Assembly (NCBI GenBank): GCA_937902735.1
Contig: CALELS010000013.1
Coordinates: 134,523-198,522 of the forward strand
Source: an uncultured Bacillales bacterium
GTDB lineage: Bacteria; Bacillota_I; Bacilli_A; RFN20; CAG-826
Length of the DNA stretch: 64,000 nt
Reading direction: 5' to 3'
The number at the start of each line of letters is the position of its first letter. The stretch's first letter is position 1. The notes beneath the pieces are model-generated. The model had not been told where the DNA came from. It saw only the letters and a list, made by a program, of their open reading frames with translations, and made no database searches. The translations under genes and the position numbers were made by a program. This document shows positions 1 through 64,000 of the stretch, piece after piece.

Positions 1-1179
1 TTGATGGTCTTTGTCCATCTTATAATAACCATTAAATACGTTATAACCTTTGATTAAGATTTCTCCTGATTCATGAGAAGATATTATCTTTTTCGTGTTT
101 GGATCCATAATAGCAACTTCAATATCTTCCATTAAAGTTCCTACAGTAGTTTTTTGTTTTTCTTTAGGTGAATCTGGATAGACAAGTGAAATCATTGGAG
201 AACATTCAGTTTGTCCATATCCATTCATAAATATTGCTTTAGAAAACCTTCTTTCTAGGAAGGCGAATTCTTTTTCACTAGTAAAGCCTCCACCAACAAT
301 ACAATGTTCTACAAATCTACCTCGATGTAGCCAAAAGAATGGAGCTCTTGCGAGTTTATCATAGATTATTGAGACAGAAGCATAGTCACCACATTTGTTT
401 TTAAGGAATTCTTTATATAACTGTTTGGCATTCAATAAATCATTTAAATATACACATCTTTGATACGCCATATAGGCATTAATAACAAGTAGACCAAAAC
501 AATGGAATACTGGAAGTAGGCACATGAATTTATCTGGGAATACAGGATCTAATTTATAGAAGTTATGGTAAATGATATTCATCAAAGAATATTGACTTAA
601 CATAGCTGCTTTAGGTTTAGCGGTTGTTCCTGTAGTAAAGATGATATATGAAGTTCTTTTACTTTCTTCTTCCCTAGAATAAGTAGAAACTACTTCTTTA
701 ATATCTTTATTATCATTTAATATTTCTTTAAAAGATAAATCGGAATTAGAGATAGATAATGTATTTTCTTTATCTATACCTACTTCTCTTAGAAGAATAG
801 TTAATTCTCTTTTATCTTTTTGTTTTGCTAAATATTCTCCATATACAAGATATTTACAGTCTGTAAAGTTAATAGCGTCCTTAATAGAATCATGTCTAGC
901 CATATAATTAAGTAAGACTGCCACTGCACCTATCTTACATATTGCAAAGAAAGACACTACCCAGTTATATGAATTCATTGAAAGAAGCGCTACATGATCA
1001 TCTTTCTTAATTCCTTTTTCTTTTAAGATTGATGCAAGATAGTTAACACTTTTATCTAATTCATCAAAACTAAATATATCACCTTTGTAATATATAGCGG
1101 GTTTATCTTTCTTATCACTATCTAAGCGATATATATCTTCGAAGATATAATTACCTATTTTTCTTTGAGCTTCATGCAT
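1..1179 (-). CDS. AMP-dependent acyl-CoA synthetase/ligase (C-terminal end runs off window start)
   Basis: Minus-strand ORF in frame down to position 1. ATG at 1179-1177 is preceded by AAAGGAG. It carries the AMP-binding signature IIFTTGTTAKPKA. Absent from the ORF track because it is truncated. Confidence 0.8.
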   Translation of the reverse strand, partial: MHEAQRKIGNYIFEDIYRLDSDKKDKPAIYYKGDIFSFDELDKSVNYLASILKEKGIKKDDHVALLSMNSYNWVVSFFAICKIGAVAVLLNYMARHDSIKDAINFTDCKYLVYGEYLAKQKDKRELTILLREVGIDKENTLSISNSDLSFKEILNDNKDIKEVVSTYSREEESKRTSYIIFTTGTTAKPKAAMLSQYSLMNIIYHNFYKLDPVFPDKFMCLLPVFHCFGLLVINAYMAYQRCVYLNDLLNAKQLYKEFLKNKCGDYASVSIIYDKLARAPFFWLHRGRFVEHCIVGGGFTSEKEFAFLERRFSKAIFMNGYGQTECSPMISLVYPDSPKEKQKTTVGTLMEDIEVAIMDPNTKKIISSHESGEILIKGYNVFNGYYKMDKDHQ

Positions 1180-1527
1180 TAGCTTGCTCCTTTTTAATCT
1201 TTCTATTTTTAATAGCCTTAACAATTAAATCAATAATGATATATAGGACTACTAAGAAGATAATGGTTATTATGACATATAAAAATGGTTGGAAATCCAC
1301 AAGCACTACATTATTTTGGAAAATAACCCTATGAATAAATGTTAAACAAATTGGATGGAGTAAATAAGTAAGCGAAGAATGAGCGCCATACCACCATTGA
1401 GGAGGGTTGTGGATAAATAACTAATTCTTTAAGGAATCAAATAGGCACTTTTTCAGCCTGCATTTTTTCCTCTTTGCTTAAGCAAAATTGATTTCGATAA
1501 AATCCCTTATTATAAGAAATGCACAAG

Positions 1528-1570
1528 AGTATTACGGTTTGGTAATAGAGCGGCTCGAAAAATATAAAGC
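1528..1570 (+). promoter_or_regulatory. Promoter-like element TTGGTA-N18-TATAAA; copy 1 of a duplicated ~43-bp leader (second copy at 12799..12842)
   Basis: AGTATTACGGTTTGGTAATAGAGCGGCTCGAAAAATATAAAGC is near-identical to 12799..12842. It lies ~55 nt upstream of the 1624 start. Confidence 0.45.
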
Positions 1571-1623
1571 AGCTTTTATTAATTGAAAGTGAATTATTAT
1601 TCATAGTCCATTAAAATAGATAT

Positions 1624-2463
1624 ATGGCTGAAGACAGAAACCTATTTGGAATGCTTGATGACATTTCGGCTGGCCAAGCTGAGATTTTAAGTGAGATCAC
1701 TGGTGTAAAAACCCATGTTAGTGATACGGATTCTAAAATTGCTGAATTGGAGCAAGAGATTCAAAAGCTTAAAAATAAACCAGTTGCCGAACCAAGACCT
1801 GCAGTAAACGCTCCTCAAAGAAGTGAAAAAGAAATACTACAGACGTTTTTAAAGCAAGCAAAAAAGAGCTGGATGTGGTTTGGTAATAGTGCAGAATTCA
1901 AGAAGTGGAAGATACTCGCTATTATATCCTTATTAATTTTATTAATAGCAGGACTTGCGACAACCATTGTTTCATCTATTTGTTTTAAGCTTTATAGCAC
2001 GTTCACATTGTTTGAAAATGCTTGGATGATATTTGGCATCATCTACTTAGTTTATGCGGCTAAAACGCAGCGTATTTATGAAGTTAATGCGCTTGCTGCT
2101 AATTCATCGACTAAATATGAAAAAGACAATCTGGGAATGATGTTTGCTAGAAAAGAGAAGGTTGTTTTTAGAATTTTCAAATGGCTTGCCATCATTTCTG
2201 TTGTTTGCAACATCATCGCTATATGGGCGGGCATGGGCAAAACAAACCAAGTGTTCGCTACCATAATGGAAGTTCTCTTCTTAGGGGCTATTATATTTGC
2301 TTATTTCATGAATCTTAATTTGTTTGCTCAATATTCAATCATTTATGTCGAAGGACACAACTTAACCACGAAAGAAAGAGTAGTGCTTGTCCTTCCACCA
2401 GGAGCAAAGAGTTTAATGCCTGAAGAAGATTTTAAAAAGAAGATGCCGTTCTTCTACGAATAG
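1624..2463 (+). CDS. Membrane protein: N-terminal coiled coil, 4 predicted TM helices, conserved acidic/KKKMPFFYE tail; paralogous to the C-terminal two-thirds of 13973..15236
   Basis: ORF-track protein with hydrophobic segments LAIISLLILLIAGLATTIV, MIFGIIYLVYAA, LAIISVVCNIIAIWAG and VLFLGAIIFAYFM. It aligns with the 427-aa ORF from RIAALEAW... through KKKMPFLYDKY. Confidence 0.7.
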   Translation: MAEDRNLFGMLDDISAGQAEILSEITGVKTHVSDTDSKIAELEQEIQKLKNKPVAEPRPAVNAPQRSEKEILQTFLKQAKKSWMWFGNSAEFKKWKILAIISLLILLIAGLATTIVSSICFKLYSTFTLFENAWMIFGIIYLVYAAKTQRIYEVNALAANSSTKYEKDNLGMMFARKEKVVFRIFKWLAIISVVCNIIAIWAGMGKTNQVFATIMEVLFLGAIIFAYFMNLNLFAQYSIIYVEGHNLTTKERVVLVLPPGAKSLMPEEDFKKKMPFFYE

Positions 2464-2472
2464 GAGTTGCAT

Positions 2473-3621
2473 ATGTATTTATCTCATTTAAGAATAAAGA
2501 ATCACCCAATTCTCAAAGATTTTGAGTTAGATTTAGTAAATCCAAAAACAGGAAAGCCGTATGCGGTTGTTGCTTTTGTTGGCGAAAATGGTTGTGGCAA
2601 GACAACTCTTTTAAACGAAATCTTTGATTATGAAAATTCCAAATATTTTGTAGATAAAGAGAAAGAGCACCCATTCTCGATCGCTCCATATTGCTCTTTG
2701 TTTTTAAGGCAAAGCAGTCTTGCTAGAAATGCCATGAAAGAAATTGGCAAATTGATTGATGGAAAAGATAGGTATGCTGTTAATAGCCAAAGCGCAGCCA
2801 TTCAAGGAATGAAAACAACCAATCCCTTAGAAGACAAACAGCAAGGACTCAAATTACTAGAAATACTTGATGATGTTGAAATATATAAGCTCTTCAAAGA
2901 AGGAGTGATTAGTGAAGTGGCTTGCGGATCTGAAATATCAAAGTTAATCGATGGTAAAGAACGCGGCTATGACATATCTAATTATTCTTCTGGACAGCAA
3001 GAGATATTACTTAAATTAAAGGACCTGAATGAATTCTATGCAAATACCGACAGTGTGCTTTTGGATGAGCCTGAAACATCACTACATCCAAGATGGCAAT
3101 TGGAAATCGTTAACTTAATTAGATTGCTCTTAACTGATATTAATGGAGACACGCCTCAAATATTCTTAGCTACTCACTCAGAAAAAGTGCTTCAGTCTTT
3201 AATTGGTAAAGAAGATGCTTTGATTGTTAGACTTTTTAAGGAAAAAGGAACCATTAAGAACGAAACTATTAGTCAAATGCAGCTCTTGCTTAGAAAACCA
3301 ACCTTTGCTGAATTAGACTATGTCATTTTCAAAATAGATTCGTATGAATACTGTAATGAATTGTTTGATCTTCTAGAGTGGAGATATGGCGTTAGTGGCG
3401 ATAGGGGCGTTGATAGGAAAATACAAAAGAGCGAATTCTATAATGATGAAAAGCACCATAAAGAGTGGCTTAATGATAAGTTTAATGAAGTTACTTGCTA
3501 CACATTGCCTGTTTATGTTCGAAATTATTTTCACCACCCAAAAGATAAGATTGAGCCCACACCTGAAGAACTGCACGAAGCAATAGAACTACTTCGTAAT
3601 GTCGTTTTAAATTTAGAGTAA
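2473..3621 (+). CDS. ABC/SMC-type P-loop ATPase (AAA_21/AAA_15-like, OLD-N-terminal-like), no nuclease domain
   Basis: Walker A GENGCGKTT, ABC-signature-like YSSGQQE, Walker B VLLDEPETSLH and H-loop LATHS. An AGGAG RBS sits 6 nt before the ATG at 2473. The track's 2467 start is TTG. It begins 10 nt after the membrane-protein stop. Confidence 0.75.
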   Translation: MYLSHLRIKNHPILKDFELDLVNPKTGKPYAVVAFVGENGCGKTTLLNEIFDYENSKYFVDKEKEHPFSIAPYCSLFLRQSSLARNAMKEIGKLIDGKDRYAVNSQSAAIQGMKTTNPLEDKQQGLKLLEILDDVEIYKLFKEGVISEVACGSEISKLIDGKERGYDISNYSSGQQEILLKLKDLNEFYANTDSVLLDEPETSLHPRWQLEIVNLIRLLLTDINGDTPQIFLATHSEKVLQSLIGKEDALIVRLFKEKGTIKNETISQMQLLLRKPTFAELDYVIFKIDSYEYCNELFDLLEWRYGVSGDRGVDRKIQKSEFYNDEKHHKEWLNDKFNEVTCYTLPVYVRNYFHHPKDKIEPTPEELHEAIELLRNVVLNLE

Positions 3622-3698
3622 AAGTGAAATAATATAGTAGACAAAGTTAATCGTCGCTTTCTTCTGTAATCTGCAGTACGAGGAGGAGGTCGCGAATA

Positions 3699-3920
3699 AT
3701 GATTAGCATTTGTCACATCTCTTCCGAAGACTTTTTGGAAGACGTCAAGATTCAGATTAAGAAACAATTCAAGAATCAAGATAACTTTGCAGAAATTATC
3801 TATCTTTCTAGAAAGCAACTTAATCGAATTCTCAATAACGCCGATGACTTAACTGTTCACTGGATTAAAGAATTCTGTGAGAAGCTTGGCTTGGACTTAA
3901 GAAACTACATCTTTGAGTAG
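3699..3920 (+). CDS. Small HTH-like protein (possible regulator)
   Basis: Strong RBS GAGGAGGAGG. LSRKQLNRILNN...LTVHWIKEFCEKLGLDL resembles a helix-turn-helix. Confidence 0.35.
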   Translation: MISICHISSEDFLEDVKIQIKKQFKNQDNFAEIIYLSRKQLNRILNNADDLTVHWIKEFCEKLGLDLRNYIFE

Positions 3921-4030
3921 ATGATAGGGACTTAGGTCCTTTTTCTTTGTCCGTTTTTTTGGGACAAAACAAAGAGTGTGTTTACTTGTGTTCTATAGTA
4001 GTGGTGTCGAAAGGCAAAGGAGAAAAACCT

Positions 4031-4312
4031 ATGGACAGAAAAACACAAGAAATATTCTTCAAAAATTCCGTTGATATGGATGTGATAGGAAAACTTGCTA
4101 GCACAATGGTTGACGGTGTTGATGAAGCAGGAAATCCAAAAAGAATCAAAATCGAAATTAGAAACACTGATGAATTTGATACAAATCTATCTATCGAAGA
4201 AGTTGTCGACAAGATAGACAAAGAGTATGCCAAAGAAGAAATGTTTAAATTAGATCTTCTCAGAGCATGGAAACAAAATAATCACTATGTGATTGTGGGA
4301 GTTAAATTATGA
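4031..4312 (+). CDS. Hypothetical protein (start moved to the internal ATG that has an AAAGGAG RBS)
   Basis: AAAGGAGAAAAACCT-ATG context; no recognisable motif. Confidence 0.4.
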   Translation: MDRKTQEIFFKNSVDMDVIGKLASTMVDGVDEAGNPKRIKIEIRNTDEFDTNLSIEEVVDKIDKEYAKEEMFKLDLLRAWKQNNHYVIVGVKL

Positions 4313-4491
4313 GCGAAAGTTTCATGCAGGTTGCTACGGTATTAGGAATTATTAACACCGTAATAAGCACAATCGCTTGTCCAATCATTGCTGGTTATAA
4401 AAATAGAAGCGTTGTTGGTTGGATATTCGGCGGATTGTTCCTTGGACTCATTGGCCTAATAATTGTTGCCTGCCTTCCACGAAAAGATTAA
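4309..4491 (+). CDS. Small (60 aa) two-TM membrane protein; paralog at 21812..21991
   Basis: ATGA overlap with the upstream stop. About 80% identical to the 59-aa ORF at 21812 (TVLGIINTVIS.IACPIIAGYKNRSV.GW.FGGLFLGLIGLIIVACLPRKD). Confidence 0.5.
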   Translation: MSESFMQVATVLGIINTVISTIACPIIAGYKNRSVVGWIFGGLFLGLIGLIIVACLPRKD

Positions 4492-4754
4492 CCACTAGAG
4501 CCGCATTGTAAATCATATTCATGCCTCCTTTCTAGAATTTACAACTCATAGTTCTTTTACACCCGGCATTCCACTCTAATAGCGGCGTTAGGGTGGGTGC
4601 CAAGCCTTAATTAACGAGATACATCATTATGATGTGATATAATATCGGTAGATTAATAATTTACTCGAAGTGATCAGACACGTTATTTGTCTCGGTAACG
4701 TATCTATCAGCCAAATGGTTATTAAATTATTAGTCACCAGAAAGGGACTCTTTT

Positions 4755-5819
4755 ATGTATAAAAAGACATTCGTGCCACTTCTAATAGCACTAGCCTCAA
4801 TTGGAGTTATTACAGGTTGCTCCAATAAGGGTGAAACTCAAGAAACAATATCTGTAACCGATATGGTCGGTACAACCATAACCATAAACAAGAACCCTAA
4901 AAAGGTAGCTTGTATCTCTAGAACAACATATGACTTGTTAGTAGCGTATGGTCTTGGAGATAAGATTGATGGAGCCTACAAAGGCACACTCAATAATAGT
5001 TGGGTGCCACTCATCTATCCTCAAAGTCAAAATCACTATGTATATGAATACAACAATAGTAGTGAGCTCTTCCTATCAAGAGGAGTAGATTTAGTGTTCG
5101 CTCCTGAAAAGTACATGGCCGATGATTTAAATGCACACGGTATCCCTGCTTTATGCGTTTCCTTATATGGAAATCCAACGTTTGACAATTACGTCACCTT
5201 CCTTTCTCAACTTGTTACTAAGATTTGGGATGGCGATGATATCAAAGCCAAAGCAGCAGCTTGGGAAAACAAAGTCACAACTGCGATTAGTGATGTTACA
5301 ACCGAATTAGTCAAGCATGATGTCTCAAAGAAAAAGATCTTCTATGTTCGTGGCGATAAAGATAAAGGTGTTTGCTATACAGATACTAAATCTTCATTCA
5401 CAGAATATGCCTATAGATCAATGGGCTTTGACTTTGTTGGTGCTTCATTAAACACAACGAACCCTTCTACTGAAGAAGTAGTAGCACAAAACCCAGACGT
5501 CTTTGTTTGCGGTGGTCAATATCAAAACAAGAACATCAATATTCTCAAGACCGAAGAGCCATACACAAATTTAGATGCAGTTAAGAATAACAAAGTCTAT
5601 AACATTCCAATTGGTTTCACTGCATTTGAGCAATTATCCGCTATGACTCCAATATTCTTCTATGACCAAGCAAATAAGATTTATCCAGAGTATTTCTCAT
5701 ATGACATCTCTTCTATGGTTAAAACAAGCGTTAAAGAGTATTTCGGGACAGATTTAACTGATACACAAGTTGGCTATATGCTAAACGGACTTAATCCACA
5801 AGGCGGCTCGTTGTACTAA
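4755..5819 (+). CDS. ABC transporter substrate-binding lipoprotein (Fe-siderophore/B12 periplasmic-binding-protein type)
   Basis: Lipobox LIALASIGVITGCSN. Position fits an operon with a FecCD permease and an ATPase. Confidence 0.75.
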   Translation: MYKKTFVPLLIALASIGVITGCSNKGETQETISVTDMVGTTITINKNPKKVACISRTTYDLLVAYGLGDKIDGAYKGTLNNSWVPLIYPQSQNHYVYEYNNSSELFLSRGVDLVFAPEKYMADDLNAHGIPALCVSLYGNPTFDNYVTFLSQLVTKIWDGDDIKAKAAAWENKVTTAISDVTTELVKHDVSKKKIFYVRGDKDKGVCYTDTKSSFTEYAYRSMGFDFVGASLNTTNPSTEEVVAQNPDVFVCGGQYQNKNINILKTEEPYTNLDAVKNNKVYNIPIGFTAFEQLSAMTPIFFYDQANKIYPEYFSYDISSMVKTSVKEYFGTDLTDTQVGYMLNGLNPQGGSLY

Positions 5820-6844
5820 TGAATGAAAAAGCATTAAAAAGAAGAACTTTAATATCATTCATCGTTTCAATAGCAGTATTTGTAGTAGTCTTCGCCCTAG
5901 CTTTGATGCTAGGAAGATACAGAATCAAGATTGATGAGTTCTTTAAAGCTGTGTTCACGGATGGCTCTGCTTTGAATACGCAAAGAAGTATTATCGTCAA
6001 TCTTCGATTCCCAAGAACCATAATGGCGGCATTTGTTGGTATTGGCTTGTCTTTGTCTGGCTTGCTTTATCAAGAAACATTTAGAAATAAGCTTGTATCA
6101 CCTGATTTATTAGGTGTAAGTACTGGCGCATCAGTTGGTGCAGCCTTAGCCATTGTTCTTGGACTATCATCTGCCTTCATTAGTGTATTTGCATTCTTAA
6201 TGGGCTTATTAACTGTGTTTGTTACAGTGATGATATCTAAGCTATTTAGAAACGGTTCATCAACCATATTGCTGTTATCAGGCATTATCGTTGGCGGTTT
6301 CATGTCTGCGATATTATCGATGATTAAGTACTTCTCGGACGATGTCACAACATTAGCCAGCATTACTTATTGGCTTATGGGTTCATTTGAGAGTGCAGAT
6401 ATGAGTAGAGACTACATCCTAATGGGAGTGGTGGTTGTCTGTGTTGTTGTTTTGCTTCTCATTTCTCATCCAATTAACTTGGTTAATCAAGGAAAGGCTG
6501 AAGCTCAAACAAAAGGCATTAACTACAACTTCTATCGTGGTTTGATCATTGTCTTATCAACAGTTCTTACTGCTATATCGGTATGTTTCTGTGGAACCAT
6601 ATCTTGGATTGGTTTGGTCATTCCACATATAGTTAGATTGCTTGCTGGAAGAGATGCGAAAAGGACCATTCCTCTATGCATAACTTTTGGCGGAACATTC
6701 ATGATTGCGGTTGATGTTTTGTCTAGATCTTTCACTGATTCAGAGATTCCTTTAAGTGCTGTGACAGGACTTTTAGGAACAGTTATATTCGTAGTTATTT
6801 TGATTATTAAAAGGAGGAAGTTAAATGAACATAAAGACATCTAA
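5819..6844 (+). CDS. FecCD-family ABC permease (iron-siderophore/cobalamin type)
   Basis: Polytopic membrane protein typical of the FecCD/BtuC family. ATGA-type overlap with the upstream gene. Confidence 0.85.
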   Translation: MNEKALKRRTLISFIVSIAVFVVVFALALMLGRYRIKIDEFFKAVFTDGSALNTQRSIIVNLRFPRTIMAAFVGIGLSLSGLLYQETFRNKLVSPDLLGVSTGASVGAALAIVLGLSSAFISVFAFLMGLLTVFVTVMISKLFRNGSSTILLLSGIIVGGFMSAILSMIKYFSDDVTTLASITYWLMGSFESADMSRDYILMGVVVVCVVVLLLISHPINLVNQGKAEAQTKGINYNFYRGLIIVLSTVLTAISVCFCGTISWIGLVIPHIVRLLAGRDAKRTIPLCITFGGTFMIAVDVLSRSFTDSEIPLSAVTGLLGTVIFVVILIIKRRKLNEHKDI

Positions 6845-7598
6845 TTTATCCTTTAAATACGATAAAAAAGCAGCAAAACCCGTATTAAATTCAATAAATC
6901 TCGAGATTAAAGAGGGAACTGTCAATGTTTTACTTGGCTTAAACGGCTGTGGCAAAACCACCCTTATTAAACTCCTTGCTGGCCTTGAAAAACCAACAGA
7001 AGGAGCCATCTATTATGATGATCAAGATTTACAAACCATACACATTAAAGAGAGAGCCAAGAAGTTCTCATATGTTCCTCAGCAAGCCAATGTAACAAGC
7101 GATGTTCCAGTTAGACAATATTTATCTTATGGAACTACAAACACGCTCGCGTTTTATGAACATCCTGGTAAAGAAGAAATGAAGTTGGTGGAAGACTCTG
7201 CAGAGAAACTTCACATCACTCATTTACTTGATAAGAATCTTGGCGAGATAAGTGGTGGTGAACTTCAAACAGTACTAATTGCGTGTTCATTAATTCAAAA
7301 CACACCAATTATGCTTTTGGATGAACCAACATCTGCTCTTGATATGAAGAACCAAAATTTAGTTTTATCCATCCTCAAAGACATTGCTAAAGAGCAAAAT
7401 AAAACAATTGTTCTTTCATCACATAATCCAAACCATGCATTGTTCTTAGATGCCAACGTTGTGCTCATACACGATGGTGTGGTGCGTGAAGAAGGAACCG
7501 CAAAAAAATTAATTAAAGTTGAAAAGCTCGTTCCAATCTATGGAGACCATGTATGCGTTTCTAAAGATTTAGGGTACGAAGAAATATCATTTAAATAG
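6825..7598 (+). CDS. ABC transporter ATP-binding protein
   Basis: Walker A GLNGCGKTT, signature LSGGELQ, Walker B LLDEPTSALD. Confidence 0.9.
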   Translation: MNIKTSNLSFKYDKKAAKPVLNSINLEIKEGTVNVLLGLNGCGKTTLIKLLAGLEKPTEGAIYYDDQDLQTIHIKERAKKFSYVPQQANVTSDVPVRQYLSYGTTNTLAFYEHPGKEEMKLVEDSAEKLHITHLLDKNLGEISGGELQTVLIACSLIQNTPIMLLDEPTSALDMKNQNLVLSILKDIAKEQNKTIVLSSHNPNHALFLDANVVLIHDGVVREEGTAKKLIKVEKLVPIYGDHVCVSKDLGYEEISFK

Positions 7599-7696
7599 AT
7601 ATAGCTACCTTTTTTGGGACAAAACAGTGCTTACTCCATTTTTCGTTATACATTGTTGACGTCGATAAGAACTCGACAGAAAGTGAGATAACCGAA

Positions 7697-8344
7697 ATGG
7701 AAAATCAAAAATTTAAGAAAAACGCCAACAACATCATGTGGGTAGAGTACTGGATTAGAAAGGCCCACCCTTCATTTGAAGAATATGAACTGTATGCTGA
7801 GAGATACGATGATTGCAGATGGATCTGCGAAATCGAATTACCTCTAATCAACAAAACAGTTAAATCTATTTCCGAAAAAGAAGTAAACGCAATGCTAAGT
7901 GCTTCAGAAAAAGCAGCAAAACTCATCAATGAATATATGAAAGAGCATCCAGAGCTCGTAATCAGAAATTCATTTAAAGGAAAACGCTGGGAAATCGTAA
8001 GCGATGAAAACGGCAAATTCCTCTCGATGGGTATGAGCAGTGCCTGGAGACGCGAACAAGGCAAGCAAATGGAAAAGATGACAAGAGATTCACTTGAAGC
8101 CGTTAAGAAAGCAATCAAAAGACTAGCCAAGATTAATGGAACCAGTAAGAATTTATTTATCCAAGTCCTAGATCAATCGCTCTTCGATGAAGACAAATCA
8201 ATCCAAGACATTATGTATGAAGTAAATAACAAAATTGAAAACGATTATCATATGAGCAACATGACAGTCTGTTACGACAAAGATGGAGATAGTGTAATCG
8301 TAGTGGGTTACACCTTCCCGTCTAAGAAAGGAGGTCTCCAATAA
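7697..8344 (+). CDS. Hypothetical protein
   Basis: Long ORF with a GAAAGTGAG RBS-like context; no recognisable motif. Confidence 0.5.
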   Translation: MENQKFKKNANNIMWVEYWIRKAHPSFEEYELYAERYDDCRWICEIELPLINKTVKSISEKEVNAMLSASEKAAKLINEYMKEHPELVIRNSFKGKRWEIVSDENGKFLSMGMSSAWRREQGKQMEKMTRDSLEAVKKAIKRLAKINGTSKNLFIQVLDQSLFDEDKSIQDIMYEVNNKIENDYHMSNMTVCYDKDGDSVIVVGYTFPSKKGGLQ

Positions 8345-9077
8345 TGAAATACTTATTCTTCGATATTGAATGTTCAAATTGTTTCAATGGTGTTGGTAAG
8401 ATGTGCGAGTTTGGATACGTCCTTACTGACGAAAACTTCAACATCATGAAACATGGCGATATACCAATGTCTCCTGGTAAAGGCAGCGACTGCAGGTTCT
8501 ATCTTAAGGGTAGGAAGCATGAAAAAGACCTAGAGCTAGCATATGAGTATGACTATTACTTCAGTCAACCAGAATTCCCATCATTCTATAACCAAATAAA
8601 AAGGATGATGGAAGATCCTGACACTGCATGCTTTGCCTACTCAATGGATAACGATATTCCTCATCTACATCAATGAATGTATGTGTTACCGCATACCATA
8701 AGTCATTCGAGTGTGGTCGTCTAAACGAGTTAGCAGATCTATTTCCAGATTTAAGTGACCATTTAAGGAATATAAGTGACCATGTTGTAGATCTAGAAGA
8801 GCCTTTTTCAAAAGGGATGTTCTATGATGTTGCGATGGGTGGCAGAAGTTCTATTAAAGTGGTGTTACCTGCCTTATATCCAAACGACCCAGAATTGGAT
8901 TACCATTCTCTTCCTCTTGTGCATAATGGTGGAGAGGCCATGGACATTTATCCGAAAATGTTAGAAGCTAATCCTGGTGAAAAAGAAAAGATTAGGCATG
9001 GTCTACTTGTCTACTGTTGCTTAGATACTTTAGCAATGGTAAAGGTGCTTAAAAAGCTCAGAGAATATATCAAATAA
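8344..9077 (+). CDS. DnaQ-like (DEDD) 3'-5' exonuclease-like protein encoded as two overlapping ORFs (8344..8676 and 8673..9077)
   Basis: LFFDIECSN...FGYV matches Exo I (DxE). HGLLVYCCLDTLAM in the second ORF resembles the Exo III region. The ORFs are in different frames and joined at cAATGAatg (ATGA overlap). This is either a frameshift-split gene or a coupled gene pair. Confidence 0.45.
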
Positions 9078-9184
9078 TAAAAACATTAAGGGCAGACGGA
9101 AAACGGCTCTACGGGGCTAAAAAGTCTGTTTTTATTATACTATTTATAGTATAATAATAGTGTAGAAAGAAAGAGGTAAGAAAT

Positions 9185-9709
9185 ATGTACGACTACACAA
9201 TTAGAATTAAAAAAGATAATAGAACCATCTGCGCCATTGGAGCAAATCACTTACAATACGACAATGTTATTTGGTGGCAATTGGCTAAATTAGTAAATAT
9301 AGTATCAGGAGGATTTGCTACAGTAGAACAATTAGCAAAAATGATTGAAGATGGAACTGAGTATTTTCACCAAGCGGCTGAATATGCTGATAGTGATCCA
9401 GTTCTTGATTTAGATAGTGAAACAATTGATATGCCATGGTTTCCGGTTTACAAACAAGAAGAGGTTTGCCCAGAAGAATGCTGTATTAGTTTAAAGATCA
9501 AAGACGGTAAATATTATTCTGTGTATGAAGATGGCGAAGAATACTTGATGAACAATGTTGAATTTGATGACGCTGATTTATTAAAGAAAAGAACCGTTTC
9601 CTTAAAAGAATTTAAGAAAGTATGCGACTTTGTTGATAGAATAATAATGAACGACGAAACAGATTTTGTTTTAAACAAAGAATTAGTTATTAGATTTAAT
9701 AATGCTTAA
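9185..9709 (+). CDS. Hypothetical protein
   Basis: ORF with an AAGAGGTAAG RBS; no motif recognised. Confidence 0.5.
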   Translation: MYDYTIRIKKDNRTICAIGANHLQYDNVIWWQLAKLVNIVSGGFATVEQLAKMIEDGTEYFHQAAEYADSDPVLDLDSETIDMPWFPVYKQEEVCPEECCISLKIKDGKYYSVYEDGEEYLMNNVEFDDADLLKKRTVSLKEFKKVCDFVDRIIMNDETDFVLNKELVIRFNNA

Positions 9710-9722
9710 GTAGGAGAATCTT

Positions 9723-10235
9723 ATGGTTATCAAAGCTATCTATATGGATATCACAAAAATAGGTGAATTAGCTGATGTTATTGTCAACGCTGCAAACGAA
9801 TCACTGCTAGGCGGTGGTGGTGTTGACGGTGCAATCCATAGAGCAGCCGGCCCAGAATTGTTAGAGGAATGTCGAACTCTTCATGGGTGTCATCCTGGAG
9901 AGGCCAAAGCTACTAAAGCGTATAGATTAAAGAACAAGTACATTATTCATACAGTTGGACCGCGTTATTATTCTGACCCGCATCCAGCAGAAACATTAGC
10001 AAATTGTTATTTAAATTGCTTAAAACTAGCAGATGAACTTGGAATGGAATCTATAGCATTTCCATCAATATCAACAGGCATATTTGGATATCCGGTTGAA
10101 GAGGCTGCTGAAATATGTGCTAAGGTAGTATGTGGCTACAAGCCAAAGCACTTGAAATATGGATACATGTGCATTCTTAATGACGAACACAACGAGGCTG
10201 TTTACAACGGAGCATTCCAAAAATTCAATCATTAG
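9723..10235 (+). CDS. Macro-domain protein (ADP-ribose/O-acetyl-ADP-ribose processing, MacroD/YmdB-like)
   Basis: [28 protein letters not shown] and [13 protein letters not shown] are canonical macro-domain motifs. Confidence 0.85.
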
Positions 10236-10273
10236 GATTGTGATATAATTTTGCAAAAGGAGTAATAGGTGTT

Positions 10274-11584
10274 ATGTTTAATCAGGAATCTATCAATTTG
10301 TTCGTTAAAAAATTCAATATCTTTTTTAGAACAAAGATGGAGATAGTTATTAAAAGAGAACAAAAGAACTATGATTTGCTCAACACTTTTTTAACCATAT
10401 TCTCTCCAGATAAAATTCCGTCATTAGCTCTTGAAGATTATTGTTTTGCAAAAGGCAATAAGAACACTATGTGCTATTGGATTGATAACACGCTTAATGA
10501 TTTGGGAGACATACACATTAATGGCCAATGTGGCTTTCAGAAATTCGGTATTCAAAATATAAATGGTGAATACGTATTCAAGAGAAGCAATCAAACAAAT
10601 TGTAAATACGGTGATAATTCTGATGACGTTTATAAAACAATTAACTCAGAGCTAATAAAAGTCATTGCTGCAGCTATTGCGTTTAATGCCGACGAAATTG
10701 ACAAATCAATGCTTCCCCAAGTTTTTAAATCGAAACTTTCATATTTATATAACAAAGATCATTGGATGCCTATTTATGTCAATACCGATGTGGATAAGCT
10801 ATTAGATGTTTTTGAAATTCCATATTATCATTCTGAATCTTTGACAAAAAAGCGAGTCAAACTATATTACTTCTACTTAGAAGTGAAAAAGCAAATACCA
10901 TTTATTACTACATGGGAATTTATGAACTTTGTTTATTCTGTTGATGGATATAGAGATTATCTAAGGAATGGTAAACCTGTTAATCATTCAAGCGCAAACG
11001 CCGAAATACGAATGAGTGGCCCAGATGACTCTACGATCAATTCTCAGGACAGCGAAGAAGACGAATTAGATTTGAGCGATGAGGATTTGATTGAATTTGT
11101 AGGCACTTATACTAAAAACGGAACAATTGATAACGGAGTTACTGCTTCCAGAAAGAAAAGAAACACACCAAGAAAGACGGACTACCAAAGAAAGCAGAAG
11201 AATAATGAGCGAAAAGGAACGATTGGAGAAAAGCTTATTTACAATGATGAAGTAAGTAAAATTGCTAATCTGAATCTTAATTTAGAAGTTATTCATAATG
11301 CTGCAAACGATGATACTCTTGGTTATGACATCACTTCTTATGATGAGAAAGGTAAAAAAATCTTTATTGAAGTTAAAACAACTACGAGTGGCAGAATAGA
11401 TGGCTTTCATCTCTCTGTTAAGGAAGTTGAGAAAGCTATTGAATTAGGAGAAAGATTCAAATTGTACCGTGTTTATAATTTAAATGTAAAAAACAAAACA
11501 TACGACGTTGAAATCTTTAATGGTGTAGAACTATTTGAAACCTTCAAACTCAAAGAAACAAGCTTCATTGCTTTAATTAATTAG
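10274..11584 (+). CDS. Two-domain protein: unknown N-terminal domain + C-terminal DUF3883-type PD-(D/E)xK nuclease
   Basis: C-terminal LGYDITSYDEKGKKIFIEVKTTTSGRIDGFHLSVKEVEKA matches the DUF3883 pattern (GyDI...IEVKtt...f.lS.nE). Confidence 0.6.
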   Translation: MFNQESINLFVKKFNIFFRTKMEIVIKREQKNYDLLNTFLTIFSPDKIPSLALEDYCFAKGNKNTMCYWIDNTLNDLGDIHINGQCGFQKFGIQNINGEYVFKRSNQTNCKYGDNSDDVYKTINSELIKVIAAAIAFNADEIDKSMLPQVFKSKLSYLYNKDHWMPIYVNTDVDKLLDVFEIPYYHSESLTKKRVKLYYFYLEVKKQIPFITTWEFMNFVYSVDGYRDYLRNGKPVNHSSANAEIRMSGPDDSTINSQDSEEDELDLSDEDLIEFVGTYTKNGTIDNGVTASRKKRNTPRKTDYQRKQKNNERKGTIGEKLIYNDEVSKIANLNLNLEVIHNAANDDTLGYDITSYDEKGKKIFIEVKTTTSGRIDGFHLSVKEVEKAIELGERFKLYRVYNLNVKNKTYDVEIFNGVELFETFKLKETSFIALIN

Positions 11585-11586
11585 AT

Positions 11587-12555
11587 ATGTCTAAAAAATC
11601 AATTTACATAGTTGAAAACGAGATTCGTCCTGGCGATTATGTTTTCTTTTATAGTGGAGAAGTTCTTACCGTAACTAAATACGATAAAGACAGACATAGA
11701 ATCACATTTGAAGATGGCTCCGTTAGAGATCTCTATGTCATATATGATAACTATGTTTCAGATATACGTCATCCGGCTGAAAAAGTTACAAAAACAAAGT
11801 CAGATAAGAAATGCAGTTCAAAATCAAAAACTACGAAAGCCAAACCCGCAAAGAGAGAATCCAAGACGTTCTCCCTTTATGCGTTAGCAAGCGGGAAACC
11901 TGGAAAGAAATTCACAATCAAAGCATTTCTGCAAATAACTAAGAACGCTAAGAAAAAGCCAGGTGGAGCCAATACTGAAAAGACAATTAAGCTCGATGAC
12001 GGTTATGTTTATGAAGCTGATTCGCAGCAAGAAATATCGACGCTTAAAAAGTTGATTTCGCATGATGCTTTTAAAAGATTGAGGGGACAATGCATTAATA
12101 TCCCGTATAGATATGGTGGTAAGACCCATAATTACTATCCCGATTTTATCATTCTCACTCAGACCAACAAGATCATTATTATGGAAGTAAAAGAAATTGC
12201 CCAAATGAACACAAAGCAGAATATCAAAAAATATGATGCTCTTAAGAGATATTGTGAGAAGAATGGTTATTTATATATCATGTGCGATAAATCATTTAAA
12301 CCATATGAAAAACTTAGTAAGTTCACTGCAAGTAGTCGAGTGGAAACTGCAATCGATGATGCTCTTGACGAAAAAGGATGTTTTGATTATTCAGATTTTA
12401 AAGAATTGATAAAAGGCAAAGACCATAAAAAGATAAAAGGCATCAGAAACTCGATCGGTATTTATATCAAATCACACAAAAAAGTCAAAATGATTGGCGA
12501 TTTAACATTCAATAGTTCAGATTTCCGTATTATTAGAATCAAGAAGAAGAAATAG
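11587..12555 (+). CDS. PD-(D/E)xK-fold nuclease-like protein with small N-terminal beta-rich domain and K-rich linker
   Basis: YYPDFIILTQTNKIIIMEVKE (PD...EVK). Begins 2 nt after the upstream stop. Confidence 0.5.
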   Translation: MSKKSIYIVENEIRPGDYVFFYSGEVLTVTKYDKDRHRITFEDGSVRDLYVIYDNYVSDIRHPAEKVTKTKSDKKCSSKSKTTKAKPAKRESKTFSLYALASGKPGKKFTIKAFLQITKNAKKKPGGANTEKTIKLDDGYVYEADSQQEISTLKKLISHDAFKRLRGQCINIPYRYGGKTHNYYPDFIILTQTNKIIIMEVKEIAQMNTKQNIKKYDALKRYCEKNGYLYIMCDKSFKPYEKLSKFTASSRVETAIDDALDEKGCFDYSDFKELIKGKDHKKIKGIRNSIGIYIKSHKKVKMIGDLTFNSSDFRIIRIKKKK

Positions 12556-12684
12556 GGGCAAAACGCTCCTTTTTTTACATTCTTATATGCAAATACGTAT
12601 TATGAACCCTGGTCAAACCCATGAGTGGTCAACTACTACACTGGGATTTTAAAGTAATATTATATATAATATTAAAATTGCATA

Positions 12685-12760
12685 AAAACATATTCCCTGA
12701 TACACCGGTTGCCTATGATATATAGTGCGTAATTAAACCCCATGTCAGGGAATATGTTTT
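12685..12760. repeat. Perfect 16-bp inverted repeat AAAACATATTCCCTGA / TCAGGGAATATGTTTT flanking a 44-bp spacer (MITE-like or large operator); third arm copy at 37329..37342
   Basis: Read directly from the sequence at 12685-12700 and 12745-12760; TCAGGGAATATGTT recurs at 37329. Confidence 0.6.
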
Positions 12761-12798
12761 ATTGTCCAATTATGCCTTCGTTATATTTTTTACGCCAT

Positions 12799-12842
12799 AG
12801 TATTACGATTTGGTAATATTACGGTTTTGAAAATATAAAATC
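12799..12842 (+). promoter_or_regulatory. Second copy of duplicated promoter-like leader (TTGGTA-N18-TATAAA)
   Basis: AGTATTACGATTTGGTAATATTACGGTTTTGAAAATATAAAATCC aligns with 1528..1570 in the same register. Confidence 0.45.
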
Positions 12843-12904
12843 CGTGCATGTGTGCGTTAATTATTTGTTTATGGCACATATCATACGATAAAATAAATAA
12901 AGAT

Positions 12905-13981
12905 ATGGATTTCGCTAAAAGGATGGAAATAGCCAAAAGGCAAGAAGAGAGGCATAGAGCTCTTTTAGAAAAAAGAGAACGCTTTACCGATGCCGAAGAA
13001 AAATATAGACAGTTCTTTTTAGATATAGATAAAAATGAAGCTCATCTTTTTGGCGATTTGCCAGAAAGAAAGACTGAATCAACTCGTCGCATTATAGAGC
13101 TTCTTCTTAAGAATCCTGAAGAATATAAAAGAAAAACAGCTGAGATTCATGCCAAATACCCCAAACTAACATCTAGTGAATTCACAGAAGCATTGAAAAC
13201 AATGTGGAAGTATCAATACGAATACTATAAAGAGCTGGTTGATTATTTAAATATGACCAACGAAGATTATGAGACTCTTTTCTCACCAGAATATAAAAAG
13301 AAAACATTCGAAATGGCCAAAAATGGGCTTTTCCTGTTTTATGAAGAAACTCCTGACATGGAAGAGTTCTTGACTGATGACACAGACAAAAATATAGAAT
13401 TTGTTTTGAATTATATCTCAATGGATGATTTTGGTCCGTTGAGACAGATGCTCATGTATTTGTATACAGAAGAAGATCCTTCAGACTTTTTAAGAACTGT
13501 TAAAACTAGAGATTTTAAAGAAGCGATTGCTTGCTTGATAAATGGTTGCTATGGATCTTGCGCTAGAACAATGCTTGCCTTGATTGAAAACGAACACACT
13601 AATGCCTCAAATATCAATAGAGATTTCTTTGAAGATAAAATTACTAAAGGCGCGGATAGAGCTATTGAAATATCCAAACAACTTGGTGAGATTCATGTTT
13701 CTTATTTCGCGGAATGTTGGAAATTAATGAATGATTATTATCAAGAAATAACGGCAAATAGCGCAAAAAAATCAACTAGATATATAAACAGAAATGAAGT
13801 TGTGCATGGTGTTTATTGGGATGCTATTTTGCCTGACAAAAAGGCGTGTACAGAACTAGTTTTGTTTTACGTCAGTTTTAAAGCGATGTCGTTTTTGCTC
13901 CAAGAAGTTTATGATATGAGAGCAAGAGTTAATGAGGAATTTGATTTAGTGATTGCAAAGGAGTTATCAGAACGTGCTTGA
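12905..13981 (+). CDS. Alpha-helical protein with a candidate HEPN-type Rx4H motif (RNEVVHG)
   Basis: RYINRNEVVHGVYWD lies near the C-terminus. The track start at 12848 sits almost at the predicted TSS, so the ATG at 12905 is preferred. The HEPN assignment rests on the motif only. Confidence 0.4.
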   Translation: MDFAKRMEIAKRQEERHRALLEKRERFTDAEEKYRQFFLDIDKNEAHLFGDLPERKTESTRRIIELLLKNPEEYKRKTAEIHAKYPKLTSSEFTEALKTMWKYQYEYYKELVDYLNMTNEDYETLFSPEYKKKTFEMAKNGLFLFYEETPDMEEFLTDDTDKNIEFVLNYISMDDFGPLRQMLMYLYTEEDPSDFLRTVKTRDFKEAIACLINGCYGSCARTMLALIENEHTNASNINRDFFEDKITKGADRAIEISKQLGEIHVSYFAECWKLMNDYYQEITANSAKKSTRYINRNEVVHGVYWDAILPDKKACTELVLFYVSFKAMSFLLQEVYDMRARVNEEFDLVIAKELSERA

Positions 13982-15236
13982 TTTCTTGAATTATTTAGGG
14001 AATAAGGTAGTTGGGCGTTATAAAACCGTTGAGTCAAACATTAGAAACCGCTCCAATTCTTTTTACGACTCCTTTCTTGATCTTTTAGAAGATACTGTTA
14101 AAGCCATTTTAATGAATGAAGATATTGGCTATGACGGCAGAACTTGTGGAGAGATATTAAGAGAACCAGATGTTAATAATTTCTTTAAACATAAAGCTAA
14201 TATAGATAAAGATCTTTATTCGAAAGTCGGAGACTATATCAAAAAGATAAACGAACACAAACACCATAATGAAAAATATGTCAATGTCGATACTGTCATT
14301 AACTATATGTCTACATATTATGGGTTTGTAACTCCTTATCTTATTTACAAAGGCATAGAAATAAAACCATTTAATGAGGCCTATTTTAGAGGCATTTATG
14401 GCGTTACTTTAGAAAGAAGCAAAGAACTTGACAATGTTTCTCAAAAAGTGGATGAGTTTGTTTCAACTACTAATGTAAAAATTGATGAGCATTCAACTAG
14501 AATTGCTGCACTTGAGGCTTGGTCACAAGAATTTAACAGAAGGCAAATGCAACCTCAACCACAGTCGAGTGTTAAACCGCCAGAGAAAAAGAGTGAAAAA
14601 GAGGTAATGCATTGGTTCTTTAGAACCTCAAAAAAGAGCTGGCGTTGGTTCGGAAATCAATTCGAGTTGAATAAAAGCAAATCACTAGCTATTTTTTCTC
14701 ATGTCTTGCTCTTGGTTCTTGGACTGTTAACAACTATTGTGACATCTATTTCTACAAAGATTTATACGACATTCACCCTATTCGAAAACATTTGGCTTAT
14801 CTTTGGAATCCTCTTGTTAGTTTATGCGGTTAAAGCAAAACTTACATACGAGAGCGGAGACTTAGCTAGAAATACCAATTATAAGTATAAACAAGACCAA
14901 TTTGGGTTATGGAATCCGGGAAAAGAGAAAGCTGTATTCAAAGTGTTTAGGTGGTTAGGAATAATAGCGGTAGTAGGGAACATTATCTATATTTGGGTTC
15001 AATCCAGTAATATAAGCTGGCTTGCAACGATATTAGAGGTGCTGTTCTTAGGCTCAATCATCTTCTCGTTCTTCATGAACGTTTCACTATTTGCGCAATA
15101 TACCATTATATATTTAGAAGGAAAAAATATGAGCGGAACCGAATATGTAAAACTTGTTTGGGACCCAATGATTAAACAATTCCTTGTGGAAGAAGAATAT
15201 AAGAAGAAAATGCCGTTCTTATATGACAAATATTAA
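13973..15236 (+). CDS. Membrane protein: unique ~180-aa N-terminal cytoplasmic domain + coiled coil + 4-TM domain paralogous to ORF 1624..2463
   Basis: An AAAGGAG RBS lies 9 nt before the GTG at 13973, overlapping the upstream stop (the track uses TTG at 13953). C-terminal homology includes SWRWFGNQFE, TFTLFENIW, VLFLGSIIFSFFMN and EEEYKKKMPFLYDKY. Confidence 0.65.
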
Positions 15237-15247
15237 TGCATCAATAA

Positions 15248-15274
15248 AGACATCGTGAAAGCGGTGTTTTTTTG
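15248..15274 (+). terminator. Putative intrinsic terminator
   Basis: ACATCG-TGAAAG-CGGTGT stem (one G:U pair) followed by TTTTTTT, 12 nt after the stop at 15236. Confidence 0.4.
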
Positions 15275-15333
15275 ATATGATAGATATTGCATCGTAATGC
15301 TCCGGAGCCTCGCAATAGCTTAGCAAAGGAGAA

Positions 15334-15552
15334 ATGAAGTTTATGATGCAAGATTCTATGTCGGCTCGCGCTGGCAAAAATCTTAAACGCATTATCAAGG
15401 AAAAAGGCTTCACTCAGGAACAATTTGCTGAGCAAATGTATGTAGATCCAACAACTGTTCGCAGATGGTTGGCACACGGGATCAAGGATATTGATACCAT
15501 CAGTACAATAGCCGAAATCTTCGATATAGACGTTATGGACATCCTTAAATAG
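15334..15552 (+). CDS. XRE-family HTH transcriptional regulator
   Basis: GFTQEQFAEQMYVDPTTVRRWLAHG is a classic HTH_3 pattern. Confidence 0.75.
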   Translation: MKFMMQDSMSARAGKNLKRIIKEKGFTQEQFAEQMYVDPTTVRRWLAHGIKDIDTISTIAEIFDIDVMDILK

Positions 15553-15569
15553 GGTGTCTTTTTGTTTTT

Positions 15570-15588
15570 GCACTATTATAAATAGTGC
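15570..15588. promoter_or_regulatory. Palindromic operator candidate GCACTAT-TATAA-ATAGTGC (NrdR-box-like half-sites) upstream of the nrd operon
   Basis: 7-bp perfect inverted arms. The half-sites resemble the NrdR-box consensus acaCtAt/aTaGtgt, but the centre is 3 bp longer than canonical. Confidence 0.4.
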
Positions 15589-15655
15589 ATTTGTTGCGCT
15601 ATTTTGAGTGTTGACAATAATTCAGAATATTGGTGTCGAAAGGAAACAAACACTA

Positions 15656-16071
15656 TGACACCAAAAAACAAATACTTCAAAGTTACAGCCAAATGCGGAC
15701 ACGTTGGTAAAGGCAATTATGTCCCAGTGGCATTCGCTGTTAAAGCAGAAAGCAGAAGTGCTGCATCTCAAAAAGTTATGACTTATCACAGAGTCAAAAA
15801 ACAATTAAACGATGCAATCATCTCCTGCGAAGAAATTGATAGAGATTCTTATAAGGAACTCATGCAGGCGAACAAAGAATTCAAATATCTCCAATGCAAA
15901 TGCAATAGACAACAAAGAGAGATTGAAGGATTCGATTCACTCATCTGCAAAAACGAATACAGAGAAGAAAGACGCAAAGTCGAACCAGCCAAATCTATGA
16001 AATATAGAAGAGCAATCTATGAGTTGGGCGGCAGAAGAAGCTCTCTCTCACTCTGCTACGGGGAGGACTAA
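15656..16071 (+). CDS. Small Cys/His-containing protein (AKCGHVG...NY family), first gene of the nrd operon; truncated paralog at 40007..40294
   Basis: AAAGGAAAC RBS. ~85% DNA identity to 40160..40294 (reverse strand) over the first ~130 nt. 4-nt gap to nrdG. Confidence 0.55.
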
Positions 16072-16074
16072 ATC

Positions 16075-16515
16075 ATGAAGATCTATATCAATTCTATTCA
16101 ATTTAACAAGAGCCTTGTTGATGGTCCAGGAGTGAGAACATTAGTTTTCTTCCAAGGCTGTGACATTCATTGTCCAGGATGTCAAAATCCATCTTCTTGG
16201 GATATTACAAAAGGAACTGAATATTCTGTCAAAAACCTATCAAAAATCATAAAAGATGGCACTTTTAACGGGAAAATCACACTTACTGGTGGTGAGCCAC
16301 TTATGCAAAAAGAAGCGTTAGTGGAGCTATTAAAAGAGCTCAAAGGTTTAGATGTCATAGTTTATACAGGACATCAAAAAGAAGACGTTCCAAATGAAGT
16401 ATGGAAACTCACTTCTTATGTCAAATGTGGTCCTTTCATTGAGCGACTTAAAACTACAATCAAGCCTTATGTGGGATCTAGTAATCAAGAATTAATTAAA
16501 TCGGAGGGCAAATAA
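16075..16515 (+). CDS. nrdG: Anaerobic ribonucleoside-triphosphate reductase activating protein (radical SAM)
   Basis: FFQGCDIHCPGCQNP (CxxxCxxC) at the N-terminus; size ~146 aa; directly upstream of nrdD. Confidence 0.85.
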   Translation: MKIYINSIQFNKSLVDGPGVRTLVFFQGCDIHCPGCQNPSSWDITKGTEYSVKNLSKIIKDGTFNGKITLTGGEPLMQKEALVELLKELKGLDVIVYTGHQKEDVPNEVWKLTSYVKCGPFIERLKTTIKPYVGSSNQELIKSEGK

Positions 16516-16517
16516 AT

Positions 16518-18224
16518 ATGAAACAAAACACTAATGAAAATGCAGCAAATAGAACCAGTTATGTTGGTCATGTCTATACGGTTGGTGAAAGAGCTTATAA
16601 ACAAGAAATACTTAACTCTCTTCCTGCTGAATGGAAAGATTTGCACACAAAAGGTTATATCCACATCCATGACTTAGATGCTTATGGATTAACTTATAAC
16701 TGTTTAACTTTTAATCTAGTTCCTAACTTTCCTTATGAAAGATTTAAAGATTTCTCTGAGCAAAGAAAGATAGTCAGATTATTTGATTTCCTTAAAGAGT
16801 TGTTTACCAAGATGGGAAATGAGCAATCTGGTGGTATGGCTTTTGCTAATTTTGATAATGAAATGGCAGAAGTTATTACCAAGCTCGGAATCACAATCAA
16901 TGATGTCAATCTTTCTTTAATCAAAGATGCTATCGGAGAGCTTATTCTCTGGTGCAACGACAACCATACTAGAATGGGTCAAACCAGCTACTATGTTACT
17001 TTTAACATCGGCTTAGCGGATAGTGACTTAGCTAGATCTATAGCTTCGTTCCTCCTTGATGAATTTTACACAGCTGGTGACCTTATCTATAAACCAAACA
17101 TTGTCTTTAAAGTCCATGCTGGTCATAACCGCTTCGCCGATGATCCTAATCATTATCTTCTTAAAAAAGCTTTACTATGTACTGCTAAGAAGATGATTCC
17201 TACCTACCTTCTTTGCGATAGTGCTCCAGATAAAAACTATGATCCATATCGCTTAGCTGTTATGGGTTGCCGCACAAGAGTTGTAACTGACGTCTATGGC
17301 TGTGAAGGCTCTATTGGAAGAGGCAATATTGATAACATTTCCATTAATCTTCCTAGACTTGCTTTAGAGATAGTCGAGAAATGGCCAAATATCGATGTGG
17401 ATGAAAGAGTCCGCAAATTTAAAAAGAGATGGAATGAAGTAGCAACTGTTACTAAAGACATCCTTTTGGATAGATATTACAAAACCTGCAAAAGACAAGC
17501 TGATGATTTTCCAACCAATTCCGAATATAAACTTTGGTGCAAAGATTTCACAACAGTTGACTCTTTAGAAGAGGTCTTTAAACACGGCACATTATCGCTT
17601 GGTTTTATTGGATTAAGTGAGGCTGTCGAAGTTTTAACTGGTGCTAAATATTACTCAAGCGCAGATAACTACGTTGTTGCATTGGGAATTGTCAAACACA
17701 TGAGAGATTTCTGTGATTTCTTAAGATATGACTACAATCTTAATTTCTCTTTGCTTGCTACTAGCGGTGAACTCATTTCAGGAAGATTTATCGATATTGA
17801 TAAAGAAATCTTCAAACCAGAAGTAGATATTTTCGCTAAAGGTTACTATACCAACTCGTTCCATATTGATGTAGATAGCGGACTTCCTGCTTACAAAAAG
17901 ATTCAAATGGAAGGATTATTTCATGAACTCTGCAATGGTGGATGCATCACGTATGTAGAGCTAGGTGAAGCTCCTTTAGGAAATTATGAAGGTCTACTTG
18001 AATATGTTGAAGTTGCCATCAAAGCAGGTACCCATTATTTAGGCTTTAATTTCCCAAAGGACATCTGTGATGAATGTGGCACAAGTGGTGTTTTTGACGA
18101 ATGCCCAGTTTGTCATAGCAAGCGCATCACTAGAATCAGAAGAGTATCTGGATATCTCGAGATATTAGATGGTTTTACCAAAGGCAAAAAGGCAGAAGAG
18201 AAAAACAGGAGGAAGAATGGATGA
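16518..18224 (+). CDS. nrdD: Anaerobic (class III) ribonucleoside-triphosphate reductase, compact phage-like form
   Basis: C-terminal zinc ribbon CDECG...CPVCH followed by the glycyl-radical motif RRVSGYLE. Confidence 0.9.
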   Translation: MKQNTNENAANRTSYVGHVYTVGERAYKQEILNSLPAEWKDLHTKGYIHIHDLDAYGLTYNCLTFNLVPNFPYERFKDFSEQRKIVRLFDFLKELFTKMGNEQSGGMAFANFDNEMAEVITKLGITINDVNLSLIKDAIGELILWCNDNHTRMGQTSYYVTFNIGLADSDLARSIASFLLDEFYTAGDLIYKPNIVFKVHAGHNRFADDPNHYLLKKALLCTAKKMIPTYLLCDSAPDKNYDPYRLAVMGCRTRVVTDVYGCEGSIGRGNIDNISINLPRLALEIVEKWPNIDVDERVRKFKKRWNEVATVTKDILLDRYYKTCKRQADDFPTNSEYKLWCKDFTTVDSLEEVFKHGTLSLGFIGLSEAVEVLTGAKYYSSADNYVVALGIVKHMRDFCDFLRYDYNLNFSLLATSGELISGRFIDIDKEIFKPEVDIFAKGYYTNSFHIDVDSGLPAYKKIQMEGLFHELCNGGCITYVELGEAPLGNYEGLLEYVEVAIKAGTHYLGFNFPKDICDECGTSGVFDECPVCHSKRITRIRRVSGYLEILDGFTKGKKAEEKNRRKNG

Positions 18225-18787
18225 TTTATTACATAGCAGATACACACTTTAGAGATCAGTCCATTTTTGATAAATGTAAGAGACCTTTTAAGTCAATCCT
18301 AGATATGGATGAGACCATTATTAACAATTGGAATAATAGAGTTAAGGATGACGACGTTATCTATGTTTTAGGTGACTTAGTTAGAGATGATGATGTTTCG
18401 GCTATTCAAATCTTTAATAGATTAAAAGGCCATAAGCACTTAATCGTTGGAAACCATGACCACCAATTATTAGACGTCATCAAAAGCTCTAACTTGTTTG
18501 AATCAATCAAGTTCATAGATTTGGTTATCGATAACAATCGCAAAGTCTGTGTTTGCCATTATCCATTAATGGATTGGATGGAATTCAATAGACAAGGCAT
18601 TCTAGTTTACGGTCATATCCATAATAAAACTGCAAAGAATGGCGATGCCTATAAACAAATAAAAGAGTTTTATAAAACATTACCTGCATATAACTGTGGT
18701 GTCGACGTATGCGATTTTGAACCAAAGACATTAGATGAGCTTATTCGTTTAAAGGAGGAAAACAAAGATGAACCATATATCAATTGA
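18221..18787 (+). CDS. Calcineurin-like metallophosphoesterase
   Basis: IADTHF, GDLVRDDD, GNHDHQ and GHIHN motifs. Confidence 0.75.
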   Translation: MIYYIADTHFRDQSIFDKCKRPFKSILDMDETIINNWNNRVKDDDVIYVLGDLVRDDDVSAIQIFNRLKGHKHLIVGNHDHQLLDVIKSSNLFESIKFIDLVIDNNRKVCVCHYPLMDWMEFNRQGILVYGHIHNKTAKNGDAYKQIKEFYKTLPAYNCGVDVCDFEPKTLDELIRLKEENKDEPYIN

Positions 18788-19346
18788 AGGCATGGATGGT
18801 GTTGGAAAGAGCACTGTCTGTCAACTTTTAGCAGAAAAGACTGGTTATACTTTTGTAACTAAGCCGCTTCATTATTTAACCGATTCCGATGATAGCAAAG
18901 ACTGGCCTAACTATTTCAGAGCCAGAGATATAGCTAACAATAGTGAAAATCGAGACTTTTCCGCATGGTTTTATGGCCTAGGCTTAATCTACAGCTACGA
19001 AAGATTCAAAAATCAAAACATCATCACGGATAGACATATCGTATCCAATTATTGTTGGAGTGGTGTTCCATCTAATATGGACATCTTTGATTTGCTTATT
19101 AAGAAACTTGGTGCGCCAACACTAACAGTGATTCTATATGCAAATGAAGATACAGTTCGTAGCAGACTCTTGAAAAGAGATCTAACAGATAGTGATTTAA
19201 AACGCGTTGATAAGACTGAAAAAGTCTATGAGAGAATGATAAGCTTCTGCGAGCTAAAACATTTCCCATACATCGTTATAGATACTTCAAAACTTAACCC
19301 AGAACAAATAGTGGACATCGTTCTTAAAAAGATGGAGGTGCTTTAA
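18768..19346 (+). CDS. P-loop nucleotide/nucleoside kinase (thymidylate-kinase/dNK-like)
   Basis: IEGMDGVGKSTV P-loop of the TMPK/dNK family. Confidence 0.65.
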   Translation: MNHISIEGMDGVGKSTVCQLLAEKTGYTFVTKPLHYLTDSDDSKDWPNYFRARDIANNSENRDFSAWFYGLGLIYSYERFKNQNIITDRHIVSNYCWSGVPSNMDIFDLLIKKLGAPTLTVILYANEDTVRSRLLKRDLTDSDLKRVDKTEKVYERMISFCELKHFPYIVIDTSKLNPEQIVDIVLKKMEVL

Positions 19347-21799
19347 TGAACTATAAATACTCAGAAGACATGAAATATTTAGCTCTTTATTGGGCTCTTA
19401 GATTTGTTGAAACAGAAGAAGACATAATGGTCAAAGAATATAAAGGCGGTTATAAAATAACCATTGATGCAGAGCACCAGTATGTTGATTTTGGCAATCG
19501 TATAACTATGATTGGCGACAAGACATTATCTTTAACCGACCATAAATCGTTTGTTGTCCTCGAATGTGTAGATAAACTTCTATCAATGGGTTACCTTCCA
19601 TCAGAGATCATCATAGATCTTCAAAATGAGTTCGATATTTATGCAAACAATTTATATATCAAATGCTTTGAATGGGGTCATATGGATGATAGCAATATCA
19701 CTCCAAAACCAGGTACATTTCTTTCGATTAAATATGAATCTAGATTAATCAGTGGAATCATTGAAAGAAAAACCGAAATCCGTGATGGATATGATACTTT
19801 CGAATATGGCATCTTTGATTTGAAAAAGAAACAACCCGTGTATCAATTAAGACATAAGAACTCCATCAAAACGGATAATAAAGACTTTGTTATCGAAGAT
19901 GATGTTTTCGTTAAATATAACGGTAATGATAAAAAAGTAGTCATACCAGAAGGCATTAAAGCTGTTGGGCCATGTGCGTTTTGGGATAATCAATCAATAG
20001 AAGAAGTGGTGCTTCCTAATTCGCTTATTAGCTTAGGCGGAGACACTTTCTATAATTGCAGAAATCTTAAAAAAGTAGTCATTCCATCTAAGGTAGAGAA
20101 AATTGCTAACAATCCTTTTGCTGGATGTCCTTTACTATCTTTAGAGAACCATTCAAAAAACTTTAAATTAGTGGATGATGTGCTCTTCGATAAAAAGAAA
20201 ACGATCCTTATCTATTACTCAATTTCTAAAAAGAATGAGAAATATAAAATCCCCTATGGTGTATCCATCGTTGGTAAGCATAGTTTCTTTATGGCGGATA
20301 ATCTTAAAGAAGTTATTATTCCATCAACAGTTAGAAAACTTGAAAACAATCCATTTTCTGGCTGTAGCAAACTAGAAGTCATTAATAAGTCTTCCTATAT
20401 TAATATTATTAATAAGGTTATATATAATCGCTTTAAATCAAGTGTCCTTGGTTGCATCAATTCAATTGAAGCAGATGAGCTTGTTTTAGAGCCAGTTAAA
20501 AGCATTGGTAGAAACTCCTTTTGGAATTGCAAAGGCATTAAGAAGATTGTTTTACCTGCTACATTGAAGCAGATTGGTTATAACCCTTTTGTTGGCTGCT
20601 CCAACATTCATTTTGAAAGCCATAGCGACGAGTATGTTGTTGATAATGACATCTTATTTGATAAGAACAAAAACAAAATAGTGTGCTATCCAGCTTGGAA
20701 AGCGGTCGGAGATGTTTATATTCCTGAATCAGTAATTGCTCTTGAAAGAGGCGCTTTTTCAGGATGCAATAGAATGACAGGCATCAACCTCCATAATGTA
20801 AACGTTATTAGCAAATCATGTTTTACAAACTGCTTATCTCTAGAAAGCATTTATTGTAGTGACTTAATCAAATACATTGGCGAATGGGCATTTGCTTATT
20901 GCACGGCGCTTAAGAACATTTCCATTTCACCTAAAACAAAAGTCGACAACAACGCTTTCTCTAATTGCAATCCATTAATTGAGATTAGAAATAATCTAAA
21001 TAACTATGTTATTGAATCTGATAACTTATTCACTTTAATGAGTATGACCGCTAATTATAGTGGAAGGATTGATTCGATTGTTATTGACCCACCATATAAC
21101 TCAAATATCGATTATATCGGCTATAAAGATTCCAATTACGATAATGGTTACATTTCTTTTATGAGGGAAAGACTAATTATTGCTTATCAGCTTTTAAGTA
21201 ATAAAGGTTTCTTGATTATCAACATAGATGATGGCGAGTTCAACAGCTTAACAACTCTATGCAAAGAGATTTTTGGTGATGATCTCGTTTCAACGCATAA
21301 ATGGAAGAAAAAGCATCCATTCTTCGATGCCAACAGGGTTGTATTGAATCCAAATAAAGTTCAAACAGATTTTGAGAACATCATTATTTGTAGAAAAACA
21401 GCTGAAGCAACCCTACATTCAATTTATCAACCTTACATTGATAATGGTGTTTTGAAAGAAAAGGAAACTAATGTACCAGATGTTTTTGATTGCTTTGGAA
21501 CAACGTCTTCTGCAAAAGATGAAATCTGCGAGTTATTTGGTACACGCGAGTATTTCTCAACACCTAAGCCGGTTAAGTTGATTAAAGAATTTGTTAGAGC
21601 AACCACTAATAAGGACTCAATTGTTGCTGATTTCTTCGCCGGTAGTGGAACTCTTGGACACGCAGTTTATGACTTAAACAAAGAAGATGGCGGCAACAGA
21701 CATTTCGTTTTAATTTCAAATAATGAATCTGATATTTGCCGCAAAGTAACTAAAAAGAGAATGGAACTGATTGGTTCAGCGTTCCAATTTCTTGGTTAG
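19346..21799 (+). CDS. Fusion protein: N-terminal domain + ~6 BspA-type leucine-rich repeats + C-terminal beta-class N6A/N4C DNA methyltransferase (PF01555-like)
   Basis: Repeats of the form VVIPEGIKAVGPCAFWDNQSIEEVVLPNSL...FYNCRNLKKVVIP. MTase motifs are IVIDPPYNS (IV), FSTPKPVKLIKEFV and DFFAGSGTLGHA (I), in beta-class order. Confidence 0.8.
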   Translation: MNYKYSEDMKYLALYWALRFVETEEDIMVKEYKGGYKITIDAEHQYVDFGNRITMIGDKTLSLTDHKSFVVLECVDKLLSMGYLPSEIIIDLQNEFDIYANNLYIKCFEWGHMDDSNITPKPGTFLSIKYESRLISGIIERKTEIRDGYDTFEYGIFDLKKKQPVYQLRHKNSIKTDNKDFVIEDDVFVKYNGNDKKVVIPEGIKAVGPCAFWDNQSIEEVVLPNSLISLGGDTFYNCRNLKKVVIPSKVEKIANNPFAGCPLLSLENHSKNFKLVDDVLFDKKKTILIYYSISKKNEKYKIPYGVSIVGKHSFFMADNLKEVIIPSTVRKLENNPFSGCSKLEVINKSSYINIINKVIYNRFKSSVLGCINSIEADELVLEPVKSIGRNSFWNCKGIKKIVLPATLKQIGYNPFVGCSNIHFESHSDEYVVDNDILFDKNKNKIVCYPAWKAVGDVYIPESVIALERGAFSGCNRMTGINLHNVNVISKSCFTNCLSLESIYCSDLIKYIGEWAFAYCTALKNISISPKTKVDNNAFSNCNPLIEIRNNLNNYVIESDNLFTLMSMTANYSGRIDSIVIDPPYNSNIDYIGYKDSNYDNGYISFMRERLIIAYQLLSNKGFLIINIDDGEFNSLTTLCKEIFGDDLVSTHKWKKKHPFFDANRVVLNPNKVQTDFENIIICRKTAEATLHSIYQPYIDNGVLKEKETNVPDVFDCFGTTSSAKDEICELFGTREYFSTPKPVKLIKEFVRATTNKDSIVADFFAGSGTLGHAVYDLNKEDGGNRHFVLISNNESDICRKVTKKRMELIGSAFQFLG

Positions 21800-21811
21800 G
21801 AGGAAGCATAT

Positions 21812-21991
21812 ATGTTCGATGTTCCAACTTGGGCTACTGTATTAGGAATAATCAATACAGTGATTAGCATGATAGCTTGTCCTATCATTGCAGGGTATAA
21901 GAACAGGAGCGTAGCCGGATGGTTTTTCGGAGGGTTATTCCTTGGACTTATTGGACTAATTATCGTTGCTTGTTTGCCTAGAAAAGACTAA
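21812..21991 (+). CDS. Small (59 aa) two-TM membrane protein, paralog of 4309..4491 (below ORF-track size cutoff)
   Basis: An AGGAGGAAGCATAT RBS precedes the ATG at 21812; stop TAA at 21989-21991. Sequence MFDVPTWATVLGIINTVISMIACPIIAGYKNRSVAGWFFGGLFLGLIGLIIVACLPRKD. Confidence 0.5.
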   Translation: MFDVPTWATVLGIINTVISMIACPIIAGYKNRSVAGWFFGGLFLGLIGLIIVACLPRKD

Positions 21992-22041
21992 ATGAAAAAG
22001 ACCACATTTCCTAAAAATAACTGGGATTTGTGGCCTTTTTG

Positions 22042-23781
22042 CTATAAAACAACAACTTTATACGCTAATGTTTGCGTCTTGAATGGGTCCTTACATTTGA
22101 TGTATCCATCTAGGATTGATGGTAGTGCAGCAATGGCTTGTCTGCTCTCTCTAAATTTATCTAGAGTGATTTTATTTGATGCATCGATTGTCACTACAAT
22201 TTCATGTTTATCAACCGCGATAATACGGTAGAAGAAGCAGTCCATCATTTCTTTGGTAAGCATCTTATAAGTTATTTCTTTGCCTTTTAAGATATCAATC
22301 ATCTTGGATAAGCGGACTTCAGCTTCTTTTCTTAAGACGGTCTTATCTTGGACCCTTTGTATTTCTGCGACTACGTTTTGATAATCATTAACTAAATCTT
22401 GGTAACGTGTATCCAATGTCTTTCTCATCTCAACCGTATTAGCGGCTGCTCTTTCTTTTAACAAGAAGTCGATATCTCCATTAAGTTGGCTCTTCTTTTC
22501 GAGTAGCCTATTGAGTTCTTCGTCAACATCTGTTTCTTCTGATAACGTAGATGTTAAAGCTTTAGATAGTTTATTAAAGGCATTAGTGTTACCCATATAA
22601 AGTTTATTAATGATATCAGCACATGCTCTTAGAATCATGTTTTCACTAAGTGGTTTTGAGTGGCATCGATGGGTTTTAGTTGGATAGATATAAGTATTGC
22701 ATTGGAACATAATCTTTGGCTGTCCATCAGGATAACCTTTATACCATGTTCTTCTTTTATAGGATGCTCCACAGCCATAGCAGATAATCATGCCGCTTAA
22801 TGGATGTTTGGTGTTGTATTTACTTAAATCTCTATTCTTCCCAACTGCTTTAGCGGATTGAGACTTAAGTCTAGCTTGCACTCTATTCCATTGTTCTATA
22901 GAAATAATGGGTTCATGTGCTCCCTCGACTTTATACTTTTGTCTTTGACCTCTATTTTCTCTACGCTTATGGGTAAGATAATCAACGGTATAAGTCTTTT
23001 GGAGTAATAAGTCACCCATGTATTTTTCGTTTCTAAGCATTCCTAGAACAGTGGTGTTATTCCAATTGGTTCTACCAGTCATGGTTTTAATGCCACGCTT
23101 TTTAAGTTCTCTACATATGGTGTCTGGTCCCTTGCCTGAATCATATAAATCAAATATCAAACGAACCACTTTAGCTTGCTCTTCATTGATGACTAATTGC
23201 TTTTTATCTTCGCTTAGGTCATAGCCCATGAAGTTTGATGGTGCTACAAATGGCACACCTTCACGCATTTTCTTTTGTACGGTCCATGTAACGTTCTCTG
23301 AAATGTGTCTACTCTCTTCTTGAGCCATAGAGCTAATTATTGAAAACATGAATTCGTTTTTAGCATCAAAGGTGCTTAGTCTTTCATTATCAAAATAAAC
23401 TTCGACACCTATTTCTTTCAGTTCACGTATTGTCTGGATTGTTAAGACAGTGTTTCTTGCAAATCTTGATATCGACTTAACTAGGATTAAATCAATCTTG
23501 CCAGCTTTGGCATCTTTAATCATTTGATTGAAACCGTTTCTACCTTTCGCTGACGTGCCGGATATACCTTCATCTGCGTAAACCTTTACTAATTGATAAT
23601 CAGGATTCTCAAGGATCCTTTTGGTCCACTCTTCAATTTGGTTGTTAAAAGAAGTGGATTGCTCTTCGCTGTCAGTACTAACACGACAGTACGCCGCAAC
23701 GCGTTTTACTCGCGACTCAGATAGATCTTTATCAAATATGCTATCCACCTTTGTAGGAGCAATAATTTGTACATTATTCAT
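22042..23781 (-). CDS. Large serine recombinase (resolvase catalytic domain + recombinase domain + Zn ribbon + coiled coil)
   Basis: AAYCRVSTDSEEQ catalytic Ser motif; CYGCG...C zinc ribbon; ~579 aa. Confidence 0.9.
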   Translation of the reverse strand: MNNVQIIAPTKVDSIFDKDLSESRVKRVAAYCRVSTDSEEQSTSFNNQIEEWTKRILENPDYQLVKVYADEGISGTSAKGRNGFNQMIKDAKAGKIDLILVKSISRFARNTVLTIQTIRELKEIGVEVYFDNERLSTFDAKNEFMFSIISSMAQEESRHISENVTWTVQKKMREGVPFVAPSNFMGYDLSEDKKQLVINEEQAKVVRLIFDLYDSGKGPDTICRELKKRGIKTMTGRTNWNNTTVLGMLRNEKYMGDLLLQKTYTVDYLTHKRRENRGQRQKYKVEGAHEPIISIEQWNRVQARLKSQSAKAVGKNRDLSKYNTKHPLSGMIICYGCGASYKRRTWYKGYPDGQPKIMFQCNTYIYPTKTHRCHSKPLSENMILRACADIINKLYMGNTNAFNKLSKALTSTLSEETDVDEELNRLLEKKSQLNGDIDFLLKERAAANTVEMRKTLDTRYQDLVNDYQNVVAEIQRVQDKTVLRKEAEVRLSKMIDILKGKEITYKMLTKEMMDCFFYRIIAVDKHEIVVTIDASNKITLDKFRESRQAIAALPSILDGYIKCKDPFKTQTLAYKVVVL

Positions 23782-23794
23782 TTATGAATACCTC

Positions 23795-23974
23795 CTACAC
23801 ATATACATCACTCTTGTTGGTATCATTATCAACAATTATGTCCCCTAAATGCAGGGTAGACTTGATACGAGCGTATTCATCTGGTGTGAGTAATTTTTCT
23901 TTATAGAAGTATGATAGGATCGCCACGATAATAGTGGCTTCCATTTCCTTATTATTAATATTTTGTATAGACAT
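23795..23974 (-). CDS. Small protein upstream of the recombinase (start at the internal ATG with a GAGGAG RBS)
   Basis: GAGGAGATTTTTT-ATG context; MSIQNINNKEMEATIIVAILSYFYKEK... Confidence 0.4.
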   Translation of the reverse strand: MSIQNINNKEMEATIIVAILSYFYKEKLLTPDEYARIKSTLHLGDIIVDNDTNKSDVYV

Positions 23975-24685
23975 AAAAAATCTCCTCGCCATTAAAGGCA
24001 AGAAGACATACGAGCAGTAAAGAATGCTCAATCTTTTCAACGCACCCTAATCTTATCACACCTAGCAGTGGTTCCCTAGATGCCCACAGGACATCAATTT
24101 CTATTAATAAGTCAAATAAGTCAAAAGCATTTACACACGCGATAACTTTAATAAATCCGATGATTTCTGCTTACGCGCGTAAAGAAAAAATTGCAAAAAT
24201 CGCTCCCATTGGTCCCATAGGGTTTGAGCGGTACAAACAAACTTTTTGGAAACCCGTCTTTTTAAATCTCACTTGTCCCTAGTGAGGTGAAAGGTGAGGT
24301 CAATGAGGTCATTTCTAAACTTTTTGTAAAAATCACTAAAAGTGAAAAAGAAAATGTGAGCAGAACAATGAGATAACCGCCATTAACTAGTGAGGGGATT
24401 AGAGTGTTTGCTTAAAAAAGTTAAAAGCTATACCCCAAAACAGCCCCACAAATGTGTGTAGTAGTGAAGAAGCTTAAGAAAGTTTGCTTCTAGGGTTAAC
24501 GATCTATCTTCTAAATGTCCTTATATCGCCTGAGATAGTAGACAAAATCTGCACACTTGGGTAACTAATTCGCCATAAACTGGTGAAAAGATGGTAGAAG
24601 GGGGGTCAAAAGACCAGATTCTTCTCCATATATAGTGAGGCTGATGTCTTGCCTAAAAAGACAAATCTTAAGAAAGGATAGTACT

Positions 24686-24937
24686 ATGAACAAAACTAAC
24701 GCAATGAGAATGTATCTTGTTATCAAAAGAGAGACTCTAGGTCTATCTATGCGCGAGACGTCACGCTTGTTACAGATGGATTTTCATTATTATTACCGTA
24801 TTGAGACTGGACTAATAACACGTGTAAGTTTTATCTCTTTGTGTAATATCGCGATGGTTTTAGGGATTAGTTTAAATGATCTCTTCAATATGGAGACGAT
24901 ATATCAAAAACAAAGCAAAGGAGCAGTGGATTTATGA
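24686..24937 (+). CDS. XRE-like HTH regulator, divergent from the recombinase
   Basis: KRETLGLSMRETSRLLQMDFHYYYRIETG. An AAAGGA RBS lies before the ATG at 24686. Confidence 0.55.
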   Translation: MNKTNAMRMYLVIKRETLGLSMRETSRLLQMDFHYYYRIETGLITRVSFISLCNIAMVLGISLNDLFNMETIYQKQSKGAVDL

Positions 24938-25025
24938 CAATCTTTTTAACGCAAAACCAGAAGACATAGTCGTTTAGTTTGCTGCTCCTAGCTTACTTGT
25001 TGGATTTAATAGGAGGCTAGTAGCT

Positions 25026-27224
25026 ATGAAGTTTTACAAATCCAATGTGTTGGGTATGCCTAGTAATACTAGATATCCTCACGAATTCGAAGCAAAACAA
25101 ACGACAAACAAAGAACAAATACGACAAATATTTAATAAGGACTATGTATGCGCTACATACAAGTATGACAAAAGGGACTGTGCTAACTTTCTAGTTTCAG
25201 ATTGTTTGGCTCTAGATTGTGACAACGACCATAGTGATGATCCAAATGCTTGGATTACTCCTGAGAACCTCATCAGTGAATTTGATAATGTGTTCATGAT
25301 CTTCCATATGTCTAGAAACAACATGAAAGAAAAAGATGGCAAAGCACCTAGACCTAAGTTTCATGTCTTTATGTCGATGGAACCAATTAAGAATCCAGAA
25401 GCATACGCGGAATTAAAAAGAAAAATTAATACCATATGGCCTTATTTTGACAAAAATGCAGAAGATGCTGCTCGTTTCTTCTTTGGCACTGAAGAACCTG
25501 AAGTTATTGTCTCTCCTGGTAAATTAACCATAAACGCTTATATCGACGCTTATGAAAAATTCGCCAATATGGACGATGATAATCAAGTCATTAAGTGTGG
25601 AGAAAGAAACTCAAAGTTATCTAAGTACGCTGCGATTATCTTAAAAAGATATGGCGATACTGAAGAAACCAGACAACTCTTCGAGGACAAAAATGAAAAA
25701 TGCTGTGAAGAACCACTTGAAGATTCTGAATTAAACCTCATTTGGAATAGTGCTCTTAAATTCTATAAAACAAAGATACTCACTAATCCGAATTATGTGA
25801 AACCAGATGAGTATGGTGGCGAATCCTATGTACCAAGTGACATGTCTGATGTTGGACAAGCATTAAAGTTTAGTGAGCATTATGGCTCTATTATCGCTTA
25901 TAACCCTGCGATGAAGTTTGTGGTCTATGACCAAAATAGATGGGTTGAAAGTGAAGAGCTTGCTCTAGCGGTCTTACATCAATTCACTAATAAACAAATC
26001 ATGGAAGCTTTTAAGCTCTATAGAGAAGCTAGTGATAGTGGTGATAAAGAAAGAATTGATAAGGCGAAAGCATATCTAAAATTTGTAACTAGCCGCAGAA
26101 ACTCTAACTATATCAACGCGACATTAAAACAAGCTACTCCTTATATAGGTGTTGATACTGAGAAATTCGATGCAGATCCGTTTCTCTTATCTACTCCTGA
26201 AGGTGTTTATGATTTAAGGATTGGTCCTTTTAGGCCAAAGCCACATAAACCAGAAGACTATATCACCAAAATGACTGCATGTTCCCCTTCTTTTAAAGGT
26301 AAGGACATCTGGGAGGAATCTTTAAATAAGATATTCTCAAACAATAAGGAATTAATTAGATACGTACAGCAGTGCTGTGGCTTAGCGGCAGTAGGAGCGG
26401 TATATGTTGAAATGATGCTTATTGCTCACGGTGAAGGCGGTAATGGTAAATCAACATTCTGGAACACCATCTTAAAAGTGTTCGGTGACTATGGTGGGAC
26501 TCTTAACAGTGACAATCTATTCGTAAATAACGGTAAATCATCTAGATTTGAAAAAGCGTTCCTAAAAGGAAAAAGACTAATCATTTCTAGCGAAAACGAA
26601 CAGGGAGCAAGGCTTAATGATGGAATGATCAAACAGCTATGTTCCACTGATAGAATCAAAGGTGAAAAGAAGTTCAAAGATGAGTTTGACTTTACTCCTT
26701 CTCATACAATGATTCTTTACACCAACCATTTGCCTAAAGTCACCACTGGTGATGATGGCACATGGCGTAGACTAAAAGTTATTCCGTTTACTAATAAGTT
26801 CACAGGCAATAACGACATTAAGAACTATTCCGAGTATCTATTTGAAAACTGTAAGGAATATATTCTATTTTGGGTCATGGAGGGTGCGAAAATTGTCATA
26901 GACAATAAATTCCACATCGAAGAGCCAAACGTCGTTCTAGAAGCTTGTAAACGATATAAGAATGAGAATGACTGGTTACATCAATTCATCAATGAGTGCT
27001 GTAAGCTCGGCGAAGATGAAAAAGTCAGCTCTGGAGAGCTTTATCTAAAGTATAGAGATTATGCTTGGCATAGAAATGAATATGTTCGTCCAAGTAATGA
27101 TTTCAAAGCAGCGATGGAGCTTGCTGGATTTAAAACGACTCATCCTCATAACAAAGTTATCTATCATGGCATCCGATTACTTACTGATAATGAATTGGGT
27201 GTCGAGGATGACTTTCTAAGTTAA
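25026..27224 (+). CDS. Phage/plasmid primase-helicase (P4/D5 family, SF3 NTPase C-terminal domain)
   Basis: LIAHGEGGNGKSTFWNTI Walker A, typical of P4-family primase C-terminal domains; 732 aa. Confidence 0.8.
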   Translation: MKFYKSNVLGMPSNTRYPHEFEAKQTTNKEQIRQIFNKDYVCATYKYDKRDCANFLVSDCLALDCDNDHSDDPNAWITPENLISEFDNVFMIFHMSRNNMKEKDGKAPRPKFHVFMSMEPIKNPEAYAELKRKINTIWPYFDKNAEDAARFFFGTEEPEVIVSPGKLTINAYIDAYEKFANMDDDNQVIKCGERNSKLSKYAAIILKRYGDTEETRQLFEDKNEKCCEEPLEDSELNLIWNSALKFYKTKILTNPNYVKPDEYGGESYVPSDMSDVGQALKFSEHYGSIIAYNPAMKFVVYDQNRWVESEELALAVLHQFTNKQIMEAFKLYREASDSGDKERIDKAKAYLKFVTSRRNSNYINATLKQATPYIGVDTEKFDADPFLLSTPEGVYDLRIGPFRPKPHKPEDYITKMTACSPSFKGKDIWEESLNKIFSNNKELIRYVQQCCGLAAVGAVYVEMMLIAHGEGGNGKSTFWNTILKVFGDYGGTLNSDNLFVNNGKSSRFEKAFLKGKRLIISSENEQGARLNDGMIKQLCSTDRIKGEKKFKDEFDFTPSHTMILYTNHLPKVTTGDDGTWRRLKVIPFTNKFTGNNDIKNYSEYLFENCKEYILFWVMEGAKIVIDNKFHIEEPNVVLEACKRYKNENDWLHQFINECCKLGEDEKVSSGELYLKYRDYAWHRNEYVRPSNDFKAAMELAGFKTTHPHNKVIYHGIRLLTDNELGVEDDFLS

Positions 27225-27239
27225 CTAAGGTTAGGCCGG

Positions 27240-27690
27240 TTAGGTTTATAACTACAACTCGCATAAGGAAGATTTTAATAGGGTCTATCCATATAGGAAG
27301 TAGTAGTTAATGAACTAACACACCTAACCTTTTCTTTATCTTAGTTTCAAAAAAAGTTATGAAATGAGTTCTCCGACCTCTCCTTATACCCCCCCTATGT
27401 ACTAAGTACATGATGCCATAGTACCGACTGGCCCGACGTCAGAAATACGGGAGGCAAATTTTCTCAGTTTTTGGATAATTCTCAGTACCATAAAGGGGAG
27501 GGGGTATCTGAATCTCTACGACTAAAAAAGTGGACACCGGCCTGGGGTTTCACGCACAAAAATCGCGAAATCAAAGGGGGAATAGGGTAAAAAGCAAACG
27601 CTGCTAATTTTATATCCATTAGGATATAACTTGCTATATTTCTCGACAAGAGCGACTATGTGTTTAGGAGGAAAAAAGCGTAAAAAACTT
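27240..27690. other. Structured noncoding region downstream of the primase: candidate replication origin of the element
   Basis: Palindrome ATGTACTAAGTACAT, complementary C-run and G-run (TATACCCCCCCT / AGGGGAGGGGGTAT), GGTTAGG/CCTAACC arms, and GC content well above the local background. Confidence 0.3.
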
Positions 27691-27946
27691 GAAAAAACGC
27701 ATTAAAAATATGAAAGAAAGTGAATTAAAAATCGGCATTAAAGTAAAAGCTATTTTAAGAGAAGATGGCAAGCATATTGTAGTCGGTGAGATCATGAGCA
27801 TTACGCTTGATAATCACCCATACCAAGAAACATGGGTATCGCTAAATGTGAGTGGTGGAGATGTTAATGATGACCAAGTCCATCTCATGATTAGAGATAA
27901 CGTGAATGTAACTATCCCGGCAGTAGATGTACTTGGATTATATTAA
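27689..27946 (+). CDS. Hypothetical small protein
   Basis: ORF only; start ambiguous between 27689 and 27710. Confidence 0.35.
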   Translation: MKKRIKNMKESELKIGIKVKAILREDGKHIVVGEIMSITLDNHPYQETWVSLNVSGGDVNDDQVHLMIRDNVNVTIPAVDVLGLY

Positions 27947-28041
27947 ATTTGTTACTAGTATATTAGCTTTTTCTTAACTAGTAATAGTGAAGAACGATAA
28001 AATATGATATCATTTTTGAGACGTGTTGCGAGGAATGTTTT

Positions 28042-31000
28042 ATGATAAACGATTCTTATTACAATGAATTTACTCAAAGAATTTTATTCGAGACCATTTT
28101 AAGTGAATTAAAAGAAAGAGGTGGCACAACATCTGGATACGGTACACTCTTTGAAAAATTCTGCCAAAAAATAATATTAACCTCGCCTTTCTTTGCTGAT
28201 GATGTTGTTAATGTTTGGTTATGGAAAGACTTTCCTGGTAACGGCGGACTTCACGATAACGGAATTGATATTGTTGTTTTGGATAAAAATAATTCTTTTT
28301 GGGCTGTTCAATGTAAATTTTACGATAAAGATGCATCGGTAAACAAATCAGATATTGATTCCTTTATTGCAGCGACAATTCGCGAATTTGTCTTTGAAGG
28401 GAGAACATATAATTTCTCACAAAGATATGTATTTTCAACAACCGAAAGTGTGAGCCAAAACGCTTCAGGCATGTTTGTCTTATTTGGGCCTGAGTCAATC
28501 TTCCAATGTGGTATTGATTGGGAACACTTTTCACTTGATGAAGTGGACAACATGCAAGCTCTCGGTAAAAAATCACCGAAGCCACATCAAGAAACAGCTA
28601 TTGAAAAAGTGTTGGAAGGATTTAAAACGAATGATCGTGGAAGGCTCATCATGGCTTGTGGCACAGGAAAAACATATACCTCATTAAAAATTGTCGAAAA
28701 GTATATTGAATTATTAAAATCAAATAGTGCTAAAAACATTCTCTATCTAGTACCTTCTATTCCTTTGCTTTCCCAAACGATTTTAGAGTGGAAAACGCAG
28801 ACATTATTGCATAATTGCAATATGTTTGGTGTGTGTTCAGATGAAACAGCTGGTCAAGATAGGAGGACAAGAAATCGTGATGAGCTGACTGTTCAAATGC
28901 CAATTCCTGCTACAACAGACTCTTCGAAAATCAAGGAAGAATTGGATAAAGGAACTGCAAATGTTAATTTCTTTTTTTCCACATACCAATCAATTGATGT
29001 TGTTAACAAAGTTCAAAATGATTGTGATATAGAATTCGATATGGTTATCTGCGACGAGGCGCATAGAACTATTGGTGCTTTCAAAGAAGAAGATGAAGAT
29101 ATTTCGTGTTTTATCAAAGTTCATGATAAGGACTTTATTAAAGCTTCAAAAAGACTTTATATGACAGCGACGGAGAAGATATATTCTTCTAATGCTAAAG
29201 CAGATGCTGAAGAAGGTGGCTGGAACGTTTATTCAATGGATGATGAATCGATTTATGGTCCTGAATTCTATTATTTATCTTTCGGTGATGCTGTAACAAA
29301 ACAACTATTGACTGATTATAGATTGTTGGTATTAAACATCAGAAAATCGGATGTAGCCAATCTAAGATTACCAGAATCTGCATTTTCAAATTTGGATGAT
29401 GCCTCACGCATAATTGGTGCGCTAACTGCTTTATCAAAAATCCCTCCAGAATATAATCCTGAGGAATTCGAACAAGACCCAAAACCAATGAAAAGAGTTG
29501 TCGCTTTCTGTTCTACTATAGCGCAAGCCGATTCAATTGCTCAATCCTTTAATCACTTAGCTGATAAAAAGTGTTTGGGTGAAGAATATATGAGAGATCA
29601 AGGCTTTGTTATTCCTCACGCAAAATTAATAACTGGTCAAGATAACACCAAAGAAAAAAATAAGAAACTCAATTGGCTGAGAGACGAAATTGAAGATGGT
29701 GAATGTAGAATTCTTACCAATGCTAGATGTCTCTCGGAGGGAGTTGATGTTCCGTCTCTAGACTCTGTTGTTTTTATGGCCAAGAAAAGATCACAAGTTG
29801 ACATTATTCAAGCTGTTGGAAGAGTCATGAGAAAGTTCGGGAGCGGTAGCGAGAAAAAATATGGTTACATTGTCATTCCTGTAGTGATTAGCGATGAAAG
29901 AATGACTGATAAAACATTATCTGCTAACGAAGACTACAAAGTGGTTTGGCAAGTAGTTCAAGCTTTAAGATCACACGACGAAAGACTAGATACAGAAATA
30001 AATAAGGTGGGTGTAACAGGACGTTTACCTCAAAGCATTTGCATTTTAAATACATTCATACCACCAATATCAAGAAAAGGACACAAAGTCAGTTCTTTGA
30101 GACAGGAGCAAGAAGAAGGCTTGGATACAGATAACCCAGTCGCTTCTGCCGGCGATTATGTTGTGAGAATCCCATCTGATGAAGAATTAAAAGAGAATGA
30201 AAAAACTTTTAGCGCCCAACTTGTTAAACATTGTGGGAACAGGTTGTATTGGGAAGACTGGTCAAAAAATATTGGCGATGTAACTAATAATGTTGCTTTA
30301 AAAATTAAATCTCAAATTACTGACTCACCTAGTGCAAACCGTTCATTTCAAAAATTTGTTAAGGATTTAAGAAAACTTTTAAATCCAAGTGTGTCAGAAG
30401 AAGATTGTGTTAGCATGCTTTCTGAGCACATTGTCACTCTCCCGGTATTAAAGAGCATTTTTTTAGAAAACACATTAATTGATAACAATCCAATTACCAT
30501 AATTATGGAATCAATGGTTAAAAGATTAAGTGATTTAAATTCAGAATTAGAAGAACTTGAGCCATTTTATCAATCTGTAAGAAAAACCGTAGAGGGTGTA
30601 ACAAGTTCCGAAGGAAGACAAGAAATCATTAGAAAACTGTTTGAAAAATTCTTCCAATATGCTCTTCCACAATCAGCTGAAAAATTTGGAATTGTTTACA
30701 CTCCGGTTGAGATAGTTGATTTTATTATCAACTCAGTCAAATATACTTTAAACGCTTCTTTTGAAGCAAATTTAACAGATAAAAACATCAAAATACTAGA
30801 TCCTTTTACCGGTACAGGAACATTTGTTGTTCGATTGCTGGATATTCTAAAAGAATCAGCAGTTTCTGAAGAAGATTTTAAATATAAATACTTAAATGAC
30901 ATCTGGTGCAATGAAATAATGCTCCTTTCATACTACATTGCGTTAATTAATATTGAGGATGCCTACACTAGAAACAACGGTTCGATTCTACCCTTTGAGC

Positions 31001-32889
31001 ATGCGGTTTTAACTGACACATTCCAATTGGCTGAGAAGAGAAAAAAGAAGTATTTCTCTACAGTTTTGTTTGAAGAACAAGAATTCACTGTTGCTAATCA
31101 AAAAGCAAGAGAAGAAGATGAGGATGATATAAGAATTATAATTGGTAATCCTCCTTATTCGGCTGGCCAAAAGAGCGCAAACGATAAAAACAAAAATGAT
31201 AAATATGACAATCTGGATGGCCGAATTTCCGACACTTATTTAAAAAATACGAGTGTTGTTGCAGCTAAGTCTATGTATGATTCATATGTTAGGGCTTTTA
31301 GATGGGCCTCTGACAGAATATCTGATAACGGGATTATTTCTTTCGTTTCCAATGGCTCGTATATAGACAGTGTTGCTTTTAATGGTTTTAGAAGAGAACT
31401 TGTGAAAGAATTTAATTCCGTTTACGTGTTCAATCTTCGAGGGAACCAAAGAACACAAGGAGAAGTTTCGAGAAAAGAGGGCGGTAAGATATTTGGGAGC
31501 GGCTCTAGGAATACTATTGCAATCATTGTTCTCGTGAAAAAACACAATCAAGCTTTTGATGGTTTTATTCACTACTATGATATAGGTGATTATTTATCTA
31601 GGGAGGAAAAACTCGATATTATTAGAAATTTCAAAAGCATAGAAAATATTCCGTGGGAGAAGATTACCCCTGACGATAACAACGACTGGATTAATAAAAA
31701 AGATACATCATTTACAAAGTTCACTGTTATAGCTAATAAAAAGGGAAAAGAAGAATCTGTTTTTGGCAGTCGTGTATCATTGGGTTGCTCTACTGCTCGT
31801 GATTCTTGGGTTTACAATTTTTCAAAGAAAACCTTAATAGAAAACGTTGATGAATTTATAGATTTTTATAACAGTCAAAGACAAGCTTTCTTTGCTGCGA
31901 AAGCAAAAAATTCAAAATTGATAGCAGAAGAATTCTTAACCTTTGATAAAACAAAGATTACATGGGGCAGAGATATACTTAAAAGATTGAAAAAGAATTC
32001 GCCTATACAAAATAATAACGATATAAGAGTTGTTATGTATCGTCCTTTCGTAAAGAAATATCTTAATTTTAACACCGATTTAATCAGCGATCCTTCTTTG
32101 GTAGACAGTATATTTCCTAGAGGCAGCAATAATGTTTGTATCGCATTAGCAGCGCCCCCATTAACTCAGGAGTTCTCTTGTATGGTTTCGAATTGTATCT
32201 GTGACTATCATTTATTAGGTCAGACACAAATGATGCCTTTGTTCTGGAACGAAGAAAGCAGTAGCGACAGCATTTCTATTTTTGATGACACCACGATAGA
32301 TGGGATCAGCGATGAGTTTTTGGCAAAATGCCGAGCTAAATTTAGCGATAATTCGTTAACTCACAGGGATATATTTGCTTATGTCTATGGTCTTTTACAC
32401 TCAAAACAATACAAAGAAAAATACAAAAATAACCTTTCTAAAGAATTGCCGCGCATACCTCTCTTGGAGGGATATAAAAAGTATATTGACATTGGTAACA
32501 AGCTTATTGACTTGCATATTAATTATGAAACCCTTAAACCTACTGATGTAGTGAAAACAAAAATCAAAAAAGATAATTACAAAATAACAACCATCAAATT
32601 CCAAAACAAAAATAAGGATGCCATCGTTTTTAATGACGATATTTTGATTTATAACATCCCTGCAAAAATTTATGATTATAAATTAAATGGTCGCAATCCA
32701 ATTGAATGGGTCTTAGATCAATATCAATATTTCGTCGATCCTTCCTCTCAGAACATTGACGACCCAAACCTTTACGATGAGAAACAAAATGGAAAGTATA
32801 TTTTTAATTTGATTCACTCACTTATTACTATGTCTTTAAAAACAATTGAATTGGCAGAGAGCCTTCCAGATTACAAAGAAATTGATTAG
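28042..32889 (+). CDS. Type ISP (LlaGI/LlaBIII-like) single-polypeptide restriction-modification enzyme: Mrr-like nuclease + SF2 translocase + gamma N6-adenine MTase + TRD
   Basis: Mrr_cat motif DNGIDIVV...VQCKFY. Helicase motifs ACGTGKTYT (I), VICDEAHRT (II), MTATEK (III), LSEGVDVPSLD (V) and QAVGRVMR (VI). MTase motifs LDPFTGTGTF (I) and IIGNPPYSAGQ (IV). 1615 aa. Confidence 0.8.
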   Translation: MINDSYYNEFTQRILFETILSELKERGGTTSGYGTLFEKFCQKIILTSPFFADDVVNVWLWKDFPGNGGLHDNGIDIVVLDKNNSFWAVQCKFYDKDASVNKSDIDSFIAATIREFVFEGRTYNFSQRYVFSTTESVSQNASGMFVLFGPESIFQCGIDWEHFSLDEVDNMQALGKKSPKPHQETAIEKVLEGFKTNDRGRLIMACGTGKTYTSLKIVEKYIELLKSNSAKNILYLVPSIPLLSQTILEWKTQTLLHNCNMFGVCSDETAGQDRRTRNRDELTVQMPIPATTDSSKIKEELDKGTANVNFFFSTYQSIDVVNKVQNDCDIEFDMVICDEAHRTIGAFKEEDEDISCFIKVHDKDFIKASKRLYMTATEKIYSSNAKADAEEGGWNVYSMDDESIYGPEFYYLSFGDAVTKQLLTDYRLLVLNIRKSDVANLRLPESAFSNLDDASRIIGALTALSKIPPEYNPEEFEQDPKPMKRVVAFCSTIAQADSIAQSFNHLADKKCLGEEYMRDQGFVIPHAKLITGQDNTKEKNKKLNWLRDEIEDGECRILTNARCLSEGVDVPSLDSVVFMAKKRSQVDIIQAVGRVMRKFGSGSEKKYGYIVIPVVISDERMTDKTLSANEDYKVVWQVVQALRSHDERLDTEINKVGVTGRLPQSICILNTFIPPISRKGHKVSSLRQEQEEGLDTDNPVASAGDYVVRIPSDEELKENEKTFSAQLVKHCGNRLYWEDWSKNIGDVTNNVALKIKSQITDSPSANRSFQKFVKDLRKLLNPSVSEEDCVSMLSEHIVTLPVLKSIFLENTLIDNNPITIIMESMVKRLSDLNSELEELEPFYQSVRKTVEGVTSSEGRQEIIRKLFEKFFQYALPQSAEKFGIVYTPVEIVDFIINSVKYTLNASFEANLTDKNIKILDPFTGTGTFVVRLLDILKESAVSEEDFKYKYLNDIWCNEIMLLSYYIALINIEDAYTRNNGSILPFEHAVLTDTFQLAEKRKKKYFSTVLFEEQEFTVANQKAREEDEDDIRIIIGNPPYSAGQKSANDKNKNDKYDNLDGRISDTYLKNTSVVAAKSMYDSYVRAFRWASDRISDNGIISFVSNGSYIDSVAFNGFRRELVKEFNSVYVFNLRGNQRTQGEVSRKEGGKIFGSGSRNTIAIIVLVKKHNQAFDGFIHYYDIGDYLSREEKLDIIRNFKSIENIPWEKITPDDNNDWINKKDTSFTKFTVIANKKGKEESVFGSRVSLGCSTARDSWVYNFSKKTLIENVDEFIDFYNSQRQAFFAAKAKNSKLIAEEFLTFDKTKITWGRDILKRLKKNSPIQNNNDIRVVMYRPFVKKYLNFNTDLISDPSLVDSIFPRGSNNVCIALAAPPLTQEFSCMVSNCICDYHLLGQTQMMPLFWNEESSSDSISIFDDTTIDGISDEFLAKCRAKFSDNSLTHRDIFAYVYGLLHSKQYKEKYKNNLSKELPRIPLLEGYKKYIDIGNKLIDLHINYETLKPTDVVKTKIKKDNYKITTIKFQNKNKDAIVFNDDILIYNIPAKIYDYKLNGRNPIEWVLDQYQYFVDPSSQNIDDPNLYDEKQNGKYIFNLIHSLITMSLKTIELAESLPDYKEID

Positions 32890-32898
32890 GGAGATTTT

Positions 32899-33630
32899 AT
32901 GGAAAAAGAATTGAAGTGCCCTATTTGTGGACAACCGACCAGAATCTATATGGGAAACGCTCGTAAAGATTTGCTTTGCGCAAAGCATGCAGAAGCTTTA
33001 AAAGCTGGCAAGATTGAAATAAATGATAAAGGTCTATTCATTGATAAAGAAACCGGCAAAGTTTTAAACATGGACTACATTGAACCCAAAAAAGAAGAAA
33101 AGAAGCAAGAGGGCGTAGTTAAATGCATTGCCTGTGGCAAAGAAACTAAACCAGGATTCTTATTCTGCGGTGGTTGCTATAAGAAATATGCAGATAAGAA
33201 ATTGCTTGTAGAAATAACAAATTGCCGCGACATAACAATTCTCGATGATTCATACGAAGGCAAATTTACATGTACTGACGGCCATATTGTTAAATCCAAA
33301 TCAGAAATGATTATCGATAACTGGCTATTTGACCACAACATTGCTCATGCTTATGAAAAGAAACTTCCAATTGATGCGGATGAAAATCATGATTTGCATC
33401 CAGATTTTTGCCTGCCAGGTTATGGAGACGACCCAGATGACATTTATGTAGAATACTGGGGATATAACGAAAGCAATATTAAATATACTGAATCAAAAAA
33501 TTACAAAATGAAAATATATAAGCAGTTAAAAGTAACTGTTATTTGTTTACAAGAAAAAGACATCATGGATATCAATGCCTCTTTAAGTAGAAAACTTAAG
33601 TTTTATAAAAAAGGCACCATTAACGAATAA
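32899..33630 (+). CDS. Two Zn-ribbons (CPICG...C, CIACG...CGGC) + C-terminal nuclease-like domain with PDF...EYWG motif
   Basis: IIDNWLFDHNIAHAYEKK...HPDFCLP...IYVEYWGYNE aligns with residues ~430-520 of the downstream helicase (IANWYFINGIDYIYEAPYEK...MPDFRLP...IYHEHYGINK). Confidence 0.55.
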   Translation: MEKELKCPICGQPTRIYMGNARKDLLCAKHAEALKAGKIEINDKGLFIDKETGKVLNMDYIEPKKEEKKQEGVVKCIACGKETKPGFLFCGGCYKKYADKKLLVEITNCRDITILDDSYEGKFTCTDGHIVKSKSEMIIDNWLFDHNIAHAYEKKLPIDADENHDLHPDFCLPGYGDDPDDIYVEYWGYNESNIKYTESKNYKMKIYKQLKVTVICLQEKDIMDINASLSRKLKFYKKGTINE

Positions 33631-33635
33631 TTCGC

Positions 33636-36629
33636 ATGGGATTATTTGGGGATATTAAGAATTGGATTGTTAATGCTTGGACCGTAAGCAATCGCTTTGA
33701 TCCTTATTTTAATAATTTCAATCGGGACTTAAGCTATCTAAAAATTATCAAGGAAGATATAGACCCTGAAATTACAAAGATTTATAACCAGATTAAGGCC
33801 ACAGCTCCTCAAAAATATGCGAAACAAATAGCCCAATATGAAGGAGCGATTGTTAAGATTAGAGACCACAATAATAAAGTTAATAGAATTAACGATGGGA
33901 TGAGTGGCTTTGATTATGACAAAATCTTGGATAACCCGCATCACTTTGATTGCTCCTTAATTTCGAAGTATGTTGAAATAGCTAATTTAATTAAAACCTT
34001 CCCCAAATATGGCTCACCGTATGATGAGTTTGTTGAACATGTTGATGATATACAGAAGTTTTATTACCAGTTAGTAGAAGAATATGATGCTGTTCTTGAA
34101 TACAACGAATTGGCAACGATAGATTCGTCTCTAGGGTATATCGATTCAAGGCACAAAAACCAAATTATTGGAAAAAGAAACACTCTAAAAAATAAGATAT
34201 CTGCTCACGGTAAAACGTTTTATATTTGGAGCAATAATTCAGTAGTTACCAATGCAATTAAAAAACACAACGAAGTGTTTATAGAAGAGAACAAATCAAA
34301 TCCATTATTTAATTCTATTAATGAAAGAAGTTTAGACTCTGAACAAAGAGAAAGTGTTCTGACTGACGAATCTTCAACTTTGGTAGTAGCTGGTGCTGGC
34401 AGTGGGAAAACATTAACAATATGTGGCAAGGTTGAGTATCTTTTAAAAGTTCAAAAGGTGAACCCTTCTGATATTCTTTTACTTTCTTATTCTAAGAAAT
34501 CCGCTGAAGATCTTCAAAAAAAGGTAAGCAAAATTGATAGCAGACTAACCGTGGGCACATTTCATAAAATAGGTCTTGAAGTTTTAAAAGAAACCCAAAA
34601 CAAAACCTTCATGGTCGAAGATCAATATAAGGCAATTATTGAAGCATATTTTAGAGAAGAGATGAGAAAAAGGCCTCATATGCTTCAGACGATTTTAACT
34701 TATTATGGTTTGTATTTAACATCTGATAAGCATGATAAAAAATATAAAAATGAAGGTGAAATGTACGAAGACTTAAGAAAGTCCGATTTTTCAACATTAA
34801 GAACCCAACTTCTTTCATTAACAAACGATATTAATAAACGTGAAACAATTAAAAAAGAGTTAGTAAAGAGCTTTGAAGAAATGGCCATTGCTAACTGGTA
34901 TTTTATTAATGGTATAGATTATATCTATGAAGCCCCATATGAAAAAGATGTCTCCACCGCAGACAAAAGACAATACATGCCAGATTTTCGCTTGCCTAAG
35001 TACAAAATCTATCATGAACATTATGGAATTAATAAACAAGGCAGAGCAGACCAATTTGAAGGTCAAGAAGCAGCGATGTATGTTGCTAATATGCAATGGA
35101 AGAGGACTATTCACCAGCAGAACAACACGGTTTGTATTGAAACCTATTCGTATGAATTTGATGATGGTACTGTCTTCGATAAGTTGGAAAAGGAACTCAA
35201 GAGCAGAGGCGTGATTTTTAAGCCACTTGAGGATGATCAAATATTCAATGCTCTAGAGTCAATTTATGAAGGCCAGGCTTTTAAGTCGTTTATTAACTTG
35301 ATTAGAACATTTCTAAGTCTTTATAAGGCGGTTTATAGAAGTGCTGATGGTTTTGAGGAATTAAAGAAATTTGAGTTCGCAAATAGATATGAAAGAAAGC
35401 GCGCAGATTTTTTCTTAGATATTGTCAAAGACGTTTATCTTTACTACATGGAGTATTTACGTAGAGAGGACAAAATTGACTTTGACGATATGATTCTTCA
35501 ATCAACAATTGATTTAGACAAGACAGATAAATTCAAATACAAATACATTATTGTTGATGAGTTCCAAGATATTTCTGTGAGCAGGATGAAATTCCTTAAA
35601 AAGCTCATTTCTCACGGAGATTCAAAACTATTTGCCGTTGGTGATGACTGGCAGGCTATTTATAGATTCTCTGGATGTGATTTGAATATATTCTTAAAAT
35701 TCCCAGATTACTTTGGTGAATCAGCAATTACTAAAATAACAACCACTCATAGAAATTCGCAGGAACTTCAAGATATTGCTGGACCATTTATCAAGGCTAA
35801 TCCAGAACAATTTGATAAGAAGATTAACTCTGCTCGTCACCTAGAACACCCTGTTCAGATTATGTATTACTCCGATAAGAAATATTATGCCTTTTTGGAT
35901 GTTCTTAAAGAAATTGCAAAGATTAATAAAGAAGCAAAGGTATTGATTTTAGGCAGAAATAATAAGGATTTTGAGGATATTGCATTAGACACCAGAGTGT
36001 ATATTGATTTCAGAGAATCTAATGAAACCAGAACAGTAGTTAAGGTGAGAGATTATCCTAAAATGCAATTATCTTATAGTACAGTTCATGGTTCAAAAGG
36101 TTTAGAAGAAGACTATGTCATTATTATTAACGCAGATGATTCTAGGCTTGGATTCCCAAATAAAATGGAAGATGATGAACTTCTTGATATGGTTTTGAGT
36201 TCAAAAAGTGGCTACGAATATGCTGAAGAAAGACGTCTGTGGTATGTTGCTTTGACCAGAACAAGAAATTATACATACATAATCGCAAACAATGAAAACC
36301 CTTCTATCTTTGTAAAAGAAATAGAAAATCAATGTTTAGTTATGAATCCAAATATGGAAGTAAGCCATGAAGGAGAAATATCTTGTCCTCGCTGCAAATC
36401 CGGTAGATTAGTTTTAAGAGCTAATGAAAGTGATGGCAGCAAATTCTATGGTTGCTCTAACTATCCATATTGCAACTATTCCATTAATGATTTTAGGGCC
36501 GTCAAAAGAAATAAACGTTGTCCTCATTGCGGAGATATCATGGTCTTCAAAAAGGGCCCATATGGAGCTTTTTACGGTTGCCACAATTATCCTAGATGTA
36601 AGCACAAAGAGGAGTATGATGGCAAATAG
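33636..36629 (+). CDS. UvrD/PcrA-like SF1 helicase with a nuclease-like (PDF...EHYG) insertion domain and two C-terminal topoisomerase-type C4 zinc fingers
   Basis: AGAGSGKT (I), IIVDEFQDIS (II), GDDWQAIYRFSG (III), TVHGSKGLEEDYVIII (V), YVALTRTRN (VI); CPRCKSG...YGCSNYPYC and CPHCGD...YGCHNYPRC. Confidence 0.85.
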   Translation: MGLFGDIKNWIVNAWTVSNRFDPYFNNFNRDLSYLKIIKEDIDPEITKIYNQIKATAPQKYAKQIAQYEGAIVKIRDHNNKVNRINDGMSGFDYDKILDNPHHFDCSLISKYVEIANLIKTFPKYGSPYDEFVEHVDDIQKFYYQLVEEYDAVLEYNELATIDSSLGYIDSRHKNQIIGKRNTLKNKISAHGKTFYIWSNNSVVTNAIKKHNEVFIEENKSNPLFNSINERSLDSEQRESVLTDESSTLVVAGAGSGKTLTICGKVEYLLKVQKVNPSDILLLSYSKKSAEDLQKKVSKIDSRLTVGTFHKIGLEVLKETQNKTFMVEDQYKAIIEAYFREEMRKRPHMLQTILTYYGLYLTSDKHDKKYKNEGEMYEDLRKSDFSTLRTQLLSLTNDINKRETIKKELVKSFEEMAIANWYFINGIDYIYEAPYEKDVSTADKRQYMPDFRLPKYKIYHEHYGINKQGRADQFEGQEAAMYVANMQWKRTIHQQNNTVCIETYSYEFDDGTVFDKLEKELKSRGVIFKPLEDDQIFNALESIYEGQAFKSFINLIRTFLSLYKAVYRSADGFEELKKFEFANRYERKRADFFLDIVKDVYLYYMEYLRREDKIDFDDMILQSTIDLDKTDKFKYKYIIVDEFQDISVSRMKFLKKLISHGDSKLFAVGDDWQAIYRFSGCDLNIFLKFPDYFGESAITKITTTHRNSQELQDIAGPFIKANPEQFDKKINSARHLEHPVQIMYYSDKKYYAFLDVLKEIAKINKEAKVLILGRNNKDFEDIALDTRVYIDFRESNETRTVVKVRDYPKMQLSYSTVHGSKGLEEDYVIIINADDSRLGFPNKMEDDELLDMVLSSKSGYEYAEERRLWYVALTRTRNYTYIIANNENPSIFVKEIENQCLVMNPNMEVSHEGEISCPRCKSGRLVLRANESDGSKFYGCSNYPYCNYSINDFRAVKRNKRCPHCGDIMVFKKGPYGAFYGCHNYPRCKHKEEYDGK

Positions 36630-36793
36630 GCAAAAATGCTGACAAACTGTTAAAACGAAGAAAATAGAAAAAAATTTAATATCAACTAACTCTTTGAGTT
36701 AAAAAATATTAATAAAATTTGTTTGGAAAAAAATAGAAAAAGTCCCCTACGGAAATACTTTGTATTTCCTTATATATAATAGGAGGACTATTT

Positions 36794-37204
36794 ATGAAAA
36801 CAGTCAAAAATATGAACAGCGAAAAGCTCTCTTCAGATCTCAAAGAATCGTGGAGAATCGAAGAAAAACTACTGAAAACAAACGATTCACTAACCGATGC
36901 AGAAATTCTGTTTTTAAAGACTAGAGCAGAAGAAGGCGTGCCCCTCGGTGAATTTGACTATGGTCTTTATTATTTGTTGGTGCAGAACGATGAAAAAACT
37001 GCAGAGGAATGGTGGAGTAAATTCTTTTATCACAGTAATGGCTTTGGCCTTTGGAAGGCTAGTGGCATATTTGCTTATTTAGGCGATCAGTATTACGACT
37101 GGTCTATGAGATGCTTGCGAAGAAGCGCTTGGAGGCAGTTTAAGCTTTCTAAGATGATGCTCGCCGATATGAAGAAAAATCCATATAAATTTCCAGAAGC
37201 ATAA
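36794..37204 (+). CDS. Hypothetical protein
   Basis: AGGAGGACTATTT-ATG RBS; no motif. Confidence 0.45.
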   Translation: MKTVKNMNSEKLSSDLKESWRIEEKLLKTNDSLTDAEILFLKTRAEEGVPLGEFDYGLYYLLVQNDEKTAEEWWSKFFYHSNGFGLWKASGIFAYLGDQYYDWSMRCLRRSAWRQFKLSKMMLADMKKNPYKFPEA

Positions 37205-37457
37205 AAGTATTAGGTGGCGTAAATTGCCACTTTTCTTTTAACCACCATCGTGATATGATTTTAAGGTCAAAAATGCCACTTTTATATAATACTTTGTATT
37301 ATATAAGTCCAAGGTCTTGCACCCTGTATCAGGGAATATGTTAGAAGTTTATTGCATTGCAATACTTTTTTAAAAATGCAGATTATTTTGTAATAAAAAT
37401 AAGCACATATTGATAACGTGCACAAAAAATGATAAAATTTGGGCACGAGGTAAATAT

Positions 37458-38513
37458 ATGCACAAGTTACCGCTTGATTATAACTATAACGATATTGATG
37501 TTTTAAAAGCATTAAATTCTGCAAACAATAAGATTGGAGAATTGAATGGCATTATCAATTTATTACCGAACCCGAACATTATTTTAAATGCAGTTATATT
37601 GGGTGAAGCTAAAGAGTCCAGTGAAATCGAAAACATAGTAACTACATTTGATGAAATCTTTAAAGAAATAACGTTGAAAGTTAATAATACTGCCTCTAAA
37701 GAAGTAGTGAATTATCGACAAGCTATTTTAAGCGGCTATAAATTTATTAAGGATAATGGTTTTATTTCTTCAAGAATGTTAATTAATATCCATCACATTA
37801 TTGAACCAGATGTTGGGGGTATTAGAAAAATACCAGGTACAGTTGTTAAGAATACCAAAACTGGTGAAATACTACATACTCCTCCTCAAAACGAAGAAGA
37901 AATTAGAGATTATTTGTCTAATTTGGAAAAATACATTAATTATGATGATTTAGAAGATGTTGATCCAATTATTAAAATGGCAATTATTCATTATCAATTT
38001 GAATCTATTCATCCTTTTCATGATGGGAACGGAAGAACTGGTAGGATGCTTAATGTTTTATATTTAGTGCTTAAAAATAAAATAAGCCTCCCTATCTTAT
38101 ATTTGTCAAAATATATTAATTTCACCAAAGATGAATATTATAAGCATCTCTATAACATTAGGTTAGATAATAAATATATTAAGGATTATTTACTTTACAT
38201 GATTGAAGGCGTTAATAAGATGTCATCTTTTACTATTGATTTCATTAAATCTTTTAGAAATCTGATGGATGACGCTTCAGAGCTAATTAAAGAAAAATGC
38301 CCAAAAATCTATTCTCATGAACTTGTTGAATATCTATTCTATGACTTTTATACAAAAAACGAATATTTAAGAGACGCTCTCAACATTTCTAGAAATACTG
38401 CATCTAAATATTTGAAAGAATTAGAAGAAGCTGGAGTTCTTATTTCTGAAATGGTTGGTAAAGAAAAAATATTTAAAAACGCTTATTTATATTCTCTTAT
38501 CGAAAAATGGTGA
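37458..38513 (+). CDS. Fic-family protein (AMPylase-type motif)
   Basis: HPFHDGNGRTGR Fic motif. Start moved to the ATG at 37458, which has a GAGGT RBS. Confidence 0.85.
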   Translation: MHKLPLDYNYNDIDVLKALNSANNKIGELNGIINLLPNPNIILNAVILGEAKESSEIENIVTTFDEIFKEITLKVNNTASKEVVNYRQAILSGYKFIKDNGFISSRMLINIHHIIEPDVGGIRKIPGTVVKNTKTGEILHTPPQNEEEIRDYLSNLEKYINYDDLEDVDPIIKMAIIHYQFESIHPFHDGNGRTGRMLNVLYLVLKNKISLPILYLSKYINFTKDEYYKHLYNIRLDNKYIKDYLLYMIEGVNKMSSFTIDFIKSFRNLMDDASELIKEKCPKIYSHELVEYLFYDFYTKNEYLRDALNISRNTASKYLKELEEAGVLISEMVGKEKIFKNAYLYSLIEKW

Positions 38514-38837
38514 TAAAAAGAAATGCTTTTATTGCATTTCTCAAAAACATAGTTAAGCGACACAAAACAGTGACTAAAAAATGCCCAAAAACATAGTAGA
38601 CCAACCTATAATTTGGCTTTGTTTTCACAATCTTGGATATCATTTTTCAGCATGTACCGTGTACTCTTATTGTTTTTATGTTCAATAAGGAACTCTTTTT
38701 ATAGGTTAAACCTATAAGAATGAAAGAACTATTGAGCTAATTTGCTTAAAATATACCTATTTTTCGGCGAAATCTAAAAATATACCAACTTACAAGTAAA
38801 ACTTTACATATATGTCTAGTTGTGCTTAAATTATGGT

Positions 38838-39572
38838 ATGAAAACTCTACCAATAATCTTTAAATATGAAGATATAAAGGTATTTTATCCAAATGTAGCA
38901 GCCTTTTATGCTTTTGTTGATCGCGCTTCAAAGCGTGGAGAGATTAAACAAATAAAAAGAGGGATATATGCACTAGTAAATCCATCTACCGGAAATATCT
39001 TTGCAACTAAATTCCAAATAGCAAGCCATCTATTTAATGACGCTTATTTTTCATATCATGAGGCTCTAGAATACTATGGTTTAGCTAATCAATCTTTTGT
39101 TTCCTATTTCACTTATTTAACCCATGTTTATGTTGATGATGTGGTTTTTGATGACATAATATATCATTCAAAAAAGAGCGGATATGATTTAGAAATTCTT
39201 AACCGTATGAAAGAAGAAGATATTCGCGTTGTTTCTTTAGAACGCGCAATAGTGGATTCGATAGATTCTCCTTCTCTTGCGGGTGGTCTTGAAGAAATAG
39301 AATACGCTCTTAGTAATTGTCGTAGACTTAAAATAGATAAGATCGAGATGCTTTTAAAGCATTATGATAAATCATTCTTATATCAGAAAGCCGGATATTT
39401 ATTTGAAAAACATTTTGGTGAAAAAATACCAGAATCGTTTTATAAATTATGTTTATCTAAGATAGGCAACAAGATTAATTATTTTGAATCTAAAGTTGGC
39501 CACTCTAAATTAATACTTAAGTGGAAATTAATGGTGCCATTAGAAAGGAGCATGCCTGATGAATTATACTAG
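38838..39572 (+). CDS. AbiEi-family antitoxin/transcriptional regulator (type IV TA)
   Basis: N-terminal wHTH pattern ASKRGEIKQIKRGIYALVNP (l..G.l.rv.rGvY) typical of AbiEi. Confidence 0.65.
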   Translation: MKTLPIIFKYEDIKVFYPNVAAFYAFVDRASKRGEIKQIKRGIYALVNPSTGNIFATKFQIASHLFNDAYFSYHEALEYYGLANQSFVSYFTYLTHVYVDDVVFDDIIYHSKKSGYDLEILNRMKEEDIRVVSLERAIVDSIDSPSLAGGLEEIEYALSNCRRLKIDKIEMLLKHYDKSFLYQKAGYLFEKHFGEKIPESFYKLCLSKIGNKINYFESKVGHSKLILKWKLMVPLERSMPDELY

Positions 39573-40098
39573 AAAATATATTGAATCATTAAACAAAGAC
39601 AACAATTTCATTCAAAACAATCTTGAAAAAGTAGTTAGGCTTTTAGACGTTCTTATATTTATATCCACTGAATTAGATCCATATGGGGACAAGCTTGTTC
39701 TTAAAGGCGGTACCGCCATTAATTTGATGTATACCAATTTAGCAAGATTAAGCGTTGATATTGATTTAGATTATATTGGTTCACTTGATAAAGAAAAAGC
39801 TAGCAAAGATAGAGATATAATCATGGACGCTTTGGATAATTATATGCTTGGCGTAGGCTATGACATTTCTTCTAAATCTAGAGGAAGTGTTATTCTAGCC
39901 AGTAGAACATATTCATTTACCAATGCTTCTCACAATAAAGACAATATTAAAGTCGAAATCAATTTCATTGATAGAATCCACATTAGTCAAAGCATTAGAA
40001 AGAAAATTACTTATTTTGAAAAAGAAGTAATGGTGCATACTCTTCCTTCTCCGTACTATTGTGGACTAAGAAGTATGAATCATTACTGGTTTTATTGA
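39559..40098 (+). CDS. AbiEii/AbiGii-family nucleotidyltransferase toxin, apparently 3'-truncated (179 aa vs ~280-300 typical)
   Basis: AAAGGAG RBS. LKGGTAINLMY...RLSVDIDLDY matches DUF1814 (lkGGTal...RfSeDiDf). The ORF runs into a reverse-orientation duplicated segment at about 40090. Confidence 0.6.
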   Translation: MNYTRKYIESLNKDNNFIQNNLEKVVRLLDVLIFISTELDPYGDKLVLKGGTAINLMYTNLARLSVDIDLDYIGSLDKEKASKDRDIIMDALDNYMLGVGYDISSKSRGSVILASRTYSFTNASHNKDNIKVEINFIDRIHISQSIRKKITYFEKEVMVHTLPSPYYCGLRSMNHYWFY

Positions 40099-40294
40099 GG
40101 CCATTAAGGTATTCGTCATAATCAATTTCAGCAACGCTTCTTATCGCGTCTTTATGATGATGTTTAACTCTAGGGGAATTTCTCACCTTAAGAGCGGCTT
40201 CTTTACCATCTTCAGCACATACGTAGAACATCTTAATAATGTAATTGTTTCTACCAACGTGTCCGCATTTAGCTTCAACCTCGTAATACCTCAT
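40007..40294 (-). CDS. Truncated paralog of the AKCGHVG small protein (15656..16071); its 3' end is read antisense through the AbiEii remnant
   Basis: GAGGAGG RBS. The first ~62 aa are homologous to ORF 15656, then homology stops near 40090. Confidence 0.45.
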   Translation of the reverse strand: MRYYEVEAKCGHVGRNNYIIKMFYVCAEDGKEAALKVRNSPRVKHHHKDAIRSVAEIDYDEYLNGLNKTSNDSYFLVHNSTEKEEYAPLLLFQNK

Positions 40295-40697
40295 ACTTTT
40301 TGCCTCCTCAACTTTGACGCTGATAGTTTACAACGCCGAGGAAACAAAAATAACGAGTGTGTACTTAATTCATTTCTAAACACAATTTTATCAGTTTAGT
40401 TTTACTTTAGAAAGCACCACAGTCGTTAAAGTAAAGATATGTTCCCGCCTTCAAGGGTAAAGCGGAAAATCTGGGTTGAGAAGAAGATAAAAATAAAAAG
40501 CCAACTTTCCACTTGATTTTTTCAGAGAGCTGGCTCTTTTCAGTTAAGGAAATTGGCACTAAAAGCATATACAATATACTTTTATTCATGCATTATTTCT
40601 TTAAAGCTAATCCCACAATGGTTTCAACGTGGGGTTGAAATGGAAACATGACAAGCTTTGTTATTTTAAGAAAAAAAGCAAAAAATGCTTAGATAGA

Positions 40698-41639
40698 CTA
40701 GAATCTCATCCAACAATTCCTTAAAAATAGTTTAATTGATACTAAATCTTTATCTTCGTAATAGTTAACAAGATTCTTCTTAAATTCATCAACCTTGCCA
40801 TAATCGATTACAAGCAAGCCCTGTCCTTTAGAAATCAAGTAATGATTCGCATATATAATAGCAGTTCTTTTATTGCCGTCATTGTAGATTTGAGTCTTCA
40901 TAACATAAAGGCATAGCTCTATGGCCTTATCGATATCGTCTAATTTGCTTTCTAATAAGTCTCTAATATCTTGCTTTACTTTATCTTCAAATGGGATAGG
41001 TGGAATATAAGAAGAACCTCCAATTGTCACTGGTACACCTCTTATTCTTCCTCCATCAGGAATTGCTAATAGACCTTCATTTACTAGCCTAGCAATATAA
41101 GAAGCTAAGTAATAATCACTTGGAGTTTGAATAACATCTTTATCTAAAATGAACTGCCAGGCGTGCTTTAAATTAATAATCTTTTGAACATCTTCAGCCT
41201 TAACATTTTTAACAATGCCGTTATCTATAATTGCTTCGGTATCTGGAAAAGTGGTTCCCACGCCTTCTAATACTGCTTGATCATAAATAATTTTTTTCAT
41301 ATTGGTACGAGCAAAATCTAAATTGAGAACAACTCTGTCTGACAATTCTTCTTCCCTATAGCCAAGTAAGGCCAGTTCTTTTTCAATTTGTCTAATTTCT
41401 TTTCGTATTGTTTTAGCTTCAACATTATTACGAAGCAAAGTGGTATATAGTTCCTCACTATATTCGCCAACATAAGTAGATTTAACTTTGTCTAATTCTC
41501 TTTTACGAATATATACATATCTTTTATTAGAGATTGTCTTAATCTCGGGAGTGCCATCGTATGGTAAAAGATTTAAACGTGCTTGTAGCTCAGCGCGTCT
41601 GTTGAGTAACTCTTGAATTTTAGAAACTAAATTTTCCAT
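40698..41639 (-). CDS. Fic/Doc-like protein with degenerate motif (TQIYNDGNKRTA)
   Basis: GNKRT core of the Fic/Doc motif without the canonical His. Start at the ATG at 41639, which has a TAAGGAGG RBS. Confidence 0.5.
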   Translation of the reverse strand: MENLVSKIQELLNRRAELQARLNLLPYDGTPEIKTISNKRYVYIRKRELDKVKSTYVGEYSEELYTTLLRNNVEAKTIRKEIRQIEKELALLGYREEELSDRVVLNLDFARTNMKKIIYDQAVLEGVGTTFPDTEAIIDNGIVKNVKAEDVQKIINLKHAWQFILDKDVIQTPSDYYLASYIARLVNEGLLAIPDGGRIRGVPVTIGGSSYIPPIPFEDKVKQDIRDLLESKLDDIDKAIELCLYVMKTQIYNDGNKRTAIIYANHYLISKGQGLLVIDYGKVDEFKKNLVNYYEDKDLVSIKLFLRNCWMRF

Positions 41640-42027
41640 ACAATACCTCCTTAGGGAACTTTTCGCTTTGATTATATTATATTTGTTCCCTAAATTCAAT
41701 GTAAACTATGTTCTAACACAAGCAAAAAGAAATGTTTCCAATAACAACGGTTAAGCATCGATATAAAGCACTTTTTCAATAGACATGTTGCCGGCGACAA
41801 GATGGTTGACACAAATACTAAAAATCATAAAGAAAAAAATATTACTTAATGGGTTTCGGCTCTAACAATTATATTAAAAAGTATATATTATACTTTATTG
41901 TTTCAAAGATAAGCCCACAATTGTCTCAACGTGCGATGACACAAAACTTGAATAATTATCCCCTAACGTGGAGACTAGTTAAATAACATGTCTAAAGGCA
42001 TACAATTGCTAAATAACATGTCTATTA

Positions 42028-43320
42028 CTAATTCTTTAAACAACCAATTGGAATAATGTAGATTCCTTCATTACTTAAATAGCCATATTGATCATCAGTA
42101 ATAATGGCTCTAACTGTTGGAAGAGGCATGGTGTTCTTTGGATTGGCAATATTGTATTCTTTGATTAATCTAACCATTTTTTCTAGATTAGCGATTCCAT
42201 CAGAAATATGTTCGTCGCTACTTTTTACTTCAAATAGGCCATATCTTCCATCAGGTAGATGAATTACAAAGTCACATTCTAATCCAAGTCTATCTCTATA
42301 ATATGAAATTTCTCCATCAATTGTTTTTGAATATACTTCTAAATCTCTTCCCACTAGGCACTCAAAAAAGAAACCTCTTGTTTTTGGATCTTTTGATAAA
42401 CCATCAGGACCGATACCTAATGCAGCACAGGCTAAAGATGGATCGAAAAATTCTTTCTTAGGCAAAGAGCGAATTGATGTTTTACTTCTTATATTTGGAC
42501 ACCATGCTGGAATTTCTTTAATAACAAACAGCCTCAACAAAGCGTTGTAATAATCATAAAATGTACTTTCTGATAATGAGTGTCCAGATTTATTAACATC
42601 AGCAATAATCGTCGTATTATCAACGTTTTGTGAAAGCGTTCTAGCGAGGGATCTCAGCAAAACTCTTGTAGTTGTTGGATTTAAATTCATTCCACTTGCT
42701 TCTTGGATGTCTGTTTCACATACACTAGTTAATGCTTGCTTACCATAAGAAAGTAAATTATGAGGAGGATTAACGACGCCTTCTGGCCATCCGCCTTTCA
42801 CAATTAAATCATTAATTATTTCTTTTTGTTTGTCTAAAATCACTGAGATGGGTCTACCAGGGTTGTCAAAAAGATCTTTTAATGACACTTCTCCAGTAGA
42901 ATCTCCACTTTCAAAGAGTGTCATTGTTGTCATATCAATTTTGACAATTCTCATTGAGCCTGTGTGATTAGTTGAACCAGCTTTTGGAGAAAAAGAACCT
43001 GTTAAAATGAATTGATTTTTGAGATGGGTCTCATCAGCGTAGTTTTTAACTTCATCCCATATTGCAGGATATAGTTGCCATTCATCAATCAATCTTGGTT
43101 TTTCGCCGTCGAGAAAGAGTTTGGGATTAGCTAAATACATTCTATCGAATTCTTCTCTTTGACTTTTTGTGTTAAGTTTAATCTCGCTATTAGCAAAGAA
43201 TTCAGAGGTGTATGTTTTACCACACCACTTAGGACCTCTGATGTGCACCGCAGTAAAGTCGGCTAAATAATTATTAATTATATTATCAATAATTCTTGGA
43301 ATGTATTTTTCTTTTTTCAT
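42028..43320 (-). CDS. P-loop ATPase of the AAA_14/DUF4143 type
   Basis: N-terminal IRGPKWCGKTYT P-loop; ~430 aa architecture typical of AAA_14 + DUF4143 proteins. Confidence 0.55.
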   Translation of the reverse strand: MKKEKYIPRIIDNIINNYLADFTAVHIRGPKWCGKTYTSEFFANSEIKLNTKSQREEFDRMYLANPKLFLDGEKPRLIDEWQLYPAIWDEVKNYADETHLKNQFILTGSFSPKAGSTNHTGSMRIVKIDMTTMTLFESGDSTGEVSLKDLFDNPGRPISVILDKQKEIINDLIVKGGWPEGVVNPPHNLLSYGKQALTSVCETDIQEASGMNLNPTTTRVLLRSLARTLSQNVDNTTIIADVNKSGHSLSESTFYDYYNALLRLFVIKEIPAWCPNIRSKTSIRSLPKKEFFDPSLACAALGIGPDGLSKDPKTRGFFFECLVGRDLEVYSKTIDGEISYYRDRLGLECDFVIHLPDGRYGLFEVKSSDEHISDGIANLEKMVRLIKEYNIANPKNTMPLPTVRAIITDDQYGYLSNEGIYIIPIGCLKN

Positions 43321-43355
43321 GACTAATCACCTCGACATTATTATAGCATAATCAA

Positions 43356-43414
43356 AGTGATTTGCAATGTTTTGTCGGAGTGATTTGCAATATTTCGCTG
43401 GAGTGATTTGCAAT
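43356..43414. repeat. Three 23-bp direct repeats (GAGTGATTTGCAAT core), iteron/operator-like, upstream of the ATPase gene
   Basis: AGTGATTTGCAAT at 43356, 43379 and 43402, with exact 23-bp periodicity. Confidence 0.6.
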
Positions 43415-43644
43415 AGCTAATATACCACGAAATGATGGGTTTATCTGCACTTTTTTTGATTTTTTTAAAAATATTTCAGTTTAGACTACTATTTCGGAGA
43501 ATTAAGCTAACAACAGTCTCACAATGTACTGCTATTCAATATGTATAGCCTTTAATTCGTGGAAACAACAAATGATATGTCTTTTTCACCACCTGAAACA
43601 AAGTATGACGAGCCTTTTCGGGTGATTGGGAACATATCCTTTTG

Positions 43645-43968
43645 TTAAACAGCAACTATAAATTCGACATATGAATTGTGCTCTTTTGCCAAACGTAAAA
43701 ATTCAATAATCTTTTCTAAATAAAATTTGCATTGCTGATATCTTGGTTTATCTATGCTTTTCTCAATTAATTCTATTGCCGTATCAATTTGTGTTCCTTC
43801 AAGAATTTGTTCTTCTCCTCTATCTAGAAAATATGCGTCGCATTTTTCGCGGATTTGTCTAAATAATTCGCTATCAAGCATCTTGTCAAAAGTGCCATCA
43901 TCTGTAAAAATAAATTGTTCAAATATCTCATCTTCCGCAATCGGATTATTTGTTTTATAAACAATCAT
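43645..43968 (-). CDS. Hypothetical protein (start at the internal ATG with an AAAGGAAAC RBS)
   Basis: ORF plus RBS context. Confidence 0.4.
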   Translation of the reverse strand: MIVYKTNNPIAEDEIFEQFIFTDDGTFDKMLDSELFRQIREKCDAYFLDRGEEQILEGTQIDTAIELIEKSIDKPRYQQCKFYLEKIIEFLRLAKEHNSYVEFIVAV

Positions 43969-44016
43969 TTTGTTTCCTTTTGTCGGAAATGATTTTTCTT
44001 TCTTTTTCTTCATATT

Positions 44017-45333
44017 TTATCGTGACCAATGTCCACCTTTCTTAGGACCAACACGTTTAATGAATCCGATTTCTTGCAAAGAAGCAACTATTTTCTTTAC
44101 TCCGCTGACGCTTAGTCCTACGTGCCTTGCGACTTCTTCCAAACTTGAATTTGGGTTATTTAAAAGATAATCGAGGATTTTTCTATGAGTTTCTTTTAGA
44201 TTTGCAGACTCTATTTCTCTAACTTTTCTAGCAGATACGCTATCTGGAACAAAAGCAAATGGCAATGTAACCAAAATAGTTGAACTCGATATATTAAAAG
44301 CATTTTTTGAATATTTGTTTACAATAGTAGGAATTCCATGACCGCTTTGTTCGGCAAAATCAGAAATAGAAAAGATTCTAAAAAGCGCCTCATTAACAGG
44401 CATGCTTTGACCACTATAAAATTGATCAAGCGTTAATCTAAATGGAATTTGTCCATAGGAGAACACTTCAATCCTATCATCATAGATAAATACCGATGGT
44501 GACAACATATGAATCCAGTCGTTATGGACGACAGCATTAATCCATGCTTCTTTAAATGATTCGACATCGAATAAATTTGTTTCTACTCTCACACCACTAG
44601 ACAAATCAACTCTAGTTACATTAAGACTCCTTACATAATTCAATATGTCCCTGCAACCTGTCAGCAAAGAACGATTACCATATTCCGTTCTTTCTGACAT
44701 AGCAGTTTTATCAGTCCCGGAAAATCTTACAACCTTGAGTGATATTGTATTGCTGTCGCTCAATAAATAAGCAACTTTATTAAACTTTCCATAGCTTGTA
44801 ACCAAACCAAAGCTTTCAAAGAAAGATTGTTCATATCTTGGATGAACTCCGTTTGCAGCAAAATAATTGAACAGGTCATTAAATTTTAAATCTTGTAACT
44901 CTGATTCAGACGTTTTCAAAATATCAGAGATGCTCGAACTCATTGCATGCCTAATCATGTTGTTGTCCATTAATTCATCAGACCTTATGTTTCTTATGTA
45001 ATATCTTCCGTCAAAACTATATGGAATGTCATTTCCTTCTGCAGTCAATTCAATGTACAAAAGATTGCCGTCGTATTTTTCTTCAGTTTTATATAACAAT
45101 TGTGGTTGGACAAAATTGGATATCTTATCCCTAATCTCATCAAGATATTTTTTTCCTAGTTTCAAGCCAACAACATCGCCATTATCGTTTACTCCAAAAT
45201 AAATGGTTCCCCGACCATTTTTGTTAACCATTGCCGTCAAAGATTTAATCGCTTTATCAAGTTGTGCCAAGCTTTCTTTAAATTCTTGGTATTCGTTTTC
45301 TATTCCAAAATTCATAAGTTTGACCTCCTGCAA
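44017..45333 (-). CDS. AlbA_2 (Schlafen-like divergent AAA) domain protein with C-terminal wHTH
   Basis: N-terminal ...QEFKESL...GRGTIYFGVNDNGDVVGL pattern of AlbA_2; C-terminal EVARHVGLSVSGVKKIVASLQEIGFIKRVG HTH. Confidence 0.5.
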   Translation of the reverse strand: MQEVKLMNFGIENEYQEFKESLAQLDKAIKSLTAMVNKNGRGTIYFGVNDNGDVVGLKLGKKYLDEIRDKISNFVQPQLLYKTEEKYDGNLLYIELTAEGNDIPYSFDGRYYIRNIRSDELMDNNMIRHAMSSSISDILKTSESELQDLKFNDLFNYFAANGVHPRYEQSFFESFGLVTSYGKFNKVAYLLSDSNTISLKVVRFSGTDKTAMSERTEYGNRSLLTGCRDILNYVRSLNVTRVDLSSGVRVETNLFDVESFKEAWINAVVHNDWIHMLSPSVFIYDDRIEVFSYGQIPFRLTLDQFYSGQSMPVNEALFRIFSISDFAEQSGHGIPTIVNKYSKNAFNISSSTILVTLPFAFVPDSVSARKVREIESANLKETHRKILDYLLNNPNSSLEEVARHVGLSVSGVKKIVASLQEIGFIKRVGPKKGGHWSR

Positions 45334-45357
45334 TATCAGTATACTTTAAAGTCTCTT

Positions 45358-45405
45358 TTTAGTCTACTTTTTAGTCTACTTTTTAGTCTACTTTTCCATT
45401 TCTGA
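45358..45405. repeat. Tandem 12-bp repeats (TTTTTAGTCTAC x3 plus a degenerate fourth) in the promoter region of 44017..45333
   Basis: AGTCTAC at 45371, 45383 and 45395; AGTCTC at 45360. Confidence 0.6.
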
Positions 45406-45609
45406 TTATCAGACAAAAAAATAGATAACAGCATATTGCCATCACCTATTCTTCTTGATATTTATGGTTTATTATATTTATATAATAAGTGATAGATGTT
45501 ATCACTCTTTTAGTCGTAGACATGCTACAGTCTCAACATGGGTACAGTTATAATAAGTGCTGACAAAACATCATTTTTCAGGGTGTGCGATTATTGTAGT
45601 GCTGATATT

Positions 45610-46362
45610 TTATTTTAAAACATTATGTAGTTTTAAGAATTTTGTATCATTCATTTGTTCGTTAGTGACATATTTACCATCTTTAAATAATGCATATGTT
45701 GTAATAGGTGTAGGAGCATTTTGTGCTTCTTCCTTACTATTTATATGAACTGCTTTAAATGGAATATTATTGTCTTTAGCTGTTTGTTCTACAATAGGAA
45801 CATATTTCCCATTGAACGGGCATTGACTTGTATAATACAAAACATAGCCAGATTCTTCAATACGAGGATGTTTTGCACATTCTTTAAACATTGGTTTTGA
45901 TGCATTCTTATCAAATGGAAAATACCATAACTGTATTCCATTATCAGCTTCATCTGCTACTTCAAAACCTTTATACTTTAAATATTTTGGGTCAGCTAAA
46001 AATGGTAATTTCTTTTTGCTAGACAAAATACATAATCCAAGCTTTCCTTTTGACTTAGAATCTTTAATGCAAGCATCTAATAAATCGTTTGAATAGCCAT
46101 GACCTTTAAATGATCCTGATACCCATAAACAATCTATATACATGTAACCATTTGCATCTAATGGATTCCAAGCATTTTCTGCTGGTAAATACTCAATAAA
46201 ACATTTACCTCTTTCAACTGATTTTAAAAATACTAATCCATCATCAAATCTATCTTTTAACCAATTCTTTTTCGATGACACTTGAATATCATTATTATTA
46301 GATATCGCACAACATATATGTTCTTTTTCTAAATTATCTTTTGTTACTAAAATATACTCCAT
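45610..46362 (-). CDS. GNAT-family N-acetyltransferase with YoaP-like C-terminal domain
   Basis: YIDCLWVSGSFKGHGYSNDLL (GNAT motif A-like); C-terminal Cys-containing YoaP-like region. Confidence 0.5.
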   Translation of the reverse strand: MEYILVTKDNLEKEHICCAISNNNDIQVSSKKNWLKDRFDDGLVFLKSVERGKCFIEYLPAENAWNPLDANGYMYIDCLWVSGSFKGHGYSNDLLDACIKDSKSKGKLGLCILSSKKKLPFLADPKYLKYKGFEVADEADNGIQLWYFPFDKNASKPMFKECAKHPRIEESGYVLYYTSQCPFNGKYVPIVEQTAKDNNIPFKAVHINSKEEAQNAPTPITTYALFKDGKYVTNEQMNDTKFLKLHNVLK

Positions 46363-46807
46363 ACTTATACTCCTAAATTAATCTTTCAAACATCCAATCA
46401 GAATAACTAAAACTCCGTCTTACTTCAATGAAATTTAACACATTTGAAAATTTTAAATATTTTGTTTTTGGCTGATATGTTCTTATGCTCAATATAGTTG
46501 CAACTATAAAAAGTTAGGTTTAGTGCTGACAAGTGCCTAAAATATGTTTCCTAAGACATCTCGTTTTTTAGTTACAACCCTTAGTTGAAACTACTTAAAT
46601 GCTGACAAACTTTGAATACCGATTGAATCGCTACAGACTCCAATTATCCGAAATAAGATGAAAATGCCTTAAAATATGTTATTTTTACACTATTTTTAGC
46701 TATTTTGGACTATTTCTTTGTCAGCAAACAAACAGTTTCGACATGTGTCGTCACTACAATAGGGATATATCAAATCGTTTTTTGGATAAGAGTTGTTAGG
46801 GTGTTTT

Positions 46808-47878
46808 TTAAATCCTGTCTCCAAAAGGAAGTGATTTTATATACGATTCCATAAATCCCCAATCAGGTTCGCCATTTTCATCAATTGGCAGTTTTAAAAA
46901 CGAATTCTTCATTTGGTCGAGATTCCATTTTCTTCCGTAGGAATACTTAAATTTTTCCATTTTGATAAGACTACAAAGAAATAAACCAATATATTTATTC
47001 ATTTCATGGTCTCTTAAAAAGAGGACGTTTACGTCATCGCTCGCCCAAAAAGGTTCAAACTGATAGAAGGCCTCGCCAACACTCCCGTTATAGTTAACAG
47101 TAATGCAATTTCCAGAAAACATTGATCCGTTTCCTATTTTTTCTCTAACTCCATTGTTGCTATCTATAGCTCCAATAAAATTAATTTTGCCTTCTTCCAT
47201 ATCTTCTTTTGTTAGTCTTGAACCTTTTTTTATCACGAAAAGTTTATTAAAACTAATCAATTTCCAACCGCTTGTATCAAATTTCATTGGATTATTATTT
47301 TTGGTTCCTAAAGAATTCCTTAAAGAGCCCTCTTTCCCGTTTTCTCGAGATTGGAGCACCTCGACACAATCTTCCATATATTTCCAATCAGGTTCGTTAT
47401 TTTCATCGACAGGGAGTTTTATTTTCATTTGCTCAACAACTGAACTATATACAGCTCTACCATATGAATATTTGAACTGTTCCATGTTTATTAATGTCGC
47501 TAAAAATAAACCGATATTGGCGTTCATTTGAAATTTAGGAATTAGAATGTTGACTCTACCGTGTGATACAGCATAAAACGGGTTTGGTTGATAAAAACAA
47601 TTGCAAAACATATCAACCGTTAAACAGTTTCCATTAAATATTTCAGCCTTTCCATCTCCCTCTTCACCTATAAACTTAACAACACCGTTGTTTGTAGATC
47701 CAGAACTAATCAAAGGAATTGGTCCATCTGAACACTCTTCTTCTTTCAAATCGCCTTTACTCAAAACACAATCAAACAAAGAAGAGATTCCAAATTCTTT
47801 CCAACCAGAAGTATCAATCACCGTCAACACCTCCGTTTTTAACTTTATAAGCATAAAAATCTCTGACAGTTTGTTCAA
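46808..47878 (-). CDS. Specificity (S) subunit with two target-recognition domains (HsdS/BcgIB-like)
   Basis: Two repeated halves, each ending ...ENNEPDWKYMEDCVEVL / ...ENGEPDWGFMESYIKSL. Overlaps the 3' end of the R-M gene. The true start may be 47854. Confidence 0.65.
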   Translation of the reverse strand: MNKLSEIFMLIKLKTEVLTVIDTSGWKEFGISSLFDCVLSKGDLKEEECSDGPIPLISSGSTNNGVVKFIGEEGDGKAEIFNGNCLTVDMFCNCFYQPNPFYAVSHGRVNILIPKFQMNANIGLFLATLINMEQFKYSYGRAVYSSVVEQMKIKLPVDENNEPDWKYMEDCVEVLQSRENGKEGSLRNSLGTKNNNPMKFDTSGWKLISFNKLFVIKKGSRLTKEDMEEGKINFIGAIDSNNGVREKIGNGSMFSGNCITVNYNGSVGEAFYQFEPFWASDDVNVLFLRDHEMNKYIGLFLCSLIKMEKFKYSYGRKWNLDQMKNSFLKLPIDENGEPDWGFMESYIKSLPFGDRI

Positions 47879-49835
47879 AGTCTGATTCTTTTAGAAGAGA
47901 ATAATCCGTCTCCATGTATGCTTCAATCAACCATTCGTCTTCTTCGCGGATGTCCATGTAAACAGATTTGATTGGATCAACCGTTTTGCTTACATAATAG
48001 TCAATCCAGCTTTGAACTCTTTCTCCACCGAGTCCTTTTTTCTTCTCTACTCTAGTATTTTTAAGAATCTTATATCCATCGTCTTTACAATACATTAAGA
48101 ACGTTTTCTCGTTTGGTATCTTTCTTCCGTCTTTGTCTAATTCAAAGGATCCGCTTGAATCCTTTTTGAAATGTGGAACTCCGGTTTCAATTATTAATGT
48201 TGTAACAACAGTAGAAGCAGAGACTCCAAATGTTCCATCAGCAAGAGAGAAAGACGCTAGTAAGGTGTTATTCTCTAGTAAATCTTTATGAAATTGTGTT
48301 GCGTCAAAACCATTAGACTTTGAGCTGCCTATCGCAAACACATAAGGTAAAATCACTGCAAAAAGGCTACCTTTTGGCAATATTTCGCATCCTTTTAAAA
48401 CTAATTTTGCGGCTACAGCATTGTCTTTTCCACCAAATGGCGGATTCATACATGCTCCCACTTTGTAGTTTGAATTATAAGACGGAATTAAGTCATTAAC
48501 ACTCGTAAGTTTTAACATATCACCGTTCAATGCTTGGATTAAATTCAAGCCTATAATTCTGAGAGTGGTTATATAAAACAGATAAATATAGTCTTCGCTT
48601 TCAATTCCAGACACCTTATTTCCATTTACACCACCATAGTTATTGATAATGTGAAGCAAATAAGAAAGTGTAAAGTTTCCAAACCCACTGCAAAATTCAA
48701 CAAAGAAATCATCTTCTTTTAAATCTAACAGCTTAACCATAAAAGTAGTAATGTTGGCTGGCGTTGAGATAATGCTGTTTTTACCGTTCTTGTGGATATA
48801 GATGTACTTATAAATTGTTTCAGAAATCAGGAGTTTGTCTTCGTTTGTTCCGTAACTAATAATTGGGAACACTTTATTAGCTAAATCCTTTAAAAAATCC
48901 AACAATGAGTAGATAGAACTATCCAACTCTTTTTTGGTTTTCATCGATGTACACGTTGATTTAATTAACGAAGTAACAGAAATCTTATTACTTGTATTGG
49001 TGAAAGAATATTTGTCTATTTCTCCTCCAGTTCTCACAATAACGGTTTGCATTTCATCAATTATGGAAACGATGGAGTCACTATCATACATGCCAGTAAC
49101 TACGTTTTTTCTAAAATCATCGTTAAACAAGGCCAAAATACATGTGTTAATAAACAATAGAGAATCCTTAACTTCTGTATACTTAATGTGTTGATTTAAT
49201 GAACTAATAATGCCTTCTATTCTGCTATCAACATCGTTCACGCCGAAAGAACGCTTCGCAGTAGAACTTGGCGCCACGCTATAGCTTGATAATAAATTTG
49301 GATGATAATCAGGACTATCTTTCCATTTTGAATAAGTATCGTATTTTTTATAGTCAATTAGTGTAACAACTTCAGAACAATCCAGTTCATTAAGAGAACA
49401 ATAAACTAAGTAATCTATGTGATTTGATTCGCTATTAACTTCTTGAGCTGCTAAAGCATAGAGTTGATGCTCAATTGCTTTTGATTTTTCGTCCTTATAC
49501 TTATCAGGGGCTTTTAGTTCGATGAACATGAAAATATCGTTACTATGTGGCTTGTAAACAATAATGTCAATTCTAGCTTTCTTTTTACTTGGTCTGCCAA
49601 TCGAGTACTCTTTTTCAAAAGCAATATCAGCCATATCATATCCAAGTTCGTTAACCAATTTGGTTACAACATAAGCTCTAACATATTCTTCATCTCCGGG
49701 GAGTTTAGTAATTGTTCTACTATCCCTCCTTGCTCCATATTGAATCTCGTCCTTAGAGAAATCAAAAGAAGTAATCGCTGGATTGCTAGGCCATTGCTTA
49801 AGATATTCTTCTACAAGCTTTCTAAACGATTCCAT
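47814..49835 (-). CDS. Fused restriction-modification subunit (BcgIA-like): N-terminal HsdR_N-type PD-(D/E)xK nuclease + gamma-class N6-adenine MTase
   Basis: ARIDIIVY...FMFIELKAP (D...ELK); MTase motifs FVEFCSGFGNF (I) and GACMNPPFGG (IV). GAGGAGG RBS. Confidence 0.7.
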   Translation of the reverse strand: MESFRKLVEEYLKQWPSNPAITSFDFSKDEIQYGARRDSRTITKLPGDEEYVRAYVVTKLVNELGYDMADIAFEKEYSIGRPSKKKARIDIIVYKPHSNDIFMFIELKAPDKYKDEKSKAIEHQLYALAAQEVNSESNHIDYLVYCSLNELDCSEVVTLIDYKKYDTYSKWKDSPDYHPNLLSSYSVAPSSTAKRSFGVNDVDSRIEGIISSLNQHIKYTEVKDSLLFINTCILALFNDDFRKNVVTGMYDSDSIVSIIDEMQTVIVRTGGEIDKYSFTNTSNKISVTSLIKSTCTSMKTKKELDSSIYSLLDFLKDLANKVFPIISYGTNEDKLLISETIYKYIYIHKNGKNSIISTPANITTFMVKLLDLKEDDFFVEFCSGFGNFTLSYLLHIINNYGGVNGNKVSGIESEDYIYLFYITTLRIIGLNLIQALNGDMLKLTSVNDLIPSYNSNYKVGACMNPPFGGKDNAVAAKLVLKGCEILPKGSLFAVILPYVFAIGSSKSNGFDATQFHKDLLENNTLLASFSLADGTFGVSASTVVTTLIIETGVPHFKKDSSGSFELDKDGRKIPNEKTFLMYCKDDGYKILKNTRVEKKKGLGGERVQSWIDYYVSKTVDPIKSVYMDIREEDEWLIEAYMETDYSLLKESDFEQTVRDFYAYKVKNGGVDGD

Positions 49836-50026
49836 TATTCTACCTCCTCTATGCTGTGTTTTTTAAACAAGACAGCAAGTTTTCTTTTAATTTTCATAGT
49901 TGGTTCACAGTGTTCGTTTTCCCATCTATTTACACTAATAAAAGCAACTCCCAATTCATCTGCTAATTCTGATTGGGTAAGTAACATCTTTTTTCTTAAT
50001 AATTTAATAGCTTCTGAATATTTCAT
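49835..50026 (-). CDS. Controller (C) protein-like XRE HTH regulator of the R-M operon
   Basis: LTQSELADELGVAFISVNRWENEH. Its TAA overlaps the ATG of the R-M gene (TAATG). Confidence 0.6.
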   Translation of the reverse strand: MKYSEAIKLLRKKMLLTQSELADELGVAFISVNRWENEHCEPTMKIKRKLAVLFKKHSIEEVE

Positions 50027-50087
50027 TACGTAATTTACAAATCTACTTTAATATATCACTTTTATCTCATTTCTTCATCATTGATTG

Positions 50088-50118
50088 TAATAAAAAGCCA
50101 CCTTCAGGCATGGGTGGC
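50088..50118 (-). terminator. Putative intrinsic terminator on the minus strand
   Basis: GCCACC-TTCAGGCATG-GGTGGC hairpin followed, on the minus strand, by TTTTTATT. Confidence 0.4.
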
Positions 50119-50890
50119 AACCACTACTCTTTCGGTAGTCGAATGTGCTCTAGCTTTTAACGAGCCCTAGGCACGACGCTAAACTCGATTCCACAATAAC
50201 TTAGGAACACCTATGAAGCATTCGCGACTGCTTAAGATATATTTTACATATCTTTCATAAACAAATCATCATTATCGATCACTTTTTTTCACATTTTTGT
50301 ATAAAATGACGTTATTTTTATAAAAATAATGCTTTTTTATAGTAATTGAATTGCTTTTTGGTAAATTTCTACAACGCATCAATTGTTCAAATTTTATTAG
50401 TAATAATAAATTATATGTGAAGCGTTATGTGGCTTCAGAGGAGAACTACATATTAGTTGTAGCTTATAAAAAGCTAATAATCAAAACTGGATGATGAAAA
50501 ACAAAACCAGCACATGATGTGACTAGAGGCCTATGTACGTTCAGGGATGTCAGGTTAACGCTGAAAACTGTAGGTCTTTCATTATGGCTACCGAATATTA
50601 GTCCAAAGTATCGGATGGCTAACTGATTTGGATAAATCTAGTCCGGCGCGCACCTACGGATTAGTGGGCGATGACATTGGCGGAAACGTTCTACACTACT
50701 ACGAAAAGTTGCATGAGTTATGCTTTGCAACGCGTAGGGCGTTTCTATTGGACTATTGGACCTATTGGACAAGATTGGAGAAAATTTATGAACATTTCAA
50801 AGAAAAGAGAACACTGGATAGAGATGACGAGAGATGCAAAAGACATTATGAGAAAGATTAATCGAATTAAAAAATATGGAGGACCGGATA

Positions 50891-51286
50891 ATGAAAAAGA
50901 TAACAGACGTAATAAAGAAAAAAGAAACAAAGGCAATCATTCTGGTAGACGAATCGTTAATAGCAGAAAATGAAGACACTTATAGAAGATTCTTTGAATT
51001 ATATAATAGTTTTACCAAAGGTAATAATATTTATAAAATTGACTGGAAACATGATTTTTACGTCGTAAATATGAAAAATGTTAAGCAACTTATGAATACC
51101 ATTGATGATATTTCCGAAAAAATAAAACCCTCACAAGTATTGTTTCTTAGCCAAACAATATATGAGGATGTTTTAAGGTATTATGATAACGCCGCACCGT
51201 ATTTTGAATTAATGGCTAGAGCAAGCAATAGGATGATAGTCATTAGTAATTTACTGTTGGAGATGTATAAATTAAACGATTGCTAA
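50891..51286 (+). CDS. Hypothetical protein
   Basis: GGAGGACCGGATA-ATG RBS; no motif. Confidence 0.45.
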   Translation: MKKITDVIKKKETKAIILVDESLIAENEDTYRRFFELYNSFTKGNNIYKIDWKHDFYVVNMKNVKQLMNTIDDISEKIKPSQVLFLSQTIYEDVLRYYDNAAPYFELMARASNRMIVISNLLLEMYKLNDC

Positions 51287-51945
51287 AGCAACTTAAACAT
51301 ATTTGCTTGGGCAATATCATCAATTTTTAAAAGGATAAAGAGAATAAAATGTATTGGTAAATTGAATGAAGGTAGATCACAGAAAGAATAATCAACCTTG
51401 AGTCGAATTGAATCAACGAGCTCATTCAATTGCAATTCACTAAATTTAGTAAGGTCAGCATTTTTCGACTTTAAAATAGAACTCGTGCTTGTTTCTAAAG
51501 CTAAAAATTCTAAACAGCGAGGAAAAATACTTGGGTTTAATCTCCATAAAGCAGTGAATGGAGCAGTATAGATGAAAGTATTTATGGAAGGTAATTCTTG
51601 CTCAAGAAAATTTATAGCAGTCTCAGAAGGTAAATTAGCTATTCGTTTAGTGGTTAAATATTTATATTGAATTGTTGCATGTTTACCTTTGGCAATCGTG
51701 TTTGCATATTTGAATAATTTAGTGTACTCAGGATTGTTTTTAAAAGCACCTTGAAGGAACAAAGTATATACATCGTAAGCATACTTATCCAAAAGATCCA
51801 TATGGTCACCTGATGCTAAAATCAGACAAGCTCTCCTATTTTTCTTTGTGCCACCATATGTAAGCCTTATTTTGTTTTGCTTGCAGTATGCTTCAAGCCA
51901 CAATAATCGAAAATGATTATTATCTCTCATATTTTTCTCCTTCAA
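51283..51945 (-). CDS. Hypothetical protein
   Basis: ORF only. Confidence 0.4.
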   Translation of the reverse strand: MKEKNMRDNNHFRLLWLEAYCKQNKIRLTYGGTKKNRRACLILASGDHMDLLDKYAYDVYTLFLQGAFKNNPEYTKLFKYANTIAKGKHATIQYKYLTTKRIANLPSETAINFLEQELPSINTFIYTAPFTALWRLNPSIFPRCLEFLALETSTSSILKSKNADLTKFSELQLNELVDSIRLKVDYSFCDLPSFNLPIHFILFILLKIDDIAQANMFKLL

Positions 51946-52018
51946 AAAGCAATGTCAAAATCGGTGTTCTCGCTTATATATTATCATACTGACTATAAGT
52001 CAAAGGAGATAATTTATA

Positions 52019-52756
52019 ATGAAACATTCATCAAAATCTATTTTAATGTGGCTTTCAAAAAAGAACAAAGGAGACTGGTTAGGGATATTTAAAGATATCC
52101 AAAATAAGACCGAGATACCAGACGAAATTGATGTCAGCAACGATTACGATTGTGTAACAATTTTAGACCCACAATATAGCAATAAGCTACGTCAATGTTG
52201 GCATCCACCATTCGTGTTATGGCACCTCGGAGACCTTAATTTATTGAACGAGCCAAACATCATGTGTGTCTGTGGACAAAATAGTCCTAATAAAGACACG
52301 ATCAACTTAATTAAGCATATTTGCGATAGCTACGTAATCATAAATGGCGACGACTCTGCTTTGGAAAGAGTCGCTCTTCAAACCGCTATGGCTGAAGGCA
52401 AAAAATTTATCATGGTATTGAATCAAAGCCTCTACAATATCGATTACGATGACACACTAATTCAATACGCAATCCATAACGGATGTTTACTTCTCTCGGA
52501 ATATGGTTGGGAAGATCCTGACGACATCGAGAAAAGTGAAAACGAAAAACAACGTATCATAGGTTTCTTAGCTGATAAGATGCTTGTGACAAGTGCATCA
52601 AGAAACAATATGAGACTTAAATTATTAATCGACGAGTGCCTTAGCAAAGGCTCTGACCTTTTTGCCTTGCCTGCACCGCCATTCAAGGGAGAACTCACCA
52701 ACGATTTACTAAGGGATGGGGCTATCCTTGTTAATAAAAATTCAGATATTTTCTAA
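52019..52756 (+). CDS. DprA/Smf-like Rossmann (SLOG-superfamily) protein, divergent
   Basis: GCLLLSEYG..., QRIIGFLADKMLVTSASRNN and GSDLFALPAPP parallel the DprA motifs (llSEyp, RNRiiagLs..vvea, vfavPG). Confidence 0.45.
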   Translation: MKHSSKSILMWLSKKNKGDWLGIFKDIQNKTEIPDEIDVSNDYDCVTILDPQYSNKLRQCWHPPFVLWHLGDLNLLNEPNIMCVCGQNSPNKDTINLIKHICDSYVIINGDDSALERVALQTAMAEGKKFIMVLNQSLYNIDYDDTLIQYAIHNGCLLLSEYGWEDPDDIEKSENEKQRIIGFLADKMLVTSASRNNMRLKLLIDECLSKGSDLFALPAPPFKGELTNDLLRDGAILVNKNSDIF

Positions 52757-52777
52757 AGAAAGGAGGCAAACTCTTAA

Positions 52778-53209
52778 ATGTTACCATGTTGTTGTGTTAA
52801 GCGTTTATTAACGGTTCTAGAAGCCAAGCCAAGACCAAACCGAAAGGTAAAAACAGCTATCTATTGTTCAAATACAGCTGATGTCGATGGATTAGGACGC
52901 TATGTTAAGCAATATTTAACTGATGAGTCCTATATTTCTCGTAATCAATATTGGTTTGACTACGATAACGAAAACGTTTACATAGATAAAAGCGACAACC
53001 ATAAGATGTTCAATTATGTTATTGCACAAAATTATGAAATAATTTTCATGATGGTAGGTGATGACGAAGAAGAATTGATGGATATTGTGAATCAATTACC
53101 TGATAGTAATAACACCGTATTCATTACTATGGACTGTAAGCTTAGAAGTTATCAATTTCTAGATACAAATAATAGACCTAGACAATTAAAACGTAAGGCA
53201 AGCGATTAG
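52778..53209 (+). CDS. Hypothetical protein, partner of the SLOG-like gene
   Basis: AAAGGAGG RBS; TAIYCSNTADVDG... could be a small Rossmann-like domain (speculative). Confidence 0.4.
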   Translation: MLPCCCVKRLLTVLEAKPRPNRKVKTAIYCSNTADVDGLGRYVKQYLTDESYISRNQYWFDYDNENVYIDKSDNHKMFNYVIAQNYEIIFMMVGDDEEELMDIVNQLPDSNNTVFITMDCKLRSYQFLDTNNRPRQLKRKASD

Positions 53210-53546
53210 GCTTGTCTTTTTAAATATTTAAGAGCTACTGCTATGAAAAAATATCCAATTCAAAGAAGAAATACAGGACAGCACAACAATAATTTTATTG
53301 TTCCTGTTACTAAACCCAATATCCAAATCCCAAATGCCTTTGGTGTGCTGTCTGAAGGTTCCAGGTTTAGAGATCATAATATCGCTGGCCAGATTTACAC
53401 CAGAATAGATCTCCAAGATAAAAACGGAAACAGAATGAGTATCCATCAAAGACAGCAGGTGTTGAATTTGGTAAACAACACTAGGAATTTCTTTCATGTT
53501 AGCGATGGAGCAAATAATCGTAGACAGAATATAAGGAGGTTTAGAC

Positions 53547-53822
53547 ATGTCAAACGATAAATTATCACAATTAGTCAAGGACTACATTGAAGTTGATTCC
53601 GAGATTAAGGCTAATCAATTATTAGCCGATGAAATCAGAACTCAAATCAAAAATGAGATGGCAGAAAGAGGTTTAGAAGAGATTGAGGTCGACTCATTTC
53701 TTGTTAAATCTCGCTCACAACTCGTATCTGTGTTTGACACAAAGAAATTCAAGGAGATGTTACCACAAATTTATGGACAGTTCCTTAAACAAGTCAGCCG
53801 TTCTCAGTTTTCTATTAGCTAA
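53547..53822 (+). CDS. Small coiled-coil protein
   Basis: Perfect TAAGGAGG RBS 8 nt before the ATG. Confidence 0.5.
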   Translation: MSNDKLSQLVKDYIEVDSEIKANQLLADEIRTQIKNEMAERGLEEIEVDSFLVKSRSQLVSVFDTKKFKEMLPQIYGQFLKQVSRSQFSIS

Positions 53823-54343
53823 TACCGGCAAATCTCGTATACCGGCAAATATTACGGCGGTATCAAAAATTATGGAAAACAAGCCCCGTAAGCCTCTCCG
53901 GTTGTAACGATTATCATTCCAAAAAAAGATAAAAATTACGTCATGAGGGGCTACGGTGCTTAGATTTTACACAATTTAGCGAGTATATCTCTCGCGCGCA
54001 CGCGTATGCGCGCAAATATTTATATATGTACAACTTCAAATGCGTAAATCGCTCTTTGTATTAAATAAAAAAGAGCCACCAACAAATTCATTAGTCAGAT
54101 GACTCTGGCTGGAAAAGAGGACCTTGCAATGACAAGAACAACATTAAATTTTCCTGATGATGACGGTGGCATCAATTCAGGAGCAACAAACAAAACCACC
54201 AAAATAAAATTCAATGAAGACGCTTTGTGCAGAGCTTTTATCAGAAAATTCTGCACATTAGGTTATCTAACCTCTTCCGAAACGGGAGAAATGCTAGGCC
54301 GAATTGGCGGCACTAACTATCCAAGAGTGTAGAGGTATTAATA

Positions 54344-56080
54344 ATGAAAGAAGTTAAGGTGATAGCCCCCGTTAAAGACGAGGGCTCTTTAAATGACGGA
54401 TCAAAAGAAATGCCAAAAAGAAGAGTCGCAGCGTATGCTCGTGTCTCTACTGGAAGCGAAGAACAAGCAACATCGTTTGAGAATCAAGTAAGCTATTGGG
54501 AAAAATGGATCTCCGAACAAAAGGACTGCGAATTAGTCAAGGTATATGCGGATCACGGAAAAAGTGGCACCTCCACAAAAAAGAGAGTGTCCTTCAACGA
54601 AATGATTCGTGATGCCCTTGATGGAAAAATAGACCTCATTGTATGTAAATCTATTTCTCGTTTTGCTAGAAACACCCTAGACTCCATCGCTACCGTCAGA
54701 CAGCTTAAAGCGGTTGGAGTTGAAGTTTATTTTGATAACGAACACTTATGGTCGCTAAAAGCAGGGAGTGAATTCACACTCACCGTTTTATCATCTATGG
54801 CGCAAGAAGAATCAAGGCATATTTCAGAAAACATCACATGGGCATTTCGCAAAAAGATGCAAGATGGAAAGCCTTTTGTCTGCACAACCAGATTCCTCGG
54901 ATATGATAAAAACGAAGCGGGCGATCAACTCGTTGTAAACAAAGACGAGGCAGTAATTGTTAAATTGATTTTTGATTTATACGATTCAGGAATTGGCTGT
55001 TTGAGAATTTGCAACGAGCTAATGAGACGTGGATATAGAACAGTCACAGGAAATGTTTTTTGGCATACATCAGTAATAATGGACATTCTAAGAAATGAAA
55101 AATATTGTGGTGATTTAATGCTCCAAAAGACATATACATTCGATTACCTCACCCATACGAGAAGAGATAATGACAATGTGCTTCCAAAATATTATGTAAA
55201 GGATGCGCACGAAGCTATCGTTCCTCGTGACCAATGGAAAAGAGTCCAAGCAAGAATCAAGGACAGTTATGAATCGATTGTCGGGCCAAATTTTGATAAG
55301 AGCAAGCACAACAACAAATATCCTTTAAGCGGTGCCATGATTTGCCAAAACTGTGGACACACATACAAAAGAAGAATATGGAATTCAAAGCATGATACCG
55401 CTAAAAAATATGTTTATCAGTGCACTCATTACGTCATAAAAGACGAAAAAGGAGAAACTTGCCACAGCAAACCAATCGGCGAAACAACAGCACATGAGAT
55501 TTGCTGTGATGTCATCAATAACGTCTATCTAAAAAACAGCAGAATATTTAGCAAAATGACTAATCTCATTCAAAGCACATTCAAACTTGATAAAATTGAG
55601 TCCGAAAAACGCAAATTATCGAGAATTAAAGAGGATTTGAGTGAGAAAATTGATGTTTTGATGGTTGAAAGACTAGATGCCAAGAATCTCGAACTTAAAG
55701 AAAAAATAGACAAGAAATACCAACAGTTACTCGATCAATATGAACATATCGATAATGAGTTAGCTTATCTTACCCAACGCGAAATAGTTGCTAATAACAG
55801 CAAAAGCAGAATGGATAAGATGTTAGCTGTTTTAAACAAAAATAAAGTTACTCCAGATATGCTCACAAGAGAAATGGTAGACGTCTTCTTTTATAAAATA
55901 TTTGTATCAACTTCTTCAGAACTAACATTTGTAATTGACACATCACACACTCTTACACTCGAAAAATTAATCGAGAAGAGAGAAGAGATTGCCAATTATG
56001 AATCGATTTACAGTTCAGAGAAAGCTGATAGAGAATCTAGATTTAAAAATATCGTGAAATATAAGGTAGTTTTAGTCTAG
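54344..56080 (+). CDS. Large serine recombinase (paralog of 22042..23781)
   Basis: VAAYARVSTGSEEQATSFENQ; same domain order as the first recombinase; ~45% identical by eye. Confidence 0.9.
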   Translation: MKEVKVIAPVKDEGSLNDGSKEMPKRRVAAYARVSTGSEEQATSFENQVSYWEKWISEQKDCELVKVYADHGKSGTSTKKRVSFNEMIRDALDGKIDLIVCKSISRFARNTLDSIATVRQLKAVGVEVYFDNEHLWSLKAGSEFTLTVLSSMAQEESRHISENITWAFRKKMQDGKPFVCTTRFLGYDKNEAGDQLVVNKDEAVIVKLIFDLYDSGIGCLRICNELMRRGYRTVTGNVFWHTSVIMDILRNEKYCGDLMLQKTYTFDYLTHTRRDNDNVLPKYYVKDAHEAIVPRDQWKRVQARIKDSYESIVGPNFDKSKHNNKYPLSGAMICQNCGHTYKRRIWNSKHDTAKKYVYQCTHYVIKDEKGETCHSKPIGETTAHEICCDVINNVYLKNSRIFSKMTNLIQSTFKLDKIESEKRKLSRIKEDLSEKIDVLMVERLDAKNLELKEKIDKKYQQLLDQYEHIDNELAYLTQREIVANNSKSRMDKMLAVLNKNKVTPDMLTREMVDVFFYKIFVSTSSELTFVIDTSHTLTLEKLIEKREEIANYESIYSSEKADRESRFKNIVKYKVVLV

Positions 56081-56089
56081 CGTTATAAG

Positions 56090-56115
56090 ACAGTATCTTC
56101 GATACTGTTTTTTTA
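56090..56115 (+). terminator. Intrinsic terminator
   Basis: ACAGTATC-TTC-GATACTGT perfect 8-bp stem followed by TTTTTTT, 10 nt after the recombinase stop. It overlaps the convergent rlmD stop. Confidence 0.65.
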
Positions 56116-57471
56116 TTGTTTGTCCTTGCGATATAGTCCTACTATAGTTTCCACATGATATGTCATAGGGAATAAATCTACAGCATGTACTCTTTCGATA
56201 TTGTATTTAGTTGTTAACTTAACCAAATTTTCTCCAAGTGTTTCAGGATTACAAGAAATATAAACAATTCTTTTTGGAGCAACTTCTAATAAAGAATCTA
56301 TAAATTTATCATCAAGTCCCTTACGTGGAGGATCGACAAAAACACAATCAAATTTATGTCCTTCTTCTTTATATCTTTTTAAGAAATTAGAAGCATCATC
56401 ACAATAGAATTTAGCGTTAGCTATATTGTTAATCTTTGCATTATCTTTGGCATTCTTAATTGCATCATCTATTATTTCTACACCTACTACTGATTTACAT
56501 TGTCTTGAAGCAATTAAACCAATAGTGCCTATTCCACAATAAGCATCTAACACTTCATCATCTTTACTTAAGTTAGCTTCTTTAATTGCTAAATCATATA
56601 ATTTTTCAACTTGGATAGGATTTACTTGATAGAAAGATTTGGATGAAATTCTAAACAAAACACCCAATATAGAGTCTTTAATATAAGATGTTCCATATAA
56701 TGTCCTACATTTATCACCTAGTATGACATTTGTATGTCTACTATTAATATTTTGAACAACTGATTTGATACTAGGATGAAGTTCTACTAAAGCCTTTATA
56801 AAAGCGTTCTTACTTTTAAATTCATCCTTGGTTGTTACTAAGGTAACCATTATTTCATCAAAGTGATATGAAGTTCTAATTAATATATGTCTTATTAAGC
56901 CAGTCCCTTTATCTTCGTCATATGGTTCTAGATGAAATTCTTTCATTAGTTTTTTAATTGTCACAATGATTTCACTTGCTTTAGCATTTTCAATATAACA
57001 TTTAACAATTGGAATGATTTCGTGGGAGTTCTGACGGTAAAATCCACTAATAAGGCGGCCATGAGAATCTTTTCCTAATGGCACTTGAATCTTATTACGA
57101 TATTCATATGGATAGTCCATCCCAATAGCAGGACTAACTTCATATTCTTTTTTAAGATGTCTACGTAAAGCATCTTTTACTTTGTTGGTTTTATATTCAA
57201 GTTGAGCTTTGTAATCTAGTTGTTGAAATTGACATCCTCCACAGGCAGTGCACACTCCACAGAGAGGTTGAATACGGTCTTTGGATTTAGTAATTAGATG
57301 ATGTACTTTACCAAAAAGTGCTCCATTGCGACGATACAAAACTTTTACATCAGCTTCTTCACCTATAAATAGGCCATCAACAAAAACAATACCAATATCA
57401 GATTTAAGAACGCCTTTACCTTCGAATGAAAGGTCAATACATTTTCCTCTTACAATCTCAAACTTGTTCAT
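56113..57471 (-). CDS. rlmD: 23S rRNA (uracil-C5)-methyltransferase RlmD/RumA family (TRAM + Fe-S + SAM MTase)
   Basis: CGVCTACGGC Fe-S cluster motif, DAYCGIGTIG (motif I), VDPPRKG (motif IV). Confidence 0.85.
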   Translation of the reverse strand: MNKFEIVRGKCIDLSFEGKGVLKSDIGIVFVDGLFIGEEADVKVLYRRNGALFGKVHHLITKSKDRIQPLCGVCTACGGCQFQQLDYKAQLEYKTNKVKDALRRHLKKEYEVSPAIGMDYPYEYRNKIQVPLGKDSHGRLISGFYRQNSHEIIPIVKCYIENAKASEIIVTIKKLMKEFHLEPYDEDKGTGLIRHILIRTSYHFDEIMVTLVTTKDEFKSKNAFIKALVELHPSIKSVVQNINSRHTNVILGDKCRTLYGTSYIKDSILGVLFRISSKSFYQVNPIQVEKLYDLAIKEANLSKDDEVLDAYCGIGTIGLIASRQCKSVVGVEIIDDAIKNAKDNAKINNIANAKFYCDDASNFLKRYKEEGHKFDCVFVDPPRKGLDDKFIDSLLEVAPKRIVYISCNPETLGENLVKLTTKYNIERVHAVDLFPMTYHVETIVGLYRKDKQ

Positions 57472-57530
57472 AGCACATATTATCGCACATATATTACGTA
57501 TTTATAAAAGAAATATGCTAGACTAGGTGT

Positions 57531-60035
57531 ATGAAAAATAAACATTTCTTAATCACTTCAATCTTATCTCTTTCATTACTTGCTTCTTGTGGAGTTAATG
57601 TTGATTTATCTCATTTAGATGATCAACCAAATGATAACACCCAAGAAGAAGGTGAATCTCAACAACAAGAAGGAGAAGGCGAAGGGGAAGATGTTCCCCC
57701 CAGTAGTGAGGAAACAAAATATCAAATAAGTCAAAGCGACTATAACTATCTATTTTTTAATTTACATATCACTCATGATAATTTTTTAATTACTTTTAAA
57801 GAAAATAAATATTACGTAGATGATACAAAAATACGTATAGAAAAAAATAATGAGATTATCTACTACGATGCATACGCTTCTAATTATGCAGATTATTATG
57901 AATGTGTAGATGAAACTTGGTATGTAACTCGTTCAACAAGTTTTAATGTTAAATCATATTTCCAAAAAGAACATTTAGTGTTCCCTATTGCCTTTCAAGA
58001 TTTAACGTATTCTAAGAATAAACATGGATATACATGTGCATCATATCAAGTTATTGATGAAACAATAGTCAGTGATGTCTTATATAAGTTTTATGATGGT
58101 GAATGGAAATCTCTTGAATATGATATTGGAGATGAACATTTTGTAGTTAATGTTTCAAATTGGAATAAAACTTCTATTGTGTTACCTACCGCTCAAGAAA
58201 AAGAAGAAGTAGTAATTACTGATGGTAAATTTGAATTAAATAAGTATAATCCAGTTGAGAATATATATGATAAATATGTCTTTATGGCAGGAGGTTATCG
58301 CTTCGAGATAACTAATGTCTATCCTCATCCAAGTAATGGGTATGCCACTATTAAACAAGGTGGATATTTTAGAAATATTGATCCTATTGAGAATCTATCT
58401 TCAATATCTCCTATATTCACTAATGATTCTATTAACCTAATAGTGACTTATTCATTTGGAAGTACATTAATTGATGTACCTGAGCATTCTTATTATCAAT
58501 TAAATAGTAACAACGAAGTAATTTTATCTTATGACTATTTTGCTATCTATGTTCCTATTGGGGATATGGATATTACAAAAATAACCTTCGAACTTAAAGA
58601 AGGAATAACTCATGAAGAAGATGAAGTTGTAAATAATGACATTGATATATATTTCATGAACGATATTCATGGAAGAGTTAATTATGAAGCTAGTAATCAA
58701 CCAGGTTTACTTAGAGCCACAACTACTTTAAGACACAAACATTTAGATAACCCAAAAGGAAATATCATGCTTTCTCTTGGTGATCAGTACCAAGGTACCG
58801 CTCTATCTAATATGACTAGAGGTAAAGTCGTTAATGATTTAATGAACTATATTGGCTTCGATGCCCAAATTGTTGGTAACCACGAATTTGACTGGGGATA
58901 TGATGTACTTAAGAATGCTTTATCCTCAACTAATTTCCCTACTTTAGGAATTAATGTTATTGATGATAAAACTAATCAAAGAAGCGACTTCCTACTAGAT
59001 AAAATGATTCTAAATAGGAACGGACATAAGATTGGTTTAGTAGGAAGTGTTGGAGATTGTTATAACTCAATTGCAGAAGCTAAAAGATGCGGTTATCACT
59101 TTATTACTAAAGAAGATATGACTACTCTAGTTAAGAATGCTTCTAATGCTTTAAAACAAAGTGGTGCCGAATTCATTATATATATGGAACATGGCAATAC
59201 CTATGATGAAAACTATTATGACATCACATTATCAAAAGACCATTATGTTGACTTAGTCCTTAATGGACACTCACATTCTAGATACTGCGAATTAGACTCT
59301 GAAGGTGTCTATCATATTCAAGCGGGACAATATACTTCAGATTATGGCCATATCAATCTTAAATATGATGAAGATGAGCATAAGTTTACCATTACTCCAG
59401 AACTTGTCTCTGCGCCTTATCAATATAACACTGATGATTTTTCAATGAAGAATCTCGTCAAATACTATAACGATGTTGTTTTAGATGGACTTCCTGATGA
59501 AGTTTTAGCTAGTAATGCTTCATATCTTTCTAGACAAGCTGGTGGAGAATTACTTCCATCTTTATACGATCATTACTTAAGAGACGCTAGTAATGATTTG
59601 CTAGAAGAACACAATATTTTAGATACCACCCTTTTAGCGCTTAATTACCCAATACTTAGAAACTATATTTCATCAGGTAAAGTCACATTTGATGACGTAT
59701 ATACTGCCCTACCATTCGATAATGAACTTGGAGTAGCAAAAATTAAAGGAAACACTCTTAAAACAAGAGTGCTTGAAAGAGACGATTATTATACTTATCC
59801 AACATCAATTACTTCCTCAGATATCGACTCAAATAAGTATTATTACATAATCTGTGATGTCTATAATTACGGATATTCTTACAACGAAATGGAGTTAGTA
59901 GGTAATTTCTCTATTTCTTCATTAAAGAATAAATATCCTACGACATTTACTAATCTTAAAGTTGTCCAAGGAATTGATGATTTATACGCTAGAGATATCC
60001 TTAGGATGGCGTATCTAGATAATCTAGTAAATTAA
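57531..60035 (+). CDS. Surface lipoprotein with C-terminal 5'-nucleotidase/metallophosphatase domain
   Basis: Lipobox LSLLASCG; acidic low-complexity QEEGESQQQEGEGEGED; IYFMNDIHGR, GNHEFDWG and NGHSHS metallophosphatase motifs. Confidence 0.8.
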   Translation: MKNKHFLITSILSLSLLASCGVNVDLSHLDDQPNDNTQEEGESQQQEGEGEGEDVPPSSEETKYQISQSDYNYLFFNLHITHDNFLITFKENKYYVDDTKIRIEKNNEIIYYDAYASNYADYYECVDETWYVTRSTSFNVKSYFQKEHLVFPIAFQDLTYSKNKHGYTCASYQVIDETIVSDVLYKFYDGEWKSLEYDIGDEHFVVNVSNWNKTSIVLPTAQEKEEVVITDGKFELNKYNPVENIYDKYVFMAGGYRFEITNVYPHPSNGYATIKQGGYFRNIDPIENLSSISPIFTNDSINLIVTYSFGSTLIDVPEHSYYQLNSNNEVILSYDYFAIYVPIGDMDITKITFELKEGITHEEDEVVNNDIDIYFMNDIHGRVNYEASNQPGLLRATTTLRHKHLDNPKGNIMLSLGDQYQGTALSNMTRGKVVNDLMNYIGFDAQIVGNHEFDWGYDVLKNALSSTNFPTLGINVIDDKTNQRSDFLLDKMILNRNGHKIGLVGSVGDCYNSIAEAKRCGYHFITKEDMTTLVKNASNALKQSGAEFIIYMEHGNTYDENYYDITLSKDHYVDLVLNGHSHSRYCELDSEGVYHIQAGQYTSDYGHINLKYDEDEHKFTITPELVSAPYQYNTDDFSMKNLVKYYNDVVLDGLPDEVLASNASYLSRQAGGELLPSLYDHYLRDASNDLLEEHNILDTTLLALNYPILRNYISSGKVTFDDVYTALPFDNELGVAKIKGNTLKTRVLERDDYYTYPTSITSSDIDSNKYYYIICDVYNYGYSYNEMELVGNFSISSLKNKYPTTFTNLKVVQGIDDLYARDILRMAYLDNLVN

Positions 60036-60293
60036 TAACATAATTCAGTTAGATTCAATCATTTGGAATACCATTTCACATTTGCGCAAGGAAATTTTAA
60101 TATTATTTTCACATTTGCGCACCAATGTGTTTAACCCTTCTTTCCAAAAAAATATAGATCCAATATCTAATATAGGGTTTAAAAACACACGTAAATCAAC
60201 AGAGAATTAGCAACAATATCATAATAAACAGTTGTATATGCTAATGAAAAAGTCGCCCGATACTGGACGACTTAATCGCGTATATCTTATTGA

Positions 60294-62684
60294 TTATCCA
60301 ATTTGTGGGGCATTATACATGCCAAGCACAATTGACATACCATAGTAATATAAACAGATATTTTCGCTGATAGATGGAACGAATGGATCATCTGAAGTCA
60401 TATCGTATCTATTACCAGCATTATCAATACCATTTAACTTATTCATAGCATCATTAATTGAAGCAACTTGGCTACCTGTATAGAATGCAGGTCCACCTTT
60501 TTTATTAACTTCACGAATCTTTGTATGTAATGCTGCAGCAACGCCATATTGATCAGAATAGCTTTGAGCTAATGCACCTAATTCCTCAACGCTTGAAACA
60601 CCATATGCAACGCACATCTTGTAAACAAGTTCATCAACAGTACTTGCACCATATTTTTGCATTAATGCAGCAATGATGCTTGGATCTTGACTTGCAAATC
60701 CTTGAATTTCAATAGCACCTTCTAACATATATATTTCAGGTTGAGCATAATCAAATACATTCGTAACATTTGTTTTGTTATTAATGATTGTGACATTTCC
60801 ACAAACAGGAATATTTGTCATGCCTTCAGCAGCACCAGCTTTATTAACAGCAATTAAGTTGAGGTAACTTACACCACCCATTTGAACGATGACACCTTGT
60901 GGATTAACTGCATCACCATCGCAAGCGTATGCTTTGCCAAATTCAAGGAATAAATCTGACATGGCTTTGATTGTTGGAACTAATCCAGCGGCGTTAAACT
61001 TAACAAACCATTGTTCTGTACCTGCAACATAGTTTCTTAATTCGCAATCAATAAATGTTGTGGTTGGGGTTCTACCGACAATTGTCCAAACTGGTTTTTC
61101 ATAGTATGTACTTTCAATTTCGTATTTGTCGTTTTCACCAACATGATCTTGAATGACGATTGGGCCACCAGCGCCTTCACAAACAGAGTTTGAAACTGTA
61201 AGGGTTCCACCCCAGTTATAGTAGAAACAGTTGAAGTTATCGTAGTTGCGACATTTATCAACTGTAAATGAAAGGTTAGGATCGTTTACTTCTTCAGTCA
61301 TAAGGTTGATATAGCAACTTCTAGTAATTGAATTAGTAAATGAAACATTACCAGTGTTACGACCAGCTTTAACAAGCATTAAACCACCTTGATATTTAAT
61401 ATCATCTTGGGTTTCAGCTTTTGGAGAGTTACCTTCAATGTTTAAATTCTTCATATGGAATTCACCATTGCAAACACGAACTAAAGCAGTATGAGAATCA
61501 ACAGATCCCGAAGATGCTTCACCTCTGAAACGTGTGATTAATGGGAAGTCTTTTATTGAGATTTTGAAGTAGTTACCATTCAAGGTAATGTTTTCACCAG
61601 CAACAAAGCGGCCATAAATGTTGGCAGTATCTTTCAATGTACCAACAATTGATTGATCACCAGCGGCTTGTGCTTCTTCTCGATTGTAGAAAAGTTCTGC
61701 TGGAACATCATCTTTTGTAAGAGTGAGGTTATCATGTAGAATGAGAGCTTTTGGAGCTTTTGATTTATCTAAACCATTGGCATCTTTAAATTCATCCCAT
61801 TTGAACGCGATGTTGGCGACATCACCAGAATGCCAGTCGCCATCACTACCGTTACCATGTCTATTATCGAGATAGGATAATTCTTTAGCGTTATATACAT
61901 TGTATCCTTCAACAACATTAACTTCATAAGTAACTTTGTAGTTAGGATTTGCTTTTTGTGCATCGGTCAAACCACCAGGCATAACTGTAACTAAGAATGT
62001 TTTGCCGTTAGCAGCAGCTGAGAATTTAACATCGCAGTTTCTCGCATCAACGACCTCATATTGTGATGGAAGAGCATCTTCACTGCCAGATTCGGTTTTA
62101 ACTTTAACAGTGAATTCGTAGTCGTGCTTCCATTCACTTTGTGGGACTTCATTCAAATCTTCATCAAGTACACCAAATTGAGGTAAGAAGTTGACAGGGT
62201 TATCATAACCAACGGAGTAACCTTGTTCTCTATCAATGAATTCTTCTTTCTTTTCTTCCTTTACTTGGATGTTATGAGCATAGTTGATAAAAGACTCACG
62301 CTTTGTAACAGGACCAAGAGCAATAAGTTTGTCTTCAACCTCGTCAACGACTGTGATTTCACATCTCGCAGTTTTGCCTTGATCAAGTGTCGAAACAGTA
62401 ACTATTGCTTCTCCAAGTTTGGTTGCAGTAACAAGACCATTGTTATCAACGGTGACACAGTCGCCATTAACCGACCATCTAACAGCTTTGTTTGTAGCGT
62501 TTTCTGGTAAAACAGTGGCTTGGAGTTGTTCCGAAGTATTAATCACCATTGCAAGTTTGTTCTTGTTAAGAGTAACGCTTTCGACTGCCACTACTTCAGG
62601 AGTAGGCTCGACTGGCTTAATACAAGCAGCAAGTGACATTGAAGCAAGACTCACAACAACATATTTTATGAGTTTACTTTTCAT
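60294..62684 (-). CDS. Large surface lipoprotein with N-terminal Big_2 (bacterial Ig-like) domain
   Basis: Lipobox MSLAAC; VTLNKNKL...AVRWSVNGD...TVDNNGLVTATKLGEAIVTVST Big_2 pattern. Confidence 0.75.
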   Translation of the reverse strand: MKSKLIKYVVVSLASMSLAACIKPVEPTPEVVAVESVTLNKNKLAMVINTSEQLQATVLPENATNKAVRWSVNGDCVTVDNNGLVTATKLGEAIVTVSTLDQGKTARCEITVVDEVEDKLIALGPVTKRESFINYAHNIQVKEEKKEEFIDREQGYSVGYDNPVNFLPQFGVLDEDLNEVPQSEWKHDYEFTVKVKTESGSEDALPSQYEVVDARNCDVKFSAAANGKTFLVTVMPGGLTDAQKANPNYKVTYEVNVVEGYNVYNAKELSYLDNRHGNGSDGDWHSGDVANIAFKWDEFKDANGLDKSKAPKALILHDNLTLTKDDVPAELFYNREEAQAAGDQSIVGTLKDTANIYGRFVAGENITLNGNYFKISIKDFPLITRFRGEASSGSVDSHTALVRVCNGEFHMKNLNIEGNSPKAETQDDIKYQGGLMLVKAGRNTGNVSFTNSITRSCYINLMTEEVNDPNLSFTVDKCRNYDNFNCFYYNWGGTLTVSNSVCEGAGGPIVIQDHVGENDKYEIESTYYEKPVWTIVGRTPTTTFIDCELRNYVAGTEQWFVKFNAAGLVPTIKAMSDLFLEFGKAYACDGDAVNPQGVIVQMGGVSYLNLIAVNKAGAAEGMTNIPVCGNVTIINNKTNVTNVFDYAQPEIYMLEGAIEIQGFASQDPSIIAALMQKYGASTVDELVYKMCVAYGVSSVEELGALAQSYSDQYGVAAALHTKIREVNKKGGPAFYTGSQVASINDAMNKLNGIDNAGNRYDMTSDDPFVPSISENICLYYYGMSIVLGMYNAPQIG

Positions 62685-62747
62685 AGTTTTCTCCTTTTTT
62701 CGCCTTTATAAAGGCGTGCGTTTATGTTAACAAGTAAATAAAATAAA

Positions 62748-62769
62748 AGCAACTTTATTTCAAGTTGCT
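62748..62769 (-). terminator. Intrinsic terminator of the lipoprotein cassette (identical copy at 63315..63336)
   Basis: AGCAACTT-TATTTC-AAGTTGCT perfect 8-bp stem; on the minus strand it is followed by TTTATTTTATTT. Confidence 0.6.
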
Positions 62770-62795
62770 CACTTTTATTATCAATTATTTGTCTA

Positions 62796-63251
62796 TTAGC
62801 TAGGTAGAGCAAATATAGTTACAGGAACTTGTAATTTGTTTCCATCTGTTGATTGCACAGCAAATTTAGCTCTGGCAGATGTATTGAAATGAACATGAAT
62901 GTAATACATGTCCACAATGTTAACTGTGTACATAGGTTCAACACCTTCTTCTTGTTCATCAGTGACAACTTCAACTCTCTTAAATGATGTGTTTGTTGGA
63001 TATACTTCTGCTTTTAGAACAACAGTAATACCTTCACCACCGTTTTCATTGAAATGAGTGGAGAATTCATATTCTGTTTTTCCATCCTTGGTCTCACTAC
63101 GATCTTCAATATCTAGTGTTTGTTCTGGAAGAATGATTTTGATTTCTTCAACATAGACATCTTCTGGTGCAGGATCAACATGTTGATTACAAGCAGCAAG
63201 TGACATTGAAGCAAGACTCACAGCAAGAAATTTAATGAGTTTGCTTTTCAT
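62796..63251 (-). CDS. Small lipoprotein, tandem paralog
   Basis: Signal peptide MKSKLIKFLAVSLASMSLAAC identical in style to 60294..62684. ~90% identical to 63363..63824 over the C-terminal ~120 aa. Confidence 0.65.
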   Translation of the reverse strand: MKSKLIKFLAVSLASMSLAACNQHVDPAPEDVYVEEIKIILPEQTLDIEDRSETKDGKTEYEFSTHFNENGGEGITVVLKAEVYPTNTSFKRVEVVTDEQEEGVEPMYTVNIVDMYYIHVHFNTSARAKFAVQSTDGNKLQVPVTIFALPS

Positions 63252-63362
63252 AGTTTTCTCCTTTTTTCGCCTTTATAAAGGCGTGCGTTTATGTTAACAA
63301 GTAAATAAAATAAAAGCAACTTTATTTCAAGTTGCTCACTTTTATTATCAATTATTTGTCTA

Positions 63363-63824
63363 TTAGCTAGGTAGAGCAAATATAGTTACAGGAACTTGTA
63401 ATTTGTTTCCATCTGTTGATTGCACAGCAAATTTTGCTCTGGCAGAAGTATTAAAATGAACATGGATGTAATACATATCAACAATATTTACTGTATACAT
63501 AGGTTCAACGCCTTCTTCTTGTTCATCAGTAACTGCTTCAACTCTTTTAAATGAAGTATTTGTTGGATAAACCTCCGCTTTCAAAACTACAGTAATTCCT
63601 TTCCCTTCATTATCCAAATAGTGGGTTGCAAACTTGTATTCAGTTTTACCATCTTTTGTTGTACTACGATCTTCGATATCTAATGTTTGTTCTGGAAGAA
63701 TGATTTTGATTTCTTCAACGTAGATATCTTTGAAATATCCTTTGATAGCAATACCAAAAAGACCAACTACTAAGAAGGAGACAATATAGACGATAGCTAC
63801 AAACAATATAGTGGACTTTTTCAT
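63363..63824 (-). CDS. Paralog of 62796..63251 with an alternative N-terminus (TM helix instead of lipobox)
   Basis: C-terminal YVEEIKIILPEQTLDIEDRS...VPVTIFALPS is near-identical to the neighbouring gene. Confidence 0.6.
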   Translation of the reverse strand: MKKSTILFVAIVYIVSFLVVGLFGIAIKGYFKDIYVEEIKIILPEQTLDIEDRSTTKDGKTEYKFATHYLDNEGKGITVVLKAEVYPTNTSFKRVEAVTDEQEEGVEPMYTVNIVDMYYIHVHFNTSARAKFAVQSTDGNKLQVPVTIFALPS

Positions 63825-64000
63825 AATTTATTTCTCACTTTTCATAATAGTACGCCTTAATGTAAAGGATATATAACGCTAGGCAGGAAGCAAATATTCC
63901 CGCAGAAATAATAAGTAGTTTAATAAACCCAATTGTGAATGAATGATGCAACGTTTGAGATTCGGTTAAGAAGAAATATGTTAAGCCTGTTAAGACAAAC

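What the first reader, a model, noticed from the sequence alone, without database searches (positions are those of the whole stretch)
52019..53209. DprA/SLOG-like Rossmann protein with an uncharacterised partner inside the island
ORF 52019 retains the DprA-type motif series (…LLSEYG…RIIGFLADKMLVTSASRNN…GSDLFALPAPP) but lacks DprA's SAM/DD flanks and is far from competence genes. The next gene (AAAGGAGG RBS) is unknown. SLOG-family Rossmann domains are recurrent nucleotide-sensor/processing components of conflict systems, so this may be a small signalling or nucleotide-modifying defence pair.
Basis: inference. Interest (0 to 1): 0.55.

Follow-up and report, generated by a model that had tools for sequence, protein, structure and literature searches.

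The report
Degenerate DprA copy in island backbone
The gene is a real but strongly diverged, island-borne copy of the recombination mediator DprA; it belongs to a conserved four-gene block next to a site-specific recombinase in a little-known family of small integrative islands that carry restriction-modification cargo, and it is not half of a two-gene defence pair.

Summary
ORF 52019-52756 is a genuine DprA-family protein. It passes Pfam PF02481 (56.6 bits, cut-off 29.6) but falls far below the dprA equivalog cut-off (56 against 191). All 10 family members lack both published ssDNA-binding signature motifs, are acidic (pI 4.4-5.1) and are under strong purifying selection (dN/dS 0.02-0.04).

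Its short architecture is not a special loss. Canonical DprAs of related low-GC bacteria, in rbgA-rnhB-dprA-topA, have the same ~250-270 aa layout.

The 143-aa "partner" is a real gene but optional: it is absent from about half of the related loci. The constant neighbours are a very basic 95-105-aa protein, a 91-aa protein and then a serine recombinase.

This block is the conserved backbone of integrative islands that sit at tRNA-Gly, tRNA-Ser or beside rlmD. Their cargo varies, with at least six kinds of restriction-modification system. There is no PRTase or helicase toxin and no recognisable effector nearby, so the defence or signalling pair reading is not supported.

My best reading is a neofunctionalised DprA that acts through protein contacts in the island's own DNA transactions. 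That step is inferred, not shown. Moderately interesting; a new variant of a known kind.

The parts
50495..50790 (+). Conserved, GC-richer non-coding stretch at the start of the conserved backbone; candidate structured leader RNA
   Evidence: It is conserved in L009, L020 and L013. RNAalifold gives 62 pairs, 15 of them with compensatory changes among 4 sequences. The single-sequence MFE is -82.3 kcal/mol, z = -2.3. A spaced motif occurs once in the window (0 expected) and in L009, L013-16 and L020. No Rfam hit.
50891..51286 (+). 131-aa backbone gene of unknown function (homologue: 127 aa in L013)
   Evidence: Gene calls in L016/L020. DNA homology to L013 8835-9159. No Pfam or PHROG hit.
51283..51945 (-). 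220-aa gene, divergent from the DprA-like gene; an optional backbone gene
   Evidence: A minus-strand gene of similar size at the same position was called in L016, L020, L021 and L012 (215/216/192 aa), and a 203-aa ORF sits there in L027. Absent in L013. For L012 and L027 this rests on position and size only; homology to the window gene was not tested. No family hit.
52019..52756 (+). Degenerate DprA paralogue (245 aa, pI 4.9), first gene of the conserved operon
   Evidence: PF02481 56.6 bits, above the gathering score of 29.6. TIGR00732 56 bits, below its cut-off of 191. 3UQZ 66 bits, ShosA 31 bits. Motifs G-S/T/A-R and F-x-x-R-N/D are replaced by G-Q-N and E-x-x-K-Q. dN/dS 0.02-0.04.
52778..53209 (+). 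143-aa optional accessory gene (the 'partner'); small alpha/beta Rossmann-like protein with a basic C-terminal tail
   Evidence: Only 7 homologue clusters exist in 5.8 billion proteins. In the loci fetched it always sits directly after the DprA-like gene: window/L016, L009, L013-15, L017/L018, L020-23, L025, L026 and L027. It is absent in L001-8 and L010-12. AF2 pLDDT 67; no PDB fold match with E<=0.001. dN/dS 0.09-0.16.
53243..53560 (+). 105-aa very basic protein (pI 11.9); conserved neighbour of the DprA-like gene
   Evidence: It is homologous to the 95-102-aa genes in L001, L013, L020, L026 and L027 by blastp/tblastn and codon alignment. By inspection or alignment of the translations it also matches those of L004-6, L008 and L012. 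The 99- and 98-aa genes at the same position in L010 and L011 were not compared. dN/dS 0.14-0.17. No Pfam or PHROG hit. A natural in-frame fusion with the 143-aa protein exists, P0202.
53547..53822 (+). 91-aa acidic helical protein; conserved neighbour; its start overlaps the 105-aa gene by 14 nt
   Evidence: phrog_6244 E=1.8e-13. C-terminal region of phrog_434 'RecE-like recombination exonuclease' E=2.9e-9. Present in every related locus long enough to reach that position. AF2 model helical, pLDDT 78; no BFVD match.
53992..54015 (.). GC-rich palindrome (GCGCGCA-N6-TGCGCGC) in the gap between the 91-aa gene and the recombinase unit; terminator-like or protein-binding site
   Evidence: Terminator-like hit. 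GCGCGCAC occurs only twice in 64 kb, both times in the backbone (0.23 expected). Sequence.
54099..54332 (+). 67-77-aa ORF 12 nt upstream of the recombinase gene (conserved in LSR-type islands); possible recombinase accessory factor
   Evidence: Gene calls in L016, L020, L021, L023 and L024. 100% identical 67-aa form in L020. No family hit.
54344..56080 (+). Large serine recombinase (578 aa), the island's integrase, abutting the rlmD-like gene 56113-57471(-)
   Evidence: Resolvase + Recombinase + Zn_ribbon_recom domains. Same junction with the tRNA_U5-meth_tr gene in L016 and L020, and with a partial gene call at that position in L021. 46% identical to the second LSR at 22042-23781(-).

Best explanation
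**What it is (shown).**
- ORF 52019-52756 is a diverged, island-borne paralogue of the short-form DprA of this low-GC lineage.
- It is the first and most constrained gene of a conserved operon: DprA-like, then an optional 143-aa gene, then a 105-aa basic protein, then a 91-aa protein.
- That operon always lies just upstream of a serine recombinase.
- The block is the backbone of a family of integrative islands, apparently of Erysipelotrichaceae. The islands are inserted at tRNA-Gly, tRNA-Ser or beside rlmD. Their cargo is variable, mostly restriction-modification systems.

**How it probably works (inferred).**
- The protein has lost the canonical ssDNA-binding pocket of DprA.
- It keeps the C-terminal dimerisation helix motif.
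- It keeps acidic residues at the three positions that mediate RecA binding in S. pneumoniae DprA.
- I therefore propose that it no longer acts as a generic ssDNA-loading mediator. Instead it would act as a protein-protein adaptor, contacting RecA, the host DprA and/or the adjacent very basic 105-aa protein.
- Together with the 105-aa and 91-aa proteins it would control recombination or DNA processing for the island itself: excision, establishment or stable maintenance.
- The 143-aa protein is an accessory add-on to this module, not its obligate partner.
For: **Family assignment and divergence.**
- Pfam PF02481 is above threshold, but the dprA equivalog model is far below its cut-off.
- The full-length alignment to canonical DprA at rnhB-dprA-topA gives 27% identity over aa 6-245.

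**Motif loss.**
- Wang et al. (PMC3950713) define two ssDNA signatures: G-S/T/A-R and F/L/Y-x-x-R-N/D.
- All 10 family members carry G-[QE]-x and E-x-x-[KS]-[QTC] instead.
- The replacements are themselves conserved, and dN/dS is 0.02-0.04. This points to a new function, not decay.
- pI is 4.4-5.1.

**Retained surfaces.**
- Mapping onto 3UQZ with the residues of Lisboa et al. (PMC4066776) gives E235/D243/E265 -> D205/D213/(D/E)233 and M238 -> L208.
- The N-x-L-[IL]-x-x-G-A-x-L-V helix is kept.

**Synteny.**
- The order DprA-like, [140-143 aa], 95-105 aa, 91 aa, serine recombinase holds down to 47% identity. It holds with two different recombinase types.
- The 91-aa protein shares a domain with phage RecE-like exonuclease families.

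**Backbone versus cargo.**
- Direct repeats of tRNA 3' ends bound 6.4-13 kb islands.
- RM or methylase cargo differs in all 7 informative islands.
- The backbone-cargo junction is at about 50314.
Against: - No experiment or interaction prediction supports RecA, DprA or 105-aa binding.
- The acidic-triad match could partly reflect the generally acidic composition. In addition, D213 is conserved in canonical DprAs anyway.
- Lisboa et al. note that acidic positions shuffle during evolution.
- The family is small and closely related: 10 sequences at 60-91% identity plus 47-48% relatives. Conservation statistics are therefore weak.
- DNA binding through other surfaces is not excluded.
- None of the neighbours has an assigned function, and both structure searches gave nothing significant.
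- The constant RM cargo could mean that the block serves the RM system rather than island mobility.
Confidence: 0.5

Rival explanations
1. ShosA/PsyrA-type arrangement. The DprA-like protein is an antitoxin or sensor, and a neighbouring small protein (the 143-aa or 105-aa one) is a toxin or effector. Together they form a small abortive-infection or toxin-antitoxin module.
For: - PADLOC PsyrA 31 bits and ShosA 26.5 bits. PDB ShosA 9VZO/8ZVA 31 bits, with the alignment including the N-terminal GxW segment.
- DprA homologues are antitoxins in shosTA, psyrTA and rqlHI (PMC9122126; PMC11961720).
- The locus sits in a defence island.
- An acidic protein (pI 4.9) next to a very basic one (pI 11.9) resembles a neutralising pair.
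Against: - The DprA-family hit (56-66 bits) is twice as strong as the ShosA/PsyrA hits.
- There is no PRTase or RecQ-like toxin in the operon or its flanks.
- ShosA needs DNA binding to neutralise ShosT, whereas this family lacks both DNA-binding motifs.
- The 143-aa gene is dispensable in half of the loci.
- The block keeps a fixed position next to the recombinase while the true defence cargo varies.
Confidence: 0.12
2. Restriction-modification establishment or anti-restriction helper. The DprA-like protein would modulate the island's own RM cargo, or the DNA damage it causes on arrival in an unmethylated host. This would parallel H. pylori DprA, which inhibits restriction enzymes and stimulates methyltransferases.
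For: - Every informative island carries a DNA methyltransferase or RM system of a different kind next to the block: C5 MTase, N4/N6 MTase + MamI, Dam + N4/N6, two N4/N6 + 597 aa, 368 aa + C5, EcoRI-methylase fragment, type IIG + S.
- HpDprA interacts physically with MTases and blocks type II REases (PMC3597690).
Against: - The HpDprA effect depends on DNA binding, and the DNA-binding motifs are lost here.
- One factor would have to act on mechanistically unrelated RM types.
- RM is simply the commonest cargo of small islands.
- In the window the RM genes are on the other strand, more than 2 kb away, beyond the backbone-cargo junction.
Confidence: 0.13
3. SLOG-type nucleotide sensor or processing enzyme. 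The remodelled pocket would bind or modify a nucleotide or second messenger, and the neighbours would transduce the signal.
For: - DprA belongs to the same Rossmann clan as LOG (PMC3950713).
- The pocket residues are replaced by a new, invariant, acidic set (NGDDSA[IL]E, DYDD, SxSxxNxRL). That is compatible with a new ligand or a metal site.
- The 143-aa partner models as a small Rossmann-like domain.
Against: - There is no LOG motif (PGGxGTxxE), and no Pfam hit other than PF02481 at E<=1.
- No cyclase, TIR, SLATT, nuclease or other effector lies in the operon.
- The partner has no significant fold match; the best is E=0.07, TM 0.38.
Confidence: 0.08
4. It is simply the organism's housekeeping dprA.
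For: - The length and N-terminal segment are the same as in canonical short DprAs of related bacteria.
- No other dprA lies in the 64-kb window.
Against: - It scores 56 bits against an equivalog cut-off of 191.
- Both signature motifs are missing.
- It is located inside mobile islands at three different insertion sites and in tandem copies.
- Canonical genes sit in rbgA-rnhB-dprA-topA-trmFO.
Confidence: 0.02

Closest known systems
DprA/Smf recombination mediator (Pfam PF02481; S. pneumoniae DprA 3UQZ; canonical short DprA at rnhB-dprA-topA in low-GC bacteria)
   Same: - It has the same Rossmann domain over its full length and the same overall architecture as the lineage's canonical gene.
- It keeps the D-x-x-Y-P, PP-x-x-L-x-x-x-G, SEY and C-terminal N-x-L-I-x-x-G-A motifs.
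- It has acidic residues at the RecA-triad positions.
   Different: - Only 27% identity.
- Both ssDNA-binding signature motifs, the SG-x-A-x-GID motif and the E-A-x-x-x-SGT motif are replaced.
- Acidic pI.
- Encoded in mobile islands next to a serine recombinase instead of at the rnhB-topA locus.
ShosA (ShosTA) and PsyrA/RqlI, the DprA-like antitoxins of phage-defence toxin-antitoxin systems
   Same: - DprA-fold proteins encoded on mobile elements or defence hotspots.
- Weak but significant profile similarity that includes the N-terminal segment.
   Different: - Those proteins keep the DNA-binding motifs and need DNA binding.
- They are paired with PRTase or helicase toxins encoded upstream.
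- Neither feature is present here.
H. pylori DprA as a modulator of restriction-modification
   Same: A DprA-family protein functionally linked to RM systems. Here the link is physical, with RM cargo in all islands (and the context calls).
   Different: The HpDprA activity relies on ss/dsDNA binding and was shown for the housekeeping protein. Here the DNA-binding motifs are lost and no interaction has been tested.
Small tRNA-targeting integrative islands carrying RM cargo (genomic islets with integrase + RM)
   Same: - Tyrosine integrase or LSR at one end.
- Direct repeats of the tRNA 3' end.
- A variable RM cassette.
- Tandem arrays.
   Different: The conserved DprA-like / 105-aa / 91-aa / serine-recombinase block has no counterpart that I know of or could find. 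There were no PHROG, Pfam or NCBIfam names, and no source names any of these proteins.

Membership tests
DprA/Smf (functional recombination mediator) | Pfam PF02481 DNA_processg_A domain above the gathering score | tested here: met
   56.6 bits against 29.6, profile positions 5-210 of 212.
DprA/Smf (functional recombination mediator) | NCBIfam equivalog TIGR00732 dprA above its curated cut-off | tested here: not met
   56 bits against 191.15; NF008007 41 bits against 495.
DprA/Smf (functional recombination mediator) | ssDNA-binding motif 1, G-S/T/A-R (Arg52 of HpDprA, Arg115 of SpDprA) | tested here: not met
   G86-Q-N in the window and G-[QE]-x in all 10 members. No Arg is present. Motif definition from PMC3950713.
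DprA/Smf (functional recombination mediator) | ssDNA-binding motif 2, F/L/Y-x-x-R-N/D | tested here: not met
   E174-x-x-K177-Q178 in the window. The family shows E-x-x-[KS]-[QTC].
DprA/Smf (functional recombination mediator) | Acidic RecA-binding triad and C-terminal dimerisation helix (SpDprA E235/D243/E265, M238, I263-L269) | tested here: inconclusive
   The aligned positions are D205/D213/(D/E)233 (acidic in 8 of 10), L208 and N228-x-L-L-x-x-G-A-x-L-V. This is an alignment-based match only.
DprA/Smf (functional recombination mediator) | Housekeeping or competence context (rnhB-dprA-topA in low-GC bacteria) | tested here: not met
   The gene lies inside islands next to a serine recombinase. 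Canonical genes of L028-L030 and L032 sit in rbgA-rnhB-dprA-topA.
DprA/Smf (functional recombination mediator) | Binds ssDNA and loads RecA | not testable with these tools
   Needs EMSA and RecA-loading assays.
ShosTA / PsyrTA (RqlHI) defence toxin-antitoxin systems | DprA-like antitoxin matching the system's profile | tested here: inconclusive
   PsyrA 31 bits, ShosA 26.5 and 20.1 bits. ShosA structures 31 bits. All are weaker than the generic DprA hits.
ShosTA / PsyrTA (RqlHI) defence toxin-antitoxin systems | Adjacent toxin gene (PRTase ShosT, or RecQ-like/PRTase PsyrT/RqlH) | tested here: not met
   No such domain occurs in any gene from 50.8 to 56.1 kb or in the related loci.
SLOG/LOG nucleotide-sensing conflict systems | LOG-type motif (PGGxGTxxE) or a Lysine_decarbox/LOG profile hit | tested here: not met
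   Only PF02481 was reported at E<=1. The motif is absent from the sequence.
SLOG/LOG nucleotide-sensing conflict systems | Linked effector or nucleotide-generating enzyme in the same operon | tested here: not met
   The partner and the 105-, 91-, 77-, 131- and 220-aa proteins have no significant Pfam, NCBIfam, PHROG or PADLOC effector hits. The partner's fold search had no hit at E<=0.001.

The most novel reading that the evidence does not exclude
A mobile-island-encoded, DNA-binding-deficient DprA mimic. It would keep the dimerisation and RecA-contact surfaces and act as a decoy or modulator of the host RecA/DprA pathway.

Possible roles:
- suppressing natural transformation or homologous recombination that would delete the island;
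- damping the RecA response to self-restriction while the island's RM cargo establishes.

It would work with two new small proteins, in a previously undescribed family of RM-carrying mini-islands.
Probability: 0.2. Interest if true: 0.7.

Novelty: new variant of a known kind. Interest (0 to 1): 0.45.

Why it matters
- **A possible third role for the DprA fold.** DprA is known as the RecA loader of natural transformation and, more recently, as an antitoxin in defence systems. A strongly constrained DprA copy that has lost the DNA-binding pocket, and is hard-wired next to the recombinase of small RM-carrying islands, would be a third use of the fold. It could show how mobile elements manipulate host recombination or competence.
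- **A new island family.** The locus defines a compact, apparently unnamed family: int or LSR, a serine recombinase, three or four orphan genes and a swappable RM cassette. This could serve as a model for how RM systems move.
- **Limits.** The function is not established, the family is rare, and the defence-pair idea that motivated the finding does not hold.

Tried and rejected
- **Prophage hypothesis for the window: rejected.** PHROG/Pfam scans show NrdD, two LSRs, a primase-helicase and a series of defence systems, but no structural genes among the ORFs scanned.
- **Phage databases.** tblastn of the DprA-like protein gave only three distant hits at 25-27% identity in unannotated records. The 143-, 105- and 91-aa proteins gave none. 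blastn of 50-56.1 kb hit only recombinase genes.
- **IMG/VR scans.**
  - The family alignment gave no relatives.
  - The wider degenerate group gave mostly canonical-motif DprAs, none with the conserved 105-aa, 91-aa or recombinase neighbours.
- **Partner structure.** The model is of moderate quality (pLDDT 67). Foldseek against the PDB found no match at E<=0.001. Generic Rossmann-like hits (Argonaute MID, PTS IIB, receiver) reached TM <=0.5.
  - A TIR-like reading of the 'AIYCSxTxD' strand was considered and dropped, because there is no Pfam or fold support.
  - The Cas_APE2256/CARF hit (E=0.19) is treated as noise.
- **91-aa structure.** The model is helical, with no BFVD match. The Sipho_Gp157 (E=0.023) and NTase_sub_bind (E=0.001) hits are below their cut-offs.
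- **Rfam.** Nothing was found for the conserved non-coding stretch at the gathering or E-value thresholds. Its spaced motif is absent from IMG/VR.
- **Neighbours.** Pfam and PHROGs on all neighbours, and PHROGs on the left part of L013, found nothing informative.
- **Names.** No public source gives any name to these proteins.
Full report
**1.

The window has ORFs at 52019-52756 (+, 245 aa) and 52778-53209 (+, 143 aa).

- The first protein matches Pfam DNA_processg_A (PF02481) at E=2.7e-15 and 56.6 bits, against a gathering score of 29.6. The match covers profile positions 5-210 of 212 and residues 41-238.
- A family profile hits S. pneumoniae DprA 3UQZ at 66 bits.
- It fails the NCBIfam dprA equivalog model by a wide margin: 56 bits against a cut-off of 191.
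- The second protein matches nothing.

**2. The setting**

The window is low-GC (about 33%) and has no tRNA genes. I first took it for a prophage, but it is not one.

- 16.5-18.2 kb is nrdD.
- 22042-23781(-) and 54344-56080(+) are two large serine recombinases, 46% identical to each other.
- Between them lie:
  - a primase-helicase;
  - a Type ISP RM enzyme;
  - a UvrD-type helicase with Top1-type zinc ribbons;
  - SoFic;
  - AbiEi/AbiEii;
  - a second Fic protein;
  - a PDC-S01-like AAA_14/DUF4143 protein;
  - a Schlafen/AlbA_2 protein;
  - a type IIG-like methylase with its S subunit.

'Inside the island' is therefore correct: this is a defence island.

**3. The family is rare and the real partners are different**

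- Only nine homologue clusters (60-91% identity) exist among 5.8 billion proteins.
- One genome hit was found, in an Erysipelotrichaceae MAG at 94% identity.
- The recurrent order is:
  1. DprA-like;
  2. an optional 140-143-aa gene;
  3. a 95-105-aa gene;
  4. a 91-aa gene;
  5. a serine recombinase.
- The ~98-aa gene that follows the DprA-like gene in L001, L004/L005 and the related loci is homologous to window ORF 53243-53560 (105 aa, pI 11.9). It is not homologous to the 143-aa 'partner'.
- The 143-aa gene is present in the window/L016, L009, L013-15, L017/L018, L020-23, L025, L026 and L027. It is absent in L001-8 and L010-12.
- Its presence is patchy in both island types. It has only seven homologue clusters. 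In the loci fetched it sits directly after a DprA-like gene.
- One natural variant, P0202, fuses it in frame to the 105-aa protein through a TAG-to-CAG change.

All four genes are under purifying selection:

| Gene | dN/dS against L009/L020 (105-aa: L020/L012) |
|---|---|
| DprA-like | 0.02-0.04 |
| 143-aa | 0.09-0.16 |
| 105-aa | 0.14-0.17 |
| 91-aa | 0.14 |

**4. Backbone versus cargo**

- In L001 and L010 a 20-nt direct repeat of a tRNA-Gly 3' end bounds a 6.4-kb island. The island contains the DprA-like gene, the 98-aa and 91-aa genes, a 240-aa resolvase, an RM cassette and a tyrosine integrase.
- In L013 three copies of a tRNA-Ser 3' end bound tandem islands of 3.3 and 13.1 kb.
- L027 shows a second DprA-like gene starting right after the integrase of the first island.
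- In the window type the recombinase is a 578-aa LSR. It abuts the rlmD-like gene in L016 and L020, and a partial gene call at that position in L021.
- Homology between the window and L020 starts at about 50314. Upstream of that point L020 has an EcoRI-methylase fragment, where the window has its XRE gene and type IIG RM.
- Every informative island carries a different methylase or RM system.

The DprA-like operon is thus conserved backbone, and the defence genes are exchangeable cargo.

**5. Relationship to canonical DprA**

An exhaustive profile search gives 5489 hits at E<=1e-3. The best 150 are almost all 230-280 aa and align end to end.

- Of the 156 sequences aligned (the top-150 hits of at least 200 aa plus the window family), 46 carry both DprA signature motifs and 79 carry neither.
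- In L028, L029, L030 and L032, motif-bearing DprAs sit in the classic rbgA-rnhB-dprA-topA-trmFO arrangement (the full-length ones are 253-270 aa; L032 is cut by the contig end). They carry the same N-terminal 'G-N/D-W-D-x-I-Y' segment.
- The window protein aligns to the L028 protein over residues 6-245 at 27% identity.

The short architecture is therefore the norm in this lineage. It is not a specific loss of the SAM and C-terminal domains. The window protein is a diverged paralogue of that gene.

**6. What has changed in the protein**

Wang et al. (PMC3950713) define G-S/T/A-R and F/L/Y-x-x-R-N/D as the ssDNA-binding signatures. R52E and R143E substitutions reduce affinity by about 315-fold and 173-fold.

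| Canonical motif | Window family |
|---|---|
| G-S/T/A-R | G-[QE]-x |
| F/L/Y-x-x-R-N/D | E-x-x-[KS]-[QTC] |
| SG-x-A-x-GID | NGDDSA[IL]E |
| GxGxD | DYDD |
| EA-x-x-x-SGT | S-x-S-x-x-N-x-RL |

- All of these replacements are conserved within the family.
- The proteins are acidic, with pI 4.4-5.1.
- Retained features, mapped through the 3UQZ alignment onto the residues of Lisboa et al. (PMC4066776):
  - the C-terminal N-x-L-[IL]-x-x-G-A-x-L-V helix;
  - acidic residues at the positions of the RecA-binding triad (D205, D213, D/E233);
  - L208 at the position of M238.
- This pattern is one of neofunctionalisation under strong constraint. The canonical nucleic-acid pocket is lost, and the protein-protein surfaces are kept.
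- I infer a protein-contact role with RecA, host DprA or the adjacent very basic 105-aa protein. This is inference, not demonstration.

**7. The neighbours**

- The 91-aa protein hits phrog_6244 (E=1.8e-13). It also hits the C-terminal region of phrog_434, 'RecE-like recombination exonuclease' (E=2.9e-9). This gives the module a recombination flavour. Its AF2 model is helical (pLDDT 78) and has no BFVD match.
- The 143-aa protein models as a small alpha/beta Rossmann-like domain with a basic tail (pLDDT 67). It has no PDB match at E<=0.001.
- The 105-, 131-, 220- and 77-aa proteins have no family hits.
- No public source names any of them.

**8. Comparison with known systems**

- DprA-like antitoxins (ShosA, PsyrA/RqlI) give weaker hits of 20-31 bits.
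- Those systems pair the DprA-like protein with an upstream PRTase or helicase toxin. ShosA also needs DNA binding. Neither holds here.
- No LOG motif or LOG hit is present, and no effector is linked.
- H. pylori DprA modulates RM enzymes (PMC3597690). This is an attractive parallel given the constant RM cargo, but that activity is DNA-binding dependent.
- I therefore file the gene as a new variant within the DprA family. It is not a member of Shosta, PsyrTA or a SLOG signalling system.

**9. Verdict**

- The 'defence pair' interpretation is not supported.
- The gene is the most conserved component of a backbone operon of a small, apparently undescribed family of RM-carrying integrative islands.
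- Its mechanism is unknown. My best-supported guess is a DNA-binding-deficient DprA derivative that acts through protein contacts in island-related recombination or DNA processing.
- The most novel reading not excluded is a RecA/DprA decoy that protects the island or eases RM establishment.
- Interest is moderate.

Noticed in passing
window 50495-50790 (+); also L009 10-310, L020 660-950, L013 8440-8740: A conserved, GC-richer non-coding stretch sits at the start of the backbone and has a plausible multi-helix RNA structure. RNAalifold gives 62 pairs, 15 with compensatory changes among 4 sequences, and z = -2.3. There is no Rfam family, and the spaced motif TAACGCT..CGCGCAC..GGGCNAT is absent from IMG/VR. 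It may be a new structured leader or ncRNA.
   Followed up: partly
window 50788-50973 (+): A small ORF is conserved at the protein level in L009 and L013 over about the first 32 codons (MNISKKREHWIEM...RKINRIKKYGG). It has its own GGAG RBS and overlaps the start of the 131-aa gene in another frame. It could be a leader peptide or a small regulator.
   Followed up: no
window 22042-23781 (-) and 54344-56080 (+): Two large serine recombinase paralogues (46% identity) face outward at the two ends of a ~34-kb stretch packed with defence systems: Type ISP RM, a UvrD/Zn-ribbon helicase, SoFic, AbiE, Fic, PDC-S01, a Schlafen-like gene and a type IIG RM. Gene strand switches at ~40.1-40.7 kb. This may be two islands side by side.
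   Followed up: partly
window 53992-54015 and 50646-50653: The GC-rich octamer GCGCGCAC occurs only twice in 64 kb (0.23 expected), and both copies lie in the backbone. One is part of a perfect palindrome, GCGCGCA-N6-TGCGCGC, between the 91-aa gene and the recombinase unit. It could be a terminator or a protein-binding site.
   Followed up: partly
P0202 (2 metagenomic contigs); corresponds to window 52778-53560: A natural variant has the stop codon of the 143-aa gene changed (TAG to CAG). This gives an in-frame 257-aa fusion of the 143-aa and 105-aa proteins. It is a weak Rosetta-stone hint that the two work together.
   Followed up: partly
L001 9034-9236 and 15476-15538; L010 11-171 and 6572-6591; L013 1066-1162, 4367-4462, 17584-17613: The mini-islands are bounded by direct repeats of tRNA 3' ends (tRNA-Gly-TCC and tRNA-Ser-GGA). 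The L001/L010 islands appear to carry a second, intact tRNA-Gly just inside attL. L013 and L027 show tandem island arrays.
   Followed up: partly
window 50100-50220: A second GC-richer non-coding patch lies between the XRE gene and the backbone junction (GCCACCTTCAGGCATGGGTGGC... hairpin-rich). It is not conserved in L020 and its function is unknown.
   Followed up: no
top-150 hits (P0010-P0159): About half of the short DprA-like proteins nearest to this family (79 of 156 aligned) lack both ssDNA-binding signature motifs. Repeated degeneration or neofunctionalisation of DprA paralogues therefore seems common in this sequence neighbourhood.
   Followed up: partly
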